Source: a virus (lineage: Duplodnaviria; Caudoviricetes). From it: DNA of 64,000 bases. The notes beneath the pieces were generated by a model. The model was given only the letters and a program-made list of their open reading frames with translations, ran no database searches and had not been told where the DNA came from. The DNA lies in IMG/VR virus record IMGVR_UViG_3300008262_000001. One strand, given 5' to 3'. The translations under genes were made by a program, and so were the position numbers. Below, piece by piece: positions 1-64,000 of this stretch (the stretch's first letter is position 1; each line of letters starts with the position of its first letter).

Positions 1-2918
1 GTCGTGGTTCTCTTTTTTCCGAAAGAAATATTTCTAATAGAAGCAAAATCTGCAGGATCTATAGCAAGGAAATCTCTGAATCCTGATCCTCTATTCAGAG
101 CAAAACTAGGAGTTCCGAACCCTAATATTACTGTGTAATTAATATCTTGAGTGAAAAAATAAAGGCTAAATCCATCGACAAGTTTAACCCATTTGTTATT
201 CTCTTCTGGATTAATCCCGGATCCATCGGATTCTAAGCATCCAAACCACCCACCATTTCCTGCTCCTGCAGAAACCCTAACTACGTCACCTGCTGCGTAG
301 GTAGTTGGAGGGGAAACTGAATCCCAAACAGGATAAGAAGTACTAGCTGGCCACCTTCTGAACTTAAAAGCCCTCCAATCGAAATAGCCTTCGATATTTC
401 TGTTTGTATCTTTTCTATAAGTTATAGCTCCTCTAAATCCAGATACAATTGTAGAAGGTGAAGTAGAAGTAGTAAAAGCTTCATCTCCATAAAAGTTGCT
501 TGGATCAGGATCCCAATAAATGATATCCTCAGGGTAATCCTCTGAAATCACTCTTTGGTCTATAGTTGTAGCTGATGTCGCAAGTACATAAATTTCTTCT
601 GTCGAGCCAGTATTTGTGGCTGTACCTGCGGTTTCAAGGATATAATGGACTGTTCTAAAATCGTTTATTCTATACAGAGTTCCTGGAGTCATTGTGCCTC
701 CTGAAAAGAGAGCATAAAATGCTGAATAAGTAAGAGATGTTACAGAAACAGTACCAGTGGCTCCAGTAGATCCAGTTGCTCCAGCTGTTCCCGTTGGTCC
801 AGTAACACCTGTTCCAGTTGGTCCAGTAGCACCAGCTGTTCCAGTAGGTCCAGTAGCTCCTGCTGATCCTGTGGGACCAGTTACACCTGTTCCTGTTGGT
901 CCAGTAGGTCCAACTGGACCTCCAGAAGGACCGGTAGCACCAGCTGTTCCAGTAGGTCCAGTAGGTCCCATTTGTCCTTGAAGGGCAAGTACTGATATAC
1001 CTGTGTCGCCCAGTGTTATATTAACAGTTCCAACCCCACCTGCATCATATTCAACTTTAACCCAATACTGATCCCCGGCTACTGCATCTATAATCCCTGT
1101 TACCACCACGGTTTCAAAAGGGGATTCAGAACCAGATGATACATCTTCAATAGTTTTGAAAGCCTTCAGGTTAGCAACTTCAACAGGAGAAGAAGTTGAC
1201 GACATGAGTTTTGTGGTTATCAAAGAAGATGCTGAGGCAGTAACATTGTCTAATCCTATTTTATAGCTAACAAAGTATTTTCCAGATACCAAAGTTTCGA
1301 AATAAGTTCCAGTTATTCCGGAAGGAACATAATTACCTACTGCAAAATATGATGAATCAATAAGATTAGTTGTATCAAATCTAGCTGGAATGTTACCTCC
1401 TGTACTTAATGATTGTGCATTAGCCACATTAGAAAGATCTAAATATGGCATAGTTCCAGGTGAACCTGCAGGGCCGGTTGCTCCTGTTACACCATCAGCC
1501 CCAGTTGGACCAGTAACTCCTGTGACACCAGCGGCTCCTGTTGGTCCAGTTGCACCAGTGGATCCATTTGTTCCAGTAGCACCGGTAGTGCCGGTAGCTC
1601 CTGTAGTTCCAGTAGCTCCTTTAATGTTGGTAACTAAACTCCAAACTGAAGAAGCTTTCGTGTAAACGTTATCAGTATCTAGATCTAAATACGTATCACC
1701 ATTACTTCCCAGTGAAGGCAAAGGAACTCCAGACCCAGTTCTAAAACTTTGACCAGATGCTCCAGTTGATCCTGCACTACCTGTAGATCCAGTTGGTCCA
1801 GTTACACCAGTTGCACCGGTAACTCCAGCACCAGTAGCACCAACTGATCCAGTTGGTCCAGTGGCACCTGTAGCACCATTATTTCCTGCACTTCCTTTTG
1901 CTCCCTGAGGTCCTGTTGCTCCAGTTGGGCCAGTTAATCCAGTTGGACCAGTAGCTCCATCAGTTCCTGTAGGACCAGTAGCTCCAGATCCTGTTGGACC
2001 TGTGGTTCCAGTTGGACCCGTTAAACCTATTGATCCTGTAGGTCCAGTTGGACCTTGAACACCTGTTGCTCCAGTTGGTCCTCCAGCAGCTCCAGTTGGA
2101 CCAGTTGGACCATTTCCCCCTGTTGCAGTTATCAAACTAACCCATTGGTCAATACCATCTGCACCGCCTGACATAGATCCACCAGTGACATTGGTTGGAA
2201 TTGCTCCTGCAAAAGTTATAGCATCACCGTTTGAGCTTGATCCTAATCCTGGGAGTGCTACAATTGTTACTGTGTTTGTGTTAGATTCTGCTAAGCAAGG
2301 ACCAGTTGTGTTGCTGGCTATCGCCAGAACAAGCTGCTGTGCTGTTATAGTGTTAGTAGTATTCCAACTGGTTGTACCTGCAGTTACTCCGTTATATAAA
2401 ACAGAAATGCTTTGTCCTGTGGTACCTGTAGATCCAATTGTAAATGAAAAAGTAGATCTTACTTCACCTACCTCAAAATAAGCTTCGTAATCATTACCAG
2501 TAAATCTGATTTGTCCAGCTACTCCTGGTAATATTGTATCGTCCGTATACGTTCTGTCAAGAACAAGTCTTAATCTTCCACCTTTGTTGGCATTACCTAC
2601 TATAACATTACCACCTGCATAAATGTCATTAACAGTGTTTAATCCACTAGAAAGAATATCACCATTTGCTCCGTTTAATTGAATCGAACTTGTTCCTTCT
2701 ATAGGAAGCCTAATCAAGTTGGATTTCAAACTCCCAACGTTTAATTTACCTGTAGGAAAGTTAAGAGATTTATCCTGGATTGATATTCCAAATGCTCTGT
2801 TAAGAAGAGTAAAACCTTCTTGCAGTTGTGCAAAATTAGCATTGGTGATCTGATTGTTTGCTCCAATTGTGTTGGAGGCAAGTAATTGCTTTATTGATAT
2901 CTGACTAAGCTCCTGCAT
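1..2918 (-). CDS. Collagen-like (Gly-X-Y, mostly GPT/GAT) tail fibre or virion appendage protein; runs off the left edge of the window (partial, >970 aa)
   Basis: Absent from the ORF track, which lists no ORF lacking a stop in the window. Manual minus-strand translation from ATG 2918 ([23 protein letters not shown]...) shows no stop in the stretches read, with three G-P-T blocks (~2125-1780, ~1620-1455, ~985-757) and a GATATATA motif at 2937-2944. Confidence 0.7.
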
Positions 2919-2963
2919 TCCGGAAGTATTTTGCTTTATATATCCGGATAAGAAAAGTCAATC

Positions 2964-3365
2964 TTAACTCAAAAGTGATTCAATTTCTTTGTAGTAAGAT
3001 TTGAATTTAGTAGGAAAGAAATCGATCATTTCTTGAATTTCTCTGTCAGAGATTTGGTGCTTGTTTTTTATGAACTCTAAAATCTCTTCTTTGTATTTCA
3101 GGTTTTCTTTTTCCTTCTCCCCCTTAAGAGTTTTTGTCCAAATCCACTGCGGGGTCTTTTTGTTCTGATGAGAAACAAAAACCTTCCAAAAATCCACAGC
3201 TTTTTCTGGTTGGATTTTTATATGGTTGAAAGAATTAGCCTGTAAAGGGAAAGCGATAGAGCAAAGTCTATTAATCATGAAGAAATTTCTGGATTTGTCT
3301 CTATCCTTTATTTTTTCCCAATCCTTTGTGTGGAAAGCCTTTATTAAATCGAAAGGATTATTCAT
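2964..3365 (-). CDS. Probable clamp loader small subunit (T4 gp62-like)
   Basis: 133 aa; FFMINRLCS...WIWTK...EILEFIKNKHQISDRE pattern resembles gp62; lies in the same operon as the gp44-like gene. Confidence 0.55.
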   Translation of the reverse strand: MNNPFDLIKAFHTKDWEKIKDRDKSRNFFMINRLCSIAFPLQANSFNHIKIQPEKAVDFWKVFVSHQNKKTPQWIWTKTLKGEKEKENLKYKEEILEFIKNKHQISDREIQEMIDFFPTKFKSYYKEIESLLS

Positions 3366-4495
3366 TAGTCAAAAAGTGAAAATGGATCAAATTGTTTTGG
3401 AGGGCTTGTGTCTTTAGCCCATGGAGATTTCTCTATCATGATTTTTTTATCAACCAGTGGAGCCACTCTTTCAGATTTGGAAAGAGAAATAACATGGTTC
3501 TTGAGATTTTCAACCATATCTTCAGGAATAGCTTTGTGATTTAACCAAACTAACCTTCCGTTTTCTTCGTAATACTGCTTGAATTTCTCTCTATTCTCAC
3601 TGTTGTCTGTTTGTCCTATCAATCTTAAAGAAAGTCCAGCTAACCATGATAAAAACTCATCGTTTTCCCATAAATCCTCCATTGAAAATTTCTCCCAAGG
3701 TGATTGTACATACAAATCCCATATCTTTTGAGCTTTTCCTTCGGCAATATTAGAGGTTTTACCATTCTTAGTTAGATAAGGAAAAACTCCAGGAACATCG
3801 TCCTTTTTATCCCCCATCAAGATTTTTTTGAACACAAATTCTTTGATCTCGATTTTTTCAATAGTGCAGGAGGATATAAGATTCTGTAGTTTATGGTTGT
3901 TCGATCCTGAAATCGGAGTAACATCAAAAATTGTAGTTTCCTGTTCGTCTTCAATCTTCCAATTATCTGACACAATGAACCTATTGTTCTTTGAATTGCT
4001 ATTCCAAATGCAAGTCCAAGTTTTACCGTTGGAACGTACTAGCTGGTGCATATCTTTGTCTCCACTTAAAATGATAACTTGGTCATCTGAATCCTTTAGA
4101 TGTTCACACCAAGCCCATATTAAGTCGTCTCCTTCTGCTCCACCACAAGTGCTATAAATAAATCCATTCTCCGAAAGGTATTCTCCAAACTCTTCCAAGA
4201 GCTTAAAGAAAGATCCCCAATCAACACCTTCTCCTTTTACCCTGCTTTCCTTATAAACGCTTCGGGTAATCTTATAGTCTTTTCTCCAAGATCTTGAATC
4301 CTTACAAAATATAACTCTATTGAGATCTGGAATCTGATTCAGGGAATAGCACATATCAGTTATGACCTTCCTAAGAAACATGTTTCTTTCTGTTTCTGAA
4401 GATAAAACATCACCTGGGCTTTTACTACCAAAACCAGAAAATATACCAAAGGTTTTATGTAGCAAATAGTTGCCGTCCAAAATAACTGTAACCAT
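3365..4495 (-). CDS. rnh: 5'-3' exonuclease / T4 RNase H-like (FEN1/PIN fold)
   Basis: Motifs ILDGNYL, FCKDSRSWRK..YKESR, EGDDLI, SGDKDMHQL, LMGDKKDDVPGV. Confidence 0.85.
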   Translation of the reverse strand: MVTVILDGNYLLHKTFGIFSGFGSKSPGDVLSSETERNMFLRKVITDMCYSLNQIPDLNRVIFCKDSRSWRKDYKITRSVYKESRVKGEGVDWGSFFKLLEEFGEYLSENGFIYSTCGGAEGDDLIWAWCEHLKDSDDQVIILSGDKDMHQLVRSNGKTWTCIWNSNSKNNRFIVSDNWKIEDEQETTIFDVTPISGSNNHKLQNLISSCTIEKIEIKEFVFKKILMGDKKDDVPGVFPYLTKNGKTSNIAEGKAQKIWDLYVQSPWEKFSMEDLWENDEFLSWLAGLSLRLIGQTDNSENREKFKQYYEENGRLVWLNHKAIPEDMVENLKNHVISLSKSERVAPLVDKKIMIEKSPWAKDTSPPKQFDPFSLFD

Positions 4496-4962
4496 TAAAA
4501 AATATTTTTTATCACCATATCATAGTCAGAAAATTCGAAAAAATCCTCATTATCAGCTATGATCCTTCTTTCTGTGGAATCCGCGTCATTTCTTTGATTG
4601 ATCCTTTCCTTCCTAAGGGCAAGATCTGGATTTAGAAAAATAACCATGCTTCTATTTCTATCTTCTTGACTAAGACATTTTAGTCCGGATGGACTTAAAA
4701 TAAAAAGATCTTTGACTTCAAATTCACCTTTGGAAATGCCATAGTACCATCCATTAAAAACTTGTAGCTCTAAAAAGATGTCATGGTTAGCTTTGAAAAA
4801 GTCTTCATCTCTAAAAAAATAATCCACACCTTCTACTTCTCCTTGTCTTGGCGGTCTTGAAGTGAATGAAACACCATAGGTGAATCCCTTATCTGTAAAT
4901 TTTTTTCTGAGAAAATCTTTTCCAGATCCTCCAGGTCCAACTATTATAATTTTTGCTGACAT
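4495..4962 (-). CDS. gmk: Guanylate kinase-like NMP kinase
   Basis: P-loop GPGGSGKD, SFTSRPPRQGEVEGVDYFF, WYYG. Confidence 0.85.
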   Translation of the reverse strand: MSAKIIIVGPGGSGKDFLRKKFTDKGFTYGVSFTSRPPRQGEVEGVDYFFRDEDFFKANHDIFLELQVFNGWYYGISKGEFEVKDLFILSPSGLKCLSQEDRNRSMVIFLNPDLALRKERINQRNDADSTERRIIADNEDFFEFSDYDMVIKNIF

Positions 4963-5024
4963 GATTTGGTTTTGTGTAGTATACTATGCGTTGATCAAGG
5001 GTTTTGACTACAATGAGTAGTTTT

Positions 5025-5981
5025 CTATGCTTTATTTGCCATTTGTTGTAAAGTAAATATTAAGGCAAGCAAACTAACTACGGGATCAATAACAAGGTTC
5101 CTTTCAGCTTGGTATTTAGCAACTGTTATTATTATACCAGGAATCAAACCTGAGTTTTGTGGTTTTTTCTCTTGAATCCATCTTATAAAATCAGAGCTTA
5201 AAGATGTCATAACATCATCTGTTTTTGAAGAGTACTGCCCAACGATGTACTGGTAATTTTTTACAGGATCTGGTTTAGAAAAAATGAGCTCAAATACTTC
5301 TTCGTGGTCCCACAAAACCTCATTTATCTTTGATTCAGTTAGATCTTTAATCCCATCAATACTCCATCTTTGAATTGTGTTAAGTGCAGACCTCATGTCT
5401 GGAAAATACTTCTTCGTAAAAAGATCTAAATTCTTATCATCGTGCTCAATTTGAATTGCTGAAAGTATTTTGCTAACCCTTGACTTCCATTGATCTTGGA
5501 TTTCAACCTCTTCTTCTTTATTAATCGGATCAAAATCATAGAGTTCAAATCTTGATCTGATTGCTTCCGGAATTTTGTTTAGGTAGTTACAGGTGGCAAC
5601 GAATCTTGTACCTTTTGCATATTTTTCAATGGTTCCCCTTAAAGCCTTATAAAATTGTTCAGATGCACCATCAAACTCATCCAGGATTACAATCTTAGTC
5701 ATGTTCTCCCCGTCCATGATTGAGACAGTAGAACAGAAATCGTGAATTTTAGTTCTAATAGTCTCAACTGAACTTTCGTCAGAAACATTAATAAAAATGT
5801 GAGGATGGTTTTTCATCAGGATTTTTGCCATGCTGGTTTTTCCTGACCCTGGAGATCCCGATAAAAGCACATTTTGTTGTAAACCTCCTTCGAATGAATT
5901 CTTGATTCTATCCGGAAGGATCATGTGCTTTAATTCCTTCGGTCTGAGTTTCTCAGTTAATAATTCTTGTATCATTTGCAA
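5025..5981 (-). CDS. gp44: Clamp loader large subunit (T4 gp44 / RFC-like AAA+)
   Basis: EKLRPK, Walker A GSPGSGKT, Walker B ILDEFD, SRF, YFPDMRSALN; alternative start at 5975. Confidence 0.9.
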   Translation of the reverse strand: MQMIQELLTEKLRPKELKHMILPDRIKNSFEGGLQQNVLLSGSPGSGKTSMAKILMKNHPHIFINVSDESSVETIRTKIHDFCSTVSIMDGENMTKIVILDEFDGASEQFYKALRGTIEKYAKGTRFVATCNYLNKIPEAIRSRFELYDFDPINKEEEVEIQDQWKSRVSKILSAIQIEHDDKNLDLFTKKYFPDMRSALNTIQRWSIDGIKDLTESKINEVLWDHEEVFELIFSKPDPVKNYQYIVGQYSSKTDDVMTSLSSDFIRWIQEKKPQNSGLIPGIIITVAKYQAERNLVIDPVVSLLALIFTLQQMANKA

Positions 5982-7294
5982 TTTTCTGTAAAATCGTCTG
6001 CTAAAGTTTTATCGTTTCGTATTTCTATAAATCTTGGTAAGAATAATGACCAATTGTTGTTTTTGTCATTGATTATTACATTGTACTGAACTGAACATAT
6101 CTTACCGATGTGTTGATCTGGTTCAACACTCAATTCATGAAGATCGTTGTCAGTAAAACCAGATCCTATTTTTACCTTTAATATTCCGGTTTGATCCTCA
6201 CAAATAAACCCTCCTATAAATCCTTCTCTTTTTCCTTCTCCTGGGTACCAACCTTTAATTACTAAATCGCACTCGTTTACTTCTTTGAGTTTAATCCAAT
6301 TTTTTGATCTTTTACATTCGTAAACGTGATCTGGATTTTTAAGAATAACTCCTTCACCACCTTTACTAACTATATTTTTATAGTAACTATAGATGTCTTC
6401 TTTTTCTTTTGTAACAAATGATTCAGCCAATGTTACGGAATATGTTGGGGATTTTTCAAATACCCCTTCTAATGTTTGTCTCCTTATTTCAAAAGGAATT
6501 ACCCCCTTGCCTCTTTTCAGAGTTTCTGCATCTTCAAGATCAAAAACATTGAACATTAAATCATCACCTATAGAACTTGCAGGTTTTCCTTTGAGCATTT
6601 GGTTAACTTTTCCAGAAACACTTTTTCTATTTGAGTCTGTAAGTTCACCGTCTAAAAACCAATCGCCTTCTAATCCTGAATTTTTAATAAGAAGTTTACA
6701 TTCGTTTGCTATGACTGAAAGATATCCAGAAGAAATTTCATTGAAAGCCCTCGTGAAGAATTTAACTTCTTGTCCTGACACGAAAGCGATTATTCTAACT
6801 CCGTCATATTTTTCCTCACATATGATTTTCCCCCATTTGTTTATCTCTTTCTCATCGTCCTCTGCTAACATCAGACTAGGATCAGGTATAACTTCTCTTC
6901 CGAATGCCTTGTTGATTAATTTAGCTCCGATTCCTATATTCAATCTTTTGGTTAGGACCTTACCGAGCATTTTTCTTTCTTCAAAAGAAGCTTGAGTACA
7001 ATTAACTAGCTCAAAAGCCTCTTCTCGAAATTTGTCATTTGGTGCTGGTGCTTCAAAAAGTCTGCTTGTTAGATCTACAAACTTTTCGAATGCGTCATAT
7101 TGGACTAAATATGGACTTTCTTCTATGACTTCTAATTTGTGTAGTTTAGTGGTCAAAAAAGGATCTAAAGCAACTTTTAGCAAATACTCTAACTCTTTCG
7201 AGTAGTTGTTTTTAATGAGATCCTGTTTGATTTTTTGTGATCCCTCTCCAGTAGTAGATTCTATTTGTAGAAGGACAGAAAGTTCTTTTTGCAT
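5972..7294 (-). CDS. lig: ATP-dependent DNA ligase (T4 gp30-like)
   Basis: EKYDGVR, LDGEL, FNVFD, EGVILK, WIKLK, GSGFTD, LFLPRFIEIRNDK. Start placed at MQKELS (7294), downstream of a TAAATTTG element. Confidence 0.92.
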   Translation of the reverse strand: MQKELSVLLQIESTTGEGSQKIKQDLIKNNYSKELEYLLKVALDPFLTTKLHKLEVIEESPYLVQYDAFEKFVDLTSRLFEAPAPNDKFREEAFELVNCTQASFEERKMLGKVLTKRLNIGIGAKLINKAFGREVIPDPSLMLAEDDEKEINKWGKIICEEKYDGVRIIAFVSGQEVKFFTRAFNEISSGYLSVIANECKLLIKNSGLEGDWFLDGELTDSNRKSVSGKVNQMLKGKPASSIGDDLMFNVFDLEDAETLKRGKGVIPFEIRRQTLEGVFEKSPTYSVTLAESFVTKEKEDIYSYYKNIVSKGGEGVILKNPDHVYECKRSKNWIKLKEVNECDLVIKGWYPGEGKREGFIGGFICEDQTGILKVKIGSGFTDNDLHELSVEPDQHIGKICSVQYNVIINDKNNNWSLFLPRFIEIRNDKTLADDFTENCK

Positions 7295-7309
7295 GTTATT
7301 TGTTTTAAG

Positions 7310-7317
7310 CAAATTTA
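7310..7317 (-). promoter_or_regulatory. Bacteroidota-type TAnnTTTG element (representative)
   Basis: Also at 22030-22037, 45272-45279, 55329-55336 and 58368-58375, each just upstream of a gene start on the minus strand. Confidence 0.6.
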
Positions 7318-7416
7318 AGAAAATTAGAAGAAGAAAAAAAAATTCCTACTATTTTACACCAAAAAACACAGGAGTTTCCAGTGAAAGGAATAATATGAAG
7401 AAAATGGAAACGTGGA

Positions 7417-9063
7417 TTATGCTTCTGCAGGTGGTGTTTCGGCAGCTGGAGTTTCTGTCGCAGGTGTTTCAGCAGCTGGAGTAGTTTCAGCTGGTGCTGC
7501 TCCCCCTTCTGTTGCTACACCAGAAGCTCCTTGACTTTTTTCAATGTAAGTTTTGTTCATCCTAATGTCATCATAGTTTAAATCCAAGAACCTTTCAATG
7601 AGGAAGTCTTGGTTGAAATATTGTACTTCTTCATCGTTTACATTTTCTTTGATTTCTCCCAATGATGTAACAAAATCGATTTTCTTAATAAGTTGCTCAA
7701 TTTCTCTGGATTCACCAAAAACATTGTCACTTTCGAACTTAACCCCTATTTGACTTCTAAATTCTGGGTCATTCTTAAGGCTTGGAAAATCTAAACACAT
7801 TTGAATCCAAAGGGGTTTAACAACAATCTCTTGGAATATAGACCTTAATCTTGTAACAAACTTTGAAAATCTTACTTCATCTCTTTCAGATCCATCTGCT
7901 GGGATTTTAAAAGGATTTCCAGCCCCAACCCCCCATCTTGCACTAAATCTATTGTAAGGTATTTTTGAATCCTGTCTGAGTTTGTTATAGAAATAAACAA
8001 CAGAATCCATAATGTTCAAGTTTGGCCCTTGAGCATTAATGGTTTCTACTTTAACACTATTCCCTGCTTGTTGAGGAAAAAGATAGTTTTTATAAAACTG
8101 TAAATCTGGTCTTCCATTAATAGCAAGTTCTCCTGATGTTGTATCGAGTTTAATATCCTCCTTGTAAACTGACATAAGCTCGCCAAGTGTCTCTTTTGCC
8201 TTTTGTGGTGACTTACTTCCGATAGGAACTGTCATTTTAATTCTAAACTGCGAGTTCATAACATTCCAGATAATCCTAGAATGCTCCATGATCTTTAACA
8301 AGTTATAAGATCTAATCAATCTTTCCGTATAAGATGTTCTTGATGCAGTGTTGGCCTTAGCATAAGATATGTAAATAACTTGGGCATCCAAAAGTCTTCT
8401 TTGTCTTGTAGTTTCACCATAGTATTGCCACCAGATAGATTCTCTTGTGCCATCGGGTCTTTTTTCAACTGCAGGGGTTAAACTTGTTGCATCGAGTTCT
8501 TTGAATCCCACAATTTCTTTACCATCGCTAGAGTATATGATCTCAAAAGCAAGAAACCCTTCAACTAAAAGTTGTCTGAAATATTGCCAACCAGTTAACC
8601 CATTGGCAAAATTATGAAGTACATAAAGTTTTCTGAAGTTCTTCCTAAGCGCTTGTACCACATCCTCCTTTAAATCCATATTAATCATGCTAGGATGACA
8701 AAAGAAGTTTTTCTCATCGTACACTATGGCTTCATCACAAATAGTGTCTAGAATGTATTCTATTTCAGCATTGAGGGCAAACGTTCTTAAGAAATCTCTT
8801 TTGTAAGGATAGTCTTTATCAAAATAAGCGATATATTTCCTATTAGATGTGTCTTGAGCAGCTATACTATAAATGAAATCTTCGTCATCCTCAGAAAAAC
8901 CGAATCTTTCCCTCATATTGGCTTCAGATATACCAATAGCCATAGAGTCTTGAATCACAAGATCTTTGTAATCCATTCCAAAGCTTCCTAACCCGCTGAG
9001 ATTTTTAATAATCCTCGATATGTTGGGATTGAATTTTCCTAAGTTATCTATAAATCCAGCCAT
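7417..9063 (-). CDS. gp20: Portal protein, paralogue 1 (T4 gp20-like)
   Basis: EIEYILDTICDEAIV, FRQLLVEG, RLIRSYNLLKIMEHSRIIW, KAKETLGELMSVYK, RDEVRFSKFVTRLR follow the gp20 motif order. Confidence 0.85.
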   Translation of the reverse strand: MAGFIDNLGKFNPNISRIIKNLSGLGSFGMDYKDLVIQDSMAIGISEANMRERFGFSEDDEDFIYSIAAQDTSNRKYIAYFDKDYPYKRDFLRTFALNAEIEYILDTICDEAIVYDEKNFFCHPSMINMDLKEDVVQALRKNFRKLYVLHNFANGLTGWQYFRQLLVEGFLAFEIIYSSDGKEIVGFKELDATSLTPAVEKRPDGTRESIWWQYYGETTRQRRLLDAQVIYISYAKANTASRTSYTERLIRSYNLLKIMEHSRIIWNVMNSQFRIKMTVPIGSKSPQKAKETLGELMSVYKEDIKLDTTSGELAINGRPDLQFYKNYLFPQQAGNSVKVETINAQGPNLNIMDSVVYFYNKLRQDSKIPYNRFSARWGVGAGNPFKIPADGSERDEVRFSKFVTRLRSIFQEIVVKPLWIQMCLDFPSLKNDPEFRSQIGVKFESDNVFGESREIEQLIKKIDFVTSLGEIKENVNDEEVQYFNQDFLIERFLDLNYDDIRMNKTYIEKSQGASGVATEGGAAPAETTPAAETPATETPAAETPPAEA

Positions 9064-9065
9064 AG

Positions 9066-10670
9066 TTATAATTTAAATTCTCCTGCAGCTTCTTCAGGTT
9101 TAGTTTCTTCCGTGCCCTCACCCTCTTTTCCTTCTGCTTCTTTTTTCTTCTCAGCAGCTTCTTTCTTAGCTTTTTCGTTATCAATTCTATCTTGAGCTGT
9201 CATTCCAAGATATCTGTCGAGCAAGAATTGTAAACTAAAATATGGTTTACCCTCTGAATTTTTCAAGCCCAATATTTTAATCACTTGATCTTTTCTTGCT
9301 GTCATAATTTCCATCTCCTTGGCTTCTTTAAACATGTTCTCTTTCACGTAATCAAGACCAAATTCGGATTTAATTATATAGTCATTTTTGAGATGCGGAA
9401 AGTCCAAACAAAATTGGACCCAGAGGGGTTTCATTAAGATTTCTTGGTAGATTGACCTTAGCCTGTTTATGAATTTACTAAATCTAATTTCTTCCATATC
9501 CAATCCATCTGCTCCAAAGGAAATAGTTCCTTCAGATCCGCTGTCTTCTCTTCCAAATCTTGAAACTGGAACTTTTGAATCTATCCTTAATTTGTTTGCA
9601 AAATATTGAAGAGCCTTTGTATCAGAAAATGCAGTGGCATCACCAGCTCCTGGTAAAGGCTGAATATCTGGAGTTCCATTAGGAGAAGATGGCATTAAAT
9701 AATTCTTGAAGAATTGTATTTTTGGCCTTCCGTCAACTGTTAACTCACCAGAGTCTGTATTTAATCTTATGTCCTCTTTGTAAATTGACATAAGTTCACC
9801 TAGAGTTTGTTTGGCTTTTTGTGGTGATTTTGTACCTATTGGTACAGTCATAGCCATACGATAAGAGGAATTCATCACGTTCCAAATTATCCTAGTGTGC
9901 TCCATGATTCTAAGCAAATTGAATGACCTTATTAATCTTTCAATGTAGCTTATTCTCGAAGCTGTACCACCACCCTTGGCGTAACTTATATAGATGATTT
10001 GCGAATCGTACAATTTTCTGGTTAAGGAAGGATTATCAGGATATTGAATCCAGATATCAACGAAAGATCCATCAGGCTGAGCTTCTACAGTTGGAACTAA
10101 CGATGCTGCATCTATTTCTTTGAATCCAACTATACTTTTTCCTTTCTTATCGAAAACTATTTCAAAAGCAAGATTTCCCTCTACTAAAAATTTGCGGAAT
10201 AAATGCCAAGCTGAGATATCCTGATTGAATCCAAATAGGTTATAAATTTCTTTATATCTTTTTTGGGTCTGAGCATAGATTTCTTTATCGACATCTTCAT
10301 GTTGCATGAAAGAGAAATAAGCCCAGAAATTCTTATCATCATAAACTATCGATTCATCACATACAGTATCTAATATGAATTCTATTTCCGGATTTTGTGC
10401 AAACCCTTGAACATAATGTCTTTTGTTCTTGAAATCCTTATCAAAATAAGCTATGTATTGTTTTGTTGTGGTATCTGCTTTTCTTATCCCGAAAAGGAAT
10501 GACTCATCCTTTATACCACCTTTCTTAAGAAATTGTGCCTCAGTAACACCAACTGCATAGGAATTTTTTACGACTAGATCTCCATAAGCCATTCCGAAAT
10601 TTCCCACTTTTTTAATATTCTCTACAATAGAGCTAAAAAAAGTTTTTTTGCCATCTGTAAATCCAGCCAT
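9066..10670 (-). CDS. gp20: Portal protein, paralogue 2 (T4 gp20-like)
   Basis: EIEFILDTVCDESIV, FRKFLVEG, RLIRSFNLLRIMEHTRIIW, EEIRFSKFINRLR; aligns along its length with the adjacent ORF. Confidence 0.85.
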   Translation of the reverse strand: MAGFTDGKKTFFSSIVENIKKVGNFGMAYGDLVVKNSYAVGVTEAQFLKKGGIKDESFLFGIRKADTTTKQYIAYFDKDFKNKRHYVQGFAQNPEIEFILDTVCDESIVYDDKNFWAYFSFMQHEDVDKEIYAQTQKRYKEIYNLFGFNQDISAWHLFRKFLVEGNLAFEIVFDKKGKSIVGFKEIDAASLVPTVEAQPDGSFVDIWIQYPDNPSLTRKLYDSQIIYISYAKGGGTASRISYIERLIRSFNLLRIMEHTRIIWNVMNSSYRMAMTVPIGTKSPQKAKQTLGELMSIYKEDIRLNTDSGELTVDGRPKIQFFKNYLMPSSPNGTPDIQPLPGAGDATAFSDTKALQYFANKLRIDSKVPVSRFGREDSGSEGTISFGADGLDMEEIRFSKFINRLRSIYQEILMKPLWVQFCLDFPHLKNDYIIKSEFGLDYVKENMFKEAKEMEIMTARKDQVIKILGLKNSEGKPYFSLQFLLDRYLGMTAQDRIDNEKAKKEAAEKKKEAEGKEGEGTEETKPEEAAGEFKL

Positions 10671-11263
10671 TATGCTAGTGAGTTTTTCTTATATATCTCT
10701 TCAATCGGGGTCCCTTCAATTGCCCTGGTATGCAGATATACTATTCTAGTCCAATCTTCGTAGGTAATTTCTTTTGCATCTCTTATTTTCTGTAAATCCC
10801 AAGCTCTATAAGAATTCTTCCAAGGAATTCCTTTCATGATTAAATCCATAGTTGGATAGTCACATTTTAATTGCACCTGTTCTAAAACATCACCTTTTTC
10901 TATCCTTTGAACATTGGTCGATATTTGGGATTCATAGACACTACTTATTCTACTGAAAAAAGCAAGTCTATATTGAGGAGGAATAAGAACTAAATCTAGC
11001 CCACTAAATACAAGTTTATCTTGGGAGTTAAAGAATCCCATAAAAAACAAAAGAGGTCTTCTGTTTACGAATTTCTTTGATTTATCGAGTTTATCGTTGT
11101 AATCAAAGGAATATATTTTACCAACTAGAAAATCAGAAATCTGTAAGGTTGATTTTTTGTCAAGATAATTTTCTCTCCAAAACAGAAATGAAGCATCGGA
11201 TAAGGAAGACAGACCAGAGACACTCAATTGATATTCTTCGAACCTTTCCTGGAAGGATTTCAT
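10670..11263 (-). CDS. DNA end protector (T4 gp2-like)
   Basis: IYSFDYNDK...RPLLFFMG...GLDLVLIP resembles gp2; adjacent to the gp4-like gene as in T4-like phages. Confidence 0.6.
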   Translation of the reverse strand: MKSFQERFEEYQLSVSGLSSLSDASFLFWRENYLDKKSTLQISDFLVGKIYSFDYNDKLDKSKKFVNRRPLLFFMGFFNSQDKLVFSGLDLVLIPPQYRLAFFSRISSVYESQISTNVQRIEKGDVLEQVQLKCDYPTMDLIMKGIPWKNSYRAWDLQKIRDAKEITYEDWTRIVYLHTRAIEGTPIEEIYKKNSLA

Positions 11264-11754
11264 CGCATTATAAATTTCTCATTAATAGCTCCGAACTTGT
11301 AGCCTCTATCTTCTGCAAATCTTTTAGCAGCTTCAAACTTTGCCCTGTTAGTGATCCAGATCTTAAGCTTTTCATTATATGATCGAATCTTCTTCTCAGT
11401 TAAGTTTCCAGTTGGTTCTTTTGGTCTTTTATCTAAAGCATACTGATCTTCTGGTTTGATTTCTATTAACCAGTTTTCTAGAACATCACCTTTTTTTACC
11501 TGGATATAGTAATCTATGTTGTAATTGTGCTCTTTCTTATCGATTGGACTCCAGTACTTAACACAAATTGCTTCTGAACTCCATTTAGTAATATTTGGGT
11601 TCATATCGCAATACTGGCAGAATCTTCTTTCCCAAGAACTTCTGTAAATAATGTTGTTGATATCCCCTATATACTTTTTCGGATTTGTCGGAACATAAAG
11701 TCCTTGTTGATAGACTGAGTTTTTATTAGGTCTTAAGTTCTTTATGTTTTTCAT
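11260..11754 (-). CDS. gp4: Head completion nuclease (T4 gp4, TnsA-like)
   Basis: GLYVPTNPKKYIGD..IIYRSSWE.RFC, WSSE, YNIDY, LIEIKP. Confidence 0.88.
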   Translation of the reverse strand: MKNIKNLRPNKNSVYQQGLYVPTNPKKYIGDINNIIYRSSWERRFCQYCDMNPNITKWSSEAICVKYWSPIDKKEHNYNIDYYIQVKKGDVLENWLIEIKPEDQYALDKRPKEPTGNLTEKKIRSYNEKLKIWITNRAKFEAAKRFAEDRGYKFGAINEKFIMR

Positions 11755-11832
11755 TTCCTACAAAATGTTTAAATTCTGTATACAGAATTCCGCTACACAG
11801 TGACTTTATATATTCAAAATGAATAATAGGGA

Positions 11833-12189
11833 TTAGATGTTGTAATTAGAGTTTTCCTCTTTTACTATTCTAGAAAATGGAATGGTCTTGATAGATTTTG
11901 GTGGATGTATCTTTTTCCAACCTTTCTTCATACCGTTGTGTGCAATCTGAGAAATGAAAGCAAAGGGATTATCTGATTTTGCTGGATCGTATCTATTCCA
12001 GTATTTTACTAAATCTTCTAATCCAGCAGATATGCAGTCTTCTCTATCTTCTGTGTCCCTATAAGAGTGAGTCTTAGACATTCCATTAACTATCAAAGTA
12101 AACATTTTTACAGTTTCTGATGTTAATTCCCCTTTCTCTTTGCTTTCTAATAAAGCTCTTTTAAGGTCTTTGTTTTTTACATATATCAT
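11833..12189 (-). CDS. gp55: Late-transcription sigma factor (T4 gp55-like)
   Basis: YVKNKDL...REDCISAGLEDLVKYWNRYDP.KS.NPFAFISQI is the characteristic gp55 pattern. Confidence 0.8.
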   Translation of the reverse strand: MIYVKNKDLKRALLESKEKGELTSETVKMFTLIVNGMSKTHSYRDTEDREDCISAGLEDLVKYWNRYDPAKSDNPFAFISQIAHNGMKKGWKKIHPPKSIKTIPFSRIVKEENSNYNI

Positions 12190-12431
12190 GATTCGGGCAG
12201 GTTATTTTGGAGCTTAGCGATTTGATCTTCTAAATTTTTTCTTAATTGTTCCAAATTTTCCCTTGAATCTTTAATAATGTCTATTCCAATTTTACCATTT
12301 TCTATACTAGAAGTTTCTAGTTCTTGTATTTTATTCAGACAATCTTTCAAATCGTCCAAAATAAAACTGAGTCTGTTGCCTAATCCATGTTCTGGAGAGG
12401 CCTCAGACTCAGTTATTTTATTAGTGTTTAT
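12186..12431 (-). CDS. Unannotated 81-codon coiled-coil-like ORF with no ATG (ATA start, internal TTG start, or -1 frameshift product of the upstream gene)
   Basis: Open frame INTNKITESEASPEHG...QNNLPES* fills the gap exactly, and its TGA overlaps the gp55 ATG (ATGA). Confidence 0.55.
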   Translation of the reverse strand: MNTNKITESEASPEHGLGNRLSFILDDLKDCLNKIQELETSSIENGKIGIDIIKDSRENLEQLRKNLEDQIAKLQNNLPES

Positions 12432-14740
12432 TTTTTTTTTGCTTTTGGAGCTGAAGAAAGATTTGCTCTCTTTGTATCCTCTACAAATTTCTTACCGTTC
12501 TTCTTGTGATCTCCAGGAGCTGCTGCCAAATTAGCATCTTCTTCATCTTCCATAAACTTCTTAGGCTTTTCTGATTTAGCCTTTGGAGCTTTTTCAATAT
12601 GAGAATTCTTTTGGCTCTCTTTTAAAGCTAGGTTTTGCTTCTTCAAATCGTCAATGAATTGAGCTGCACTCTTAATTTTTGCTGAAGGAGCTGCTGCTAA
12701 ATTTGAATTAGTCAAATCCTGTATGAATTTTTTTCCAGCTGATTGTTTTGCATCAGGAGCAGCTGCCAAAGTTTTGTTCGAAATTGCTGCTTTACCAGTT
12801 TCTATTTTTTTATCTTTCGGAGCTGGAGCTGCGGCCAAATTTGAATTAGACTCATTATCAATAAATGTTGCTGCTGACTTTGGATCATTATCAGGAGCTT
12901 TAGCTAAATGCTTCTTATACATTGAATCGAACTCCTTGTCACCTTGTGACATTTTATTATCTCCAGGTGCTACAGATAAGCTTTGATCTGACTCACTTGT
13001 AAATTCAAGATCCATATCTGGAGTGTTGATGTCATACTGATCAACTTCATCTGCTAAATCTTCGACATCAGAGAAAAAGTATTCACCAGTTTTTCCTTCC
13101 TTAAAAAGAATTGTATAAGTCTTCGAACTTCCATCAACACCAATCACTTTACCTTTTACTCCATTTCTTTTAATTCTAACTTCAGTGTCTAATGGATATC
13201 CCATTTCTTCATTAACTGAAGAAATATCATTTGCCTTCTTCTCAAATCTTTCGATTTCAAGATTAACTTGGTTCCACTTATTTTTCAAAGAGGTAATTTC
13301 GTTTTCTATGCCTTCTTCCAAATTGATTAATTCTGGAGACTGGGCAATAAGAGGATTCTGTTGTTTTACATTTTCGATCTTTCTAAGTTCACCTTCTAAG
13401 ATTTCAATGTTTTTGACAATTTCTTTTTTGTCATTTTTCATAACACTTAAGAAAGCTTCCTCTCCGTTCAAAAACTCAGTCAAAGACTCTGATATATCAA
13501 ACTTGATGAAGTCTTTAATTATGTTAACTGCTTGAGTAGCATTTGACTCATAAATTTTATTGAGTTTCATTGCTGGATTAACAGTTTGAACATAAATTTT
13601 ATCCTTCAATTTGAAAACGTTTGCCTCAACACCTTCGTAAACTTTTGACTTAATTTTCTTTCCGAAATCGATATCTACAATTTCTTCTGAAGCTGAAGCT
13701 ACAAAGATTGCTCTGTTTATCCTGCTATTAGCACCTTCTAAAAGATTTCCAGTAGAAACGCTAACTGCTAAAGGTAAATCGCTCTCACTGATTTTCTTTC
13801 CGTCGTAATAAATTGTTTTCTCTTTGTTTTCAAAAACAATTTCAACTTTGTTTTTACCTATATTCAAGGTAATTTTGTTATTGTCTATGTTAATATCTCT
13901 ATCACCAACCATTACAGCTTTTTGTTGAAAATCAACAGGAACTTCCTCCATTTGACATTCAAATATTGTTTGTGTAGTCTCTTCTATTTTGAAGTATTTT
14001 CCACTAGAGAAGAATACCACTCCACTTTCAGTAACAAGCAAAGGTGAATATATGTTAGAAACCTCACAAATTGAATTGTCTGCTCCTACATAGAATTTAT
14101 TACTAACCTTATTTTCGTGAATTGATAAAAAGCTAACGAGATTTCTTACCATTGGATTAAATCCAAATCTTTTAAGTCCATGCAAAAGCGAATCTGTAGT
14201 TCTTTTCTCTGAAACCAACCAATTTTTCATAGTGGATGTTGCATCAGAAAATATGTCTCTGCCTGGAGCATTTTTAATTGACTCGTATGTCTTTATTACC
14301 TCTATTTCTCTTCTTCTATTTTCAAAAATGTGAGTTACGTTTTCTAAAACAGATGCAGCTGATCCTTCCCACGAAAAAGAGCTAAGTTCTTGAATAAATC
14401 CTTCTATCAAAAAAGCTTCTGGAATATTTTTAGAAATTAATAGACCTTCAAATTTCTCCAACATAATTTTACCTGCTGGAAGATCATAAAGACTAGAATT
14501 TTTAAGTGCAGATACTGTATTCAATAAACCAAAACTAAAGATTGTGTCCTCAGTTGCTTTGGGTGAAAAATTAGTATCTTTTGATTCTTTAATCATTTGC
14601 GAAGTTGATCCATTTAAAAATGAAGATGCAACAGGAGCTTTTTGAGCATCTAATCCAGCCCATTCTCTAAGAGAATCTGCAGCATTTTTGGAAGTCTCCA
14701 TATTTAATTTGTTAATTTCTGGATTAATATTTTTTTCCAT
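12428..14740 (-). CDS. Large late protein (770 aa), probably virion/prohead-associated; coiled coil plus C-terminal xLAAAP repeats
   Basis: Long ORF with GATATATA at 14760-14767; function not recognised. Confidence 0.6.
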   Translation of the reverse strand: MEKNINPEINKLNMETSKNAADSLREWAGLDAQKAPVASSFLNGSTSQMIKESKDTNFSPKATEDTIFSFGLLNTVSALKNSSLYDLPAGKIMLEKFEGLLISKNIPEAFLIEGFIQELSSFSWEGSAASVLENVTHIFENRRREIEVIKTYESIKNAPGRDIFSDATSTMKNWLVSEKRTTDSLLHGLKRFGFNPMVRNLVSFLSIHENKVSNKFYVGADNSICEVSNIYSPLLVTESGVVFFSSGKYFKIEETTQTIFECQMEEVPVDFQQKAVMVGDRDINIDNNKITLNIGKNKVEIVFENKEKTIYYDGKKISESDLPLAVSVSTGNLLEGANSRINRAIFVASASEEIVDIDFGKKIKSKVYEGVEANVFKLKDKIYVQTVNPAMKLNKIYESNATQAVNIIKDFIKFDISESLTEFLNGEEAFLSVMKNDKKEIVKNIEILEGELRKIENVKQQNPLIAQSPELINLEEGIENEITSLKNKWNQVNLEIERFEKKANDISSVNEEMGYPLDTEVRIKRNGVKGKVIGVDGSSKTYTILFKEGKTGEYFFSDVEDLADEVDQYDINTPDMDLEFTSESDQSLSVAPGDNKMSQGDKEFDSMYKKHLAKAPDNDPKSAATFIDNESNSNLAAAPAPKDKKIETGKAAISNKTLAAAPDAKQSAGKKFIQDLTNSNLAAAPSAKIKSAAQFIDDLKKQNLALKESQKNSHIEKAPKAKSEKPKKFMEDEEDANLAAAPGDHKKNGKKFVEDTKRANLSSAPKAKKK

Positions 14741-14797
14741 TTGTTATTCGCTTTTTTAGTATATATCCATTCTATTTTTAGAATCCCGTGTCCAATT

Positions 14798-16027
14798 TTA
14801 TTTAGTTACTTCCTCCCAATTGATAGACGTCCAAATTTTATTTCCGCTCCCTCCAACTGTTTCTGCTGCAACACAAATTGTAAATTCTAAAGGAGTGCTT
14901 GTTAAGCCATCCCTCAATAACTGATTCTTAAACAAGTCATCCCCTATATTTATATTAAGTTTTCCTTGATTCGAAGCTGAAAAAAATCCTGTTCTAACAC
15001 ATGTTCCACTGCTAAATGAACTTCCTGTAATGTTGTAATTGACTGACGAGTTAGCGTCTAGGGTTGTCCAAGATCCACCTGAGGTAGTTCCCCCTACAAA
15101 AATTTTCCATGAATAGTTAGCATTATCTTTTGGAAGCAAATCAATATAAGAAGGGATCACTATTGAATCCAAGTTCCCTGATTTTAATCTGATTGAAGCC
15201 AAAGGATAAAATGTACCCGCTACCAAAAGGGTATAAGGAGTTAATATTCCTGTATCAATAGATCTTTCTTCTCCTCTCAATTCGTATCCTCCCTCAGACA
15301 TCACAGATGAACAAATTTGTGTCAATGTATTAGATGATGAAGTTCCTGATGTGTTTTCAATCTCGTATCTTAGAGGTAAACAAGCGGTTGTTATGTAGGT
15401 GGAAGTTATCAAGTTAGCATGATTAAAAACATGACACGTGTAAAATTCTCCATTAATAACAAATCCACATCTTACAGAACCTACGCCTAACCATTCCAGA
15501 TCTATCCAAAATATCTGTGATTTCGTTATATCTAAAGTGATTCCAGAAGGACCTGTTCCATCCATCGGATCAACATTCCAAGAACTTTTTGCTATTGAAT
15601 TGTTGTCAATAGAACCAGAAACCGAACTTCTTTTAACTATTGATAGAGTTGTACCAGCTAACTCTAAATAAAATCCATTGTTCTCACCAAAATATCCTAC
15701 TCTTTGTCGTAAGCCAGATTGGCCAGTTGCAAAGGTAAAAGTGTTTAATGCTAAAAGACTTTTTCCTGGCTGATAAGCAAATACCCTATAAGTTTCTCTG
15801 ACTACTTTGTCACCACTAGCATTAGTGACATTCATATCGATTACTCCCTGGTTTGTGTTAAATGTTTTGGCTCCAGAACCTGCTGTAAGAGTTGCCCATA
15901 ATCCATTATCTCTATATCTATGACTTGAATCGAAAAGGGTTAGAGGGGCAGATGTTCTTAACCTGCCAAAAGCATCAAAATTAGTTGTGTAAGCAAACTT
16001 TATTTTGTCTGTATAAGTATATGACAT
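14798..16027 (-). CDS. Putative virion structural protein, beta-rich (409 aa)
   Basis: Long ORF rich in G/S/T/N (DAFGRLRTS..., YQPGKS) within the late gene block. Confidence 0.55.
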   Translation of the reverse strand: MSYTYTDKIKFAYTTNFDAFGRLRTSAPLTLFDSSHRYRDNGLWATLTAGSGAKTFNTNQGVIDMNVTNASGDKVVRETYRVFAYQPGKSLLALNTFTFATGQSGLRQRVGYFGENNGFYLELAGTTLSIVKRSSVSGSIDNNSIAKSSWNVDPMDGTGPSGITLDITKSQIFWIDLEWLGVGSVRCGFVINGEFYTCHVFNHANLITSTYITTACLPLRYEIENTSGTSSSNTLTQICSSVMSEGGYELRGEERSIDTGILTPYTLLVAGTFYPLASIRLKSGNLDSIVIPSYIDLLPKDNANYSWKIFVGGTTSGGSWTTLDANSSVNYNITGSSFSSGTCVRTGFFSASNQGKLNINIGDDLFKNQLLRDGLTSTPLEFTICVAAETVGGSGNKIWTSINWEEVTK

Positions 16028-16036
16028 ATTTTAATG

Positions 16037-16609
<573 letters not shown>

Positions 16610-16610
16610 T

Positions 16611-17171
16611 TTAGTTTCCCTCCGAAATTATAAAATCTCCATCCTCAGATACTATGAATTCATCGCTTGGGTTATCATCTATATAAAATCCACCAGCTAA
16701 AATTACCTCAACATTAACCCTAACTGAATGTGGATTATAAAGAAGCATACCTCCGTCTGAAAAATATGGAGATTCAATATCGCTACCATTAGGATCTAAA
16801 TCCCATGCTCTGTCCACAAAAGCAGGTGAATAATTACTCGGATTTCCTGTTAAGATAGTAAGATTCGCCATCGGAAGATAGTTTCCTTGGTAAATTATAT
16901 TGATAAATCTACTAGCCACTGGAAGTGTACTTGGATAAGAGGCCTTTATCATGATAAATCCGAGTTGTCCTAAACCCTCTGCATTTAGAATAAGTGAGGA
17001 GTTCGGATAGACGCATCCACTAAAAGATGAAAAGTTGTTAATTGTGATATCTGTATCACAAAAACTTATTTCTCTTGCCACAGTTGTTCCTCTTACTACT
17101 TGAAGATTGCATCTTTGAAAGATAGCACCTTCAAATTCTATAGTGTTACATACTTGTGGAGGTGTAGCCAT
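16611..17171 (-). CDS. Hypothetical structural protein, paralogue of 17171-17752
   Basis: Shared motifs FQ.CNL, IKA.Y, Y.GN..PM..L..LTG, WDL, GG.L..NP. Confidence 0.6.
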
Positions 17172-17752
17172 TAGTTAAAAATAAATATTTCAAGCTGGAC
17201 ATCACTTGTTCCAGGATTACTAAAAAGAATACCTCCGAAAGTGGGGTCTGGAGAAGAAATAGGAGGATAAATTGCAGGAGAAAAAACAGGACTTGGAGGG
17301 TTATTGGAATAGTAACTTAAATCCCATCCTTGCCAAGGAATCTCGGGCTCAGTTCTTCCTGTAAGAACCATTAATGAATTCATAGGGTAGATATTCCCCT
17401 TGTATTCCCAATAGAGATATCGGTCTTCTGAATGCACATCCTGGTGGTACTTGGCTTTGATCACAATCATTTGTACTTCACCTTGTGCTTGGCCAACTTC
17501 AGGAGCTGTGAGAGTGTATGAGTATCCAGCAGGTAGATTTATATTTCTTTTCGCAGATCCACCACATCCTCCCAGTTCTGAACTTCCTAGTCCTTCCAAT
17601 TTAAAATCACATAAGGAAGTTCTAGATAAAACATTAACTCCCTCTTTTATCTCTAAGTTACATGACTGAAAAACTACTTTTCTATAAACACCAGGATTGC
17701 AATCAAGATACTTGATGTATTGCGAGTCTGTTGTGTATATTGGTTTTATCAT
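17171..17752 (-). CDS. Hypothetical structural protein, paralogue of 16611-17171
   Basis: Same shared motifs as the paralogue; tightly coupled start/stop. Confidence 0.6.
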   Translation of the reverse strand: MIKPIYTTDSQYIKYLDCNPGVYRKVVFQSCNLEIKEGVNVLSRTSLCDFKLEGLGSSELGGCGGSAKRNINLPAGYSYTLTAPEVGQAQGEVQMIVIKAKYHQDVHSEDRYLYWEYKGNIYPMNSLMVLTGRTEPEIPWQGWDLSYYSNNPPSPVFSPAIYPPISSPDPTFGGILFSNPGTSDVQLEIFIFN

Positions 17753-18849
17753 TTCAAGCTTAATGGGTTAGAAGAAGGTAAAACTGTTGAAGTTTTATTT
17801 TTATATCCTAAAAATTCTTTATCCTCTATGTATTTATCTTCAGAGTCTGCACTATTTTTTTGGTTATCTCCTACAATTTCTGGATATGAAATCAGATCGC
17901 TTATTTCAATGGTTTTAGTGACATCTTCTCCAAATGCTGGATAAAATTTTTCACCTTCATTCACTTGCAGTTCACTTGTTTCTTGAAATTCCTCCTCTTT
18001 AGAATCGATTGGATTATTTGGAGAATTTTTTTCTGATAATTCATCATCGCCCTCTTTAGATTTTTTGAATGCAAAGTTGGCTGCAAGAACTAAAGCTACT
18101 GCTAAAGGATCAAAAACAAGCATGAGAATTAAAATGTACCAATTGACAACTTGATCTAATGTATATCCTGTTAGTCCAGCAATGTATTTTAATGGACCAA
18201 CTTCTTTTGCTAACTCTTGGTCAGATCCTGCTTCTAATTTTTTAGACTCAATTTCAAAAATGCGGGAATTCTTTGAAGATATAGAATCATTGTAAACGGA
18301 CACTTCAGAATCTATGCGCTTAATCTCAGAATCGATATCCTTTATTTGTTGTCTTACTGAAGTGGTAGATTTACTTTGTGCTATTAATTGATCTTGAGTG
18401 CCTTGTAAATTAGCACGGATTCCTGTTATCTGACCTAACCTTGTGTTTTTTTGCTCAACCTGCTTTTCGTAGCTCGAAATTTCAGTTTTTAAAATTGTAA
18501 TATTCTTATCAAGGATCTCTATGTTTTTATCCTGATTTTGGACTTTAAAAGCAGTTTCTTGGTAAGCAGATGATAAGAATCCGTAAATCCCTGCAGAGGT
18601 GATTATAATCAGAATTAAGGTGGCTATAAGAAGGTAATACTTTAAAGCCTTATTAATAGATTTCCAGTATTCGTATAACAAAGAAGCGCTGACTAATTTA
18701 GCAAATTCTAAGCTTCCTGCTAAAATCATTACTTGTAGTGAAGCACCAGCAAACATTTTTCCTAGACCTGATACTGAATAAAAAGCTGCAGACCCAGAAA
18801 CTGAAAGAGCCGAAAGAGCGATGATCCACGGTAATAATTTCTTTTTCAT
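17749..18849 (-). CDS. Membrane protein: three N-terminal TM segments, long coiled coil, C-terminal TM segment
   Basis: Hydrophobic segments plus heptad region; start moved to MKKKLLPW (18849), just after GATATATA at 18855-18862. Confidence 0.7.
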   Translation of the reverse strand: MKKKLLPWIIALSALSVSGSAAFYSVSGLGKMFAGASLQVMILAGSLEFAKLVSASLLYEYWKSINKALKYYLLIATLILIIITSAGIYGFLSSAYQETAFKVQNQDKNIEILDKNITILKTEISSYEKQVEQKNTRLGQITGIRANLQGTQDQLIAQSKSTTSVRQQIKDIDSEIKRIDSEVSVYNDSISSKNSRIFEIESKKLEAGSDQELAKEVGPLKYIAGLTGYTLDQVVNWYILILMLVFDPLAVALVLAANFAFKKSKEGDDELSEKNSPNNPIDSKEEEFQETSELQVNEGEKFYPAFGEDVTKTIEISDLISYPEIVGDNQKNSADSEDKYIEDKEFLGYKNKTSTVLPSSNPLSLK

Positions 18850-18867
18850 GCTTCTATATATCCCAAC

Positions 18868-18894
18868 AAAAAAGGTCCATTGAAGCAATGGACC
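18868..18894 (-). terminator. Intrinsic terminator
   Basis: GGTCCATTG/CAATGGACC plus a T-run on the minus strand, after 18915-19406. Confidence 0.7.
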
Positions 18895-18914
18895 CTTTAG
18901 AAATGTTAAGAACT

Positions 18915-19406
18915 TTATTCTGCAGTGATTCCTTGTTCTGCTGCAGCTAGATCTTTTTCAAGATCCTTTAAATTTTGATTATCTTGGTGGATAAGAGCAA
19001 GTGTTTCTTCAAAAGTTTTCCAGAGAGAAATAAAATCGCTAATTTCTGAGTCACCTTTTCCAGACCATTTCAAAATGAAATAATGTGAAGCTTCAACTTC
19101 TAAATTTGTGAAGTAACCAACACCATCTTTGATACCTTCCTTTTTAATACTTTCAATTCTTCTGATGATTTCTACAACTCCAAGAGCCTCTTTTGATCTC
19201 CATTCCACTTCTGTTTTCATGAATTTTTCGAATCTACCCAAAAGATCGTTATTCATAGAAACTGCATATTCTTTACCCTGTAGAGATTTTTTATACTCTT
19301 CGATCTTATTTTTAAGATCCTCTACTTTCTTAGTATCTACTTTATCGATGTACTTTTCTAATTTTTGCTCGTTTTCGACTACTGATAGCTCTTTCTTTTT
19401 TGACAT
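18915..19406 (-). CDS. Hypothetical charged helical protein
   Basis: ORF with its own GAAAC-N17-TATAAT promoter and a downstream terminator. Confidence 0.6.
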   Translation of the reverse strand: MSKKKELSVVENEQKLEKYIDKVDTKKVEDLKNKIEEYKKSLQGKEYAVSMNNDLLGRFEKFMKTEVEWRSKEALGVVEIIRRIESIKKEGIKDGVGYFTNLEVEASHYFILKWSGKGDSEISDFISLWKTFEETLALIHQDNQNLKDLEKDLAAAEQGITAE

Positions 19407-19449
19407 AACGTTTTATTTTTAAATTATAGTGTATTGATGGATTTAGTTT

Positions 19450-20208
19450 CTATGACATGTACAAATTTCTAAATTGCTCAGTTAAATCTATAAACTGCTT
19501 TAAGTAGACTTTCATTTCATGATCTTCAACTGTAAAGGTTTGGATTTCACTAAACTGCTCGTTTGCTATTCTGATCCTTCCCATTTTAGGAACAATTCCA
19601 TATTTTTCTGCACACATAAACATATAAGCTGAAATTTGAAGCTTATAAGCTAATATATCATCCTCATCTTTAATGAAAGTCGAAGATTTAAAATCCTCAA
19701 CTATCAAATTTCCTTGTAAATCTTTGTAAATAAAGTCCGATGCACCTGCCCAGCCTCCCTTGAAAGTTGTATACAAGAAAACCTCATTGTCTACTATCTC
19801 TGAAATATTTTCCCAAAATTTATCATAGTAGAAGTTCCAGAAAAGATTTTTTCCTCTTTCTACCAGTTTGGAGTTTTTACCATCATCTTTTCTTGCTTCT
19901 TCAATTGCATAGACTTGAGCCTTTTGGAGAGATCTTTCTACATTTCTTTCTCTATCCCATTCTAGCAAGAAAAGCTCGAGCATTTTGTGCAAATGGTTTC
20001 CTCTTTCTGCTGCATCTGACATAATCTTATCCCATCTAGCATCACCGAATTGCTCTCTAAGCTTATCATACTTTTCATTCTTTAAAAGCTTAAGAACAGT
20101 GGTCACCGATGGCAAAATTAAAGGAGCTTCAGAAGCTCCTTCGACTATATAAGCTCTGCCCCAGTCGTAATTTTTCCTATCTATAGTAATATTAGAAGAT
20201 AAACTCAA
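19450..20208 (-). CDS. PD-(D/E)xK exonuclease (RecB/Cas4-like phage family)
   Basis: LPSVTTVL, RGNHLHKMLE, AGASDF, IVEDFKSS, LQISAY. Confidence 0.8.
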   Translation of the reverse strand: MSLSSNITIDRKNYDWGRAYIVEGASEAPLILPSVTTVLKLLKNEKYDKLREQFGDARWDKIMSDAAERGNHLHKMLELFLLEWDRERNVERSLQKAQVYAIEEARKDDGKNSKLVERGKNLFWNFYYDKFWENISEIVDNEVFLYTTFKGGWAGASDFIYKDLQGNLIVEDFKSSTFIKDEDDILAYKLQISAYMFMCAEKYGIVPKMGRIRIANEQFSEIQTFTVEDHEMKVYLKQFIDLTEQFRNLYMS

Positions 20209-20653
20209 GTACTTTTGAAATTATGTTTTTAAGCCAAGACAACGTACCAAACTTATATTGAGACCAAATTATAACAAGTATAAAGAAAATTCTCCATAGA
20301 AGCCACTTAATAGAAAGCTTTTGGAAAGCTGGTGAATAAATTATAAGATAAGAAATTGAATTAGGTATTGGTTTAATTTCTGGTATCAAAATTTCCTGAA
20401 GGTTTAAGCTTGTTAGATACTCATTTATAGGCCTTGATTCTTCTAAAACATAAGCGGGTCTTATTTCTTCAGGAGAATCTGGAGAGTAAATAACTTCAGG
20501 AGGAAGGTTCACTACTGTATAAATCCTATTCAACCAATCCACTCGAAGTTTATACTTGTTCCATTCAATTCCTTCCATGTTTTGTTTGATTGTCTTTCTA
20601 AGGAAGAAATAGTTTGAAATATCAACTATTACTTTTTTAAATGGATAATTCAT
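20192..20653 (-). CDS. Hypothetical protein with C-terminal TM segment
   Basis: 153 aa ORF with hydrophobic IKWLLWRIFFILVIIW. Confidence 0.6.
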   Translation of the reverse strand: MNYPFKKVIVDISNYFFLRKTIKQNMEGIEWNKYKLRVDWLNRIYTVVNLPPEVIYSPDSPEEIRPAYVLEESRPINEYLTSLNLQEILIPEIKPIPNSISYLIIYSPAFQKLSIKWLLWRIFFILVIIWSQYKFGTLSWLKNIISKVLEFIF

Positions 20654-20695
20654 CTCTTTATTATATAATATCTGAAATGTACAAAAAAGTTACGC

Positions 20696-21316
20696 TTAAT
20701 CGTTGAATGTCAAGTTCACTCCTGGGAACATATCTCTTACCTTCAATCGCGCTCTTCTAATCCTAGTTGCAATAGCTCTCTTCTTCATTCCATGCTTGTC
20801 AGCTATTTCTTGGTATTTCATTCTTAGAATCTCTCTGTCGAAGAGAATCTCTTTATAAATGTCTGGAAGGTTTTTCATTCTCTCCACTACATTTTCATAA
20901 AGATTTTCCATTTCAGTCTCAGAATCAACCACAAAGGATTGCTCATAAGAATTCAAGTCCTCAAATTTGTTATAAGATATTTGACAATCGTCACTATCAT
21001 CAGAGTTCTTTACAACCTCTTGGATAATGGGTAAATAACGATCCTCGTTCTTTTTAATTACTAAGGATTCATTTCTTGCAATGTTGTAAACCCAGGTTGA
21101 AAAATTTCCTCTGTCGGGATCATATTGGGAAATTTTTGTCCAAATTTTCGCCATAGTATTTGAAACTGCATCTTCTGCTGCTTCTTGTTCTATGAGAATG
21201 GATTTGCAATGGTTAAGTAATCCTGGTTTAATTCTTTTGTAAAGCTCTACGAAATCTTTTTCCGAAGATGTTCTCATAAAGCTTTCTGCCAATTGTTGAA
21301 TGTTTTTCGCTGCCAT
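20696..21316 (-). CDS. ECF-type sigma-70 factor
   Basis: Region 2: AEDAVSNTMAKIW...YDPDRGNFSTWVYNIARN. Region 4: LPDIYKEIL...MKYQEIADKHGM...IATRIRRAR. Confidence 0.85.
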   Translation of the reverse strand: MAAKNIQQLAESFMRTSSEKDFVELYKRIKPGLLNHCKSILIEQEAAEDAVSNTMAKIWTKISQYDPDRGNFSTWVYNIARNESLVIKKNEDRYLPIIQEVVKNSDDSDDCQISYNKFEDLNSYEQSFVVDSETEMENLYENVVERMKNLPDIYKEILFDREILRMKYQEIADKHGMKKRAIATRIRRARLKVRDMFPGVNLTFND

Positions 21317-21331
21317 TTCCTGTTTTTTAAT

Positions 21332-21769
21332 TTAAATTTTTAATTGTTTTATTTCTATTCCTGCTTCTTCAAAAAGTTTAAAAGAATCTGTAATTCTGTA
21401 CGTTTCAGAATAAACTATTCTTTTTATGCCTGCCTGTATAATAAGTTTTGCACAATCAAAACAAGGCGATAGTGTAACATAAAGTGTTGAGCCTTCTGCA
21501 CTATTCGTGCTTTTAGCAAGTTTAGTTATTGCATTTGCTTCAGCATGTAAAACCGTAGGTAAGGTTTTGTTGTCACAATCTTCACACTTATTTGGAAATC
21601 CTGAAGGTGTTCCATTATATCCATCTGAGATTATAGTTCGATTGTTGACTATGAGGCACCCGACTTGGTTTCTGGTGCAATGGGAATTCTCAGCCCAAAC
21701 ACCTGCCATACGTAAATACAATGAATCTATTTTATCCTGCTTGCTCTGTGGAAGGTGCTGATTGCTCAA
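21332..21769 (-). CDS. cd: dCMP deaminase
   Basis: C.RNQVG, GYNGTP, HAEANAI, SPCFDCAKLI. Confidence 0.92.
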   Translation of the reverse strand: MSNQHLPQSKQDKIDSLYLRMAGVWAENSHCTRNQVGCLIVNNRTIISDGYNGTPSGFPNKCEDCDNKTLPTVLHAEANAITKLAKSTNSAEGSTLYVTLSPCFDCAKLIIQAGIKRIVYSETYRITDSFKLFEEAGIEIKQLKI

Positions 21770-22004
21770 CTTGATCAGATTTTAATTGGGTTACCTCAAC
21801 TTTAAATCTTTCCACGATGTGAAATACGTCACGTAGACGAAAACTACCTAGAAGATTAAGGATCTCATTGACCTCATCTTCAGTGTAAGATGTTTTTTCC
21901 TCGTTTTTTAAAAAATCCAAACATTTCCCATAATTTGCATAGGAGTTTAAAAATTCTACCGATGCTTCTCTAAGTTCCTTAGTGATTTCGTAATTTGCTT
22001 TCAT
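21732..22004 (-). CDS. Hypothetical protein, first gene of the sigma/deaminase operon
   Basis: Start moved to MKANYE (22004), downstream of TATATTTG at 22030-22037. Confidence 0.6.
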   Translation of the reverse strand: MKANYEITKELREASVEFLNSYANYGKCLDFLKNEEKTSYTEDEVNEILNLLGSFRLRDVFHIVERFKVEVTQLKSDQVEQSAPSTEQAG

Positions 22005-22062
22005 TTTATTTATTAAGATTTGGTTATTACAAATATAAAAGATGTTTTTTGAAAAGTAAACA

Positions 22063-23865
22063 TCATTCAAACTTTTTTTGTGAGGATGTTACTAACAATG
22101 GTCCTGAAAGCGTATCATTTAATTGTGATAACAAATTAATCATAGCATCCATTTTCATTGCCATAGCTTCATTATTCTCAGTTCCTGAAGATTTAGTATT
22201 AGTGCTTTCTACTTGACTAGTGTTTCCTTGATCAGTCATTCCAAGTGAAGTAGTTTCGCTACTAGCAGTTGAGGCTTCAGTTATAGGTTTTTGTTCGGTT
22301 TCTGTTGAGGTTGTCTCTTTTGTCTCAGTTTCTTTCGATGGCTGAGAGATTGGAGTGCTCAATTTTTGTGTGTCCGTTTGTATTATACTTTTATTTTCAC
22401 TAAAAGTTTCAGCCTTTTTTGAAAGTTCCCCAGTAATTTTTTCTGCAGTCCCAGTATTGGAAGTAATTCCAGGTTTAACCTCTTCTAATTTTTCTTCCAA
22501 TTTACCAACTTGACTCTCAGCTGTGGAAGAAGCTGTAGAAGTTTCCTCTTTGGAGCTTTTTCCTCCAAAAATGCCCTCCATAAACTTTTTACCCCTATTT
22601 CCTGTTTCTGCTGTTTCCCCAGCAGATACCCCGAAAATAGATTTTAAAAATTCAGATCCTCTAGAACTCCCTTTAGCAGGTTGTTCTTGTGAGGCATTAC
22701 CTTCTATTCCCGTTTGAGTTTTTGTCCCAGCAGTTTCACCAGTTGCAGTGGCAGTTTCAGTTTTCGTTTCTGCTGTGGGGGTCTCGATTTTTTGCTCCTG
22801 GGTAACAGCTACACTTTCATTTGTGCCAGATGTAGCTTCCTTGTTTTCTGGTGTTGTCCCTTCAGTTGCACTTTGGATCTGTGTTGTTGATTGTTCTGCA
22901 ACTGAACCTACCTCTTTATTTTCAGCAGTTTCATTACCTGGGGTTGCAGATTCTATAGCACCAGTTTCTGTTGGAGTAGCTATGGTTTGCTCAGTCTGTA
23001 CTGTTTCTGCTATTGCAGGTGTAGTTGCCTCTCCAGCGGGGGATTTTTCTGGTTGAATTGCCGCCTCGATTTTTTGCTCTTGAGATTTAACTTCTGCTGT
23101 AGGCTCAGTCTTTTCTGGTTTCTTTTCTTCCTGTTTAATTCCCTCTATCCCAGTCTGCTTACTGTTGATTAGATTTTTTAAATTTTCATCATACCTTTCT
23201 GCCATTTTGGAAATGGACTCGTTCTTAATTCCTTCAGCTGATAAGATTTTAGCTAAAGCTGATATGATCGCGTTGTTTTTGAGTTCTGTTTCCTTTGGTA
23301 GTTTAGCACCTATTCCCAATCCCTCATTTAGCTGTCCAATTATTCTGGAAAAAGCACTTAGAAGTGTTTCAAATTTTAGACTTTCGTCCTTAGTTTTAGA
23401 ATTAAAATCTGAAGAAACTGTATCAAATTCCTCCATACTTTTAATTTCCTTAATCCCAATTTGTTCAGCTATTTGTGTAACTGTACCAGATTTTAGTGCC
23501 TTTGCATTACCTACTTTAGTTCCTGCTGCCTGTTTAGCCATTGGAACAATTTCTTTTCCATCAACTGCTTGACCTTCTTCTATCTTTTCTTGAATGTCTT
23601 TTTTATCCGAACTTGTACTTGCATAAGCATATTGATAGAAAGGATCATTCTTATCATAAGCAGGATCTAAAGCTTTCAATTCGTCATTGTAAACCTGATC
23701 ATAAAAAGATTTAGCCTGAGTAGTAGCCTTTTCTGCTGCCCTCATACTATCTCCTATTTCTGGAGTGACTGCACCGGTATTTCCTGATCGAATTTCTGCA
23801 TTTATTTTAGCACGATCAAAGGCTTCTCCCTCGGATTTAAAAATAGGTAAGTTTTCTTCAGCCAA
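22063..23865 (-). CDS. 600 aa T/E/S/K-rich protein downstream of gp26/gp51; possibly baseplate hub or tape-measure related
   Basis: Long low-complexity ORF; function inferred from position only. Confidence 0.4.
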   Translation of the reverse strand: MAEENLPIFKSEGEAFDRAKINAEIRSGNTGAVTPEIGDSMRAAEKATTQAKSFYDQVYNDELKALDPAYDKNDPFYQYAYASTSSDKKDIQEKIEEGQAVDGKEIVPMAKQAAGTKVGNAKALKSGTVTQIAEQIGIKEIKSMEEFDTVSSDFNSKTKDESLKFETLLSAFSRIIGQLNEGLGIGAKLPKETELKNNAIISALAKILSAEGIKNESISKMAERYDENLKNLINSKQTGIEGIKQEEKKPEKTEPTAEVKSQEQKIEAAIQPEKSPAGEATTPAIAETVQTEQTIATPTETGAIESATPGNETAENKEVGSVAEQSTTQIQSATEGTTPENKEATSGTNESVAVTQEQKIETPTAETKTETATATGETAGTKTQTGIEGNASQEQPAKGSSRGSEFLKSIFGVSAGETAETGNRGKKFMEGIFGGKSSKEETSTASSTAESQVGKLEEKLEEVKPGITSNTGTAEKITGELSKKAETFSENKSIIQTDTQKLSTPISQPSKETETKETTSTETEQKPITEASTASSETTSLGMTDQGNTSQVESTNTKSSGTENNEAMAMKMDAMINLLSQLNDTLSGPLLVTSSQKKFE

Positions 23866-23904
23866 GATGTTTCTTTTACATTATATACCCGATCTCACAG
23901 GTTT

Positions 23905-24099
23905 TCAGCTTTTTGGCTTACTAAAAGAGAATGCCTCAACCAAATCTCCTTGTGCATTCTTTTGATTTTGGTCTTCTATCTTTTTATTCAGCATGTCTAT
24001 ATACATCTGATATTCATAAAAAGGTAGATTTTCTAGAGTATCAATAGAAACCTTAAACTCTTCCCAAAGTCTGAATTTTATCTCAAAGTAATTGGTCAA
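23905..24099 (-). CDS. Baseplate hub assembly protein (T4 gp51-like)
   Basis: LTNYFEIKFRL...SIDTLENLPFYEYQMYIDML matches the gp51 pattern and overlaps the gp26 end. Start uncertain (TTG 24099). Confidence 0.65.
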   Translation of the reverse strand: MTNYFEIKFRLWEEFKVSIDTLENLPFYEYQMYIDMLNKKIEDQNQKNAQGDLVEAFSFSKPKS

Positions 24100-25123
24100 A
24101 GATATTTGAAATAACGAAAAGGGATCTGTATCCTCCGGGAAAGGATATTTCTGCTGTGACCTCCCCGCCACAGCTTTCACAGTTGGTATAAATTCTAGAC
24201 TTGGTGGCAAAATTGATTTTTTGACTTATTTGGTCAGCAATCGAAAATTGTAAAGGTGTCCATTCTAAAGAAGCTCTTTCGTATTGATCGTAAAGACGTT
24301 CGTCTAATGCTCTCCAATCTGGAATAATGAATGTTGCAATGTTTGCAAAACTTGGATCGAATTTCTTTCCTTTAGCTTTCTTTTCTGCTATAATTTTTCT
24401 ACAAATAGTGGTAACACCAACTGTAGGGATATACAAATTCATTTCTGGGCTTCCATCTTTTGGAATGAATTTAAAAGAGAAAGAATCTCCATCATATCTT
24501 TTTACAATCTCTTGATCAATTATAAAACTATCTAAAAGATTGGATTTAAGCTCTATTTGGTCTGGAACTTGACACTCTTGTTTTGTGCAATTTTTAGAAA
24601 CAGGTAAAAGAATTCTATTCTCTCCTTTTAGAAATGTTAAATCTCTTATTGACATTATTAGAAAGAATCTATCCTCGTACCAAAGATCATAATGGTCTAG
24701 AACACCGCCATTCCAGCGGATTCTCATACACTTCTTAATTATAGTATTTAATTTGTCATCTAAATCAATTCTATCGGAATCATCTACTGTTGAAAAATGT
24801 CTGATTTCAGAAACAGATGCTGATTTGATTGCGATTTCAAATCCTTCAGGATAGCCAAAACCTTTTGATGGTAATGTTTGTGGTGGAAGATTTTTCCACT
24901 CCGATTCCATTCCCAAAGGAACCCTGTTTACTTTTCCTAGATTATTACTAGGTGGATTTGTAACTGTTTCCCGAGCATTAGATTGTGGTTTTTCTGGAAT
25001 CCAATTTGGGATTTCAAAATTCTCAACATCTTGATCCTCATCATATTCAAACTTGGAATTCGATTCTTTTTTACTTAGCTCGTCAAGTAAATTTCTTTCT
25101 AAATTTTTGTCCATATGTTCCAT
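24083..25123 (-). CDS. Baseplate hub subunit (T4 gp26-like)
   Basis: LPSKG..Y, IKSASVSE, DRFFLIMSIRDLT, two CxxC-like pairs; follows the tail tube genes. Confidence 0.7.
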   Translation of the reverse strand: MEHMDKNLERNLLDELSKKESNSKFEYDEDQDVENFEIPNWIPEKPQSNARETVTNPPSNNLGKVNRVPLGMESEWKNLPPQTLPSKGFGYPEGFEIAIKSASVSEIRHFSTVDDSDRIDLDDKLNTIIKKCMRIRWNGGVLDHYDLWYEDRFFLIMSIRDLTFLKGENRILLPVSKNCTKQECQVPDQIELKSNLLDSFIIDQEIVKRYDGDSFSFKFIPKDGSPEMNLYIPTVGVTTICRKIIAEKKAKGKKFDPSFANIATFIIPDWRALDERLYDQYERASLEWTPLQFSIADQISQKINFATKSRIYTNCESCGGEVTAEISFPGGYRSLFVISNIFDQLL

Positions 25124-25130
25124 GAAGATT

Positions 25131-25346
25131 TTACTCCTTGGTTTCTTTTAGTTTCTTATTAAATGAGAAAAAAAAGTATAATCCAAAGAATAGCGCCGAA
25201 AGGAAGTAAAAAATTGCTACAGTATGCCAGTAGGAATTTGTCCATTTCATTATTGCAGCGAAAAGGATATCGAATCCAAATGGATTGAAGAAAGTTGCCA
25301 ATATCAAGCAAACTGAAGCTGTTCTTGTTTTTTGTTTCAGGGTCAC
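25131..25346 (-). CDS. Small two-TM membrane protein
   Basis: 71 aa with two hydrophobic segments and a basic C-terminus. Confidence 0.55.
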   Translation of the reverse strand: MTLKQKTRTASVCLILATFFNPFGFDILFAAIMKWTNSYWHTVAIFYFLSALFFGLYFFFSFNKKLKETKE

Positions 25347-25398
25347 AACTGTCGTCCATGTAATTTGGTATCTGACATTTTATTCCTGGTTCGACCAC

Positions 25399-25430
25399 AA
25401 AATAAAATGGAGACTTTGTAGAGTCTCCAT
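25399..25430 (-). terminator. Terminator after the tail tube genes
   Basis: ATGGAGAC/GTCTCCAT followed by TTTATTTT. Confidence 0.6.
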
Positions 25431-25453
25431 CTATATATTTAACCTTTAAAATT

Positions 25454-26032
25454 TTAGTTAAAAAGATCCTCGAAGTAATCAGCTCTAAAGGAAAGTGCCA
25501 CTTTGTAAGGGGTAGTTCCGTTAGTGTAATCAAGGTCGAGCGATTTGATCTGGTCAACAGGGAAACAGTTTACGAGCTTAACTCTTCTGAAAACATCACC
25601 TTGCTTATTAAATATAGAAATAAGAATATAAGTGTCTCCAGCATAAACAGACTTAATACCAGTTGCACCTGTTAATGGGTTGTAAACTAGGTCAGACCAT
25701 TGTCTTAAAGTCTTGAAAACATAATTGCTATTATTGTCATCAAGGTTTGTTTCAAAATCAATTCTGACTTTTACACCAGTATCATCTACTGCTCCAGCAG
25801 CATATCTTCTTCTTGAAAACTTATATCTTTGTTCAGCAACTCCTGGGTTCTTATCAACTGCAAGACCAGAAATTGAAAGCACGTTCTCAACAAGTAATGT
25901 TCTTCCTCCGTTTCCTAAAGGATTAGAAACACCTACTGGTGGCTGTATTATAACCTCAAACTGGTTTAAGTAAACTGGTTCATAAAGTTGTACAGCTGCT
26001 TTAGATGAACTGAAATGTGGTAATCCTGCCAT
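25454..26032 (-). CDS. gp19: Tail tube protein, paralogue B (T4 gp19-like)
   Basis: EPVYLNQFEV, LRQWSDLVYNP.TG, LVNCFP, YKVALSFRADYF; near the sheath gene. Confidence 0.8.
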   Translation of the reverse strand: MAGLPHFSSSKAAVQLYEPVYLNQFEVIIQPPVGVSNPLGNGGRTLLVENVLSISGLAVDKNPGVAEQRYKFSRRRYAAGAVDDTGVKVRIDFETNLDDNNSNYVFKTLRQWSDLVYNPLTGATGIKSVYAGDTYILISIFNKQGDVFRRVKLVNCFPVDQIKSLDLDYTNGTTPYKVALSFRADYFEDLFN

Positions 26033-26042
26033 TTTCTTCTAA

Positions 26043-26615
26043 TTATATAAATGTATCTTCGAAATAATCTACTGCCCATGTCACGTTGATCTTATAAATA
26101 CCTGTTTGGGTATAGTTAAGAGCCATTTCGTTAATTGGTGTAATAGGGAAGCAATCTTTCAAATTAATTCTTCTGAACACGTCACCAGCTTTATTGAAAA
26201 CACTGATTAAAATGTTACCTGAATAATTTGTCTTAAGTCCCATAGCACCAGTTATAGGATTGTAAACTAAATCTGACCACTGGCGAAGTATCTTGAACAC
26301 ATACATAGAATTATTGTCATCAAGGTTAATCTCGAATTCAATATCTACGTCTAAACCAGTTCTTTGAGGAGCTGCTCCAGAATAATATCTCTTTGCAAAT
26401 TTGAATTGCTGAGTTATTTCTCCTGGGTTCTGATCTACCTGTAAACCAGATACTCTTGTAACTTGCTCTAATAAAATATTTCCACTTCCTGGATTTCCTT
26501 GTGGAGCAGCTACACCAGTTGGAGGAGATATTAATACCTCAAACTGGTTCAGGAAAACTGGTTCGTATTTGTTAATAGAAGCCTTCGAACTGGTATAATG
26601 TGGTAAACCTGCCAT
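26043..26615 (-). CDS. gp19: Tail tube protein, paralogue A (T4 gp19-like)
   Basis: EPVFLNQFEV, LRQWSDLVYNP.TG, LKDCFP, INVTWAVDYF. Confidence 0.8.
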   Translation of the reverse strand: MAGLPHYTSSKASINKYEPVFLNQFEVLISPPTGVAAPQGNPGSGNILLEQVTRVSGLQVDQNPGEITQQFKFAKRYYSGAAPQRTGLDVDIEFEINLDDNNSMYVFKILRQWSDLVYNPITGAMGLKTNYSGNILISVFNKAGDVFRRINLKDCFPITPINEMALNYTQTGIYKINVTWAVDYFEDTFI

Positions 26616-26790
26616 TGTCTTTTGAATTATATATTTGTCTAACTATTTCAGCATAAAATTTAAATGTAAAATAGCGGAGTTGATCAAATTAATTAACTAT
26701 CTTAGTATATATCAGTATTCAGTTTTTTTTTTAATAGAAACAACTATATATTGGGCTTGATATATAAGGTTAAACCTACAAGGGATATAC

Positions 26791-28383
26791 ATGGAACCAG
26801 ATTTATTTTCAGAATACACAGCTATAAAAAAAGGGACAAAAAAAGCAAACGCTTTTTCTAAATTGATTAAAAACAATGAGGAACTAAAAAAAGAACTGTA
26901 TTCCAAATCCCTTGACATATCAGAGCTTTATTCTAATCCGAGTGAAGTACAAAGATTGAAATTTGTATTTGAGGACAAAAAAATCAAATTTTGTGAATGT
27001 GGTAAACCAAGATCTTGGAGAAACTTCAAAAAGGGCTATAATAAGACATGCGGGGATAAAGAATGCGTTTCAAGGGAAAACAATAGGTCAGTTAAAGAAT
27101 TTTACCAAAATAAATACGGAGTAGACCATTTGTTTCAAACTGAAACATTTAAGACAAAATTAAAGGATACTTTCATATCAAAGTTTGGAGTTGATAACCC
27201 TGGAAAGAACGAGGAGGTAAAAAATAAGATCAAAAAAACAAATTTGGAAAAATTTGGAGAAACAAGCTGGTTAAAAGTAGAAGAAAATAAAAAAAGAATC
27301 TCTGAAAGTATTATAGAAAATAATTCTAAAGATAGAATCTCTAAAATTGAAAAATTTAATATACCAATAGAAATAAAAGATTTTAACACTAAAGAAGTTA
27401 AAATACAATGTAATATTTGCAGCAATTCTTCAGTCTCATCAACTTCATACTTTAATAAGAAAATATCAGCTGGACAAAATCCGTGCTTAAAATGCAGTCC
27501 CCCTCTTTATTCTGAATCTAGAGCAGAAAATGAACTTAGTGAGTACCTCAAAGAAATATACGCTTTGGAAATAATAACTCACGATAGAAAAATATGCGAA
27601 GGTAAGGAAATTGATTTCTTTTTACCTGAATTAAATGTAGGTTTTGAATTCCATGGGATCTGGTGGCATAGTGAGATCTTTAAGGGGAAAAATGGAAATC
27701 TTAATAAGAAAAATATTATTGAGAATAAGGGGATAAAAATTTACCACATTTGGGAGGACAATTGGCTCCTAAAAAAAGAAATCATAAAAAGCAGAATCTT
27801 GAATGCTTTAGGTCTTTGTAAAAAAATATATGCAAGAAAATGTAATATCCTAAAAATTACTGCCAGAGAAGAAAAGGATTTTCTTGATACTAATCACATA
27901 CAAGGATATGTTCCATCACGAATCAAGCTGGGACTTTATTATGATTCAGAATTAGTCTCAATTATGACTTTTGGGGCAAAAAGGAAATCTTTGGGTCAAA
28001 GATCAAAAGAGGGAGAATATGAGTTATTAAGATTCTGTAATAAATTAGGAACGACCGTAGTAGGAGGTGCATCTAAACTTTTCAATAAATTTATCAAAGA
28101 ATTTGATCCGGATCTAGTTATTTCTTATCAAGACAATTCTTGGTATACTGGAAATCTCTACCAAAATATAGGATTTGATTTTATATCTAAAAGCAAGCCT
28201 AATTACTATTGGTGTAAGAGTAATATTAGATACCATAGATTCAATTTCAGAAAAGATAAATTAATTAAAGACGGTTTCGATAGAACTAAAACTGAGGATA
28301 TTATTATGACTGAGAGAGGTTATTATAAATTATGGGATTTTGGTAATTTGAAATGGGAATACAAAAAAAAAGGCTTAGATTAA
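26791..28383 (+). mobile_element. Free-standing homing endonuclease (Hef-like): Zn finger, K(Y/F)G repeats, Vsr/DUF559-type nuclease, GNAT-like C-terminus
   Basis: CECG...TCGDKEC, repeated K(Y/F)G units, EIDFFLPELNVGFEFHGIWWHS, YELLRFC..GASKLF. Sits antisense between sheath and tube with its own promoter and terminator. Confidence 0.7.
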
Positions 28384-28396
28384 TCTAAGCCTTTTT
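28367..28396. terminator. Bidirectional terminator between the endonuclease and the sheath
   Basis: AAAAGGCTTAGAT/ATCTAAGCCTTTT inverted repeat with A and T runs on both sides. Confidence 0.8.
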
Positions 28397-28412
28397 CTTC
28401 TAATTTATATTT

Positions 28413-31400
28413 TTAAGAAAATTGGATAAATCCTCCAGAAGCAATGCCTCCAGTTCTTGTTACCGTTAATCTGTTAATAAATTTGTGGATTCCCCTTGCA
28501 GGTTCGATTATAACATCTATAATACCTAGATTCTGATCTATGATTGCTGGTGTGTTATTAGAAGAATCCATAATGCTCAAGTAGTTATAAATACCACCTA
28601 CAGATCTTACACCTGTTAAGTAATTATCTACCAATGTTTTAATTTCAAGTCTTACTGAGTCTTCGTTGAAATCAAATACATAATTTGAAAGAATCTCTTC
28701 AATAGCGCTTTCAATAGTGATCAGAAGATCTCTAACATGGAGGTTATTGAATGCTGAGTTAGTTCTTTGATAGCTTGTTTGGTTACCGTAGATAACTACT
28801 CCAATTCCTCTCTTACGGATGATTGGGTTGATACCAAATGGTTCCAAATATTCTCTATCTTCTAAATCGAAATCATATTCAAGACCAACTAAATTACCTG
28901 CTGAGATAATACCTCTTTTAACACCTGCTACTATTGAATAAGGTTCACCTGTGATAAACTTACGTATGAAGTTGTTTGACACGTAAGCAGCTGGTGGAAC
29001 ATTCAAATTCTTGCCGTTTTCTCTAATTGTCAAGAAAGGAGCAAAGAAACCAGAGAATTTAGCTCCTAAGTCTTCATCAGGTAAAGAGAATGTGAATGAA
29101 GGATTCAAACTCAAATTACCACCATCTGCAATGTATCTTGCTTGAAGAATTGGTGCTGGATCAGTTGACGTTGGTGCAGAAGTAAATCTAGGATCTATAG
29201 AATCAGAGAATTTCTGCATAGAAGGTGCGTTGCATATTGCCATACACTTCTGTCTGTTCTTAGCCAATCTAGTAAGTTGGTATTTACAGTTTGGTTGAAT
29301 ACCTCCATCAAAAGTATCCACAATGTATCTGAATGTAATAACATCAGTATCAGCTAGTGTTCTAGCCAAATTTGTGTCTGTCATCACATCAAGAATTGCG
29401 TTCATTCTTGTATCTGTTCCGTTAGGTACAGAAGCAGCTTTTATTGCAGCACCTGGGAGATAAGTGAAGTTAAACGTCTTAACAAATTCCTGTATGTTCT
29501 TGAATTTCCAAACTCTTGTTGTTGCACCTGGGTACAATTGGATAGGTCTTTCTGTTTTTACTTGTATCGTATAAACTCCAGGCGACGCTGCTGAAGATAC
29601 GGATTTAACTTCAAGAACTCTTGTTAATCTTGACTGAAGGTTTTCAGTTAATGGATTATCGTAAGTTTGAGTGTCAGTAGATACCAATAGATCTCCAACT
29701 TTAATTCCTGACGCTTCAGCTTCAGCTTCAGTAAGTTCAACAACATTCGGAGCTAACTGAGTGATAATGTCAACATAATCGCTGACGTTACCAGCAGTAG
29801 AAACGATGTTGAAAGCTTCACCTGTAGTAAGATTAGTTCCTACTGGCAATGAGCTGATATATGAAGTATCCCAAGTAGCAATAGCTTCAGGAGTGTCGAA
29901 AGTATCGTCTGTAAACGCTCTCACAACCAATACGTTGAATCCATCTCTATCAACATTTGTTTCGAATTTCAAATATTGTAAAAGAGTTCCAGTATCGTCT
30001 TGCCAAACAACGTCTCCATCTCCAATATTTCCTTTTACCCAATCCTGATAAGCTACAGAATTTTCGTAAGCCAAATAGCTATCATCTCCGATTGGAATAT
30101 CAGGCGAGAAGTAAACATCATCATTATCAAAGTAATCTGGACTTCCTATTTGATAAGCATCTGCTGAGTTTTTATTCGTTTCGTACCAAGGTTGAACATA
30201 AGTTGTACCTACTGTTGCACCAATTAATGGGTGAGTAAGTTTCATTCTAACCTGGGTTTGAACACCAGCTGCTAAAGTTGAATTTGTAATTGTCTCGGAT
30301 GAGATAACCTTCAATTTAACAAGATCTCCTACATAAAATCCTAAATAACCAGGGGTAGGAAGTGAACTAGTAACTTTACCAAGGACCCATTTAGCTGCAG
30401 GAGATGTAGTTGTAATATCTAAGAATTCCTGTACAGCTGTAATTTGGTCGTCGTGATATGTTGGATTAGTAAACTTGGTATCGAATAAAATTTTACTTCC
30501 AGAAATTGTCCAAGCATTATTCATATCTGTGTACAAGATACCAGGTCCAGTGTTGCTGAACAAAGTTGAATCCTCAACCAATGTTCCTGTTTCAGGAAGT
30601 TCATCAAATCCAGTTCCTGGTGAAACTCCTGTGTCAGTTATAGCTGTACCTCCAGTAGCTCCATCTACATTTCTATAATAAGTAAAATCTGCAAAGAGAT
30701 TTTGGCTATAAGAAAGGAAGTTCAAATTCTTTGGAACTGAAGTGATATCAGCATCAGCACCAATTTCATCAACCAAGTGGTGACCAACTAAGTCAATTAC
30801 TGAAGAATTATTCTCTAAATCGTCTAAAGCCTCTTCATTAACTGCACAGAAAATTCCAGTTTGTTGAGTTTGATTATTAATCAATGTCTGAACATATCTT
30901 AGAGTTCCGTTTTGGTCAGTGAAGTTAGGAATGAGTGTTCCAGTAACAGTTAAAACAATGTTTACTCCATCTATAGAAAGGAAATCATCGATTTTAGATT
31001 TAATGAATCCTTTAGATGTAAAGTAAGCACTATATACTGGATCGTTTGCCAAAGCCTGGTAATCTGTCCAGTTTCCACTAACTGCAATAACATCTACAAA
31101 CCAATCTGACAAATAATCATATTGGTTCATATAAGAAGGCACGTTGTCTGGACCAAAATATTCTCTTGCAGTTATATCAAACCCTTTTAATGGGAATCTA
31201 GAATCAAGGGATTTTCTAACGATGATTGATACTGGGCTCTGACCAAGGTTTACTAAGCTGAATAGCTTTCTAGAATCAGGCTGTGAGCTAGAAGTGTCTT
31301 CAGTGGCCAATAAATACTCAGTGTCTGGGAACCAGAACTTTTCTTTGTTATAGTAAGAAGAAACTAATTTATCTTGCTTAGTCAAAGGATCTGAATAACC

Positions 31401-31808
31401 ACCTGTTGCATTGTTACCATTTTGTTCCTCTGTGTCAACAGAGAAAGCTCTATATCTTGCAACATCTGCTCCTTCAGCGAAATCTGGATCGCCATTAACA
31501 TCTACACTGTTGTTAAGTATTCTTAGATTAAGAGCGAAAACAGGACCAGACTGAAGGCAGGTTAAAACTGATCTATGGAAGAAAGATCCCTTTTTCTCTA
31601 ATGCTTTATCAATTCCTCCAAAAACTGCCTGGAAAGTAGTGATGTCTGGACAATACACAGGAGTGTTAAAAGGTCCGACATTAGAATAACCAACTACCAA
31701 TCGGATTGTTGATGGGTTGATTATAATGTTTTCCGAAGCATCGAATTCTAATGTGTAAACACCAGAAGCTTTGAATAATGATAAATCAAGTTTAACTTGT
31801 TTGGCCAT
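28413..31808 (-). CDS. gp18: Tail sheath protein (T4 gp18-like), 1131 aa with a large insertion
   Basis: N-terminal ASGVYTLEFD; C-terminal VPPAAYV, AGVKRG, REYLEPFGINPI, GNQT, LHVRDLLITIE, IIDVIIEPARGI. Confidence 0.92.
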   Translation of the reverse strand: MAKQVKLDLSLFKASGVYTLEFDASENIIINPSTIRLVVGYSNVGPFNTPVYCPDITTFQAVFGGIDKALEKKGSFFHRSVLTCLQSGPVFALNLRILNNSVDVNGDPDFAEGADVARYRAFSVDTEEQNGNNATGGYSDPLTKQDKLVSSYYNKEKFWFPDTEYLLATEDTSSSQPDSRKLFSLVNLGQSPVSIIVRKSLDSRFPLKGFDITAREYFGPDNVPSYMNQYDYLSDWFVDVIAVSGNWTDYQALANDPVYSAYFTSKGFIKSKIDDFLSIDGVNIVLTVTGTLIPNFTDQNGTLRYVQTLINNQTQQTGIFCAVNEEALDDLENNSSVIDLVGHHLVDEIGADADITSVPKNLNFLSYSQNLFADFTYYRNVDGATGGTAITDTGVSPGTGFDELPETGTLVEDSTLFSNTGPGILYTDMNNAWTISGSKILFDTKFTNPTYHDDQITAVQEFLDITTTSPAAKWVLGKVTSSLPTPGYLGFYVGDLVKLKVISSETITNSTLAAGVQTQVRMKLTHPLIGATVGTTYVQPWYETNKNSADAYQIGSPDYFDNDDVYFSPDIPIGDDSYLAYENSVAYQDWVKGNIGDGDVVWQDDTGTLLQYLKFETNVDRDGFNVLVVRAFTDDTFDTPEAIATWDTSYISSLPVGTNLTTGEAFNIVSTAGNVSDYVDIITQLAPNVVELTEAEAEASGIKVGDLLVSTDTQTYDNPLTENLQSRLTRVLEVKSVSSAASPGVYTIQVKTERPIQLYPGATTRVWKFKNIQEFVKTFNFTYLPGAAIKAASVPNGTDTRMNAILDVMTDTNLARTLADTDVITFRYIVDTFDGGIQPNCKYQLTRLAKNRQKCMAICNAPSMQKFSDSIDPRFTSAPTSTDPAPILQARYIADGGNLSLNPSFTFSLPDEDLGAKFSGFFAPFLTIRENGKNLNVPPAAYVSNNFIRKFITGEPYSIVAGVKRGIISAGNLVGLEYDFDLEDREYLEPFGINPIIRKRGIGVVIYGNQTSYQRTNSAFNNLHVRDLLITIESAIEEILSNYVFDFNEDSVRLEIKTLVDNYLTGVRSVGGIYNYLSIMDSSNNTPAIIDQNLGIIDVIIEPARGIHKFINRLTVTRTGGIASGGFIQFS

Positions 31809-31826
31809 CTTTAAATATTATTTTTG

Positions 31827-31834
31827 TATATATC
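31827..31834 (-). promoter_or_regulatory. Late promoter motif GATATATA upstream of the tail sheath (representative of about 20 copies)
   Basis: RATATATA also at 2937, 11807, 14760, 18855, 25432, 26628, 26706, 31870, 36708, 38287, 48762, 59045 (minus) and 26759, 36706, 45726, 50752, 52621, 55355, 56863, 62541 (plus). Confidence 0.75.
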
Positions 31835-31886
31835 GAAGAAGTTCATCCGTTAGGACTTCTTTTTCTATCTATATATCATTCTCCAG

Positions 31887-33695
31887 TTAAGAATCAAGGA
31901 GACCATTCAAGAAAGTATAATTGGACATTTCCCCTCCTTTTGCAGAGGAAGCTTCAGTATTCTCTTTTAATTTTTCTTCTATAGACTTTTTAAATTTCTC
32001 GTTTAAACCATCATAAAGGTCAGTTACTGTGTCCTGAAAATCACCAGTTTCAAAGATACAGTTTATATCAACCAAAGTCATTGCAATATCATCCTTACCA
32101 ATTTGGCTAGTAAAACTTCCTCCCTGGTTCATTCCAAAATTAGCTAATTCGTGTACTGTGTTTTTTTCTGACGGAATTATTTTACTGTTTTTTACATGTA
32201 TTTTGAGATCGTAACAGTATTTTTCTTTGTTCTTAGATGTGAGCTTAACTCCTGGCTTTAATCTAGTAGATGCTTCTGAGTGCCTTGTATAAACGAACAT
32301 TTCTTCATAAAACTCTTCCGAATCTAAAAGCTTGTCCATTAGAATCTCTCCCTTATAATCAATCTCAATTACGATTCTAGTGTTGTCCACTCCTAGAATT
32401 TGTGTTACCAGTATCTCTAAAAACACCTTCAATTCATCTATCTGGATAAGATTTGATCTAAAAATTCCAACCTGTAATAGACAGAAAAAGTCACTTTCGT
32501 CCTCATAAAATTTCTTAGATTTTATGATGTTAGATGGCATTGGGGCAACTTTGAAAATGTTTACTACCGAATAGTCACCTCCACCTCCACCTGCAGTATC
32601 AATCGAAAGATAAAATTTCTGTCCTTCCTTTTCAAATATGGACGTTGGATCAAATTTGGGATGCCAAATAAGGTTAGAATAATCTACGTGACTATTTTCA
32701 AATGGGAATAGATCATGGTGTATAAAATCCTGCTCGTTGATTTTGAGTCTTTTGAGGCTTTGGGAATCAAGGAGAAGTCTAGATGACGATAAGAATTGAC
32801 ATCCATACTCTTGATTGAAATCTTCTTCTGATCCTAGTGCAGCTATTTCTCTTTTCTTCCATTCGTCATCTCTTCCAGGTATTTGCCACCATTCTACTCT
32901 TATCGGATTAAAATCGTTTTCCTTTTCAATTGCACCTTTATAAATTTCCCAAAATTTATTCATCCCATTCGGTGTGGATGTTATGATTACTCTTGAAATT
33001 TGTGAAGATGAAATAGTTGGGTATACGGATTTGAAGAATTGGTTTATGAAGTTTGGGTTGATGTGTGCAAACTCATCCATGTAGAGCATGTGAATGGTAT
33101 AACCGATGGAAGATGTTTTAGTGGTTGTTTTTGCCATTATTCTGCAACCATTATCAAACTTCATAGTCATTACGTTGTAAACCAATATACCAGGTTTCAA
33201 AAAGAAAGGTAATCCTTTAAGGATAACTTTAATCTTATCCATCAATTCTGCAGCTGTATCACCGATGTTTGCCATTATCATGGCATTTTTCTCAAAATTG
33301 AATAGCAAGTACCATAAGAGGAATATAGAGGATGTTATAGTCTTTCCTGATTGCCTAGGGGAAACGAATACATTTTTTCTGTGATGTTGATATTGATTCA
33401 GAATTTGGATCTGATAATCTCTTAATTCAATTTGCCTGATACCATCATCAGTCATCACTTTACAATAGTTGTTTGCAAAGTACACAACATTAGATGCACA
33501 TTTCTTTATTTCTTCTAATTCCCAGTCTGTGTATTCAAAAAGTACATTGCCCCTTCTTAGCTCTGGTTCGTTTTCATGAAAAGGGTTATCAACCTCTTTA
33601 TAGTCAATTCCATTTTCTTCAGCCTCAAAAAGTAGTTTTTCTATTTTAGCTGTTGACCAAAAATTACCGGATTTATCTTCCTTGTTTTCTGACAT
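31887..33695 (-). CDS. gp17: Terminase large subunit (T4 gp17-like)
   Basis: LRDYQ, Walker A PRQSGKT, Walker B LYMDEFAH, STPNG.N.F, FNQEY.CQF, nuclease SIDTAGGGGGDYS, KDDIAM. Confidence 0.95.
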   Translation of the reverse strand: MSENKEDKSGNFWSTAKIEKLLFEAEENGIDYKEVDNPFHENEPELRRGNVLFEYTDWELEEIKKCASNVVYFANNYCKVMTDDGIRQIELRDYQIQILNQYQHHRKNVFVSPRQSGKTITSSIFLLWYLLFNFEKNAMIMANIGDTAAELMDKIKVILKGLPFFLKPGILVYNVMTMKFDNGCRIMAKTTTKTSSIGYTIHMLYMDEFAHINPNFINQFFKSVYPTISSSQISRVIITSTPNGMNKFWEIYKGAIEKENDFNPIRVEWWQIPGRDDEWKKREIAALGSEEDFNQEYGCQFLSSSRLLLDSQSLKRLKINEQDFIHHDLFPFENSHVDYSNLIWHPKFDPTSIFEKEGQKFYLSIDTAGGGGGDYSVVNIFKVAPMPSNIIKSKKFYEDESDFFCLLQVGIFRSNLIQIDELKVFLEILVTQILGVDNTRIVIEIDYKGEILMDKLLDSEEFYEEMFVYTRHSEASTRLKPGVKLTSKNKEKYCYDLKIHVKNSKIIPSEKNTVHELANFGMNQGGSFTSQIGKDDIAMTLVDINCIFETGDFQDTVTDLYDGLNEKFKKSIEEKLKENTEASSAKGGEMSNYTFLNGLLDS

Positions 33696-33703
33696 AAAAA
33701 AAA

Positions 33704-34471
33704 TTAATCAAAGATTTCGTCCTCGATTTCAAAGTCCTCATCGTTATCAGAACCTCCTATGAAATCTGCAGTGCCACCATCTTTTGTTCTTGGATTTATT
33801 AATTCGTCTTCTGGCTCTATTATTTCCGCATCCTTTATTTTGCTTCCACCTTTCATCAAGGTTTGTAAGTTTTCCATCAAGGATTTAGTTCCTCTCACTT
33901 TCAAAGCATCCATATTTTCTGGAGAGTCTATTAAATTACCGTCCTTATCAAATTGGATTTCTGATTGTTTTTTGATGTCCTCAGATTCCTTTCTTAATTC
34001 TTTGTAGTTCTTCTCCATCTGGGACATGTAAGTAGCAAAATTTTTAGGCATCTGCATTATTTGATTTTGCAATTGGGCTAAAACTTCAAAAAGTCTTGGC
34101 TCTATTCTTCCTGAATCAATCTCTTCTATGAGTTTAGAAATAGCGTGTTGAGCAGTTCTGATCTGAAATGCCATAGTGGAAATACTTAAAGCGTCAATCT
34201 TCTGTTTGTGCTTTAAATAGTTGTCTTCTGGAAGACTTTCCATATCATGATAGAACTTAGAAAGGGAATCCAGAATAGCCCTAGCCTCCGATTCAACATC
34301 ATTTTTGATGTTATCAACATCGATAGTTCGTTGAGGTCTCATTGGAGGAATATCTGGAGCGGTTAATCCAGACAACATTTCATCAGCCAAAATGATTCCA
34401 TCAAGCTGTTCTTTAAGGTTAAGCTCTTGCTCTTTAGATAAATTAGGCTTTTTTGGTTTTCTTCTTGGCAT
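33704..34471 (-). CDS. Hypothetical helical protein; terminase small subunit candidate
   Basis: Immediately upstream of TerL; no diagnostic motif recognised. Confidence 0.35.
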   Translation of the reverse strand: MPRRKPKKPNLSKEQELNLKEQLDGIILADEMLSGLTAPDIPPMRPQRTIDVDNIKNDVESEARAILDSLSKFYHDMESLPEDNYLKHKQKIDALSISTMAFQIRTAQHAISKLIEEIDSGRIEPRLFEVLAQLQNQIMQMPKNFATYMSQMEKNYKELRKESEDIKKQSEIQFDKDGNLIDSPENMDALKVRGTKSLMENLQTLMKGGSKIKDAEIIEPEDELINPRTKDGGTADFIGGSDNDEDFEIEDEIFD

Positions 34472-34494
34472 TTACTTTTGAGTATTATATCTAA

Positions 34495-36687
34495 TTATCT
34501 ATTTCTAGCGACACGTGGAAGTTTCAGAATTGGTTTAGCATTATCAATTATGATGGCTAATTGTGCATCATCTATGATATTTTGGTTCAGGATAGCAGAT
34601 TGTTTTTCTTCCTCTACCATATATTTAAAGAACCTAAAATTGGTTACCCATAAAGGACAAGATCTAGTCTTATATGCGTAGTTATTTGTTCCGTAAAAAG
34701 GGCTATCAAAATCTGTCTCTATAACTGGTGGTATGTTAAACGTATATGCTTGAGTTGTAACGCCATCCAAAGAATGAATTAGGCTCAAATCAGATGTTTG
34801 TGCTAAAGGATTATCTGGGTTGTAAGTGAGTCTCCAAACCTTTAATGAATATTGTCTGAATACATTAGAAAAATTAAAAACGAATCCATACCAATCATCT
34901 TCAGTTGGAATGAATTGACCTATTGTGCTTTGAATTCCTGCTCCAAAAGGTGAAAGAATTTCTAAATTATTTATTTTCACTCTAAAACTACCAGTTTGCA
35001 AATAGTTGCCGGATTGTGGACTCGATTCAGCATTTGATCCACTCCAAATGAAATCTATGTATAACCCTTGACCATTATAGTAACCATCGAACAATATTCT
35101 AGATTGAGCTCTTTGTGCTTTCCATCCCGAGGTTGACACAGGTGCTGAAGCTCCTGAATCCTTCACTTTGAATCTGAATTGATCTATAATTTCCAAAATC
35201 TCAAAACCTCCTGATCTTATACCATCAGCCAGGATAGAAACGAATCCATTAGGATTGGGTCTAACATGAAATCCGTGAGGTATAGGATAAGTTGTATATG
35301 TTATCTCGCCAGATCCAATATTATCAATATTAATAGGGTATTTAGGAGATGGTCTGAAAACTAATTTACTCTTATCAATGTAGTTTCTTGATCTAAACCA
35401 GCAAAGAAAACTCCTCTCCTCATTAGCAGTTAAAATTGGATCTGCCTTCCATCTAACAGCATCTCTTTCTTCGTCAGTCCAACCAGATGCAGGAGAAACT
35501 GGATCTATTGTGTTAGGATCATCGATAAAAATAGAATTTAGATCATAATAAGTATTGAAAACTATTGTCCAGTTGTTATTTAAATCGTATTCTATAATTG
35601 GGAGGTTCTTATTAATATAAGATCTTATTGGATCGTCTAATCTCCTTTGTGAAGTTACTGCATATTGTTGTGGTTTAGTAATTTCAGTTTCTTGATCTTG
35701 GATATCAGTTCCAAAAAGTTCTTGTGTGTTTACAGTGTAATCATGTAAGCCAGATTCTGCTGTGGGATCCAAGAATGTTGTGTTTTTTTGGATTTCGTAC
35801 TTAACCAGTTGAACTTTGAAATATACCGGATAGTTATTTATATCTCTAAAAACGTACATAGAATCTATCCTATAAATTCTATTTGTTCGTGGGAAATAAA
35901 TTATATCTCTTTTCCTTGGCTGAGATCCTTTTCCGAATATTCCTTCGAAATATTTTCTATCTATATGGATTTCAAAAGGTTGTTGGAAGTTTAATCCCCA
36001 CGTTTCAAAATTGATAGCAGCATCAGGAAATTGGTTATTAGGAACCATAACCTTAACACACTTCTCATCAACAACATCATATAGCGTATACTCTTTGAGA
36101 ACAACATCTTTGCCTCTTCCCTGTGGTTGAACAGAATAATAAACCACTTCGTGACCGAAAACATTATTTACAACCTTACTTAAATCTTGATATAGATTGA
36201 TCGCTCGATTTATATCATATGGTCTAAAAGTGAAATCACAATCTGAAAAAACAATTGGATAATTAGTTAGCTCTTTTCCACAAAGCGGAGTAGGCGTTAC
36301 CATTAAATCTCTAGGATCTACAGTAGCATAAGTTAAGTCCAATTCAAAATCATTTAATATTATTGCAGGACTTAAAGTTGTTCCTGGAGGATAATAAGGA
36401 CTCGCATTTTCATCTGAAGAAGCTGTCATTCTAACTTCTAGATAAAAGGGAACAGCAGGAGATATTGGCAATGCTTGAACAGCAGCCTCGGTTAGTTCAC
36501 TCCAAAGAGACCAATTTGATCCATTTATACTCCATCTAAATTCTAAAAACAGAAAAATGCTTGGGGGATTTTCTCCGCTTGTATCAATGATCCACCCATT
36601 AAAAGATTGTACATTTTTAAAGGGATCTGACCAAGAAATTATTCTATAATTTCCAATAGCGGTAAATTCTATTACTACCTCTGGCAT
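34495..36687 (-). CDS. Neck protein (T4 gp14-like core) with N- and C-terminal extensions
   Basis: VFGHEVVYY, WGLNFQQPFEIHI...F, PRKRDIIYFPRTNRIYRI. Start moved to MPEVV (36687), after GATATATA at 36708-36715. Confidence 0.65.
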   Translation of the reverse strand: MPEVVIEFTAIGNYRIISWSDPFKNVQSFNGWIIDTSGENPPSIFLFLEFRWSINGSNWSLWSELTEAAVQALPISPAVPFYLEVRMTASSDENASPYYPPGTTLSPAIILNDFELDLTYATVDPRDLMVTPTPLCGKELTNYPIVFSDCDFTFRPYDINRAINLYQDLSKVVNNVFGHEVVYYSVQPQGRGKDVVLKEYTLYDVVDEKCVKVMVPNNQFPDAAINFETWGLNFQQPFEIHIDRKYFEGIFGKGSQPRKRDIIYFPRTNRIYRIDSMYVFRDINNYPVYFKVQLVKYEIQKNTTFLDPTAESGLHDYTVNTQELFGTDIQDQETEITKPQQYAVTSQRRLDDPIRSYINKNLPIIEYDLNNNWTIVFNTYYDLNSIFIDDPNTIDPVSPASGWTDEERDAVRWKADPILTANEERSFLCWFRSRNYIDKSKLVFRPSPKYPINIDNIGSGEITYTTYPIPHGFHVRPNPNGFVSILADGIRSGGFEILEIIDQFRFKVKDSGASAPVSTSGWKAQRAQSRILFDGYYNGQGLYIDFIWSGSNAESSPQSGNYLQTGSFRVKINNLEILSPFGAGIQSTIGQFIPTEDDWYGFVFNFSNVFRQYSLKVWRLTYNPDNPLAQTSDLSLIHSLDGVTTQAYTFNIPPVIETDFDSPFYGTNNYAYKTRSCPLWVTNFRFFKYMVEEEKQSAILNQNIIDDAQLAIIIDNAKPILKLPRVARNR

Positions 36688-36727
36688 TTTTGTCTTTTCA
36701 TTTGTAATATATATCGGTAAAAGAGTT

Positions 36728-37051
36728 ATGAGAAAATTAAGAGCTGCAATGGAGAAATTTAGTTTCTCACAATTAACTTCAAATTCGGACGGAAAAACCT
36801 CAGGAAGTGGCACCGCTGGTCTTTACATTGTATTTATAGGAGGATTTTGTTTTTTCTTAGGATGTATCGATAAAATGTTCATTAATCAAAATGTCGACAT
36901 TTTAGTACAATCAATAATTTTTGTGAGTATAGGAACTGCTTTACTTGGGTACAGGAAATCAAAAGACACACAAGTTATAGAATCTGATAATAAAACGGTC
37001 AGCACTGCGGAAGAAGCTGAAGTGAAAGAGGATCAGCAGTTAAATTCTTAA
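36728..37051 (+). CDS. Small two-TM protein, holin candidate
   Basis: Two TM segments and a charged C-terminal tail; AATATATA at 36706-36713 on the plus strand. Confidence 0.45.
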   Translation: MRKLRAAMEKFSFSQLTSNSDGKTSGSGTAGLYIVFIGGFCFFLGCIDKMFINQNVDILVQSIIFVSIGTALLGYRKSKDTQVIESDNKTVSTAEEAEVKEDQQLNS

Positions 37052-37866
37052 GGATTAGCACCGGTAGATCCTGTAATATCCCTTCTAATGTCGTAAACTC
37101 CAAGCCCTTCTATAATTGTGCTATTATCTTCAGGTGCCTTTCCTAATTCAACATTTAGTTTGATTCCACCTTGCATCAAATTACCTCTGAATCTCTCAGT
37201 AGTAAGGTCTAACTGTGGAAGATATGTTTCTAGATCCATCGAGAAAGAAAGTGTTATAGCTTCACCTCTTTGTGATCCGTATCCCATTTGGAAATTATTA
37301 GGTTGCTTATCTGGAGGAGAATCCTGTAATGAAACTTGAACTGGTATTCTAAACCCCTTGTAATTGAAGTAGTAAACGAATCTCTTGTACAATATTTCAA
37401 GAACACTTTGCTGTATTTTAAAAGCATCTAAAGTTGTATCTGCTTTGATTTTAGCATTAACTTGTATTGCTAAAGGAATAGGATTCATGTAGGATGAATA
37501 AGTCACCATTTCACTTCCTGATTCTTTTGGTACTTCTTTTACGTACGAGCCACGGACAAATTTTGTAGTCGATGCAGATGTATCTAATCTGATTGTACCA
37601 AGCTCTAATATTCCTCTTGGAACGACATCATAATTTCCCTCAGCAAAAGCAGGATTTCCATCGCAGTCTTCATAAGAAAGATAAAAATCTTGTAGAAATG
37701 GTTCGTCGCCTACCATAGAATAGAAAAATGGAATGAAGATAGTTCTTTTAACTTGATCTGATCCAGTTTGAGTATAGGTTATAACCTCATTCATCTTACT
37801 TAGAAGCCCTAAAATAACACCTCTAAAGAAAACATCGTCTGTGTTGTATTTTTCTAAAAAATCCAT
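37048..37866 (-). CDS. gp15: Tail terminator / sheath stabiliser (T4 gp15-like)
   Basis: FFRGVILG, IFIPFFYS, VPRG..EL..I..D, PIPL, DAFKIQQSVL. Confidence 0.75.
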   Translation of the reverse strand: MDFLEKYNTDDVFFRGVILGLLSKMNEVITYTQTGSDQVKRTIFIPFFYSMVGDEPFLQDFYLSYEDCDGNPAFAEGNYDVVPRGILELGTIRLDTSASTTKFVRGSYVKEVPKESGSEMVTYSSYMNPIPLAIQVNAKIKADTTLDAFKIQQSVLEILYKRFVYYFNYKGFRIPVQVSLQDSPPDKQPNNFQMGYGSQRGEAITLSFSMDLETYLPQLDLTTERFRGNLMQGGIKLNVELGKAPEDNSTIIEGLGVYDIRRDITGSTGANP

Positions 37867-37867
37867 A

Positions 37868-38281
37868 TTAGTTAATTACTGAGGTATTATTAGTTATTAT
37901 TGGAACACTGCCATATTGGTAAGGATCCTTTTCTAAATCAATAACCCCGATTTTTGATTGGAAGTAAATCGGAATTTCTCTTAAATTAATTTGTAATGGC
38001 TGCTTATTTTGATTGATATAATCGGGATGATCAAATACACCTGTTGCATATTCTACATCAGTCATTTGATTACATTGGATAAGTTGAACTGGGGAAAAAT
38101 ACTTTCTCAATGAATTTATTCCTTTTTTTGCAGCAATTGAAACCTTAAACCTATAAACGAAATATTCTTTTTGTGGAATATCATCAACTAAAGAATCGGG
38201 TTTTACCACAAGAAAGTAATAAAACCTTGGTTCTAAATTTCTAATTGTGTTAGTACCCGCAGGATAAATGATATTGGCCAT
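37868..38281 (-). CDS. Hypothetical late protein
   Basis: GATATATA at 38287-38294 directly upstream. Confidence 0.55.
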   Translation of the reverse strand: MANIIYPAGTNTIRNLEPRFYYFLVVKPDSLVDDIPQKEYFVYRFKVSIAAKKGINSLRKYFSPVQLIQCNQMTDVEYATGVFDHPDYINQNKQPLQINLREIPIYFQSKIGVIDLEKDPYQYGSVPIITNNTSVIN

Positions 38282-38304
38282 CGATCTATATATCGATGTA
38301 GACT

Positions 38305-39972
38305 TTAGCCTATCTTTTCAAAAACAAGATCTGAGAAATTGTTCTTTTTTGAAATCTCTATCTTGTAATCGAAAATTTCTGTAGGCATTGGTGCGTGATT
38401 AATTACGAAGATGTTCATGTGTAAATCGTCGCAAAGTTTTCTCAAAGTAGTTAGAATCGTATGTACCCCATCAGGATCGACAGAACTGAAAATCTCATCA
38501 AGAAATAGAATGTTAACAGAAGAAAATCTTATTTTCATTAACTTGATTATAGCAACTAAGACCGCAAAATCAACTTTTTTCATTTCTCCTGTAGAAAGAG
38601 TTTGACAAGATATCTCCTCACCTAAGTGGAATATTTGAGCATTGAACTCCTCATTGAAAACCACCTTGTATGGTAAATGTAAAGAGAGAAGAGTGGAAAG
38701 AATTTCATTGTTAAGTGATGGTAAAATAGACTTAATTGCCAGTTGCTTTACACCTTTTTCACTTAAGATTTCATCAAGGGTTTTAATCCAATTTTGTCTC
38801 TCTTCCCAAGTAGACTTTTCCTTATTGAAAGTGCCAAGCTCTTCTTGTGCAGTGTTCAACAACTTCTTAATAGAATTTACCTGATCATTATTTTTTGCAG
38901 TTTTAAGATCCCTTAATTTTTCTTTCAAAGATTTGATAGCTAATTCTATTTTCCCTCCCTTCTTAAAAAGATCATTTTTGGTATCTTGTAAATCCGATTG
39001 CAATTTCTTAGCATCATTGTAATTTTGCTTCAAAGCTTGCAAACCATCAGACAAATCCTGTCTTTGTGATGAAAGAAGGTCAAAATGAGATTTATGAAAA
39101 TCACTTGAAAGATCTGATAAGCAGGTTGGACACTTGTCGTTGTTGTACAAGTTCATTTTTGAATCTAATTCTTTGATTTTACTCATAGAATCAGTCAAAG
39201 TCTCGTATGCTTTGGAAACAGTTCTACTTATGTCATTTTCTTGTGTTTTGAAAGACTTAAGCTTTTCTGTGTGAATTTTAAGCAGATCTGTGTAATCATC
39301 AAGCTGTTCCTGAGTTTTGTCAATTTCACCTCCTGCATTTTCTACTAATCTTTTCTGAAGATCTTCAAGTTCTTTTTGAGAGTTGAAGATGGATTTTCCT
39401 GTTGCTTGGATTTCACCAGAAAGTCTATCAATAGATGACTTTATATTCTTTGTTTCTTCTTTCAAAATGTCACGCATTTCATTTAAAATATAGAAACCAA
39501 AAATCTTATCTATTATGAGCTTTTTATCTGCGCTGCTCATCTTTAAAAAGCTTTTGAAGTCGTTAATAGACAGGGATATTGTATTATTGAAAACGTAATA
39601 TGGTATTTTCAATATGTCATCAGAAAGAAAGTCCTGTACATTTTTCTGACCTGCCCTGTCATAAACTTCACCTTGAATCGATAATTGAAATAGTGATGGA
39701 TCAAGACCTCTTTCAACCTCGTAGAATTTACCATCCTCCTCGAATGATATTTTCATCCAGGCATTGCCGTTGGATCTATTAGGAATGTCTTTTAGTTTTT
39801 TTCCTTCGAGTTTTCCATACAGACCAAAAGTTATGACATCAGAAATTGTCGATTTTCCCACACCATTTTCTCCAAAAACTTGTATCAGACCAGTTTTTTC
39901 TGGAAATTCAAGTTTTTGAATTTTATTCCCGTAAGAAGCAACGTTTTTCCACTCAATCTTCTTGATCTTCAT
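38305..39972 (-). CDS. gp46: Recombination ATPase (T4 gp46, Rad50/SbcC-like)
   Basis: GENGVGKS, CPTC hook in the coiled coil, LSTGE signature, LFLDEIFS. Confidence 0.92.
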   Translation of the reverse strand: MKIKKIEWKNVASYGNKIQKLEFPEKTGLIQVFGENGVGKSTISDVITFGLYGKLEGKKLKDIPNRSNGNAWMKISFEEDGKFYEVERGLDPSLFQLSIQGEVYDRAGQKNVQDFLSDDILKIPYYVFNNTISLSINDFKSFLKMSSADKKLIIDKIFGFYILNEMRDILKEETKNIKSSIDRLSGEIQATGKSIFNSQKELEDLQKRLVENAGGEIDKTQEQLDDYTDLLKIHTEKLKSFKTQENDISRTVSKAYETLTDSMSKIKELDSKMNLYNNDKCPTCLSDLSSDFHKSHFDLLSSQRQDLSDGLQALKQNYNDAKKLQSDLQDTKNDLFKKGGKIELAIKSLKEKLRDLKTAKNNDQVNSIKKLLNTAQEELGTFNKEKSTWEERQNWIKTLDEILSEKGVKQLAIKSILPSLNNEILSTLLSLHLPYKVVFNEEFNAQIFHLGEEISCQTLSTGEMKKVDFAVLVAIIKLMKIRFSSVNILFLDEIFSSVDPDGVHTILTTLRKLCDDLHMNIFVINHAPMPTEIFDYKIEISKKNNFSDLVFEKIG

Positions 39973-41062
39973 CTATTTCATTTTTTACTGCAACTTTCTG
40001 TAGCAATTTTTCTATAGCGTTGTATATTTTACTACTTTTTTCGTCCTCGTAATTACATTTTTCCAGATATAGCTTTGTTAATTCCAAAATGGAAAAATTC
40101 TTTCCTTCCAAATCATGAAATCCTTCATCGACAATATTTTGGTCTGGAGATGTTATGGGAGTGAATGATATTTTCAAAGGCGAATCGATATAATCAGTTA
40201 ATAGTCCAAGAGGGGCTTTAACTGCAATCTCTGGATCTACTAAAATATCGATGAAATTGTTTCTGAAAATAGGACTTAACTCTGCAGGTGTAGAGTTTAA
40301 GACTTTCTCAAAAGTGAGCCTTACGAATCTTGGTGAATAATCGTTATCGTAGTATTCTTCCGAACCAGTTTCTAAATCTAAAACTGTAATTCCTTTAGGG
40401 TTGTCCGTATCGGATCTGGTCAATTGATACGGAGATCCAAGCATTCGCATTTTTCCAAAATTCTGAGAATAGTGGATGTGACCTGAATAAACTCTTTCAA
40501 ATTTATTCATGTCATCATAATTCAATCCCTCCTCAATTCTAACAAATTTGTTAAACATCAGGCCTTTTAGATCTGTGTGGCAAAACATGTAATCATGCTC
40601 ATCAACAGATGACAGAACTTCTCTTTCTGCTTCATGGTCCTTTCTCCAAGGCATTAGAAAAATCTTCTTTGGTCCGAACTGAATTGTTTCTGGCTCCTCG
40701 AAAATTTTTACTCTTGGTATCCATTTGAGAGATTTCAACGAATTAACTTCATTAGTACTGCGTCCAAATATATCATGATTACCACAAATGATGAATATTC
40801 CATCCTTGAAAATGTCAGATAGCTGTTCGAATATTTCTATTCCAAGATTTAGAACTTTCAAATTAAGAGATTGTCTGGAATCATATACATCACCAAGATG
40901 TACTAAACAATCGCCGGGTCTATAAATCTTCTTACATAAAGGAATAAACCAATTCTTGAAATAGTCTTCATGAATCTGAATCCAGTCATTAGAATTATTC
41001 CTAACTCCTAAATGAGTGTCAGTAATGAATATAACTCTTTTAATATTTGGAAAATTCAGCAT
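39953..41062 (-). CDS. gp47: Recombination nuclease (T4 gp47, Mre11/SbcD-like)
   Basis: DTHLG, HLGDVYD, GNHD, SGHIH, GSPYQLT. Confidence 0.92.
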   Translation of the reverse strand: MLNFPNIKRVIFITDTHLGVRNNSNDWIQIHEDYFKNWFIPLCKKIYRPGDCLVHLGDVYDSRQSLNLKVLNLGIEIFEQLSDIFKDGIFIICGNHDIFGRSTNEVNSLKSLKWIPRVKIFEEPETIQFGPKKIFLMPWRKDHEAEREVLSSVDEHDYMFCHTDLKGLMFNKFVRIEEGLNYDDMNKFERVYSGHIHYSQNFGKMRMLGSPYQLTRSDTDNPKGITVLDLETGSEEYYDNDYSPRFVRLTFEKVLNSTPAELSPIFRNNFIDILVDPEIAVKAPLGLLTDYIDSPLKISFTPITSPDQNIVDEGFHDLEGKNFSILELTKLYLEKCNYEDEKSSKIYNAIEKLLQKVAVKNEIDEDQED

Positions 41063-41544
41063 TAAAATATCTTTTTGATTCCCTTTTTACCTAATATACC
41101 ATACTTCGCATCCATTTCTTGTACAATTTGCTCCTTGTACTTCATATGGATAGATTCATATGCTTTCTGATAATTGATAGCAGTGTAATCACAAATGGCT
41201 ACAAATTTTTCTACCATTGAAAATTCAGTCCCTTCTAAATCTTGTAGTATATCTTGAAATATAAGCGGAATGAGATCCTTTGGTATCTTTTTACTTGGGT
41301 TGATTACTGTCCATCTTGATTTTTGAAATATCTCGTCGATTTTACCGTTTAATTTGTTGTTGTGCAAATATTCTTCATCATCATATGTAACAACAGACTG
41401 TAAGCTTCGGTAATCTGTACTCGGATCTGGATCAAATTCTCCTAAAGATGAATCTGATGTTTCTTCAGTCTCTTTACCTGTTCCATTTATGTCCTCGAAC
41501 TCATTTTCTTCATCTTGAATTAGTTTTTTTTGTTTTGTCATCAA
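41062..41544 (-). CDS. Hypothetical acidic protein
   Basis: Coupled ORF within the replication operon. Confidence 0.55.
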   Translation of the reverse strand: MMTKQKKLIQDEENEFEDINGTGKETEETSDSSLGEFDPDPSTDYRSLQSVVTYDDEEYLHNNKLNGKIDEIFQKSRWTVINPSKKIPKDLIPLIFQDILQDLEGTEFSMVEKFVAICDYTAINYQKAYESIHMKYKEQIVQEMDAKYGILGKKGIKKIF

Positions 41545-42842
41545 TCATTCATTATTTGGGAATTTGGGTCTTCGGAAATTCTCATAAAAGAATAGTCTAC
41601 CAAAAATTTCTTATAAGAGTTTTTATATCCCTCGTCCCTATTGGCTAATAGCTTCAATTTATATTCTCCGTTACTGTACATTAAAGGATCTTGAATTATA
41701 CCAAACATACCATCCACAGTAGCAACAAGACCAGAAGATTCAGAAGCTGAGTTCATGCTTAAATCTGTAGCATCGAATTCGCTTTGCTTGGTTTGTGTTG
41801 CCGTAACAATAGCCCAATGGTTTCTTTGTGCAGCTGCCCTTAAATCTTCAGCAATCTGCTTGATCTTCATGTAAGTATTTTCGGAGTTTGGATTTCTCCA
41901 GTTTTTCATAATATTGATGTAGTCAATAATTACGATCTTGAACTTAATACCTTGTATTTGTTCAACTTTGTTCAACCAATTTTCAACATCAATTGCTGAA
42001 GCTTGTGATGTTGGAAACTCCTTAACTACAAGTTCACCTGGGCTTTTCAGATTTTCAAAACCAAGATTTGTTATCTTCTTTTTGATCAAGGAATCGTTCT
42101 CTGCACTTTCCTTGTATTCTGACATTTTAATACCTAGGAGGTTAGCTCCTAATCTTTTCATGTACTTCCTGTCATTAAGCTCTAGAGTGATAATTGCAAC
42201 ATTATTAGATGCTCTAATTGCTTGTGTTGCTATGTTTCCAAGCCATAAAGTTTTACCAACTTTTGGTTGTCCTAACAAGACATAAAGGCCTTTTGCAGAA
42301 AATCCACCGCCTAAACAAAAATCTATATAGTCATAACCACTTGAGAAAGTTAAGTTACTTGGCTGTTTATGTGATTCTGGATCTTTAAAGTTAAGACCCA
42401 TATCAAATGAAAAGTCGACTTTGTTTCTGTCGACTACTATTGATTTGTAAGTGTTAATTACATCTTTAATATTATCAGGGCTTACTTCAGTGCTCCTAAT
42501 ATAATTAATTGAGTCAACTGCACTCTTTTCCAGAGTTTTCCATTCTATCCAAGATTCAACATTTTGCTGGAGCCACTCTTTGTCGTAATCTTCAAGGTTT
42601 ATGCTCCACATAGAATCAAGCAAAGAATCCTGGAGTTTGTCATCAATTTTTAAAAGTTTTGCAGCTTCTCTGACTTGAATTTTACTTGGGATCTGTTGGT
42701 ATTTTTTCCAGAAAGATTTTACTACTTTAAATGCTTCCTGATAATCAGTATTTTTAAAAAAACTAATATCAGTAGCATCAATATAAGCTGGGTTTTGTAT
42801 TACCGATCTAAACCAAATATTTTCTAAGTGTTGATTCTGCAT
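41541..42842 (-). CDS. gp41: Replicative DnaB-like helicase (T4 gp41)
   Basis: GQPKVGKT, ITLEL, VKEFPT, IIDYINIM, ATQT, SES.GL..TVD. Confidence 0.92.
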   Translation of the reverse strand: MQNQHLENIWFRSVIQNPAYIDATDISFFKNTDYQEAFKVVKSFWKKYQQIPSKIQVREAAKLLKIDDKLQDSLLDSMWSINLEDYDKEWLQQNVESWIEWKTLEKSAVDSINYIRSTEVSPDNIKDVINTYKSIVVDRNKVDFSFDMGLNFKDPESHKQPSNLTFSSGYDYIDFCLGGGFSAKGLYVLLGQPKVGKTLWLGNIATQAIRASNNVAIITLELNDRKYMKRLGANLLGIKMSEYKESAENDSLIKKKITNLGFENLKSPGELVVKEFPTSQASAIDVENWLNKVEQIQGIKFKIVIIDYINIMKNWRNPNSENTYMKIKQIAEDLRAAAQRNHWAIVTATQTKQSEFDATDLSMNSASESSGLVATVDGMFGIIQDPLMYSNGEYKLKLLANRDEGYKNSYKKFLVDYSFMRISEDPNSQIMND

Positions 42843-42844
42843 TT

Positions 42845-43138
42845 TTAATAGTGTGGATTGTCCTTTATTTTATACCAATTTTTGTTTCCTGTATTTTTCT
42901 CTGTTTTTTCAAAAACTCCAGTTTCTATAAGTTCCTTTACTAATTCTCCATGTTTGAGTACTTCCCAATCTTGTGGTAAAAACGAGTTGAATGTCTGATC
43001 TGAAAAATCTCCATCAGGTCTACCATCTTTAATCAGATAGAAGTTTAGCTCATAAATAATATCTTCTTTGGTCGGATATTCAGGAAGGTCTTTCCATATT
43101 CCGAGAAGATACTTAAGCTTAATTTTCTCCTTCTGCAT
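42845..43138 (-). CDS. Hypothetical protein
   Basis: Coupled ORF between uvsX and the helicase. Confidence 0.55.
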   Translation of the reverse strand: MQKEKIKLKYLLGIWKDLPEYPTKEDIIYELNFYLIKDGRPDGDFSDQTFNSFLPQDWEVLKHGELVKELIETGVFEKTEKNTGNKNWYKIKDNPHY

Positions 43139-44294
43139 TTTCCTCAGAATTTGTTTCAGTTTCTTGTCCCTCTAAAAGCTCTTCAAATTCTTTCTCGTCG
43201 AAAAGATCAGGCAATTTAAAATGCGGACCTATAACCTTTTCATCAATCATTTTAAGAACCTCGTCGGTGAAAACTTCTGATGTAAAAATCTGTGTTGAAG
43301 CAACAGTCTTTCCTAAGTGTCTTACTGCCCATCTTGGAGAGGATTCATTTCCTTCGAATTTCATTTCTCCCGTTTTTTTATCAACCTCCAATTTACCTCT
43401 TTGTATGCCGCACGTTTCCCAAGAAACAAAGTCCTGGAGACCAACATATGGATTCATACCATTCATAAATGAAATGTGGAATTTCACAGCATATGGTCTA
43501 GTGAATCTTGCTTTTTTAGGTGTCGAAGTTACTATTATACCAGTTCTGGTATCTCCTTCTTTTAGCTGAGCTTTAGAAAGCATTATAACGTTGCTCATAG
43601 AGAAGATAGGACCATCACCACCTGCAGCTTCTTTAGTAGGCATAAAACCTCCAATGTTTCCAGTGGTCGTGTGGTTTGTACAAATCAATGGGATTTTCAC
43701 TCCGGTTAGATCTAAAGTAATAACTCTGAATAAGGATCTTAATTCCTTAGATCTTATACCCATATCCATCGCACTTTTACCCTTAAGTGCATCGCCAGTT
43801 TCTTTGTCTGTTGATAGCATACCTAAGGAATCCAGCACGATCATAATTTTTGGATCTGCTCCTTCTTTTCTATAACCCTTAACCTTATCAATAAGATTTG
43901 CAACGAATACTTTGAATTCTGCAATTGTTTTAATTGGTTGATAACGAACAGTATTAGCATCAATACCAAACTTTTTAGCACTGCTTTTGTCGATTGCTCC
44001 TTCTGTATCACAGTAAATAACGTTGTAGCCCTTTTTCTGTGCCTCTCTTACAATGTTCATACAAAGGAAGGATTTACCTGTCTGTGGATCGCCTGCTATT
44101 CCCATTGATCGATTGTTGGCTATTCCTCCGAATAAACTCCCTGAAAGCTGTGCATTAAGAAGATAGTTACCAGTTGGTATCCATTCCCCAACCTCTGAGA
44201 AATCGTTGGTCTCTAGAATTGAACCAGTTTCAAATCCTTCTATTTTAGAAAGCTGCTTATCAAGTTCAGCGAACGAAAATTCTTTTTTTGCCAT
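43119..44294 (-). CDS. uvsX: RecA-like recombinase UvsX
   Basis: IPTGNYLLNAQLSG, GDPQTGKS, DTEGAI, VLDSLGML, ICTNH, GGDGP. Confidence 0.92.
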   Translation of the reverse strand: MAKKEFSFAELDKQLSKIEGFETGSILETNDFSEVGEWIPTGNYLLNAQLSGSLFGGIANNRSMGIAGDPQTGKSFLCMNIVREAQKKGYNVIYCDTEGAIDKSSAKKFGIDANTVRYQPIKTIAEFKVFVANLIDKVKGYRKEGADPKIMIVLDSLGMLSTDKETGDALKGKSAMDMGIRSKELRSLFRVITLDLTGVKIPLICTNHTTTGNIGGFMPTKEAAGGDGPIFSMSNVIMLSKAQLKEGDTRTGIIVTSTPKKARFTRPYAVKFHISFMNGMNPYVGLQDFVSWETCGIQRGKLEVDKKTGEMKFEGNESSPRWAVRHLGKTVASTQIFTSEVFTDEVLKMIDEKVIGPHFKLPDLFDEKEFEELLEGQETETNSEENAEGEN

Positions 44295-44305
44295 ATTAAC
44301 TTTAA

Positions 44306-44611
44306 TTATTTAGATATTTTATACTTGGAATTTTTTATTATTTCGGGATCAGAAAGTTTTTCGTTTTCAAATCTACCTGCATATTCACTTAGAATGAAAA
44401 GATCCTTACCTAACTCTGATGCAACTCTTTTTAAAGCGTTATCATCAAGAGTTAAATCTAAATCTCCGTACCAAACTTTACCATCTCCAAGTACAAAAAT
44501 GTTAGCATTAAACATGACATCATTATCTGGGTGATCCTCCCGGTATTGGGATTTAGAGTGACCAATTAATCTTGCTTTGGGTAATCCCTCTTTGTAAAAA
44601 ATTTCTTCCAT
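44306..44611 (-). CDS. Hypothetical protein
   Basis: ORF at the head of the replication operon. Confidence 0.55.
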   Translation of the reverse strand: MEEIFYKEGLPKARLIGHSKSQYREDHPDNDVMFNANIFVLGDGKVWYGDLDLTLDDNALKRVASELGKDLFILSEYAGRFENEKLSDPEIIKNSKYKISK

Positions 44612-44684
44612 ATATTTTATAGTGACGAGTATCTGTTTTGGTTCACAAAAAAAGACCCAAGTGGCCTTTTATTTTCTATACCAA

Positions 44685-44963
44685 TTACTTAGAAGACTGG
44701 AGACGATTAAACATGTTTTGGAGTTCCATTATTTTCTTACAAAACTCGTAGTTTTGGTTAATTTCATTCCATTCCATCATCTTCTGTAATTCCTCTTTTG
44801 TGCTTGCTGGGTCTTGGTTAAATGATTCCTCGAATAAGTAAGAGGAAGAAACCCAAAGTCTAGTTTTCTTGTCTAAATCTATTTTTGGAAAAACTGGTCT
44901 GTCGATACACAAAAAAAATCTGCCATCAGCAGATTTTTTAATGTATTTTCTTGGTTTTCCCAT
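44685..44963 (-). CDS. Hypothetical protein with C-terminal UVR-like helix pair
   Basis: QNYEFCKKIMELQN; GAAAC-N17-TATAAT upstream. Confidence 0.5.
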   Translation of the reverse strand: MGKPRKYIKKSADGRFFLCIDRPVFPKIDLDKKTRLWVSSSYLFEESFNQDPASTKEELQKMMEWNEINQNYEFCKKIMELQNMFNRLQSSK

Positions 44964-45003
44964 ATCTTATTATATCGGAAAACCTCAATAAGTTTCTTCT
45001 AAT

Positions 45004-45246
45004 TTAATCTTGAGCTTTCAAGCACCACTGTACCTTTTGGAGCTTTGCACACTTTTCATATTCCTCTTTTGATTCAAAGTGCTCAATAAGTTTATCTAGC
45101 AAATCTGTGTCTTTATACTTATACAGTGGGCTAGTTTTTTGGAAGGCCTTAACTCCCATTAGCACGATGTGTTCGAAAATTTTCTCAGATTCTTGGTCGT
45201 ATTGTTGATCTAAAATTTCTGAAAGCTTTTGTTCGTTGTTAGCCAT
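45004..45246 (-). CDS. Small protein with UvrB/UvrC (UVR)-like motif
   Basis: LIEHFESKEEYEKCAKLQK; TAAATTTG upstream. Confidence 0.55.
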   Translation of the reverse strand: MANNEQKLSEILDQQYDQESEKIFEHIVLMGVKAFQKTSPLYKYKDTDLLDKLIEHFESKEEYEKCAKLQKVQWCLKAQD

Positions 45247-45309
45247 AGATTTTTTGTTTTTAATGATGGAACAAATTTAGAACAATCTACTGGATAAAAA
45301 AAATGTTTT

Positions 45310-45669
45310 CTAAATTTTCCCAGATTTTTGGTAGTTAGTACAAATTTCTTCCCCTTCAAATATATCCCTAGTTGCAAAGAAAATAAACTTCAGTTTCTTT
45401 GTGTCTGTTTCCCAATCTGCATTAGGACTATCATCTGAGTGGTTGAAGATACTACCGAACCCTAAACAAACTGCAAAATTTTCGCTTGTTCTTTTTGGCC
45501 AGCTGAAGAAATGATCATGTAATATTTGTGGATACTGGACATCAGATGGAACAAGAAAAAAATGGCATTCCTCAAGTATCTCTCCTGCTTTTATTAACTC
45601 AGAAGCAAAAACCCCTCTGCCATGAACTGGGGAATCATCCACGTATATTTTTTTAGAACGATATAACAT
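45310..45669 (-). CDS. SET-domain protein lysine methyltransferase
   Basis: SPVHGRGVFA..LIKAGE, GSIFNHS..PNA, FFATRDIFEGEEICTNY (motifs GxG, NHS, EExxxxY). Confidence 0.85.
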   Translation of the reverse strand: MLYRSKKIYVDDSPVHGRGVFASELIKAGEILEECHFFLVPSDVQYPQILHDHFFSWPKRTSENFAVCLGFGSIFNHSDDSPNADWETDTKKLKFIFFATRDIFEGEEICTNYQKSGKI

Positions 45670-45745
45670 TTGTTTTGTCTTTGTATTTTATATAGAGCTA
45701 AGAATTAAAAAAATTTCTTATGCTGAATATATAAAAGAAAAAAAG

Positions 45746-46510
45746 ATGGAGAATCTTGCGTCTATAGAAGAGTTCTTAAATGAGAACAAAATCTTCTTCA
45801 CCCCTCAACAAATACAGGAATCTTTGGATTATCTAAACTCAGAAGATCCTGTATTATTAGAGGCTTGGTATAATACTATTTTAGATTTTGCTGCTTTAAT
45901 TCCAGGTGTGGGATCAATAGCAGAAGGTATCAACTTAGTCTCTTATGCTAAGCAAGGTGAGTATCTTCTTGCAGGTCTCTGTGCAATCGGCCTGATTCCG
46001 ATTTTTGGTCAATATATTGGAGCTGGTGGAACTTTATTAATAAAAGCTCTGGGTAAAGGTTCAACAATAGGTAAGGGAATTTTGAAACCACTAGTTAATC
46101 TAGTAGCTAAATTCTTCCCAAAAATTGTTGCTTTCTTCAAAAGCTCTAAATTTCTTTCTAAATTTTCAGGGATTTCCCCATTCATTGGAAAAATGCTTGG
46201 ATCTTTGAAAAATTTCGTCACAAGTGGAGGTGCTAAGTTAGCAAATTTAGCAAAAGACGCATCAAAAATCAAAAGCCTTAAAAGAGAAGCTAGAAATCTT
46301 AAGCAAGGAGTGAAAATAACAGATTGGGTGTTTGGATCCAATGACAAACCACAAACCGGAGGATTTGCTCAACAACCGCAATATCAAATTCCAGTTCCTA
46401 AAGATGCTTATATGTCTTATCAAGGAGTTCCTCTTCAGAACATTAGACCATATACAGACATGGAAATTTCACAAGCTGAAATGGCTCAGAACTGGGAGCA
46501 ATACCTATAA
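45746..46510 (+). CDS. Putative head-packaged protein with a pre-toxin TG (PT-TG)-like hydrophobic hairpin
   Basis: N-terminus IEEFLNE; LDFAALIPGVGSIAEGINLVSYAKQGEYLLAGLCAIGLIP; late promoter and own terminator. Confidence 0.6.
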   Translation: MENLASIEEFLNENKIFFTPQQIQESLDYLNSEDPVLLEAWYNTILDFAALIPGVGSIAEGINLVSYAKQGEYLLAGLCAIGLIPIFGQYIGAGGTLLIKALGKGSTIGKGILKPLVNLVAKFFPKIVAFFKSSKFLSKFSGISPFIGKMLGSLKNFVTSGGAKLANLAKDASKIKSLKREARNLKQGVKITDWVFGSNDKPQTGGFAQQPQYQIPVPKDAYMSYQGVPLQNIRPYTDMEISQAEMAQNWEQYL

Positions 46511-46515
46511 AAAAT

Positions 46516-46541
46516 AAAACCCCGGATATCCGGGGTTTTTT
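46516..46541. terminator. Bidirectional terminator
   Basis: AAAACCCCGG-ATAT-CCGGGGTTTT between convergent genes. Confidence 0.85.
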
Positions 46542-46619
46542 GTGAGATCTTGTTTGCTTAACGTGTAATATAATGCACGAAAACACGAGATTTGCGCATT
46601 TTAAAACACGTTATAAAGC

Positions 46620-47438
46620 TTAAAACTTTTCTCCGCAGTCTGGACAGAATTTCCAAGAATCCTTTTTGATCCTGTTACCACAACCAGTGCAGTAGTTTCT
46701 GAGTTTTTCAATTTCTACTGGTTTACAAGACTCTGGCGTCAATCGATAAGATATGCTATTCGAAGCAAATCCACTATAGTTGCCAAATGTTTGAGTCATT
46801 GATTGTTCACTAGATTCACCCTTTTCAACTTTGCCTGTTTCAATGGAGCTATTAGAAGCATTCGAACCCTTAATATTAGATTCTCCAACTGAAGGTGAAG
46901 TGAAACAGCTTACATTGTTAACAGTCGTTCCACCAAAGGAAATAGGGTTTCCTGAAATACCAGAATATCCAATATTTTCTGATGTTAGGGTATTAGTTGT
47001 TAATCCCCCAGTGTATGTAAAATATGATCCTGGTAGGTTTGTTGTATAACTAGGATAAACAGTGAAATATCCAGTGGTTGAATTCTCTGGATAAAAGCTA
47101 ATCTCGACTAAACCATTATTAACTATCGCATTAAGAGCTTCATTACTGTTTTCAATTTCATATGTTTCAAAAACAAATTTGTTATTTGAGTCAATGAATC
47201 TTTCGAGGTAAACTCTTTGTCCTGGTTTAAGAACAATACCAGAATTAGAAATTTGTTTTCCATCGATACTGATCTTAGCAAGATAGTTGATCGTGTTTGG
47301 ATTGAAGAGCTCGATCTCAAACCTTTGTCCATCTTTTAGATAAACTGCATTTCCGTAAATTTTAGATCTGTTACGGTTTGTTGTGATGTGGGCGGTACAA
47401 GATCCATACCCGCCAGTACTTGACGTTGTTAAATTCAT
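46620..47438 (-). CDS. Hypothetical protein with C-terminal zinc ribbon
   Basis: CTGCG...FCPDCG; middle-type promoter at 47539-47566. Confidence 0.6.
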   Translation of the reverse strand: MNLTTSSTGGYGSCTAHITTNRNRSKIYGNAVYLKDGQRFEIELFNPNTINYLAKISIDGKQISNSGIVLKPGQRVYLERFIDSNNKFVFETYEIENSNEALNAIVNNGLVEISFYPENSTTGYFTVYPSYTTNLPGSYFTYTGGLTTNTLTSENIGYSGISGNPISFGGTTVNNVSCFTSPSVGESNIKGSNASNSSIETGKVEKGESSEQSMTQTFGNYSGFASNSISYRLTPESCKPVEIEKLRNYCTGCGNRIKKDSWKFCPDCGEKF

Positions 47439-47580
47439 AAATTTTTTGTTATTTAATTTTTGCCCCTTCCTTTGTGTCCATTTCTGAAAACTCTACGGTT
47501 TGTTGACCGGGAAGTGACTAGAAAAAATCTAGTTCTAATTTATATATGGATGGCTTCTAAAGTTTCAAAAATGAAGTGAC

Positions 47581-47931
47581 CTATTTTTGCTTCTTAGGTC
47601 TTCCTCTTTTTGGCTCTGTACTTTGCTTAGAAGATGCTGAGTCTTTTTTCTTAGCAGGTTTCTTCTTCTTTCTTTTTATTACAACTATTTCATCAACATC
47701 ACCTTCATCTTTAGTGACCTTAGACCCTGAAGACTTCTTATTAGTATACTTTGCAACAAACTGCTTGGTTTTACTTTCCTCTATGTTGACTGGCTCATCC
47801 TCAATGTGTATAACTTTAGGCTGACATCTTTCACATCTACCGCAACAACATCCAGTGGGACAGTTGCAATAAAATTTAGGCTCTTCTTTTTTACCAAAAA
47901 GATTTTTGAAAAAATTTACAATAGCGTTCAT
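47581..47931 (-). CDS. Hypothetical protein with a Cys cluster and basic C-terminus
   Basis: CNCPTGCCCGRCERC. Confidence 0.5.
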   Translation of the reverse strand: MNAIVNFFKNLFGKKEEPKFYCNCPTGCCCGRCERCQPKVIHIEDEPVNIEESKTKQFVAKYTNKKSSGSKVTKDEGDVDEIVVIKRKKKKPAKKKDSASSKQSTEPKRGRPKKQK

Positions 47932-47947
47932 AAAATATTTTTTCTAT

Positions 47948-48754
47948 CTATCCTTTTTGCTTAGACTTCTGTGTTTCTTCCTCGTCTTGTGGCTGAATCT
48001 CACTGGGAGCAGCTGGATTTTCAGAATTAATAATTAAGTCTTGGATGTATTCAAGTGGTTTCTTAATACCATAAATTCCTGGCTCAGCTAATGCACCAGT
48101 AAAGTTCCCAAGTGAACCTTTTTGACTATCAGTCATTTCATTTTCTGACTTGAAAATTTGATCTATATAATCGTAATAGTCCTTTTTGTTTTTGCTCAAG
48201 TTCGATGCAAATCCTTTGAAAAGATCTGGGTTTTTTTCAATCATAAACCTAGGAAAATTCCATTCCCAATCTTTTTTAATTATTTCCGGATATAAAGTCA
48301 AAGCAGCAAAATCACCAGCTGTGATAGGTCTTTGTAATTTCATTCTTTCAATCCAAGTTTTATAATAGGAACAAACAAGGTCAAGCTGATCAATATTGGA
48401 AAGTTGTAAAACGTCTTGTGGAGTATAGTTCTTTCCGGTTTCCGGATTTACCATGTTTTTTAAAACCTCAGGATAAAAAGAAAGTAAACCTACTGCTCCA
48501 GTAGACTTGTCAGTCTTTTTAGGATCAAAATCACTTTCGTGAAATATAGTGTGGAGTAACCAAACTGGGTCTATTCCCAAGTCCTTAGAAATAGTAACTA
48601 GTTTTTTTAAGAATTCTTGTCGATTTTCTTTGATGTGTTCAGAATATGGAAGAGCAACAACGGTCTGTTCCATGTAAGAGTCAGGTTCCATTTTTTGAAC
48701 CCTAATACTTTCCGATAATCTTTTAAAATCCTGAAATTTTTGGATGTGATTCAT
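47948..48754 (-). CDS. Lysozyme-like / SLT-type transglycosylase, probably virion-associated
   Basis: LGIDPVWLLHTIFHESDFDP...TGAVGLLSF (catalytic Glu in FHES), QLDLV..YY; GATATATA at 48762-48769. Confidence 0.7.
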   Translation of the reverse strand: MNHIQKFQDFKRLSESIRVQKMEPDSYMEQTVVALPYSEHIKENRQEFLKKLVTISKDLGIDPVWLLHTIFHESDFDPKKTDKSTGAVGLLSFYPEVLKNMVNPETGKNYTPQDVLQLSNIDQLDLVCSYYKTWIERMKLQRPITAGDFAALTLYPEIIKKDWEWNFPRFMIEKNPDLFKGFASNLSKNKKDYYDYIDQIFKSENEMTDSQKGSLGNFTGALAEPGIYGIKKPLEYIQDLIINSENPAAPSEIQPQDEEETQKSKQKG

Positions 48755-48770
48755 TACATCCTATATATCC

Positions 48771-49565
48771 CTATATGTTTTTAGCAAGCATTGGTTTTTC
48801 ACTTGCCCATGCGTGTAAGGATGTTATGTGCATTGTTAGAGTTCCTGGTTTTACATTTTTCCAGGTTTCTGGATCTTCTTGTTGCAGTTGTTCAATGAGC
48901 CAAAATAATTTTCTAGCACAAAGGTAAATGTCATCTCTGAAATGTCTGAAGAAATCACAAGATCTTATGTAATATACAACATGCACCCAATCAAATCTTC
49001 TTATGAAATGATAGCCAATAGTGCAAGGAACTCTTTCACCGTGGACTGATCCTGTATCTTCAGGAAACCAGATAGGAAGAAAAGCTTGTCTTGTAAAAGG
49101 CTCTTTTTTCATTAGATCGACAACATCTTTGAAATCACCATATTCATATCTAATGCCCATCATCTTATCCGAATCTAGACCTTTTTCTATCTCCCCATAT
49201 TTTGGCCAAATTCTTTCTGGATAAGTGTGTGAGAATTTTTCAAGGCCTCCAAACTCCGCATTATTTTTCTGAGCATAAGGCCATCTCTCGTGTGATGGAG
49301 GGGGATTCAAAGGAATACCACTAACCCTCTCTTCAAAATGTTCATCAGCCCAAGCAACATTAGGCTTAATTTGGTCTTTTAACCCCTCCAAATCCGTCGT
49401 TATTTGACAACTAAAAGAATGATTAAGAATTTCAATCATTGCATACTTAGGATCACTTTTAATGTCCTTAGCTTGCCATTTTTCTGTGTGGACAACATAA
49501 GAAAGATCATTCATCTGTTGAGCTGTCCAACTAATAGCATTTTTAAAGTTACCAAATTTTTTCAT
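48771..49565 (-). CDS. Thymidylate-synthase-fold dNMP modifier, likely dCMP hydroxymethylase/methylase type
   Basis: TRQA, catalytic VPCT, YIRSCD followed by Asp at the +8 specificity position (RSCDFFRHFRDD), SLHAW. Confidence 0.7.
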   Translation of the reverse strand: MKKFGNFKNAISWTAQQMNDLSYVVHTEKWQAKDIKSDPKYAMIEILNHSFSCQITTDLEGLKDQIKPNVAWADEHFEERVSGIPLNPPPSHERWPYAQKNNAEFGGLEKFSHTYPERIWPKYGEIEKGLDSDKMMGIRYEYGDFKDVVDLMKKEPFTRQAFLPIWFPEDTGSVHGERVPCTIGYHFIRRFDWVHVVYYIRSCDFFRHFRDDIYLCARKLFWLIEQLQQEDPETWKNVKPGTLTMHITSLHAWASEKPMLAKNI

Positions 49566-49582
49566 ACTGTTTATCTCATCCT

Positions 49583-49610
49583 ATTATACCAGATCTAAAG
49601 GTTCTGTTTC
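49583..49610 (-). promoter_or_regulatory. Putative middle promoter GAAAC-N17-TATAAT (representative)
   Basis: Same spacing at 19423-19450, 44969-44996, 7351-7378 (TAAAAT), 47539-47566 (TATAAA), 4978-5005 (AAAAC/TATACT); N18 variants at 52546-52574 and 61352-61380. Confidence 0.7.
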
Positions 49611-49611
49611 T

Positions 49612-50676
49612 TTATTTGTGAAATCTATCGAAAGAATTTTTTGTGATCTGGTTGAATCTCACCTTTCCACAAAATTCACCTAAAGTCAAACAATCTGTAT
49701 AACTCATGGCAGATTTAAGATAATCAGAGAAATTTTCTACCCAGCCTGATAAAGTATATTCTACTGGTTGGATTTTGCTAATACCCTCTGAAGTTTTTAA
49801 CTCACTTCGGCCTAAACTTTTTTGGACCTCTTTAGTTGACATACCTCTGAACTTCTTAAAATATTTTCTGCCCATTAAAAACTGCTCTTTGACTTCAGCA
49901 GAAAATTGATCTACTTTTTCCCCAGGATCTGTCCAAAAGTCATATTTTCTATTTTCTTCAAATGTCTCACCAGCACTTTCAAGTGTTTTGTTCAGCATAC
50001 TTCCAAGCATTACATAGTCTGCTCCCAAAGCCAATGCTTTGATTATATCTGAGTATTTTTTAAATCCACCATCAGCAACTATTTTGGTAGAGAGATTTCT
50101 TTCTTGTTGTAGTTTGTATGTGTCATGAATCAATGAGGCCATTGGATAACCCACACCCGTTTGCACTGTGGTTAAACAACCTGCTCCATTACCTATGCCC
50201 ATTCTAACATAATCAGCACCAGACTGAGCAAGTGATAAGTAGGTCAAGGGGTTAGCACAGTTACCAACCATCAGAACCAATTGTCTATCATATATTTCTT
50301 TGGCCTGCTCTAAAAGATCTTTAACTATCCTCATGTGTCCGTTAGCTATATCAATCAAAGCATACATTTTATCCTTTGGATGGAGCTCAATTGGATTGTC
50401 TATAAAAATTCTTTTGAAATCGTCAAGTCCATAGGAAAACCAAATTTTATGATCTGTGGAAAAATCAGTTTGTAATGGATTGGCTTTTCTTGGAAGAATT
50501 GAGTAGATCTTATGATCATTAAAAATATTACAGTTGTTTTCACTAATTACCGTATCCATTGGTGCAGTAAACAAAGGAAGCATTTGTTTTTCTTCTAAAA
50601 TATCTACCTTCTTTCTCGAATTAATACTAGTATGTAATTCTGGTTCTATCAGAATGTCGTCAAAATCAAAAAGCAT
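49612..50676 (-). CDS. guaC: GMP reductase / IMPDH-family oxidoreductase
   Basis: FDDILIEP, APMDTV, IDIANGH, GADYVRMGIGNGAGCLT..QTGVGYP, IVADGG, KALALGADYVMLG. Confidence 0.8.
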   Translation of the reverse strand: MLFDFDDILIEPELHTSINSRKKVDILEEKQMLPLFTAPMDTVISENNCNIFNDHKIYSILPRKANPLQTDFSTDHKIWFSYGLDDFKRIFIDNPIELHPKDKMYALIDIANGHMRIVKDLLEQAKEIYDRQLVLMVGNCANPLTYLSLAQSGADYVRMGIGNGAGCLTTVQTGVGYPMASLIHDTYKLQQERNLSTKIVADGGFKKYSDIIKALALGADYVMLGSMLNKTLESAGETFEENRKYDFWTDPGEKVDQFSAEVKEQFLMGRKYFKKFRGMSTKEVQKSLGRSELKTSEGISKIQPVEYTLSGWVENFSDYLKSAMSYTDCLTLGEFCGKVRFNQITKNSFDRFHK

Positions 50677-50774
50677 CTTGGGTTTTATCTTTTTAGATCT
50701 TTTACTAAAAAGATTTCTAATATGGATAACTCTATTTAGAAATAGAAATACGATATATACAATAAAAAATTAGG

Positions 50775-51512
50775 ATGAAAAATATACTCCATTTTGATAA
50801 GTTTGTAAACGAGGGCTTTAAAGAAGGCGCAAGAAAATTTTTATATGGCCACGAAACCCAAGAAAAAGAGCAAATGGCTGAGCAAGATTTTATGAAGGCT
50901 TTAGACCAATTAGAGGTTTTGGTAAATGCTCAACCCGATAGATATTTCAATGGCTACAATTGGCCAGCAATGAAAACATCATTAATGAATCAAGCTGCTG
51001 AAAACAGATTCAGAGGTGGTATAGATGTTAGACCTAGCATGAACAGTGATAAACTATTTATTGTTTACAAAGAAGGTTTAAGTGGATTACAAATGTTGGC
51101 AGTAGCAGCAGCTGGTGCTATGCAATCTTATCAGTCAAAAGCTCAGTACGAGAATAAGAATGGAGGTGTAAAAGAAGGTTTTATGTCAGGTGCAAGAAAA
51201 TTTGTCACTGGATATGAAACTAAGGAAGAGGAAATGAAAGCTCAAACTGAATTCATGGAAAACTTAGAAGCAGTTGAAGCTTTAGTAATGGCTAATCCTT
51301 CTGAGTATTTTGCAGGAGAAAATTGGCCAAAATACAAAATGGATTTAATGGATCAAGCTAAGGAAAATAAATTCAGAGGAGGATTACAAGTAGGTTACTC
51401 AGCAAGTGGTAATTCTGACAAACAGTTCGTCATTTACAAGCCTGGTTTAACTGGTTTAGAAATCATTGCTCAAGGTGCAGCAGAAAGAACTGCAAATCCG
51501 TTGGGAAAATAA
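50775..51512 (+). CDS. Putative head-packaged protein made of two tandem ~110 aa homologous domains
   Basis: FDKFVNEGF start; repeats EGF..GARKF...W......L..QA.EN.FRGG...SDK.F..YK.GL.GL. Confidence 0.65.
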   Translation: MKNILHFDKFVNEGFKEGARKFLYGHETQEKEQMAEQDFMKALDQLEVLVNAQPDRYFNGYNWPAMKTSLMNQAAENRFRGGIDVRPSMNSDKLFIVYKEGLSGLQMLAVAAAGAMQSYQSKAQYENKNGGVKEGFMSGARKFVTGYETKEEEMKAQTEFMENLEAVEALVMANPSEYFAGENWPKYKMDLMDQAKENKFRGGLQVGYSASGNSDKQFVIYKPGLTGLEIIAQGAAERTANPLGK

Positions 51513-51530
51513 AATATTTACAAAATTTCG

Positions 51531-51556
51531 AAAGGCATCTTAGGATGCCTTTTTTT
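51531..51556. terminator. Bidirectional terminator
   Basis: AAAGGCATC-TTAG-GATGCCTTTTTTT. Confidence 0.85.
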
Positions 51557-51995
51557 ATGCACCTTCTAAAATTTTTCTATCAATTTCAGTCAAAGATTGT
51601 TCACCCTGCTCATTTATCTTGTCTAAGATATTGTCAACTGAAAGATTTTGAAGAAGAAAATCATTTAATAATCTTCTGTTGTTTGGATCCGAAAACACAA
51701 CATCGAATGCTTTTGATTTTTCTTTTGAAAGAAGAACGTTTTCGGTTATGTCTCTCACTTCACAAAGCACTTTTAAATCCTTCAACTTTTGAATCAGTGG
51801 ATTACATTTATCAGCGGGAAGAAATGAAAAGATTGCTTCCTGATTTAATCCCTCTATTTCATCAATCGCCAGCAAATTCATGTCATCTAAAGTGTATTCA
51901 GCTTCCATGAAATAATCGTGGATAGATTGAGTTATTTTTTTATTCTCTTCTTCCGAAAGAGGTTTATCGATGAGGATGAATTTTATATTTTCCAT
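51555..51995 (-). CDS. Hypothetical protein
   Basis: C-terminal VDNILDKINEQGEQSLTEIDRKIL motif. Confidence 0.55.
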   Translation of the reverse strand: MENIKFILIDKPLSEEENKKITQSIHDYFMEAEYTLDDMNLLAIDEIEGLNQEAIFSFLPADKCNPLIQKLKDLKVLCEVRDITENVLLSKEKSKAFDVVFSDPNNRRLLNDFLLQNLSVDNILDKINEQGEQSLTEIDRKILEGA

Positions 51996-52055
51996 ACTGT
52001 AAATATATGGATTTATCTATAATAAAAAAATTATTTCCAATTTTTGTACAAAAAT

Positions 52056-52541
52056 TCAGACAAGATAGCAAAGCCAATTTTCATTGACTTTTGCAAAATT
52101 CCTCATGAAGTAGTTGTAAGCTGGTTTGAATGGAATCTGTCTCAGTTTCATTCCTGCTTCATCCGGTGTTCGATCACCTTTAAAACAATTACACTTTGTA
52201 CAACATGTGCCCATGTTTTCCCAAGTGTTAGATCCTCCTCTTGATTTAGGAAGAATATGATCAATGGTTAGATCTCTTTTTGCACCACAATATAAACACA
52301 TAAAGCCGTCCCTTTTAAATATGTTGTCTCTTGAAGGATTGAATTTTTTAAAGGGCAATACAACATATTTCAGAAGTCTAATTACTGAAGGTCTCTTATA
52401 AACTTTTTTATCAGTGATTATTGGATTTTCTTCAATGTGCTCAATAATTTCAGCTTTGCCTTTGAATACAAGTTTGAATCCCCTAATCATATCTGTTATA
52501 CTTACTGGAGTATAATCATTATTCAAGACAAGAACTTGCAT
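52056..52541 (-). CDS. HNH endonuclease (McrA/HNH_5-like)
   Basis: VLVLNNDY.P, NIFKRDGFMCLYCG, TIDHILPKSRGG..TWEN..CCTKCN..KG. Confidence 0.88.
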   Translation of the reverse strand: MQVLVLNNDYTPVSITDMIRGFKLVFKGKAEIIEHIEENPIITDKKVYKRPSVIRLLKYVVLPFKKFNPSRDNIFKRDGFMCLYCGAKRDLTIDHILPKSRGGSNTWENMGTCCTKCNCFKGDRTPDEAGMKLRQIPFKPAYNYFMRNFAKVNENWLCYLV

Positions 52542-52644
52542 GATAATTTTAGTTTTTGTTCTTGGACTAGTTTCAAGTATTTATCCTTTGTGAGGGTCAA
52601 CGAAATAATAAACTTTGAGGAATATATAAAAGAAAAAAGACGAG

Positions 52645-54030
52645 ATGGTATCTAAAAAGGTGTTTAGTTTTATAGAATTCGTAAACGAAAACTACAACAA
52701 TCAAGACTTACTAAATGAAGAAAAAGAAGCATATGTCCCTTCAAAAGAGGATATAATGAAGATTTTGGAAATTCAGCAAAAAATTGGACAAAACTATAAG
52801 AAGGTTAAGGGAGAAAAACAGTTTGAAAAAGGAGGTAAAACAAACAAACAAGTTTGGGCATCATTAGATGTTTTCAATTCATTAGATGCCACTTTACAAG
52901 AATCTGCAATTAAAGATATTCAAAAAGCTTTTGGTAAAAAAAGCATAAGTCAAAAGACTTTTGAATCAGTTCTCAAAATGTTCGAAGAATCTGCAAATGG
53001 AGGGTCAATTTCCTACACAGTAAAATACTCAGGTAACAACCAAAGTATCTATGCAATTGTTACAAAGCAAACTATCGAAAAGGAAGAGCCTTCCAAAAAA
53101 ACAGAAACTAAACCCCCGGTTGAATCAGAAAAAATAGTCCTGATAGATCCTTTGAAAACTTCTTATTTTTTCAAAAACAACATGTACGAAATTAAGGAAG
53201 ATAATCTAGGGGAAACATTTGTTGATGTTGAATACACAAAACAGGTTTTAGATTTGATAGACGAAAAAATAGCCGAAGGCTACCAATCTTACCAAATAGA
53301 TAAAGCTGGAGGGATCACAAAAATTTCTATAAGTGCTTCATGCTCAAGATACAGAAACAGAGGTATTTCAGAATCTCTATCGTGGGCAGAATTAGCTTAC
53401 AAAAGAGTTGGTATCTTTTCTAAGTATATCAAAGCCTCGGCTGAGAAGATATCGGAAAATGACAAAGAATTTGTTGATAAGATTTTATCAGTAATTGAAC
53501 TGGAATATTTTGGGTCTAACGGAGATGGAACATCAGGACCAGATCCAAATAAAGATGACAAAGGTGCATCAGTAAGAAAAGGATATTACATCCAAAAAGG
53601 TAACAAAGCTGAATTTGTTGACTCTAAAGGTACAGACCTAACTATGATTAATGTTGTAGATGTAACTACTGGAGAAAATGCAATTCCTGTGCTAGGAGAA
53701 AAACCTAAACAAGTTAAAGCAAAAAATGTTGATGGAACTGATATAGATAAAGCTCCGGCAAATCCTAAAGATTACGATCCATTCAGATATTTCCAAATAG
53801 AAATGGAGGGTCAATTTGTTAAGACAAAAGAAACAGAAACCCTTCCTGAAGAAGAACCACCTGTAATTACTGTTACTGAGAAATATAAAATTGCTATTTC
53901 TTTTCCAGTAAAAATTAAGAATAGCTCATTCATTAAATTACCAAGAAGATCTAAAAATAAAACTAAAACTTACAGTCCTCCCAAAGGAGGTGGAAAAAGA
54001 AGAGCAGTTCCTTGCCCTATATGGGATTAA
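52645..54030 (+). CDS. Putative head-packaged protein, possibly with a divergent OmpA-like domain
   Basis: FSFIEFVNE start; late promoter; own terminator; FFKNN...ISISASCS...ELAYKR...RYFQIE pattern. Confidence 0.55.
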   Translation: MVSKKVFSFIEFVNENYNNQDLLNEEKEAYVPSKEDIMKILEIQQKIGQNYKKVKGEKQFEKGGKTNKQVWASLDVFNSLDATLQESAIKDIQKAFGKKSISQKTFESVLKMFEESANGGSISYTVKYSGNNQSIYAIVTKQTIEKEEPSKKTETKPPVESEKIVLIDPLKTSYFFKNNMYEIKEDNLGETFVDVEYTKQVLDLIDEKIAEGYQSYQIDKAGGITKISISASCSRYRNRGISESLSWAELAYKRVGIFSKYIKASAEKISENDKEFVDKILSVIELEYFGSNGDGTSGPDPNKDDKGASVRKGYYIQKGNKAEFVDSKGTDLTMINVVDVTTGENAIPVLGEKPKQVKAKNVDGTDIDKAPANPKDYDPFRYFQIEMEGQFVKTKETETLPEEEPPVITVTEKYKIAISFPVKIKNSSFIKLPRRSKNKTKTYSPPKGGGKRRAVPCPIWD

Positions 54031-54046
54031 ATAAATTAAGATTTAT

Positions 54047-54070
54047 AAAAAAGCCCTTAGGGGCTTTTTT
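54047..54070. terminator. Bidirectional terminator
   Basis: AAAAAAGCCC-TTAG-GGGCTTTTTT. Confidence 0.85.
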
Positions 54071-54690
54071 TATTGATTAGGATCCTGAATAAAGACAGTA
54101 ACATTAAATGTGTTGCAAACGATGCGAAGAAAACCCTGATCTATTTGCTTTTGGGTCAAATCCTTTGTAGTTTTATAAAACACCATGGTTGTATAGGATC
54201 CAATGTATCCATATTTTTTATCGGTTGCTATAGACCAATGTGAAGGAGAATTACGATAGGAAGCTAATACATTTTTGTAAGAAAATTCAGGATCAACTAT
54301 TTCTTCCCAATTGGTACCTTTTTGATACTTTGGATTAATGATAGTATATGTGGTTTCAACGTTACAAATTTCTGAAGTTTGTCCATTGAATCCAGAACGA
54401 TCACTAGGTTTTACTTTTTCGACAAAATTTGGATAATCTACATATTCTCTATGTGTGAGAGAGTCTGTGTGGATGTAATGAAATATAAGATATTGAGCAT
54501 GGTGCTTGGCTGCAGAATCCAGCACTGAAAGCCTTTTCAACGAATTTGGATTACTCTTGTCAAACCCGGTAACTAAAGAATCTGTCGATTTAAATAAACA
54601 TTTTATTTCTAAAATTTCAACACCTCTTGGCATCTGGGCATTACAAACTACAGATAAAATAAGGAAGGAAAGGGCTAGTATGTTTTTCAT
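54070..54690 (-). CDS. Secreted CAP/SCP-like protein
   Basis: Signal peptide MKNILALSFLILSVVCNA; LDSAAKHHAQYL, EIC, YRNSPSHW. Confidence 0.55.
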   Translation of the reverse strand: MKNILALSFLILSVVCNAQMPRGVEILEIKCLFKSTDSLVTGFDKSNPNSLKRLSVLDSAAKHHAQYLIFHYIHTDSLTHREYVDYPNFVEKVKPSDRSGFNGQTSEICNVETTYTIINPKYQKGTNWEEIVDPEFSYKNVLASYRNSPSHWSIATDKKYGYIGSYTTMVFYKTTKDLTQKQIDQGFLRIVCNTFNVTVFIQDPNQ

Positions 54691-54754
54691 AATCTCCTTG
54701 TTTGATAAAGTAAATGTAGAAGATTCTAGCTAAGATAAAAAATATTTCCTCGTT

Positions 54755-55324
54755 TTATTTTAAAAACCGAAGAATTTTTTCTTTAATACCCACCTGCTTG
54801 ATTCCTTCATTTCCCCTTGGAGTATGGACAAAATTTTCTAATCCCCATTCGTGGATAAATTCCATCGAATAAGATTTGACAATCTTACCCATATTGAGAT
54901 CGTCCACTGCAACCCAATTGGTTACTTCAGGATGGCTTTCAAGCCAGGTCATAATTTCCAAGCTTCTTGTGCCCTCAGAATCCCAGTCTCTGTGCCAAGT
55001 AGCTTTAGCTGGATCAATTATGTTTCCGGTGAAAGCAATGGGTTTTTTTATAATTCCCTGCATTTCATAATACAATCCCATTTCTTCAAGATTACAGAAG
55101 TGCTGCCAATCTGAACTCACGACTATTTCAGCATCTGTTTCTAAAAGGATTTTATTTAGAACACCAATTGCTTTTTTGTTGAAATTATCAAATCTGAATT
55201 CAACTGGTACACTCCTTTCTCCACCTGGATTTGGATTAGAGTAAGCTTTAGTTTTTTTCAATCTACTTCCCCATTCTGATGACAAACAGATAACACCATC
55301 ATGGTCTAAAAACAGAATTTTCAT
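54755..55324 (-). CDS. HAD-family phosphatase (HAD_SAK_2, RNA-repair-associated type)
   Basis: ILFLDHDGVI, IVVSSDW, EIMTWL, WVAVDDL. Start moved to 55324, directly after TATATTTG. Confidence 0.75.
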   Translation of the reverse strand: MKILFLDHDGVICLSSEWGSRLKKTKAYSNPNPGGERSVPVEFRFDNFNKKAIGVLNKILLETDAEIVVSSDWQHFCNLEEMGLYYEMQGIIKKPIAFTGNIIDPAKATWHRDWDSEGTRSLEIMTWLESHPEVTNWVAVDDLNMGKIVKSYSMEFIHEWGLENFVHTPRGNEGIKQVGIKEKILRFLK

Positions 55325-55382
55325 AATACAAATATAAAAAAATAGCACCGAAAGGATATATATTTTACTAAAAAAATCATCA

Positions 55383-56786
55383 ATGGAAAAAAACATTCTC
55401 AGATTTAGTAGCTACTTGGAAACACTTAGCGGAACAATCAATGAAAGCGAAACTTCAATCAAAACAATTTCACAAATAATCTCTGCTTACACTAAACTTT
55501 ATATGTTTCTCGTTTCAAAGTCTCCTAATTACAAAGATGTAGTTACTGATTTGATTGAGGTTAACGAAGAAAAAGACCCAGCTAAAAGAGGTGAGAAAAT
55601 GGCCGCTATGCTTAACAAGGTAGCTGAAACTGTTGATGCTAAGTATGCAGATGTTAAAACTGGTATTAAAGATCTTGCTAAGAAAATTGGGGATTTATTT
55701 ACTTCAGTTGCATCAAGTGAAGATGCTAAGAGTAAGAAAGAGGTAATAGACACAGCAATAGCTACACAAATATTCGGATATAGAGATATTGCTAAAAAAG
55801 AAGGAACTAACGAAAATATTCAAGGATTAGGTAAAAACCACGTTCAAATGTTTGAGCAGTTCACTTACCCTCTTCTATTCGAAAAGAAAACATTTGAAGA
55901 TGAAAGAGAGGATTTGGTTCAACAAATGAAGCCAACCTACACTGAAATGCAGCTTCAGAAAACTAATCCTAGTACAGAAACACTTAAAGCTAAAGCTGAA
56001 GAAGTGGTAAAAAGATTTGATGAAATTACCAAGCTTCTGAAAACTGAAGAAGAGTGGGAAAAAATGAAAAACAAAAAAGCTAGAAAAGAAAAGATTAAGG
56101 AACTGGGTGAAGAAATAGCTAAAACATCTGAAGAGGTTAGTAAAATACAAAAAGATGAGCTTTTCAAAATTGGTATTGAAAAGAAAACCGCTGAAGACTT
56201 ATCTAGCGTGATAACTGGAATAGCAGAACTTGAGAAAAAAGCTAAAGTCGTTGATGATGCAGTTTTAGCTAAAGCAGGAAGAGACACATTTCATTCTTCT
56301 CTAAAAGTTGGTGATACAGTTAAATACAAAAAAGATGATGGAACTGAAGCTGAGGGGGAAATCAGTAAAATAGTAGGTATAGGAGACGAGGCTAAATACA
56401 CCTTTAAAGATAAGGAAGGAAATCTTTTTGCTAAAACAGGGGATCAGATTATCTCAAAGGTCGAAAAAACAGAAGACAAAAAAGAAGAAGAGAAAAAAGA
56501 GTCTACTTTAAAATTAGAAAAAACGATCAAAGCAACTGGATCTTCACCAACAGGTGAAAATCTAGAACTAACCAAAAAGGTTTTCTCTTTGATATATGAT
56601 AAATTTACTGATAATAAAGAAATATCAGCTATGGAAGAATGGAAAAAATCCAACTTCGGCAAAACTAGTAAATTCTTCATAGGACCAAGCAGAACAGCAG
56701 TCATTAAAGCTATCAAGAAAGAGTATGGTTTAGAAGCAAAAAATGGAGATATCACCCCAGAATTGGTTCAAAAACTATCAGCATAA
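55383..56786 (+). CDS. Putative head-packaged coiled-coil protein with a KOW-like segment and possible C-terminal peptidoglycan-binding motif
   Basis: FSSYLE..INE start; LKVGDTVKY; FIGPSRTAVIKAIKKEYGL..NGDITPELVQKL; late promoter and terminator. Confidence 0.55.
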   Translation: MEKNILRFSSYLETLSGTINESETSIKTISQIISAYTKLYMFLVSKSPNYKDVVTDLIEVNEEKDPAKRGEKMAAMLNKVAETVDAKYADVKTGIKDLAKKIGDLFTSVASSEDAKSKKEVIDTAIATQIFGYRDIAKKEGTNENIQGLGKNHVQMFEQFTYPLLFEKKTFEDEREDLVQQMKPTYTEMQLQKTNPSTETLKAKAEEVVKRFDEITKLLKTEEEWEKMKNKKARKEKIKELGEEIAKTSEEVSKIQKDELFKIGIEKKTAEDLSSVITGIAELEKKAKVVDDAVLAKAGRDTFHSSLKVGDTVKYKKDDGTEAEGEISKIVGIGDEAKYTFKDKEGNLFAKTGDQIISKVEKTEDKKEEEKKESTLKLEKTIKATGSSPTGENLELTKKVFSLIYDKFTDNKEISAMEEWKKSNFGKTSKFFIGPSRTAVIKAIKKEYGLEAKNGDITPELVQKLSA

Positions 56787-56803
56787 CAAAAAATACAATA
56801 TTT

Positions 56804-56830
56804 AAAAGGGATAAATTCTATCCCTTTTTT
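56804..56830 (+). terminator. Intrinsic terminator
   Basis: AAAAGGGATA-AATTC-TATCCCTTTTTT. Confidence 0.8.
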
Positions 56831-56887
56831 TGTGACCTGTGATTACATATTCGTCACAATCAGATATATAAAACATCTAATTAATCA

Positions 56888-57172
56888 ATGAAACACATAA
56901 GAAAATTTGGAAATTTTGGAACCAAGATTAACGAGGGGTTCTGGAATAGTATTTTCGGAAATCCTACTATTGATGATGCTGCACAAGACTCAATGAAGGG
57001 CCAAGGATGGAGTCACAGAGGAAAAGAAGAGGATGAACAAAATTATATTATGTTCCAAGGACAGAAATTCTATCCTGACCAAATAGAATATGATGATGCT
57101 TACTCAACTAAGCCTATTCCTAGAATTGAGAACGGAAAGCTAATTGTAGCTAATCCTTCTTGGAATATGTAA
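56888..57172 (+). CDS. Small putative internal head protein
   Basis: MKHIRKFGNFGTKINEGF start; GATATATA at 56863-56870. Confidence 0.6.
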   Translation: MKHIRKFGNFGTKINEGFWNSIFGNPTIDDAAQDSMKGQGWSHRGKEEDEQNYIMFQGQKFYPDQIEYDDAYSTKPIPRIENGKLIVANPSWNM

Positions 57173-57178
57173 AGGAAG

Positions 57179-57262
57179 TACCCGGGACGGGAATCGAACC
57201 CGTACAACCAAATGGTTACAGCATTTTAAGTGCTGCGTGACTACCAATTCCACCACCCGGGC
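57179..57262 (-). tRNA. tRNA-Leu(UAA)
   Basis: GCCCGGG acceptor; anticodon arm CAGCA-CTTAAAA-TGCTG; long variable arm; GGTTCGATT T-loop. Confidence 0.95.
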
Positions 57263-57265
57263 AAA

Positions 57266-57341
57266 TGGTCGAGACAATGAGACTTGAACTCATAGCCTTG
57301 ATCGTATAAGGATCCTGCTCTTACCATTGAGCTATGTCTCG
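57266..57341 (-). tRNA. tRNA-Ile(UAU), CCA encoded
   Basis: CGAGACA/TGTCTCG acceptor; D arm GCTC-AATGGTAA-GAGC; GATC-CTTATAC-GATC anticodon arm; TTCAAGT T-loop; ACCA 3' end. Confidence 0.92.
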
Positions 57342-57353
57342 ATTTTAAAAATG

Positions 57354-57428
57354 TGTTCCCTGTAGGGATCGAACCTACGACCTACGGTTTATGAGACCGT
57401 TGCTACTAACCAACTGAGCTAAGGGAAC
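57354..57428 (-). tRNA. tRNA with CAU anticodon (elongator Met or lysidine-modified Ile2)
   Basis: GTTCCCT/AGGGAAC acceptor; ACGGT-CTCATAA-ACCGT; lacks initiator features (no three G-C pairs, no C1:A72). Confidence 0.9.
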
Positions 57429-57429
57429 T

Positions 57430-58080
57430 TTATGATAAATATTTTGTGGGAATTTCATATATTCCTCTTCTTATCTGTTCAATCTCCTCTTTTTTGATTA
57501 TTATAAGATTATTTACGCATTTCCACTTTTCTCTATCACGATCTCTTTCATAGCCTTTTACCTCGATATAAGCATCAATTTTTGGCAAATAAAAATCAGG
57601 AAAATAGTAATGAATATTCCCTATCCAAAAATAGTCGAATGGTTTTGTAATTTTATTTGTCCATTGTATTTCATGAATGTCGAGCCATTTTGCTACATCT
57701 AGCTCCCATTTTCCTTTAAGCTTAAATCCCTTATATTCAAAAATTTTAGTTCTACCTGAAACGTTATTAGCTGAATAAGAGTGTGGGTTTTCAAGAACTG
57801 TTTTTTTCATTTTTTCTGAATGCTTTTTTTTCCTTTCAAGTGTCCATTTTTCACCCTTTTTAGAGTCTGATATTTTTTTTCTGGTTTCTTGGGCTAATAA
57901 AGGAAATGAGAGCCCCATTTCTTTAGATTTTATATATTGATTGGAAGCATTAGATTTTTTTCCAAACATTGGGTTATTTTCTCCAGCTTTACTCTTTCTT
58001 TCTGGATTCATTTTGCAATAAGACTCGTGATTTTTTAATCCAAATATATTTTTATCTTCTTTACAATATTTACAATTCAT
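57430..58080 (-). mobile_element. Free-standing homing endonuclease inside the tRNA operon (NUMOD3-like repeats plus PD-(D/E)xK domain)
   Basis: GENNPMFGK, ETRKKISDSKKG, YFPDFYLP..DAYIEVKG. Confidence 0.75.
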
Positions 58081-58100
58081 ACTAAACTATATATAAAAAG

Positions 58101-58172
58101 TACCCCTGGCGGGAATCGAACCCACATTTTGAGATTAGAAGTCACATGTTCTATCCGTTGAACTACGGGGGC
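58101..58172 (-). tRNA. tRNA-Arg(UCU)
   Basis: GCCCCCG acceptor; TGTGA-CTTCTAA-TCTCA anticodon arm; GGTTCGATT T-loop. Confidence 0.93.
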
Positions 58173-58202
58173 TTAAATTATTTTACCACTACTTCAAAGA
58201 AC

Positions 58203-58232
58203 AAAAAAACCGGAACTTTTAAAGGTCCCGGT
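58203..58232 (-). terminator. Intrinsic terminator upstream of the tRNA operon (candidate attenuator)
   Basis: ACCGGGAC-CTTTAAAA-GTTCCGGT followed by a U-tract, 30 nt before tRNA-Arg. Confidence 0.8.
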
Positions 58233-58272
58233 TTTTGATATATTTAAGATGGAATATCAAAATTAGGACCTT

Positions 58273-58332
58273 TTAAAATCGTCTTATGAACGACCTTAAT
58301 ATTAGCCTTAATGAAATTGATTTTCCTATCAT
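58273..58332 (-). CDS. 19-aa leader peptide MIGKSISLRLILRSFIRRF (candidate attenuation peptide)
   Basis: ATG ATA GGA AAA TCA ATT TCA TTA AGG CTA ATA TTA AGG TCG TTC ATA AGA CGA TTT TAA; A-rich start context; promoter ~35 nt upstream. Confidence 0.65.
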   Translation of the reverse strand: MIGKSISLRLILRSFIRRF

Positions 58333-58367
58333 TTGTGTTTTATACCTTTGTGAATGCTTTTGTTTCA

Positions 58368-58375
58368 CAAAGATA
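58368..58375 (-). promoter_or_regulatory. Bacteroidota-type -7 element TATCTTTG driving the leader peptide and tRNA operon
   Basis: Exact match to TAnnTTTG, correctly oriented. Confidence 0.65.
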
Positions 58376-58380
58376 ACAAA

Positions 58381-58677
58381 TTAAAGTACTGAAAAAAATA
58401 TTTTATGAAGTTCTTCGATGAAAATTTTAGTTGGTTTGCCTAAATAAGATGCAACATCTTCGGCTATTTCTTCATCTTCTGTATCACAGACAATATAAAA
58501 ATTAGCATCTTCCCTGATTGAGCTTCTGTTTAGGGCTAAATTGTCTAAATCTGATGCTGGATCATCCCAGAGATCTTCGTAGTCTGGTCTCTCAATTTCA
58601 TCTTCTTCAAAGTATGAGAAGATATCTTTCTCCTCATAGCTGAATTCATCGAATTCACAATAAATCTTGATTGCCAT
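58381..58677 (-). CDS. Hypothetical acidic protein
   Basis: ORF coupled to 58690-59034. Confidence 0.5.
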   Translation of the reverse strand: MAIKIYCEFDEFSYEEKDIFSYFEEDEIERPDYEDLWDDPASDLDNLALNRSSIREDANFYIVCDTEDEEIAEDVASYLGKPTKIFIEELHKIFFSVL

Positions 58678-58689
58678 AAAAATGCTTGA

Positions 58690-59034
58690 TTAAACTTCCT
58701 CGATTAGAACTTTCTTAAGATCGTATCCTGTTGGGATATCTGAAGATTTTTCGTAGTAACCAATAATTGAATACTGTTTTCCGTCTGAACTAGAATCTGG
58801 AACCATCTCCATTTTGCTAACCATTGATCCTCCAGTGTATTCTGGTTCTAATGCACCACCTATTTCGATTGTTGTAGGCATGCCTTCAGAATTTTCAAAA
58901 TTTACAAAGTAGTTTCCCTCGGTATAAGCATCACCTTGGGTGATGTCGGTAGATTCAGCTTCAAAGTGAACTGGAGTAGTTTCAACTGGCATGGTTTCAA
59001 AACCATAATCTTCGTATATTTTTAAATGCCTCAT
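58690..59034 (-). CDS. Small putative internal head protein
   Basis: MRHLKIYE start; GATATATA at 59045-59052. Confidence 0.55.
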   Translation of the reverse strand: MRHLKIYEDYGFETMPVETTPVHFEAESTDITQGDAYTEGNYFVNFENSEGMPTTIEIGGALEPEYTGGSMVSKMEMVPDSSSDGKQYSIIGYYEKSSDIPTGYDLKKVLIEEV

Positions 59035-59251
59035 CTTTTTTAATTATATATCTATTTATCTTCCCTGGCCAACGTAAACTTTTTTGTAATTCTTAGATTT
59101 TTTGTTTTTACTAGATTTACACTTAGAATGTATCCCTTTATTACATTTCTTTGCTTTCTTTCTGAATGTACTAGTGGATTCACTTTTCTTAGGTTTAGCC
59201 ATGTTTTGATAAGATTATTTAGTTTTGTCTACATATGTATCTTAGAGAAAC

Positions 59252-59276
59252 AAAAAATCCCGCCTGAGCGGGATTT
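59252..59276 (-). terminator. Terminator downstream of Ro60
   Basis: AAATCCCGC-CTGA-GCGGGATTT with an A-run on the plus strand. Confidence 0.8.
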
Positions 59277-59296
59277 GGTTGATATGGCACAAAAAC

Positions 59297-60919
59297 TCAG
59301 GATTCTATAGAATCCCAAATGTCAATAATTGCTTTTGCAAAGACAGGTTCTTTTCCTGTCCAACCTGATAAAATTGCACCTCTATAAAGATTTTCTGGAA
59401 GAACTGAATTATCGTATCCAGCAACCTGAACAGAGAAGACATTTACTTTAGGATTCACCTTCTTTCTGTAAACTTCAACCATCTTTAAAACATCTACGTG
59501 TGTGGATGAACTAGTTGTTCCATAAGGAGATCTGCCAACAGTGTTTGAAAATCCGAAAAGACCACCGTGTCCCGCTTGCATATCAGAGTAAATGAAGACC
59601 GTATCGTAGTGAATCTTTTCTGTGATGGCTTGATCCCAAAATACCCAAATACCATTCTCAGTAGATCCCCCTTGCATTTTTCCTCTTTGTGATGTCTCTT
59701 CCAGTTGTGTGAGTAGACCATTTCTTTTAGAGATCTCTTCTAATGAAAGTTTATCACCAAAAACACCAACAAGACCTTGGTCTGCTTGCATTGCAGTAAT
59801 TAAAGAAGAAAGGTTTGCAATTTCTGCTACGGTAACTGATCCATATTCACTCTGACAAGATCCCCAAGCAGAACCTGAATTGTCAGACAGACAAGCAACT
59901 TTACCCTTAAGCTTAGGCATATTTGCTACTGCTATATCTAAGCATTCTTCTAAAGCATCAAGTATTAGTCTTTTGTTGTTTACTTCTTCTGAAGACTTAA
60001 CTGCTTTATAAGCTGACCAATATCTAAATGGGAATTGCTTTCCTTTCAAAACTCCAGATTTTAATCCATCTAGAATTTTAACGGTGGTATCAAGATCTGA
60101 TATCTCTTTGAAAATTCCTCTTAGGTTTTTCAGAAGAGCCATATGAGGAACTGTAATTTGCTTCAAAATCTCTTGCCAGTTTTTACCTGCAGACTTAAGA
60201 CTTTCCCAGGTCATTTCAGTTTCTAAAATATTGAGCTTACCAGTTGTCATAAGCTCACTGATGTCATCATTAGAAGCATGAGATATTCTTACTAGGTCAA
60301 TGAGTTTTTTGCCCTTGTACTTGTTGAGCTGATATCTGCTATACTCTTCTAATCTTTCCGCCCATGTACGTTTAATTAAGGATGGAAGCTTTGATTTTGT
60401 TCCATTCTTAAACATGTAATAGTCAAACTGGTTAGTTAAGTCATCAGGTCTTTCTGCAATTTTCTTCCCGATGTTTTTCATATAACCAGGATTCATCTCA
60501 TTAAAAGATTTCCTGCTCTCGTGAGAAAGTGCCCTAACAAATATAACCGAAGGGTTTAATCTCATAAGATATTCAGTCCTGAGTTCTAGGGCTAAGTCCA
60601 ATGTAGCTTGGAAATCAAAAGAAAGCGAATTGTCGATTGCCTGCTCAAAAACATCCACTGCAGATCTTTTATCTTTGAATAGATCCGGGAAAATTGAATG
60701 GTCTATAATCGTAGAGATATTTTTGATTGTAGCATTAGAATTGATCCCATCCCGATAATATTGAGGTTCTCCAAAAATCGAAGAAGCTGCTACAATTTTC
60801 AATGTTTGTAAAGGAGAAATCTTGTAAGATGTTCCTGACATGAAATTCTGAACTTTGTCTCCAGAGTTTTTTCTAGACAAAGCTGTTTCTTTAATACCAA
60901 ATTCGCTTAATTTAGACAT
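59297..60919 (-). CDS. rsr: Ro60/TROVE-domain RNA-binding protein with vWA domain
   Basis: SSIFGEPQYY, LRTEYLMRLNP, RPDDL, MTWE, VPHMALLKNLR, QFPFRYWSAY, vWA MIDAS LSDNSGS, FIYSDMQ, VQVAGY. Confidence 0.92.
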   Translation of the reverse strand: MSKLSEFGIKETALSRKNSGDKVQNFMSGTSYKISPLQTLKIVAASSIFGEPQYYRDGINSNATIKNISTIIDHSIFPDLFKDKRSAVDVFEQAIDNSLSFDFQATLDLALELRTEYLMRLNPSVIFVRALSHESRKSFNEMNPGYMKNIGKKIAERPDDLTNQFDYYMFKNGTKSKLPSLIKRTWAERLEEYSRYQLNKYKGKKLIDLVRISHASNDDISELMTTGKLNILETEMTWESLKSAGKNWQEILKQITVPHMALLKNLRGIFKEISDLDTTVKILDGLKSGVLKGKQFPFRYWSAYKAVKSSEEVNNKRLILDALEECLDIAVANMPKLKGKVACLSDNSGSAWGSCQSEYGSVTVAEIANLSSLITAMQADQGLVGVFGDKLSLEEISKRNGLLTQLEETSQRGKMQGGSTENGIWVFWDQAITEKIHYDTVFIYSDMQAGHGGLFGFSNTVGRSPYGTTSSSTHVDVLKMVEVYRKKVNPKVNVFSVQVAGYDNSVLPENLYRGAILSGWTGKEPVFAKAIIDIWDSIES

Positions 60920-60945
60920 GAGAGTTGTGGTTTAAATTACACAAT

Positions 60946-60987
60946 AAAAAAGGATCTAGAATGTGAAAAATCTCACACTTAGATCCC
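60946..60987 (-). terminator. Intrinsic terminator between the Y-like RNAs and the Ro60 start
   Basis: GGATCTA..TGTGA-loop-TCACA..TAGATCC followed by TTTTTT, ~27 nt before the ATG. Confidence 0.7.
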
Positions 60988-61026
60988 AGAATTTTTATGA
61001 CTATTGCTAGTCTTTAAAAAAAATCC

Positions 61027-61086
61027 GAGAATATTAGTTTTGGGTTTTTTTCGATAATAAGTGAAGTATCCCAAAACACCGCTTCA
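61027..61086 (-). ncRNA. Short Y-RNA-like element (60 nt)
   Basis: TGAAGCGGT-GTTTTG-GGATACTTCAC...CCCAAAAC-TAATA-TTCTC; 8-bp terminal helix; adjacent to Ro60. Confidence 0.55.
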
Positions 61087-61110
61087 GATTTAGTTATTTC
61101 TTTGTTTCTT

Positions 61111-61315
61111 GAGAAATCTTTAAAAGGGATTGCTAATTACGTTAGCTAGTCGTACCCTAATTTCTAGGCCGGTATAATGACCCGATCTACTGTGGTTTTC
61201 CTTTGCAGGCGTTTTTTCTGTAGCACTACTAAAACCTTTGTGCCTTGTACTAATCTTGGGGATTAATACTCAGCTTTTTTTGCGTAATTGTGGAGTATCC
61301 TTCTAAACCGCTTCA
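61111..61315 (-). ncRNA. Long Y-RNA-like element (205 nt) with a multi-hairpin insert
   Basis: TGAAGCGGT-TTAGAA-GGATACTCCAC...ATCCCTTTTAAA-GAT-TTCTC; inner helices AATTACG/CGTAATT, GTATTAATC/GATTAGTAC, CCTA/TAGG. Confidence 0.6.
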
Positions 61316-61378
61316 AGAAAAAAAGAATAAGAAATGAAAGAACGTTTTATTTTGATACCGCTAATGTAATACAAAGTT

Positions 61379-61693
61379 TCAATTTAGATTCTCCTGGAGG
61401 AAAATTTTTATTTGATCTTCTGATTTTACTCCTGAAAATCTAGCAACTTCTTTACCCTCACTGGTGATCACACATGTTGGAATATTTTTAATTCCAAACT
61501 TTTTAGTTGTTAGTTGAGCCTCTCCAACATCTGCCTTTACGAAATTGAAATCGTTTTGAAATTCTTCTGACACTTTCTCCAATGTTGGTTTTATAATTTT
61601 GCAAGGTCCACACCAATCTGCAGAAAATAGGATAAAAGATTTCTGTGAAGAATCAATTACTTTTTCTAGTTCTTGGTCTTTAAGACTATTCAT
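61379..61693 (-). CDS. trxA: Thioredoxin
   Basis: FSADWCGPCK, FGIKNIPT; start moved to MNSLKD. Confidence 0.92.
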   Translation of the reverse strand: MNSLKDQELEKVIDSSQKSFILFSADWCGPCKIIKPTLEKVSEEFQNDFNFVKADVGEAQLTTKKFGIKNIPTCVITSEGKEVARFSGVKSEDQIKIFLQENLN

Positions 61694-61748
61694 TTTGTTT
61701 GAGTTATTTAGTAGTCTATATAACCTCAAAGACTTTGAACTTCAATCT

Positions 61749-62024
61749 TTATTCACTTATTTTTTCGTCAATTTCACTTAAAGACGGACCTGATAAATCG
61801 ATTTCACTACTTGGATTTACGTTTAATTTTTTTGTGAAATCGCTAGATATTTCTAATGATTCATTTTCCGATCTAATCTCAGAAACTGCACCTCCTTCTG
61901 AAGATTTATTTTGGCTTTGAATCATCTCCATGAGTTTTTTCATCTTAGTTTTTGACAAGCCTTTTGGTTTAGGTGTATGTTTTACCTTTTTACCATTTTT
62001 CTTTCTTACTCTACTTTTAGGCAT
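61749..62024 (-). CDS. Small protein with a basic N-terminus
   Basis: MPKSRVRKKNGKKVK. Confidence 0.5.
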   Translation of the reverse strand: MPKSRVRKKNGKKVKHTPKPKGLSKTKMKKLMEMIQSQNKSSEGGAVSEIRSENESLEISSDFTKKLNVNPSSEIDLSGPSLSEIDEKISE

Positions 62025-62030
62025 AAATTT

Positions 62031-62528
62031 TTATTTTATTTTGTAGTAAATTTCTAAAAATTGTTTCTTGGCTGTTTCTGAATCCATTGATTGAAAGTTG
62101 TCGCTCAGTACTTTATTTTCCCATTCAAAAAATAAGGCCTCCCTATCATAAAGCTTTACTTCATCACAAAGAGGATAATCAAATCCAAATTTTTTACCGA
62201 TAACCTTCATGAGCTTATCCTCAACCTCCAAGTATTGTGGAATCTCGTCTTTTATGGGTTTTGGTAAATCAATTAAGTATGCTTCACTGGCATCATGTAA
62301 TAAAGCTTGTAAAGCGTGCTGTTTTGAGACTTTTTCTGAAACCCAAATGGAATGTTCAGCAACTGAATAAAAGCTCTTTATATGTCCTGCAAATCTGCAT
62401 AACAGGGATAATGAATGAGCAATATCTATTATCTCAAGATGATCAGGATTAGGGTCAAAGACATCAAAATAATGACCACTATAAGTTCTGATTAATCTAC
62501 CTGCAAAAAGTGGGTCCATGTTCATCAT
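62031..62528 (-). CDS. HD-domain phosphohydrolase (YfbR-like deoxynucleotidase family)
   Basis: DIAHSLS..CRFAGH...YSVAEHS, ALLHDASEAY..D.PKP.K. Confidence 0.85.
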   Translation of the reverse strand: MMNMDPLFAGRLIRTYSGHYFDVFDPNPDHLEIIDIAHSLSLLCRFAGHIKSFYSVAEHSIWVSEKVSKQHALQALLHDASEAYLIDLPKPIKDEIPQYLEVEDKLMKVIGKKFGFDYPLCDEVKLYDREALFFEWENKVLSDNFQSMDSETAKKQFLEIYYKIK

Positions 62529-62553
62529 AGTAAATTGCTTGATATATAGTTTC

Positions 62554-63297
62554 ATGATAAAGAGGTTTGCAGATTATCTTAATGAATCACAAGGAATGAA
62601 GCCTGAAGACTTTGATCTAGATACAAGATTTGACTGGGTTCCTGAGATTATGGACAAAATAGAAAAAGTAGTTTTAAAAGCTGAAAAAATCCAAAAAGAC
62701 TACTCATATAATGGCAGGAAAAATTCAGATTCTTTTGAATTTAACATCAAGACTAGAACTTGGCCAGAATTTGAGAAGCTCCGGAAAACATATAATGTTG
62801 ACCTTGATTACATCTATCAAATGTGGGATACTTTTCTTTCTGACAATCTTCAAATACAAGCGGACGATATAATTGACTCATCTAGATTTTTTGAGGCCTG
62901 GAGTCAAGCGGGGAGAAGTGGAGGTTGGCTTTTTCTCAAATATAGGGATTACTTATTTGATGAACCCGAAGATTGGATCCAAGAAAGAGTAAATCATCTA
63001 AACGACCTGACCGAAGAAATCAGCGAAGAGGATTTTGAGCTTTATCAAGAGCTTAAACAAGCATCCAATCCAGCATATAGATTTCTAAGAAGAATAGGAA
63101 CTGAACCGGTATCACAAGACATAATATCTGCTGAAGAGGAAAGCAACAATGTTAAAGTTATTCTTGATGGATATTACAAGAGATTAGTTTTTTTAGAAAA
63201 AGAGCTTGAGAAGGTTAAAAATAGAATTGATACTTTTTGGGAAGATGTAGAAGTGGATTTCGAGCAATTCTTGGAGTCAAATATCCAACAAGATTAA
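62554..63297 (+). CDS. Putative head-packaged protein
   Basis: MIKRFADYLNES start; GATATATA at 62541-62548. Confidence 0.6.
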   Translation: MIKRFADYLNESQGMKPEDFDLDTRFDWVPEIMDKIEKVVLKAEKIQKDYSYNGRKNSDSFEFNIKTRTWPEFEKLRKTYNVDLDYIYQMWDTFLSDNLQIQADDIIDSSRFFEAWSQAGRSGGWLFLKYRDYLFDEPEDWIQERVNHLNDLTEEISEEDFELYQELKQASNPAYRFLRRIGTEPVSQDIISAEEESNNVKVILDGYYKRLVFLEKELEKVKNRIDTFWEDVEVDFEQFLESNIQQD

Positions 63298-63959
63298 AGA
63301 ATTCCTAAATCTATCCAATCTTGATACCAATTTCCAGATTGAGATTCATCTAAACTTGACTTTACAACCACATCATTATTTTTAAAGTACACGGTGTTGT
63401 CCTCAAAGATATCATTAACAAGAATCTTATGTACTTTCAATCTGAATGACAAATAAGCTCCAAAAGGATCTAACTCACAAACCTTTTCACCCTCAGTACG
63501 AACGAAAACACCAGTGAAAGAATTTTCTCCGATAGTCCTATTCAGAATATCCTCAACATAAACACGATTTTCGGTGTTTATAATATCCAGGTTTGGATTA
63601 TTTGTTTTTTCTAATTTTCCGTTATTGACTTTCCACCAAAGATTGGATGATTCTTCACAAATCCAAACGGGTAAAATGTGGGAAAGTTTAATTAAAAAAG
63701 ATGCTTGTAAATTCCTAGGATTGTAAAATGAATCTATAAAATCTCCTCTATCTTTGGAAAGCATTTTGTATTTTCCTTCATAGATTGCACAAGGATCTCT
63801 GTTTTCATCTAATAAAAAACCATCTATGTCCCAAAGACAGAAATTGCCAGGCAAACAAGTTCTGTGTCCTTCCGAAAAAGCATTTGATTTTCCCCAGTTT
63901 CTTTGTCTAACCATTAAACTATAATTGCTCTTTCTCCCTCTACTATCACATCTGAACAA
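63294..63959 (-). CDS. Hypothetical protein, possibly a PD-(D/E)xK fold
   Basis: WDIDGFL...IYEGKYK; weak match, start uncertain. Confidence 0.4.
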   Translation of the reverse strand: MFRCDSRGRKSNYSLMVRQRNWGKSNAFSEGHRTCLPGNFCLWDIDGFLLDENRDPCAIYEGKYKMLSKDRGDFIDSFYNPRNLQASFLIKLSHILPVWICEESSNLWWKVNNGKLEKTNNPNLDIINTENRVYVEDILNRTIGENSFTGVFVRTEGEKVCELDPFGAYLSFRLKVHKILVNDIFEDNTVYFKNNDVVVKSSLDESQSGNWYQDWIDLGIL

Positions 63960-64000
63960 AAGCCTTGCAAGACAAGATAGGGCTGAGTTTTATTCCTTTT

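Follow-up and report, generated by a model that had tools for sequence, protein, structure and literature searches.

Leader-peptide attenuation is a textbook mechanism for the control of amino-acid operons. A candidate element of this type, located before a phage tRNA operon in a viral DNA stretch of 64,000 nucleotides (hereafter, the window), has been analysed here. It resembles the trpL, hisL, leuL, thrL and ilv leaders in its short, putatively translated leader bearing a series of regulatory codons, in its 1:2, 2:3 and 3:4 helices with a terminator before the first regulated gene, and in a stop codon at which a terminating ribosome could mask region 2. As in the leaders of the thr and ilv operons, several amino acids are named. 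A layout of the trp/his/pheST type had been recognised in the initial annotation of the locus; the assignment stands, and the layout is more complete than was described then, because the 1:2 helix is also present. In contrast to the amino-acid leaders, the phage element is virus-encoded, belongs to a host type without Shine–Dalgarno sequences and would regulate tRNA genes, not enzymes, and its product would feed back directly on the decoding of the leader.

In Escherichia coli, the pheM leader is the attenuator of pheST, which encodes phenylalanyl-tRNA synthetase, a translation component serving the leader's own codons. However, pheST attenuation controls a synthetase protein and concerns one amino acid, whereas the phage element would directly control tRNAs, serving three to six amino acids at once. 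T-box RNAs bind uncharged tRNA directly by means of a specifier codon and a conserved T-box sequence, with no ribosome needed. The likeness to the phage element is that the status of a particular tRNA would determine the choice between antiterminator and terminator upstream of translation-related genes; the difference is that the conserved feature of the phage element is an open, codon-biased reading frame. Neither the T-box riboswitch nor the Rfam leader families (His_leader, Trp_leader, Leu_leader, Thr_leader and others) were matched in a cmscan search of positions 54000–62000 at E ≤ 1, which returned only tRNAs and sub-threshold noise.

Candidate leader-peptide attenuators have been described before bacterial amino-acid biosynthesis operons of Flavobacterium psychrophilum (PMC9723704). 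This bacterium belongs to the same probable host phylum and shares the TAnnTTTG box at −12 to −5 and the Shine–Dalgarno-free starts, which makes the mechanism plausible in such hosts. Searches of the full-text literature turned up no account of tRNA genes controlled by leader-peptide attenuation, in line with the initial annotation, according to which no such attenuator is known for the tRNA genes of phages. The mechanism is known and the target appears to be new, as no report was found of its control of tRNA genes or of such use by a virus.

Organization of the locus

The window derives from a freshwater jumbo phage. All coordinates given here refer to features on the minus strand. Reading the sequence in that direction, a Bacteroidota-type −7 box is followed by a 19-codon ORF, an intrinsic terminator and a set of tRNA genes with an endonuclease; every one of these elements had been listed initially, and every one was found in place. 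The −7 box TATCTTTG (58375–58368) fits the Bacteroidota sigma-A consensus TAnnTTTG, the sequence and −12 to −5 position of which are taken from PMC9723704, and the TAnnTTTG box is invariant in 24/24 aligned members. Transcription is predicted to start near 58363, approximately 5 nt past the box. The extended promoter motif TAnnTTTGTGAAACAAAA occurs only once in the window and was therefore rejected as a general phage promoter. The 5′ UTR before the leader AUG is 31 nt long and A-rich. As a rule, Shine–Dalgarno motifs are absent from the genes of the window (7 of 62, versus 8% at random).

The leader ORF starts with ATG at 58332, consists of 19 codons followed by TAA (58275–58273) and would encode the peptide MIGKSISLRLILRSFIRRF. 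The intrinsic terminator, composed of regions 3 and 4 (58236–58203), was found both by folding and by a terminator scan, the latter calling 58236–58205. Its stem (58232–58225/58216–58209) includes one G-U pair, the loop is 8 nt long, the U-tract U7 occupies 58209–58203, and the folding energy is −13 to −15 kcal/mol. The motif GTTCTTTGA (58202–58194) is located immediately past the U-tract. The first gene past the terminator, tRNA-Arg(UCU) (58172–58100), was predicted by ARAGORN and scored 60.6 bits with the Rfam tRNA model; it begins 30 nt beyond the U-tract. A homing-type endonuclease with a NUMOD3 motif (phrog_15137, 58080–57430) is inserted within the tRNA operon, and the remaining genes are tRNA(CAU) (57428–57353), tRNA-Ile(UAU) (57341–57266) and tRNA-Leu(UAA) (57262–57178), all found with ARAGORN and Rfam. 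The anticodon stem of tRNA(CAU) rules out an initiator tRNA, and both an elongator Met and a lysidine-Ile tRNA remain possible.

Codon content of the leader

Of the 18 leader codons after ATG, eight (ATA ×3, TTA ×2, AGG ×2 and AGA ×1) are of the types decoded by the downstream tRNAs; these are the same codons that had been counted initially, and CTA and CGA are also present. Given the frequency of such cognate codons in the long ORFs of the window (0.116), the probability of this count is P = 4.8e-4. Composition-preserving shuffles of the leader contain 2.64 cognate codons on average (P = 2e-4), and frames +1 and +2 of the leader itself contain 0 and 1, respectively. The match is incomplete: only 8/18 codons are cognate, and the leader has three Ser codons, yet there is no tRNA-Ser downstream. 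CGA is conserved in the leader though it is not read by the cluster; this codon sits in a helix.

Leaders of the family contain 12–13 cognate codons among 18–23. The ATG is kept in 23/24 aligned leaders, the exception (L007) having ATA in its place, and stop triplets across the aligned leaders number 0 in frame, while the two remaining frames contain 88 and 13. The 3-nt deletion in the distant member L001 is in frame. Within codons 7–19, 26 of the 40 variant codon types stay within the set read by the cluster, versus a background of 21.5% (P = 4e-9). Pro codons are absent from the leaders of the window and of L093, both of which are without tRNA-Pro, and number 1–3 in the other leaders. In L093, Leu(UAG) and Leu(GAG) replace Leu(UAA), and the leader is without UUA and has CUG, CUC and CUU. 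L087 has no tRNA-Ile(UAU), and AUA occurs once in its leader versus 2–5 times elsewhere.

Alternative RNA structures

A perfect 8-nt complement between the leader stop and the 5′ arm of the terminator had been reported initially. The complementarity of AAAGGTCC (58273–58266) and GGACCTTT (58228–58221) is indeed exact, and the full pairing is longer than was described, with nine outer pairs (58273–58265 with 58229–58221) and a 9-bp inner helix (58262–58254 with 58241–58233). The inner helix, predicted by folding, pairs UUUUGAUAU with AUAUCAAAA and together with its loop occupies 58262–58233. Region 2 (58273–58248, core AAAGGUCCU at 58273–58265) has two alternative partners, region 1 and region 3. 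Region 3, GGGACCUUU (58229–58221), is the 3′ strand of the antiterminator and overlaps the 5′ arm of the terminator. Region 1 (58330–58304) is inside the leader ORF, spans the UUA AGG codons and is the 5′ strand of the anti-antiterminator; in a fold of the RNA preceding arm 3, 58330–58304 pairs with 58270–58248, with an energy of −21.0 kcal/mol. Within the 1:2 structure, a hairpin with an 11-bp stem and the loop CAUAA (58299–58273) spans codons 12–19 and the stop, and may be a pause hairpin. Three mutually exclusive helices are kept, namely the anti-antiterminator 1:2, the antiterminator 2:3 and the terminator 3:4. The last base of the window's stop codon is the first base of region 2 (1-nt overlap), and the end of region 2 falls at −11 to +9 nt relative to the stop in every unit.

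The best duplex between the neighbourhood of the stop codon and the terminator 5′ arm has an energy of −14.4 kcal/mol, versus −8.4 ± 2.4 for dinucleotide shuffles (P = 0.018), and the folding of the whole 171-nt leader gives z = −4.4. The inner antiterminator helix of the window has P = 0.013 versus shuffles. Taken singly, the inner helices are weak by this measure (P mostly 0.1–0.3). The spacer sequences of the subgroups differ, yet most versions form an inner helix of at least 6 bp, and support was counted only from this recurrence across differing spacers.

Folding with and without a masked ribosome, which had been proposed as a check of the switch, gave the terminator when the ribosome was at the stop or absent, and the antiterminator as the minimum-energy structure when the A site was at codons 8–12. 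RNA made only up to the terminator loop folded into the antiterminator (−27.6 kcal/mol). With the A site at codons 13–17, the equilibrium fold was still the terminator, and antitermination from these positions could only be kinetic. As long as arm 4 is missing, the equilibrium of an untranslated leader prefers the antiterminator (−27.6 versus −21.0 kcal/mol), and therefore the basal state without translation is uncertain.

Conservation of the unit in related loci

Copies of the unit occur on 12 contigs from IMG/VR and 28 from metagenomes, comprising 25 distinct versions including that of the window. Eight extra matches in the IMG/VR scan with the core motif were discarded as chance occurrences in GC-rich coding DNA, and likewise 6 of the 34 metagenome matches. 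According to the initial annotation, relatives that keep the tRNAs and lose the codon bias of the ORF or the antiterminator would have refuted its proposal. The opposite was seen: the 24 other versions keep the ORF, its bias to codons of the following tRNAs, the antiterminator complementarity and the terminator. The tRNA cluster begins 25–47 nt past the terminator in every real copy with room downstream, the exceptions being copies with an endonuclease in between. The gene upstream of the unit varies between copies.

The 1:2 helix, inner hairpin and terminator taken together have 86.9% of cells paired and nine compensated pairs, and their covariation score was reached by 0/500 shuffles. Seven pairs with compensatory changes are found in the relatives' 1:2 helix and two in their inner hairpin, AGACCGUC-GAUAA-GACGAUCU. 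Within the family, the terminator has 97% of its cells paired. For the 2:3 helix the value is 91.7% across 24 sequences, with one compensatory pair, situated within the terminator loop. In L001, regions 1, 2, 3 and 4 are altered together. All 24 members share an unchanged AGGUCC in region 2, and its flanks are nearly invariant. Since a 1-nt indel places this sequence in differing frames, what is conserved is a signal in the RNA and not in the peptide.

Searches of phage-collection DNA for cultured relatives, using the window's unit and two unrelated units, matched only tRNA genes. The only candidate RNA runs yielded tRNA-like pieces from other organisms, with no coverage of the leader.

Units in other phages

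Other phages have sequence-unrelated units with leaders that match their own tRNAs: Ala, Phe, Lys, Met, Cys, Gly, Trp and His in L033/L046, Pro, Ser and Ala in L040/L042, and Tyr, Leu and Ser in L050. When leaders and tRNA sets of six units (L033/L046, L040/L042, L050, L003, L001 and L028) were arranged in a cross-matrix, the diagonal was reached by 2/720 permutations. The stop regions complement the terminator arms in these units (Fisher P = 1.7e-6 over six families). The Glu/Arg units L024 and L028 failed the shuffle test that preserves composition (P about 0.3), and their leaders were left out as support for the codon match. Leader codons and tRNA sets go together, within the family as well as in the unrelated units. 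Many phage tRNA clusters are without such a leader. Among them is that of Bacillus phage G, where the tRNAs are preceded by neither a leader nor a terminator; the Ro-like protein of this phage is 50% identical to that of the window, and its promoters are sigma-70-like.

Proposed mechanism and alternative explanations

It is likely that the element is a ribosome-mediated (leader-peptide) transcription attenuator gating the phage tRNA operon. This interpretation, already offered in the initial annotation, is supported by the comparative evidence; no experiment has been performed, and there are no RNA, Ribo-seq or reporter data. The leader is written in codons read by the downstream tRNAs, so these tRNAs are probably made only when those codons are decoded slowly.

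What is observed directly is the set of sequence elements and how they are conserved, the pairings that compete, and the agreement of the leader codons with the tRNAs. Transcription would begin about 5 nt past the TATCTTTG box, and the A-rich 31-nt 5′ UTR would permit initiation at AUG 58332 without a Shine–Dalgarno sequence; translation of the ORF and its coupling to RNA polymerase are inferred. The footprint of a fast ribosome at the UAA would mask AAAGGUCCU of region 2, the 3:4 terminator would form and transcription would stop before tRNA-Arg. A delay on AUA, UUA or AGR codons would leave region 1 occupied or melted and region 2 free; the latter would grab region 3 on its emergence (9 bp and the 9-bp inner helix), and the terminator would be blocked. 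RNA polymerase would then continue into tRNA-Arg(UCU), tRNA(CAU), tRNA-Ile(UAU) and tRNA-Leu(UAA). The direction of the switch, the passage from stalling to readthrough and the dependence on the supply of cognate tRNA are likewise inferred. Readthrough into cognate tRNAs upon delayed decoding would thus amount to negative feedback on the decoding capacity for the same codons.

A broader suggestion, which remains tentative and in our opinion doubtful, is that phages own a modular family of codon-specific decoding sensors, with every block of tRNA genes preceded by a leader composed of the codons which that block decodes. The leader would sense the loss of particular host tRNAs through anticodon-nuclease cleavage or post-shut-off depletion and induce the exact replacement tRNAs, so that a classical attenuator would provide a circuit of counter-defence and homeostasis. 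The link to host anticodon nucleases is an inference without direct evidence.

If the attenuator is real, phage tRNA genes would be feedback-regulated by the actual capacity for specific codons and not simply expressed, which bears on the long-standing question of what tRNA genes do for phages, be it to compensate for codon usage, to cope with host shut-off or to evade defences that target tRNAs. As an annotation rule, leader composition would predict the tRNAs of one transcription unit and may reveal the codon of the ambiguous CAU tRNA. The units would also supply natural parts for codon-specific biosensors in Shine–Dalgarno-free hosts. Recoding of the leader, or the supply or removal of a single tRNA, with termination as the readout, offers a directly testable handle.

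Short ORFs and weak helices are common in AT-rich DNA, and the 8-mer alone reaches only P = 0.018, so the terminator might be thought merely to close an upstream operon, with the short ORF and the 8-nt complement being accidental. This is hardly tenable and already contradicted by the comparative data, since the 24 other distinct versions covary and always stand before tRNAs, and the codon match is frame-specific. We also find it very improbable that the element is a translation-independent RNA switch, either binding tRNA in a T-box-like manner or recognised by an RNA-binding protein, of which the Ro-like protein encoded nearby could be an example. The strong structure of the leader (z = −4.4) and the TROVE/Ro60-like gene 1 kb upstream would suit such a switch, but no Rfam family, T-box included, was matched at E ≤ 1, the ATG, the open frame and the frame-specific codon content are all conserved, and several relatives' units are not beside a TROVE gene and are still before tRNAs.

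The attenuator may be real and yet respond to general translation speed or amino-acid charging, as in starvation or host shut-off, and not to particular tRNAs, with no link to anti-phage cleavage. Classical attenuators sense charged tRNA, so sequence cannot separate charging from tRNA abundance; besides, in the absence of translation the antiterminator is the preferred fold as soon as region 3 has been made. We nevertheless consider a general signal rather unlikely, as the leader codons are anticodon-specific (UUA for Leu(UAA) versus CUN for Leu(UAG/GAG)), which is needless for a speed sensor. Lastly, nothing may be gated at all: the promoter, small ORF and terminator would then be a self-contained small gene or RNA, its short transcript would invariably stop at the terminator, and the tRNAs would be transcribed from their own downstream promoter near GTTCTTTGA. 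This explanation seems quite improbable to us, since it accounts neither for leader codons that follow the tRNA set, nor for the complementarity of region 2 and the terminator arm in every unit, nor for the freedom of the peptide to change as long as its codons stay within the tRNA set. In addition, the sigma-A box has a TA that is missing from GTTCTTTGA, and the motif shows no enrichment across the window (39 matches versus 38.9 expected). In its favour are the position of the motif directly past the U-tract, its recurrence 4–22 nt upstream of tRNAs preceded by neither a terminator nor an attenuator, and a TAnnTTTG-like box that in L028 follows the terminator and precedes the motif. In related loci, 14 of the 35 occurrences of GTTCTTTGA lie at most 60 nt upstream of a tRNA start, versus 3% by chance, and the motif could be a separate promoter or promoter-like box, or a processing signal.

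Organization of the leader region

The element preceding the tRNA genes lies on the minus strand and begins with a promoter box, TATCTTTG (58375-58368). It is followed by a 19-codon leader ORF, running from an ATG at 58332 to a TAA at 58275-58273 and encoding the peptide MIGKSISLRLILRSFIRRF, and by a terminator hairpin (58232-58225 with 58216-58209) that ends in seven U. After the terminator come, in order, tRNA-Arg(TCT), an endonuclease gene, tRNA(CAT), tRNA-Ile(TAT) and tRNA-Leu(TAA). The promoter element, ORF, terminator and tRNA order reported in the initial annotation were all read directly from the sequence, and a terminator scan also recovered the hairpin. The box fits TAnnTTTG, the Bacteroidota sigma-A -7 consensus, which occupies positions -12 to -5 (PMC9723704); transcription is therefore predicted to start near 58363, leaving a 31-nt A-rich 5′ UTR.

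The RNA can be divided into regions 1 to 4, with pairing 1:2 forming an anti-antiterminator, 2:3 the antiterminator and 3:4 the terminator helix. In the core of region 2, AAAGGTCC (58273-58266) is an exact complement of GGACCTTT (58228-58221), so the perfect 8-nt match described earlier is present.

Codon content of the window leader

The codons expected for the four window tRNAs are ATA, ATG, TTA, TTG, AGA and AGG, if both readings of CAT are allowed. Such cognate codons account for 8 of 18 in the window leader versus 11.6% in the long ORFs of the window (P = 4.8e-4), which bears out the claim that eight leader codons are of the type read by the downstream tRNAs. After dinucleotide shuffling, the leader had a mean of 2.64 cognate codons, and none of 5000 shuffles reached eight; its frames +1 and +2 contained 0 and 1, respectively. 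Since shuffles and other frames fall short, the bias is frame-specific and not a by-product of AT-richness. Within its family, the window leader shows the weakest bias, and it keeps Ser codons though no Ser tRNA follows.

Conservation in related phages

Relatives were gathered via the Ro-like protein, which gave 49 IMG/VR loci, while the upstream 98-aa ORF, searched as protein, gave one more distant member, L001. A unit of the window type was found in 12 of the 49 loci, always directly ahead of a Ser(TGA), Arg(TCT), Pro(TGG), Ile(TAT), CAT, Leu(TAA) tRNA cluster. An exact scan of IMG/VR for the core hairpin gave no additional real copy; a pattern scan over regions 2 to 3 gave 28 real copies in metagenome contigs. 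Where these contigs contained enough sequence, the tRNAs lay 25–47 nt past the terminator or behind an inserted endonuclease gene. The conserved upstream ORF and pairing stems sought in relatives were found in 25 distinct versions, including that of the window. The gene 5′ of the unit varies from contig to contig, so it is the tRNAs that the promoter-to-terminator segment accompanies.

The leader ATG is kept in 23 of 24 aligned leaders. The remaining one, in phage locus L007 (6993-7167), has ATA in its place and an in-frame TAA just before it, and its tRNA-Ser was missed by ARAGORN; either decay of this copy or an error in sequencing may be the cause. In the first 57 nt of the aligned leaders there are no stop triplets in frame versus 88 and 13 in the other two frames, and the leader of L001 has a 3-nt in-frame deletion. 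Codons 2–6 vary freely. In most members, codons 7–19 specify Ile, Leu, Pro, Ser and Arg without a break, and these are precisely the amino acids that the downstream tRNAs carry. Where these codons vary, they are usually replaced by another codon read by the cluster and not by a synonym (position 10 is TTA, ATA, TCA, TCT or TCC), and 26 of 40 variant codon types fall within the cluster-read set against a background of 21.5% (P = 4e-9). Judged from the alignment, such set-preserving variation is what regulatory codons would predict, and a functional peptide would not.

Leader codons and tRNA sets also appear to change together. Both tRNA-Pro and Pro codons are absent from the window and from contig L093, with one to three Pro codons in other leaders. 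In L093, Leu(TAG) and Leu(GAG) replace Leu(TAA), and the leader has no TTA and contains CTG, CTC and CTT. L087, without Ile(TAT), has one ATA versus two to five in the others, and in L001 five Ser codons accompany two Ser tRNAs. These co-changes are only suggestive, because the events are few and some contigs are short.

RNA folding and pairing

The window leader folds with z = −4.4. In stepwise folding before region 3 is made, 58330-58304 pairs with 58270-58248, enclosing a hairpin at 58299-58273 (−21.0 kcal/mol), and region 2 is locked. When the transcript reaches the terminator loop, the antiterminator is best, with nine pairs (58273-58265 with 58229-58221) and an inner helix of nine more pairs (−27.6 kcal/mol); the full-length RNA forms the terminator. 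In the folding check with a masked ribosome footprint, a ribosome at the stop codon gave the terminator, and an A site at codons 8–12 gave the antiterminator, even at equilibrium; with the A site at codons 13–17 the equilibrium fold kept the terminator, so that the choice there would be kinetic. According to the folding model, an untranslated leader may default to readthrough.

In 24 aligned members, 86.9% of cells in the off-state structure are paired, with nine compensated pairs, and its covariation score was reached by none of 500 shuffles. The outer 2:3 helix is 91.7% paired in the same members and largely invariant, which is uninformative by itself. In region 2, AGGTCC is identical in all members and the flanking bases nearly so, even though a 1-nt indel shifts it into the ORF in some members and past the stop in others; it is therefore conserved at the RNA level. 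Locus L002 has a compensatory U-A for A-U in the 2:3 helix at a position lying in the terminator loop, and in L001 regions 1, 2, 3 and 4 are all replaced together with the three pairings kept. The 2:3 helix is supported by these three observations taken together, and the antiterminator and terminator, whose pairings overlap, are mutually exclusive as had been proposed. The spacer between regions 2 and 3 varies by subgroup, yet a helix of 6 bp or more forms in most versions; taken singly, each such helix is weak.

Unrelated units in other phages

Among the fetched loci, some other tRNA clusters are preceded by units that share this layout but are unrelated in sequence. The leader of L033 and L046 contains the run Lys, Lys, Cys, Trp, His, Met, Phe, Gly, Phe, Ala, Gly, Lys and is followed by Ala, Phe, Lys, Met, Cys, Gly, Trp and His tRNAs. 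In L040 and L042, an Ala-, Ser- and Pro-rich leader with a Shine-Dalgarno sequence precedes Pro, Pro, Ser, Ala and Ala tRNAs, and in L050 a leader rich in Tyr, Leu and Ser precedes Tyr, Leu, Leu, Ser and Ser tRNAs. These leaders are enriched in cognate codons relative to the background of their own phages (P from 2e-4 to 6e-7) and also to shuffles. When six units (L003, L001, L028, L033, L040, L050) were set out as a matrix of leaders against tRNA sets, the true pairing was reached by 2 of 720 permutations, and in each unit the stop-codon region complements the terminator 5′ arm better than shuffles (Fisher P = 1.7e-6, six families). The similar-looking Glu/Arg units of L024 and L028 failed the shuffle control and were not counted as codon-match support. 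The design is not universal: such a leader is missing from several clusters of the fetched loci and from every cluster close to the Ro-like gene of Bacillus phage G.

Directly 3′ of the window U-tract lies GTTCTTTGA (58202-58194, minus strand), which also occurs in L001 (6517), L002 (10717), L005 (1110 and 2585), L028 (2394) and L038 (8495 and 9389). In related phages it is located 4–22 nt upstream of tRNA genes; 14 of 35 occurrences are within 60 nt of a tRNA start versus 3% by chance. It recurs ahead of tRNAs without an attenuator and might mark a second promoter or a processing site. Further units with a promoter, short ORF, terminator and GTTCTTTGA precede Glu/Asp/Met and other tRNA blocks in L002 (~10560-10745), L038 (~9230-9415), L062 (~5380-5640 and 6540-6800) and L001 (~6290-6540), and their ORF ends complement the terminator arm.

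Proposed mechanism

The element matches a trp/his-type attenuator in both its parts and their placement, the layout claimed initially, and every sequence-level criterion of this mechanistic class is met. A ribosome at the leader stop would mask region 2 and let the terminator form, while a ribosome slowed on the codons of the downstream tRNAs would leave region 2 free, and the antiterminator would allow the tRNAs to be transcribed. As the tRNA product relieves the ribosome delay, decoding capacity would be under negative feedback. Sequence does not decide whether the signal is a low abundance of tRNA, poor charging or the cleavage of tRNAs by a host defence. The element is inferred to be a ribosome-mediated attenuator of a tRNA operon, without expression data on translation or switching. 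Rfam gave no family match for the window leader, which sets it apart from the described leader families and the T-box family, and full-text literature searches found no report of such attenuator control of tRNA genes. The mechanism class is known; its use for tRNA genes was not found described.

No family leader contains an internal ATG, so under the attenuator model the CAT tRNA would be a lysidine-type reader of AUA, which is unverified.

Genomic setting

The window phage DNA has a G+C content of 33–35% and is present in lake and freshwater metagenomes. Its genes lack Shine-Dalgarno sequences (7 of 62 versus 8% at random positions). Upstream of the element are a Ro60-like (TROVE) gene (60919-59297) with its own terminator, two small ORFs and a thioredoxin gene (61729-61379); downstream, 55396-54755 encodes a protein with the HAD domain of ‘Swiss army knife’ RNA-repair enzymes. 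As RNA-care genes, these neighbours fit an RNA-damage theme only loosely.

The endonuclease gene between tRNA-Arg and tRNA(CAT) is of the NUMOD3 homing type (58080-57430, minus strand). L013 and L075 have an endonuclease gene inserted after the terminator and ahead of the first tRNA. The gene of the window is skipped in one contig of run X20, where 57430 is joined to 58099; this evidence is weak, as it rests on a 25-nt side. In the window, tRNA(CAT) comes before tRNA-Ile(TAT) (57428-57266), the reverse of the TAT–CAT order seen in all relatives.

Two copies of the motif GAAGCGGU..GAUACUYC lie in the gap upstream of the TROVE gene (61314-61292 and 61085-61063, minus strand; 2 matches versus 0.06 expected), and Rfam gave no match for them. 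They are candidate Y-RNA-like partners of the phage Ro protein. After the second GAAGCGGU copy come a GUUUUGGG/CCCAAAAC helix and a U-run that can pair with the 5′ flank of the copy. Similar GAAGCGGTT..AGTTACTTC motifs occur near the TROVE genes of L005, L033-L037, L046, L049 and L050.

What the first reader, a model, noticed from the sequence alone, without database searches (positions are those of the whole stretch)
60946..61380. Two Y-RNA-like structured RNAs with covarying terminal helices upstream of phage Ro60
Seen: two elements share TGAAGCGGT-N6-GGATACTYCAC at the 5' end and TTCTC at the 3' end. The variable N6 changes together with the 3' partner (GTTTTGGG/CCCAAAAC versus TTTAGAAGG/CCCTTTTAAA), which is compensatory pairing. 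One encloses a short A-rich loop (60 nt total). The other encloses a ~150-nt multi-hairpin domain that is not an obvious tRNA mimic. A GAAAC-N18-TATCAA promoter-like site lies upstream. Established: bacterial and phage Ro60 (Rsr) genes are usually flanked by Y RNAs, with Ro bound to a terminal helix and an effector domain (tRNA-like in YrlA). Inference: this is a divergent Y RNA pair with a non-YrlA effector module; the canonical bacterial GNCGAA motif is not evident.
Basis: partly seen in the sequence, partly recalled or inferred. Interest (0 to 1): 0.75.

Follow-up and report, generated by a model that had tools for sequence, protein, structure and literature searches.

The report
Phage Ro60 gene with Y RNAs
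A large freshwater phage encodes, just ahead of its Ro60-type RNA-binding ring protein, two small structured RNAs that carry the same "handle" as known bacterial and phage Y RNAs (YrlA); one of them replaces the usual tRNA look-alike with a different 150-base domain, so this is a real but only moderately novel member of a known protein-RNA system.

Summary
Two minus-strand elements, A (61320-61105) and B (61091-21), share a terminal stem, an internal loop (AGCGG / AUAUUC), a second stem and a single-stranded GWUACWUC motif. Both stems covary.

A covariance model of the handle finds 113 copies in 49 related viral loci. All lie on the strand of the TROVE gene and beside it. It also finds 66 copies in bacterial or MAG loci (63 on that strand) and five tandem copies upstream of Bacillus phage G gp540.

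The neighbouring protein folds as Ro60; its best PDB match is the Thermus phage phiLo Ro60. In phage G the same handle encloses a YrlA-type tRNA-like domain that Rfam RF02553 detects. The handle is therefore the YrlA-type handle that published work assigns to Ro60 binding.

Neither window RNA has a tRNA-like domain:
- B is YrlB-like.
- A carries a clade-specific multi-helix domain.

Two metatranscriptomes from different studies hold contigs only over A (61077-61272).

A conserved promoter precedes A, and a conserved terminator lies between B and the Ro60 start codon.

Ro60 binding was not tested.

This scan has noted Ro60-like/Y-like systems on other phage DNA before.

The parts
61352..61382 (-). 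Promoter-like site TTGAAAC-N18-TATCAA. Its -35 element overlaps the thioredoxin stop codon. A conserved ACGUUCUUU leader follows at 61344-61336.
   Evidence: Sequence. TTGAAAC-N17/18-TAT.A. (TTGACA in L024/L027/L029), followed by ACGTTCTT, is conserved upstream of the A-type RNA in most of the 23 relatives inspected. GAAAC-N17-18-TATNAW occurs 7 times on the minus strand of the window and 0 times on the plus strand. The generic sigma-70 scan found nothing.
61105..61320 (-). Y-like RNA A, 216 nt. It consists of a handle plus an effector domain of about 150 nt. Handle: terminal stem 61320-61313/61112-61105, 5' loop AGCGG 61312-61308, stem 2 61307-61299/61127-61119, 3' loop GAUUUC 61118-61113, and the motif AUACUCCAC 61298-61290. 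The terminal stem can extend to about 15 bp with one mismatch.
   Evidence: Aligned with 15 orthologues (A3); both handle stems covary. R1 scores only the 5' half (22 bits) because the insert is long.
61132..61274 (-). Effector domain of A. It contains a variable hairpin P3 (61274-61242), helix P4 (61224-61220 with 61190-61186), a conserved single-stranded CUAGAAAU segment, and hairpin P7 (61146-61142 with 61136-61132, loop CGUAA). The rest of the fold is unresolved. It is not tRNA-like.
   Evidence: RNAalifold and an exhaustive helix scan on A3 show P4 and P7 each with 5 of 5 covarying pairs. An nhmmer profile of the inner domain finds it only in the close clade. No Rfam family reaches E <= 10 above noise.
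61077..61272 (.). The stretch held by contigs in two metatranscriptome runs of different studies (61077-61272 and 61101-61271, both 100% identical). Those runs have no contig on the Ro60 or thioredoxin genes within 60000-62000.
   Evidence: tables 2 and 8. The DNA runs laid alongside cover the flanks. The strand and the true RNA ends cannot be read from contigs.
61021..61091 (-). Y-like RNA B, 71 nt (YrlB-like). Terminal stem 61091-61084/61028-61021, 5' loop AGCGGU 61083-61078, stem 2 61077-61070/61044-61037, motif AUACUUCAC 61069-61061, an A-rich apical loop, and 3' loop UAAUAUUC 61036-61029. A U-run follows at 61020-61016.
   Evidence: R1 scores 71.3 bits, E 3e-16. The MFE structure equals the centroid, z = -2.9. 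Covariation.
60999..61012 (-). Small hairpin GACUA-GCAA-UAGUC between B and the terminator.
   Evidence: Fold. A comparable small hairpin lies at this position in L001, L037 and L008. Its function is unknown.
60945..60987 (-). Intrinsic terminator: a 16-bp hairpin followed by a U-run, ending about 25 nt before the Ro60 ATG.
   Evidence: Fold -24.7 kcal/mol, z = -4.5. A hairpin plus U-run sits in the same place in nearly all relatives checked. The simple terminator scan missed it because the stem has a bulge.
59297..60919 (-). Ro60 (TROVE + vWA) gene, 540 aa: the presumed protein partner.
   Evidence: Pfam TROVE E 3e-7. phrog_850 'RNA-binding protein' E 6e-44. AlphaFold2 model with pLDDT 80 and pTM 0.78. 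The top 13 Foldseek PDB hits are all Ro60: 9kop/9l5y phiLo Ro60 with TM 0.65/0.74, 2nvo Rsr and 1yvp Xenopus Ro. It is 50% identical to Bacillus phage G gp540.

Best explanation
The region is a small transcription unit: a conserved promoter, then RNA A, RNA B, a small hairpin and a terminator. It makes two non-coding Y RNAs for the phage's own Ro60 protein, which is encoded immediately downstream.

Both RNAs carry the same handle. It consists of a 5'/3' terminal stem, an asymmetric internal loop with conserved AGCGG on the 5' side and AUAUUC on the 3' side, a second stem, and a single-stranded GWUACWUC motif. This is the YrlA-type handle. By analogy with Xenopus, Deinococcus and Thermus phage phiLo particles, Ro60 would bind it (inferred).

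The distal part is the variable effector module:
- B has only an A-rich loop, like YrlB. It would act as a plain Ro60 ligand or gate.
- A has a clade-specific domain of about 150 nt with at least three helices. It would tether Ro60 to some other factor (inferred; partner unknown).

The terminator 25 nt before the Ro60 ATG makes the RNAs far more abundant than the Ro60 mRNA, which would be made mainly by read-through (inferred).

What is shown: the structure, its conservation, the linkage to Ro60 genes, the identity of the handle with that of the phage G RNA detected by the Rfam YrlA model, and presence in RNA libraries. What is inferred: Ro60 binding, the role of the effector domain, and processing.
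For: (1) Ro60 fold of the neighbouring ORF.

(2) Handle covariation: 15 of 17 and 17 of 17 pairs with double changes, 87-88% paired against 40-53% in slid controls. G-U pairs outnumber A-C mismatches 22 to 8 on the Ro60 strand.

(3) Linkage:
- 113 R1 hits at E <= 1 in 49 viral loci plus the window, all on the Ro60 strand. At E <= 0.01, 44 of the 46 loci that have upstream flank carry a hit.
- The hits are upstream of the gene in close relatives and downstream in distant ones.
- In five whole phage records the hits cluster at the Ro60 locus.
- In bacterial and MAG loci, 63 of 66 hits are on the Ro60 strand beside the gene.
- A reverse search by RNA pattern recovers Ro60 genes in 26 of 36 loci with a true module.

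(4) Bacillus phage G has five tandem modules in the unannotated 1-kb gap upstream of gp540. One further module has the identical handle enclosing a T arm, a closed acceptor-like stem and a D arm. RF02553 YrlA detects it at 36 bits. The YrlA-like RNAs of CcrColossus carry GGCGUAG-N7-UUACUUCG.

(5) Published precedent:
- YrlA/YrlB sit next to rsr on the same strand, with the GNCGAAN0-1G motif and a YUAY element (PMC4201824).
- Two Y-like RNAs upstream of the Thermus phage phiLo Ro60 gene bind that protein in vitro (PMC12135203).

(6) Contigs from two metatranscriptomes of different studies cover only RNA A.

(7) The promoter and terminator are conserved. There is no ORF of 40 aa or more on that strand in the region.
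Against: - No binding data exist for this protein-RNA pair.
- The Rfam YrlA and Y_RNA models do not hit the window, even at E <= 10.
- The window has UGAAG rather than the published CGAA.
- True modules also occur inside tRNA arrays on contigs with no Ro60 gene. Those contigs are only 5-45% complete, so a Ro60-independent role is not excluded.
- Contigs from RNA libraries cannot give the strand or true ends. The RNA contigs lack the first 48 nt of A (61320-61273), which include the 5' strand of the handle. This may be an assembly break or a processing site.
- B was not seen in any listed RNA run.
Confidence: 0.8

Rival explanations
1. The modules are tRNA-operon small RNAs released by RNase P and 3' processing of neighbouring tRNAs. 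Their partner or function would be something other than Ro60, for example a tRNA-processing or tRNA-repair factor or a decoy. Their proximity to Ro60 would then only reflect Ro60 genes lying next to phage tRNA clusters.
For: - In 10 of the 14 loci with true modules and no Ro60 gene in the fetched piece, ARAGORN was run. In seven of these the modules sit inside tRNA arrays on the same strand, 1-5 nt from at least one adjacent tRNA (L055, L056, L066, L069, L091, L115, L124). L071, L111 and L112 hold no tRNA gene.
- Several distant relatives embed complete, unpermuted tRNA-like sequences in the handle, with the tRNA model scoring 36-59 bits.
- The window itself has four tRNAs about 1.1 kb downstream of Ro60.
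Against: - All Ro60-less contigs are fragments, 5-45% complete.
- In the five whole phage records scanned (81-100% complete where CheckV gives an estimate; the cultured phage G genome among them), modules cluster at Ro60 rather than being spread over the tRNA arrays.
- In the window and close relatives the modules have their own promoter and terminator and are not flanked by tRNAs.
- The handle equals that of the phage G RNA that Rfam YrlA detects.
Confidence: 0.1
2. The elements are a cis-acting 5' leader, such as an attenuator or riboswitch-like structure, that controls Ro60 mRNA synthesis rather than free-standing RNAs.
For: They lie between a promoter and the Ro60 ATG. A terminator sits about 25 nt before the start codon, and no separate Ro60 promoter is evident.
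Against: - In relatives with about 50% Ro60 identity the modules lie downstream of Ro60 (L032-L036, L043, L045, L047) or kilobases away in tRNA arrays.
- Copy number varies from 1 to 6.
- No alternative anti-terminator pairing was found.
- RNA contigs cover A but not the Ro60 ORF.
Confidence: 0.04
3. The elements are DNA-level repeats, such as protein-binding or recombination sites, rather than RNA.
For: There are two direct copies of a 26-nt motif with a variable spacer.
Against: - The compensatory changes preserve pairing with partners 40-200 nt away.
- G-U pairs outnumber A-C mismatches on one strand.
- All hits are strand-specific.
- The region is present in RNA libraries.
Confidence: 0.01

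Closest known systems
YrlA / YrlB Y RNAs of bacteria and phages (Chen et al. 2014, PMC4201824; Rfam RF02553), including the YrlA-like RNA of Bacillus phage G
   Same: - They are encoded beside a Ro60 gene on the same strand, often in tandem.
- The 5' and 3' ends pair into a long stem with an internal loop.
- The 5'-strand motif YGAAG corresponds to GNCGAAN0-1G, and UUAC corresponds to YUAY.
- The window's handle is nearly identical to that of the phage G RNA that RF02553 detects.
- B matches the YrlB idea of a handle without a tRNA-like part.
   Different: - Neither window RNA has the T arm, closed acceptor stem and D arm that define YrlA. RF02553 gives no hit at E <= 10.
- A carries a different domain of about 150 nt, found only in the close clade.
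- The 3' side of the internal loop (AUAUUC) is also conserved here, whereas published work stresses conservation of the 5' strand only (10.1101/312249).
Thermus phage phiLo Ro60 with Yrl1 and Yrl2 (PMC12135203; PDB 9KOP, 9L5Y)
   Same: - It is a phage Ro60, and the best structural match of the window's protein (TM 0.65/0.74).
- Two Y-like RNA genes lie directly upstream of the gene.
- The RNAs have a stem-bulge-stem layout with a CGAA-type motif.
   Different: - Protein identity is about 20%.
- I did not compare the phiLo RNA sequences.
- The phiLo RNAs were shown to bind Ro60 and the host PNPase; nothing of that kind is known here.
Deinococcus radiodurans Yrn1 and metazoan Y RNAs
   Same: They are modular: a Ro60-binding stem formed by the RNA ends plus a distal effector module that tethers another protein (PNPase for Yrn1).
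   Different: There is no detectable sequence or Rfam similarity. The motifs, effector domains and transcription differ.

Membership tests
Y RNA (Ro60-associated ncRNA, bacterial/phage sense) | Encoded within about 4 kb of a Ro60/TROVE gene, on the same strand | tested here: met
   A and B lie 100-400 nt upstream of the Ro60 ATG on the minus strand. The same arrangement is seen in 44 of the 46 viral loci that have flank and in 45 of 80 genome/MAG loci.
Y RNA (Ro60-associated ncRNA, bacterial/phage sense) | The neighbouring protein is a true Ro60 (HEAT-repeat ring plus vWA domain) | tested here: met
   AlphaFold2 model with pLDDT 80. The top 13 PDB hits are all Ro60, E 1e-13 to 4e-9.
Y RNA (Ro60-associated ncRNA, bacterial/phage sense) | A long stem formed by the 5' and 3' ends, interrupted by a bulge or internal loop | tested here: met
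   There are two stems separated by a conserved asymmetric loop. 17 of 17 pairs covary in 48 modules.
Y RNA (Ro60-associated ncRNA, bacterial/phage sense) | Conserved 5'-strand motif GNCGAAN0-1G / CGAA | tested here: inconclusive
   The window has CUUGAAG and UCUGAAG. In 48 modules the C/U position is U in 24 and C in 18, and it pairs with a compensating base. GGCGAAG occurs in L033, L034 and L036. The phage G RNA detected by RF02553 also has UGAAG.
Y RNA (Ro60-associated ncRNA, bacterial/phage sense) | Binds Ro60 | not testable with these tools
   No RNA-protein prediction or assay was available.
Y RNA (Ro60-associated ncRNA, bacterial/phage sense) | Accumulates as a discrete stable small RNA | tested here: inconclusive
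   Contigs in two metatranscriptomes cover only 61077-61272 of the 2 kb laid. Contigs cannot give ends or strand. No RNA holder was listed for B.
YrlA (Rfam RF02553) | Scores with the RF02553 covariance model (gathering score 69 bits) | tested here: not met
   No RF02553 hit in 60800-61500 at E <= 10 or in the window at gathering score. Positive controls: CcrColossus 42 bits and phage G 36 bits.
YrlA (Rfam RF02553) | tRNA-like effector domain (T arm, closed acceptor-like stem, D arm) | tested here: not met
   No tRNA or YrlA model hit. No T-loop sequence is present in A or B. ARAGORN-type tRNAs in the window lie only at 57179-58172.
YrlA (Rfam RF02553) | YrlA-type Ro60-binding handle with a following YUAY element | tested here: met
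   The window's handle matches the handle of the phage G RNA detected by RF02553: UGAAGCGG-N9-GUUACUUCG ... AAUAAUCUCA. UUAC/AUAC corresponds to YUAY (PMC4201824).
Cis-regulatory leader of the Ro60 mRNA | Fixed position in the 5' UTR of the regulated gene | tested here: not met
   Modules lie downstream of Ro60 or inside tRNA arrays in many relatives.

The most novel reading that the evidence does not exclude
The YrlA-type handle may be a general 'Ro60 docking cassette' that large phages fuse to interchangeable cargo. The cargo would be a novel 150-nt domain in this clade, permuted tRNA mimics in phage G, and complete unpermuted tRNAs (repeatedly tRNA-Lys-UUU-like) in more distant relatives. 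If so, the phage Ro60 would be loaded onto phage tRNA precursors or tRNA decoys inside tRNA operons, for example to shield or repair them during attack by host anticodon nucleases. RNA A would then recruit Ro60 to a partner not yet known for any Y RNA.
Probability: 0.15. Interest if true: 0.8.

Novelty: new variant of a known kind. Interest (0 to 1): 0.55.

Why it matters
Ro60-Y RNA particles are conserved from bacteria to humans, yet what their effector modules do is understood for very few of them.

This locus adds three things:
- A well-supported handle consensus, backed by roughly 180 model hits (E <= 1 in the viral loci, E <= 0.01 in the genome/MAG loci). It links uncultured freshwater and gut phage RNAs to YrlA and is not captured by the Rfam model.
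- An abundant Y RNA whose effector domain is not a tRNA mimic. This implies a different tethered partner.
- Relatives in which the same handle carries whole tRNAs or sits between tRNA genes.

It gives a defined RNA set for testing what phage Ro60 does during infection. Bacillus phage G, which is cultured and has a known host, carries seven copies.

The core claim, that phage Ro60 genes come with Y RNAs, was already published in 2014 and 2025.

Tried and rejected
- Rfam at gathering score over the whole window found only four tRNAs. At E <= 10 over 60800-61500 it found only noise such as RAGATH-27 and snoRNA models.
- phmmer of the protein against PDB sequences found no Ro60. NCBIfam found nothing. 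The fold search was needed.
- The generic sigma-70 and terminator scans found nothing in 60850-61800. The promoter and terminator were identified by conservation and folding instead.
- No whole genome is held for the window, so a genome-wide module count for this phage was impossible.
- For the B/terminator stretch (60936-61100) no RNA holder was listed.
- R1 found no match in the Nitratidesulfovibrio phage SRB7757 or Vibrio phage phiKT1024 loci. It found only weak same-strand hits beside the TROVE genes of crAss001, CcrColossus and a 635-kb uncultured phage. The model does not reach all phage Ro60 clades.
- About 30 of the 80 listed pattern-scan loci were chance matches without module structure.
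- I tried to read the inner domain of A as a permuted tRNA, a T-loop or a sarcin-ricin-like motif by eye. No reading was consistent across the alignment, so I dropped them.
- The supplementary tables of Chen et al. 2014 and the 2020 Annual Review were not held. I could therefore not check which phage G RNAs were already listed.
- No complex-prediction job was sent; the tool does not take RNA.

Full report
**Observation**

All genes in this part of the window run on the minus strand. A thioredoxin gene lies at 61729-61379 and a 540-aa ORF at 60919-59297. The 460 nt between them hold no ORF of 40 aa or more on that strand.

The motif TGAAGCGGT-N6-GGATACTYCAC occurs exactly twice in the 64 kb, at 61315-61290 and 61086-61061. 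None was expected by chance.

Each copy has a 3' partner that builds two stems:
- In A (61320-61105), UUUCUUGA pairs with UCAAGAAA, and UUUAGAAGG pairs with CCUUUUAAA.
- In B (61091-61021), AAAUCUGA pairs with UCGGAUUU, and GUUUUGGG pairs with CCCAAAAC.

An asymmetric internal loop separates the stems: AGCGG(U) on the 5' side and (UAAU)AUUC or GAUUUC on the 3' side. The conserved single-stranded motif AUACUYCAC follows stem 2. Between A and B, both stems differ by compensating changes.

**The protein**

- Pfam sees only a short TROVE match (E 3e-7).
- PDB sequences and NCBIfam give nothing.
- PHROG 850, 'RNA-binding protein', matches over the full length (E 6e-44).
- An AlphaFold2 model built on 23 homologues has pLDDT 80 and pTM 0.78.
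- Its 13 best Foldseek matches in the PDB are all Ro60. The Thermus phage phiLo Ro60 comes first (TM 0.65/0.74), then Deinococcus Rsr and Xenopus and human Ro60.

The protein is a Ro60. The closest cultured relative is gp540 of Bacillus phage G, at 50% identity.

**Conservation and covariation**

A search with the protein gave 49 related viral loci. The GAAGCGG motif recurs 1-4 times beside the gene on its strand.

- Fourteen short modules aligned by MAFFT pair in 87% of cells, against 40-53% when the partners are slid. Fifteen of 17 pairs carry double changes.
- A covariance model of the handle (R1) found 113 matches at E <= 1 in the loci and window, every one on the Ro60 strand. The window holds only the two known sites.
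- In 48 model-aligned modules all 17 pairs show double changes.
- G-U pairs outnumber A-C mismatches 22 to 8. This fits an RNA read from the Ro60 strand.
- In close relatives the modules lie upstream of Ro60. In relatives with about 50% protein identity they lie downstream.
- In five whole phage records they cluster around the Ro60 locus.
- In 80 bacterial or MAG loci encoding this Ro60 clade, R1 found 66 matches at E <= 0.01. Sixty-three are on the gene's strand and next to it. The nearest of these loci are a Crocinitomicaceae MAG at 64% identity and Flavobacterium sp. 9AF at 53%.

**Link to the known family**

Rfam 15 contains YrlA (RF02553). It does not hit the window, even at E <= 10.

R1 finds five tandem modules in the unannotated 1-kb gap upstream of phage G gp540. 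It also finds a seventh, weaker match at L050 7825-7676. That match overlaps a sub-threshold RF02553 hit (36 bits).

Read directly, this phage G RNA is CCUGAAGCGG-N9-GUUACUUCG, then a T arm, a closed acceptor-like stem-loop and a D arm, then AAUAAUCUCAGG. That is a textbook YrlA with exactly the window's handle.

The YrlA-like RNAs of CcrColossus (RF02553, up to 42 bits) have GGCGUAG-N7-UUACUUCG.

Chen et al. describe YrlA and YrlB as sharing GNCGAAN0-1G near the 5' end, with a conserved YUAY after it (PMC4201824). Here these are YGAAG and UUAC/AUAC. The window's RNAs therefore carry the YrlA-type Ro60-binding handle.

The Thermus phage phiLo paper shows two such RNAs upstream of a phage Ro60 gene that bind the protein and the host PNPase (PMC12135203).

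**Effector modules**

B has only a 22-nt A-rich loop, so it is YrlB-like.

A encloses about 150 nt. An alignment of 16 orthologues supports the following features by covariation:
- a variable hairpin;
- a helix at 61224-61220/61190-61186;
- a hairpin at 61146-61142/61136-61132 with a CGUAA loop.

Conserved single-stranded blocks include AGUACUGCUAYAG and CUAGAAAU.

No tRNA or YrlA model matches this domain. A sequence profile of the inner domain finds it only in the close clade. More distant relatives show looser similarity by eye. The rest of its fold is unresolved.

**Transcription**

- Upstream of A a promoter-like TTGAAAC-N18-TATCAA overlaps the thioredoxin stop codon. It and a following ACGUUCUUU are conserved in relatives.
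- After B come a small hairpin and a strong hairpin plus U-run at 60987-60945 (z = -4.5).
- A terminator sits at this place, about 25-40 nt before the Ro60 ATG, in nearly all relatives checked.

The RNAs therefore form their own unit, and Ro60 mRNA probably depends on read-through.

Two metatranscriptome runs from different studies each hold one contig on the 2 kb laid, at 61077-61272 and 61101-61271, both identical to the window. They have nothing on the Ro60 or thioredoxin genes. DNA runs cover the flanks. This fits an abundant stable RNA A. Contigs cannot give the strand or true ends. The shared stop at 61271/61272, at the base of the first inner hairpin, is only a weak hint of a processing site and could be an assembly break in a conserved region.

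**Rivals**

A reverse search by RNA pattern gave 36 loci with true modules:
- 26 have Ro60 in the fetched piece.
- In 14 loci R1 confirmed true modules but the fetched piece holds no Ro60 gene. Four of these were missed by my stem scanner, so they fall outside the 36. Ten of the contigs were scanned whole, and one of them encodes Ro60 elsewhere.
- tRNA genes were sought in ten of the 14. In seven the modules sit inside tRNA arrays, 1-5 nt from at least one adjacent tRNA; three hold no tRNA gene.
- All nine contigs without Ro60 are fragments, 5-45% complete.

A Ro60-independent, tRNA-operon role is therefore not excluded, and I give it about 10%.

A cis-regulatory leader is unlikely, because the position relative to Ro60 is not fixed. 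DNA-level repeats are excluded by the RNA-type covariation.

**Verdict**

This is a real Y RNA pair of the YrlA/YrlB type beside a phage Ro60. It is a known kind of system. B is an ordinary new member. A is a new variant, with a non-tRNA effector domain.

This scan has noted Ro60-like proteins with Y-like RNAs in other phage genomes before. Those notes were not used as evidence, except that one supplied the Rfam accession, which I then tested myself.

Noticed in passing
L032:4848-5112, L033:4609-4997, L034:4715-5081, L036:1798-2046, L045:5166-5517: In relatives with about 50% Ro60 identity, the same handle encloses complete, unpermuted tRNA-like sequences. The Rfam tRNA model scores them 36-59 bits. 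ARAGORN calls five of them tRNA-Lys(UUU), plus Ser, Thr, Leu and a UUA 'stop' anticodon. In several of these the GWUACWUC motif forms the 5' acceptor strand, and stem 2 stacks on the acceptor stem. This topology differs from the permuted tRNA mimic of YrlA.
   Followed up: partly
L056:5537-5616, L066:1313-1392, L069:14311-14381, L091:5908-5986 and 6380-6519, L115:9527-9605, L124:7172-7250, L055:4572-4661: Handle modules sit between tRNA genes in phage tRNA arrays, 1-5 nt from at least one adjacent tRNA on the same strand, on contig fragments without a Ro60 gene. This suggests they are released by tRNA processing.
   Followed up: partly
L050 (Bacillus phage G NC_023719) 5673-6352 minus strand; also 181-247 and 7676-7825: The 1,060-nt gap upstream of gp540 (TROVE) has no annotation in the record, yet it holds five tandem handle modules. 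Two more lie nearby, and one of those is YrlA-like. Phage G is a cultured system in which the family could be tested.
   Followed up: partly
L151 (Bacteroides phage crAss001 MH675552) 5907-6078: Two weak same-strand R1 matches (20.5 and 15 bits) share UUACUUCA. They lie in a 900-nt unannotated gap directly downstream of the TROVE gene gp96.
   Followed up: no
window 60945-60987 and 60917-60944: The terminator ends only about 25 nt before the Ro60 ATG, and no separate promoter is visible. How Ro60 is expressed is open: terminator read-through or a near-leaderless transcript are possibilities.
   Followed up: no
window 61271-61272: The RNA-library contigs of two different studies both stop here, at the base of the first inner hairpin of A and just after an A7 run. 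This could be a processing site that removes the 5' strand of the handle, or an assembly break.
   Followed up: no
window minus strand 61380, 58366, 49610, 47566, 44996, 22410, 19450: GAAAC-N17-18-TATNAW occurs seven times on the minus strand and never on the plus strand. It is probably a phage promoter class.
   Followed up: partly
L035:881-1524; L048:793-1150: A ROOL RNA (284 bits) and a tmRNA (161 bits) lie in the tRNA/Ro60 neighbourhood of two related viral contigs.
   Followed up: no
window 57430-58080 minus strand: An ORF with a NUMOD3 motif, typical of homing endonucleases, sits between the phage tRNA genes at 57179-57428 and 58101-58172.
   Followed up: no
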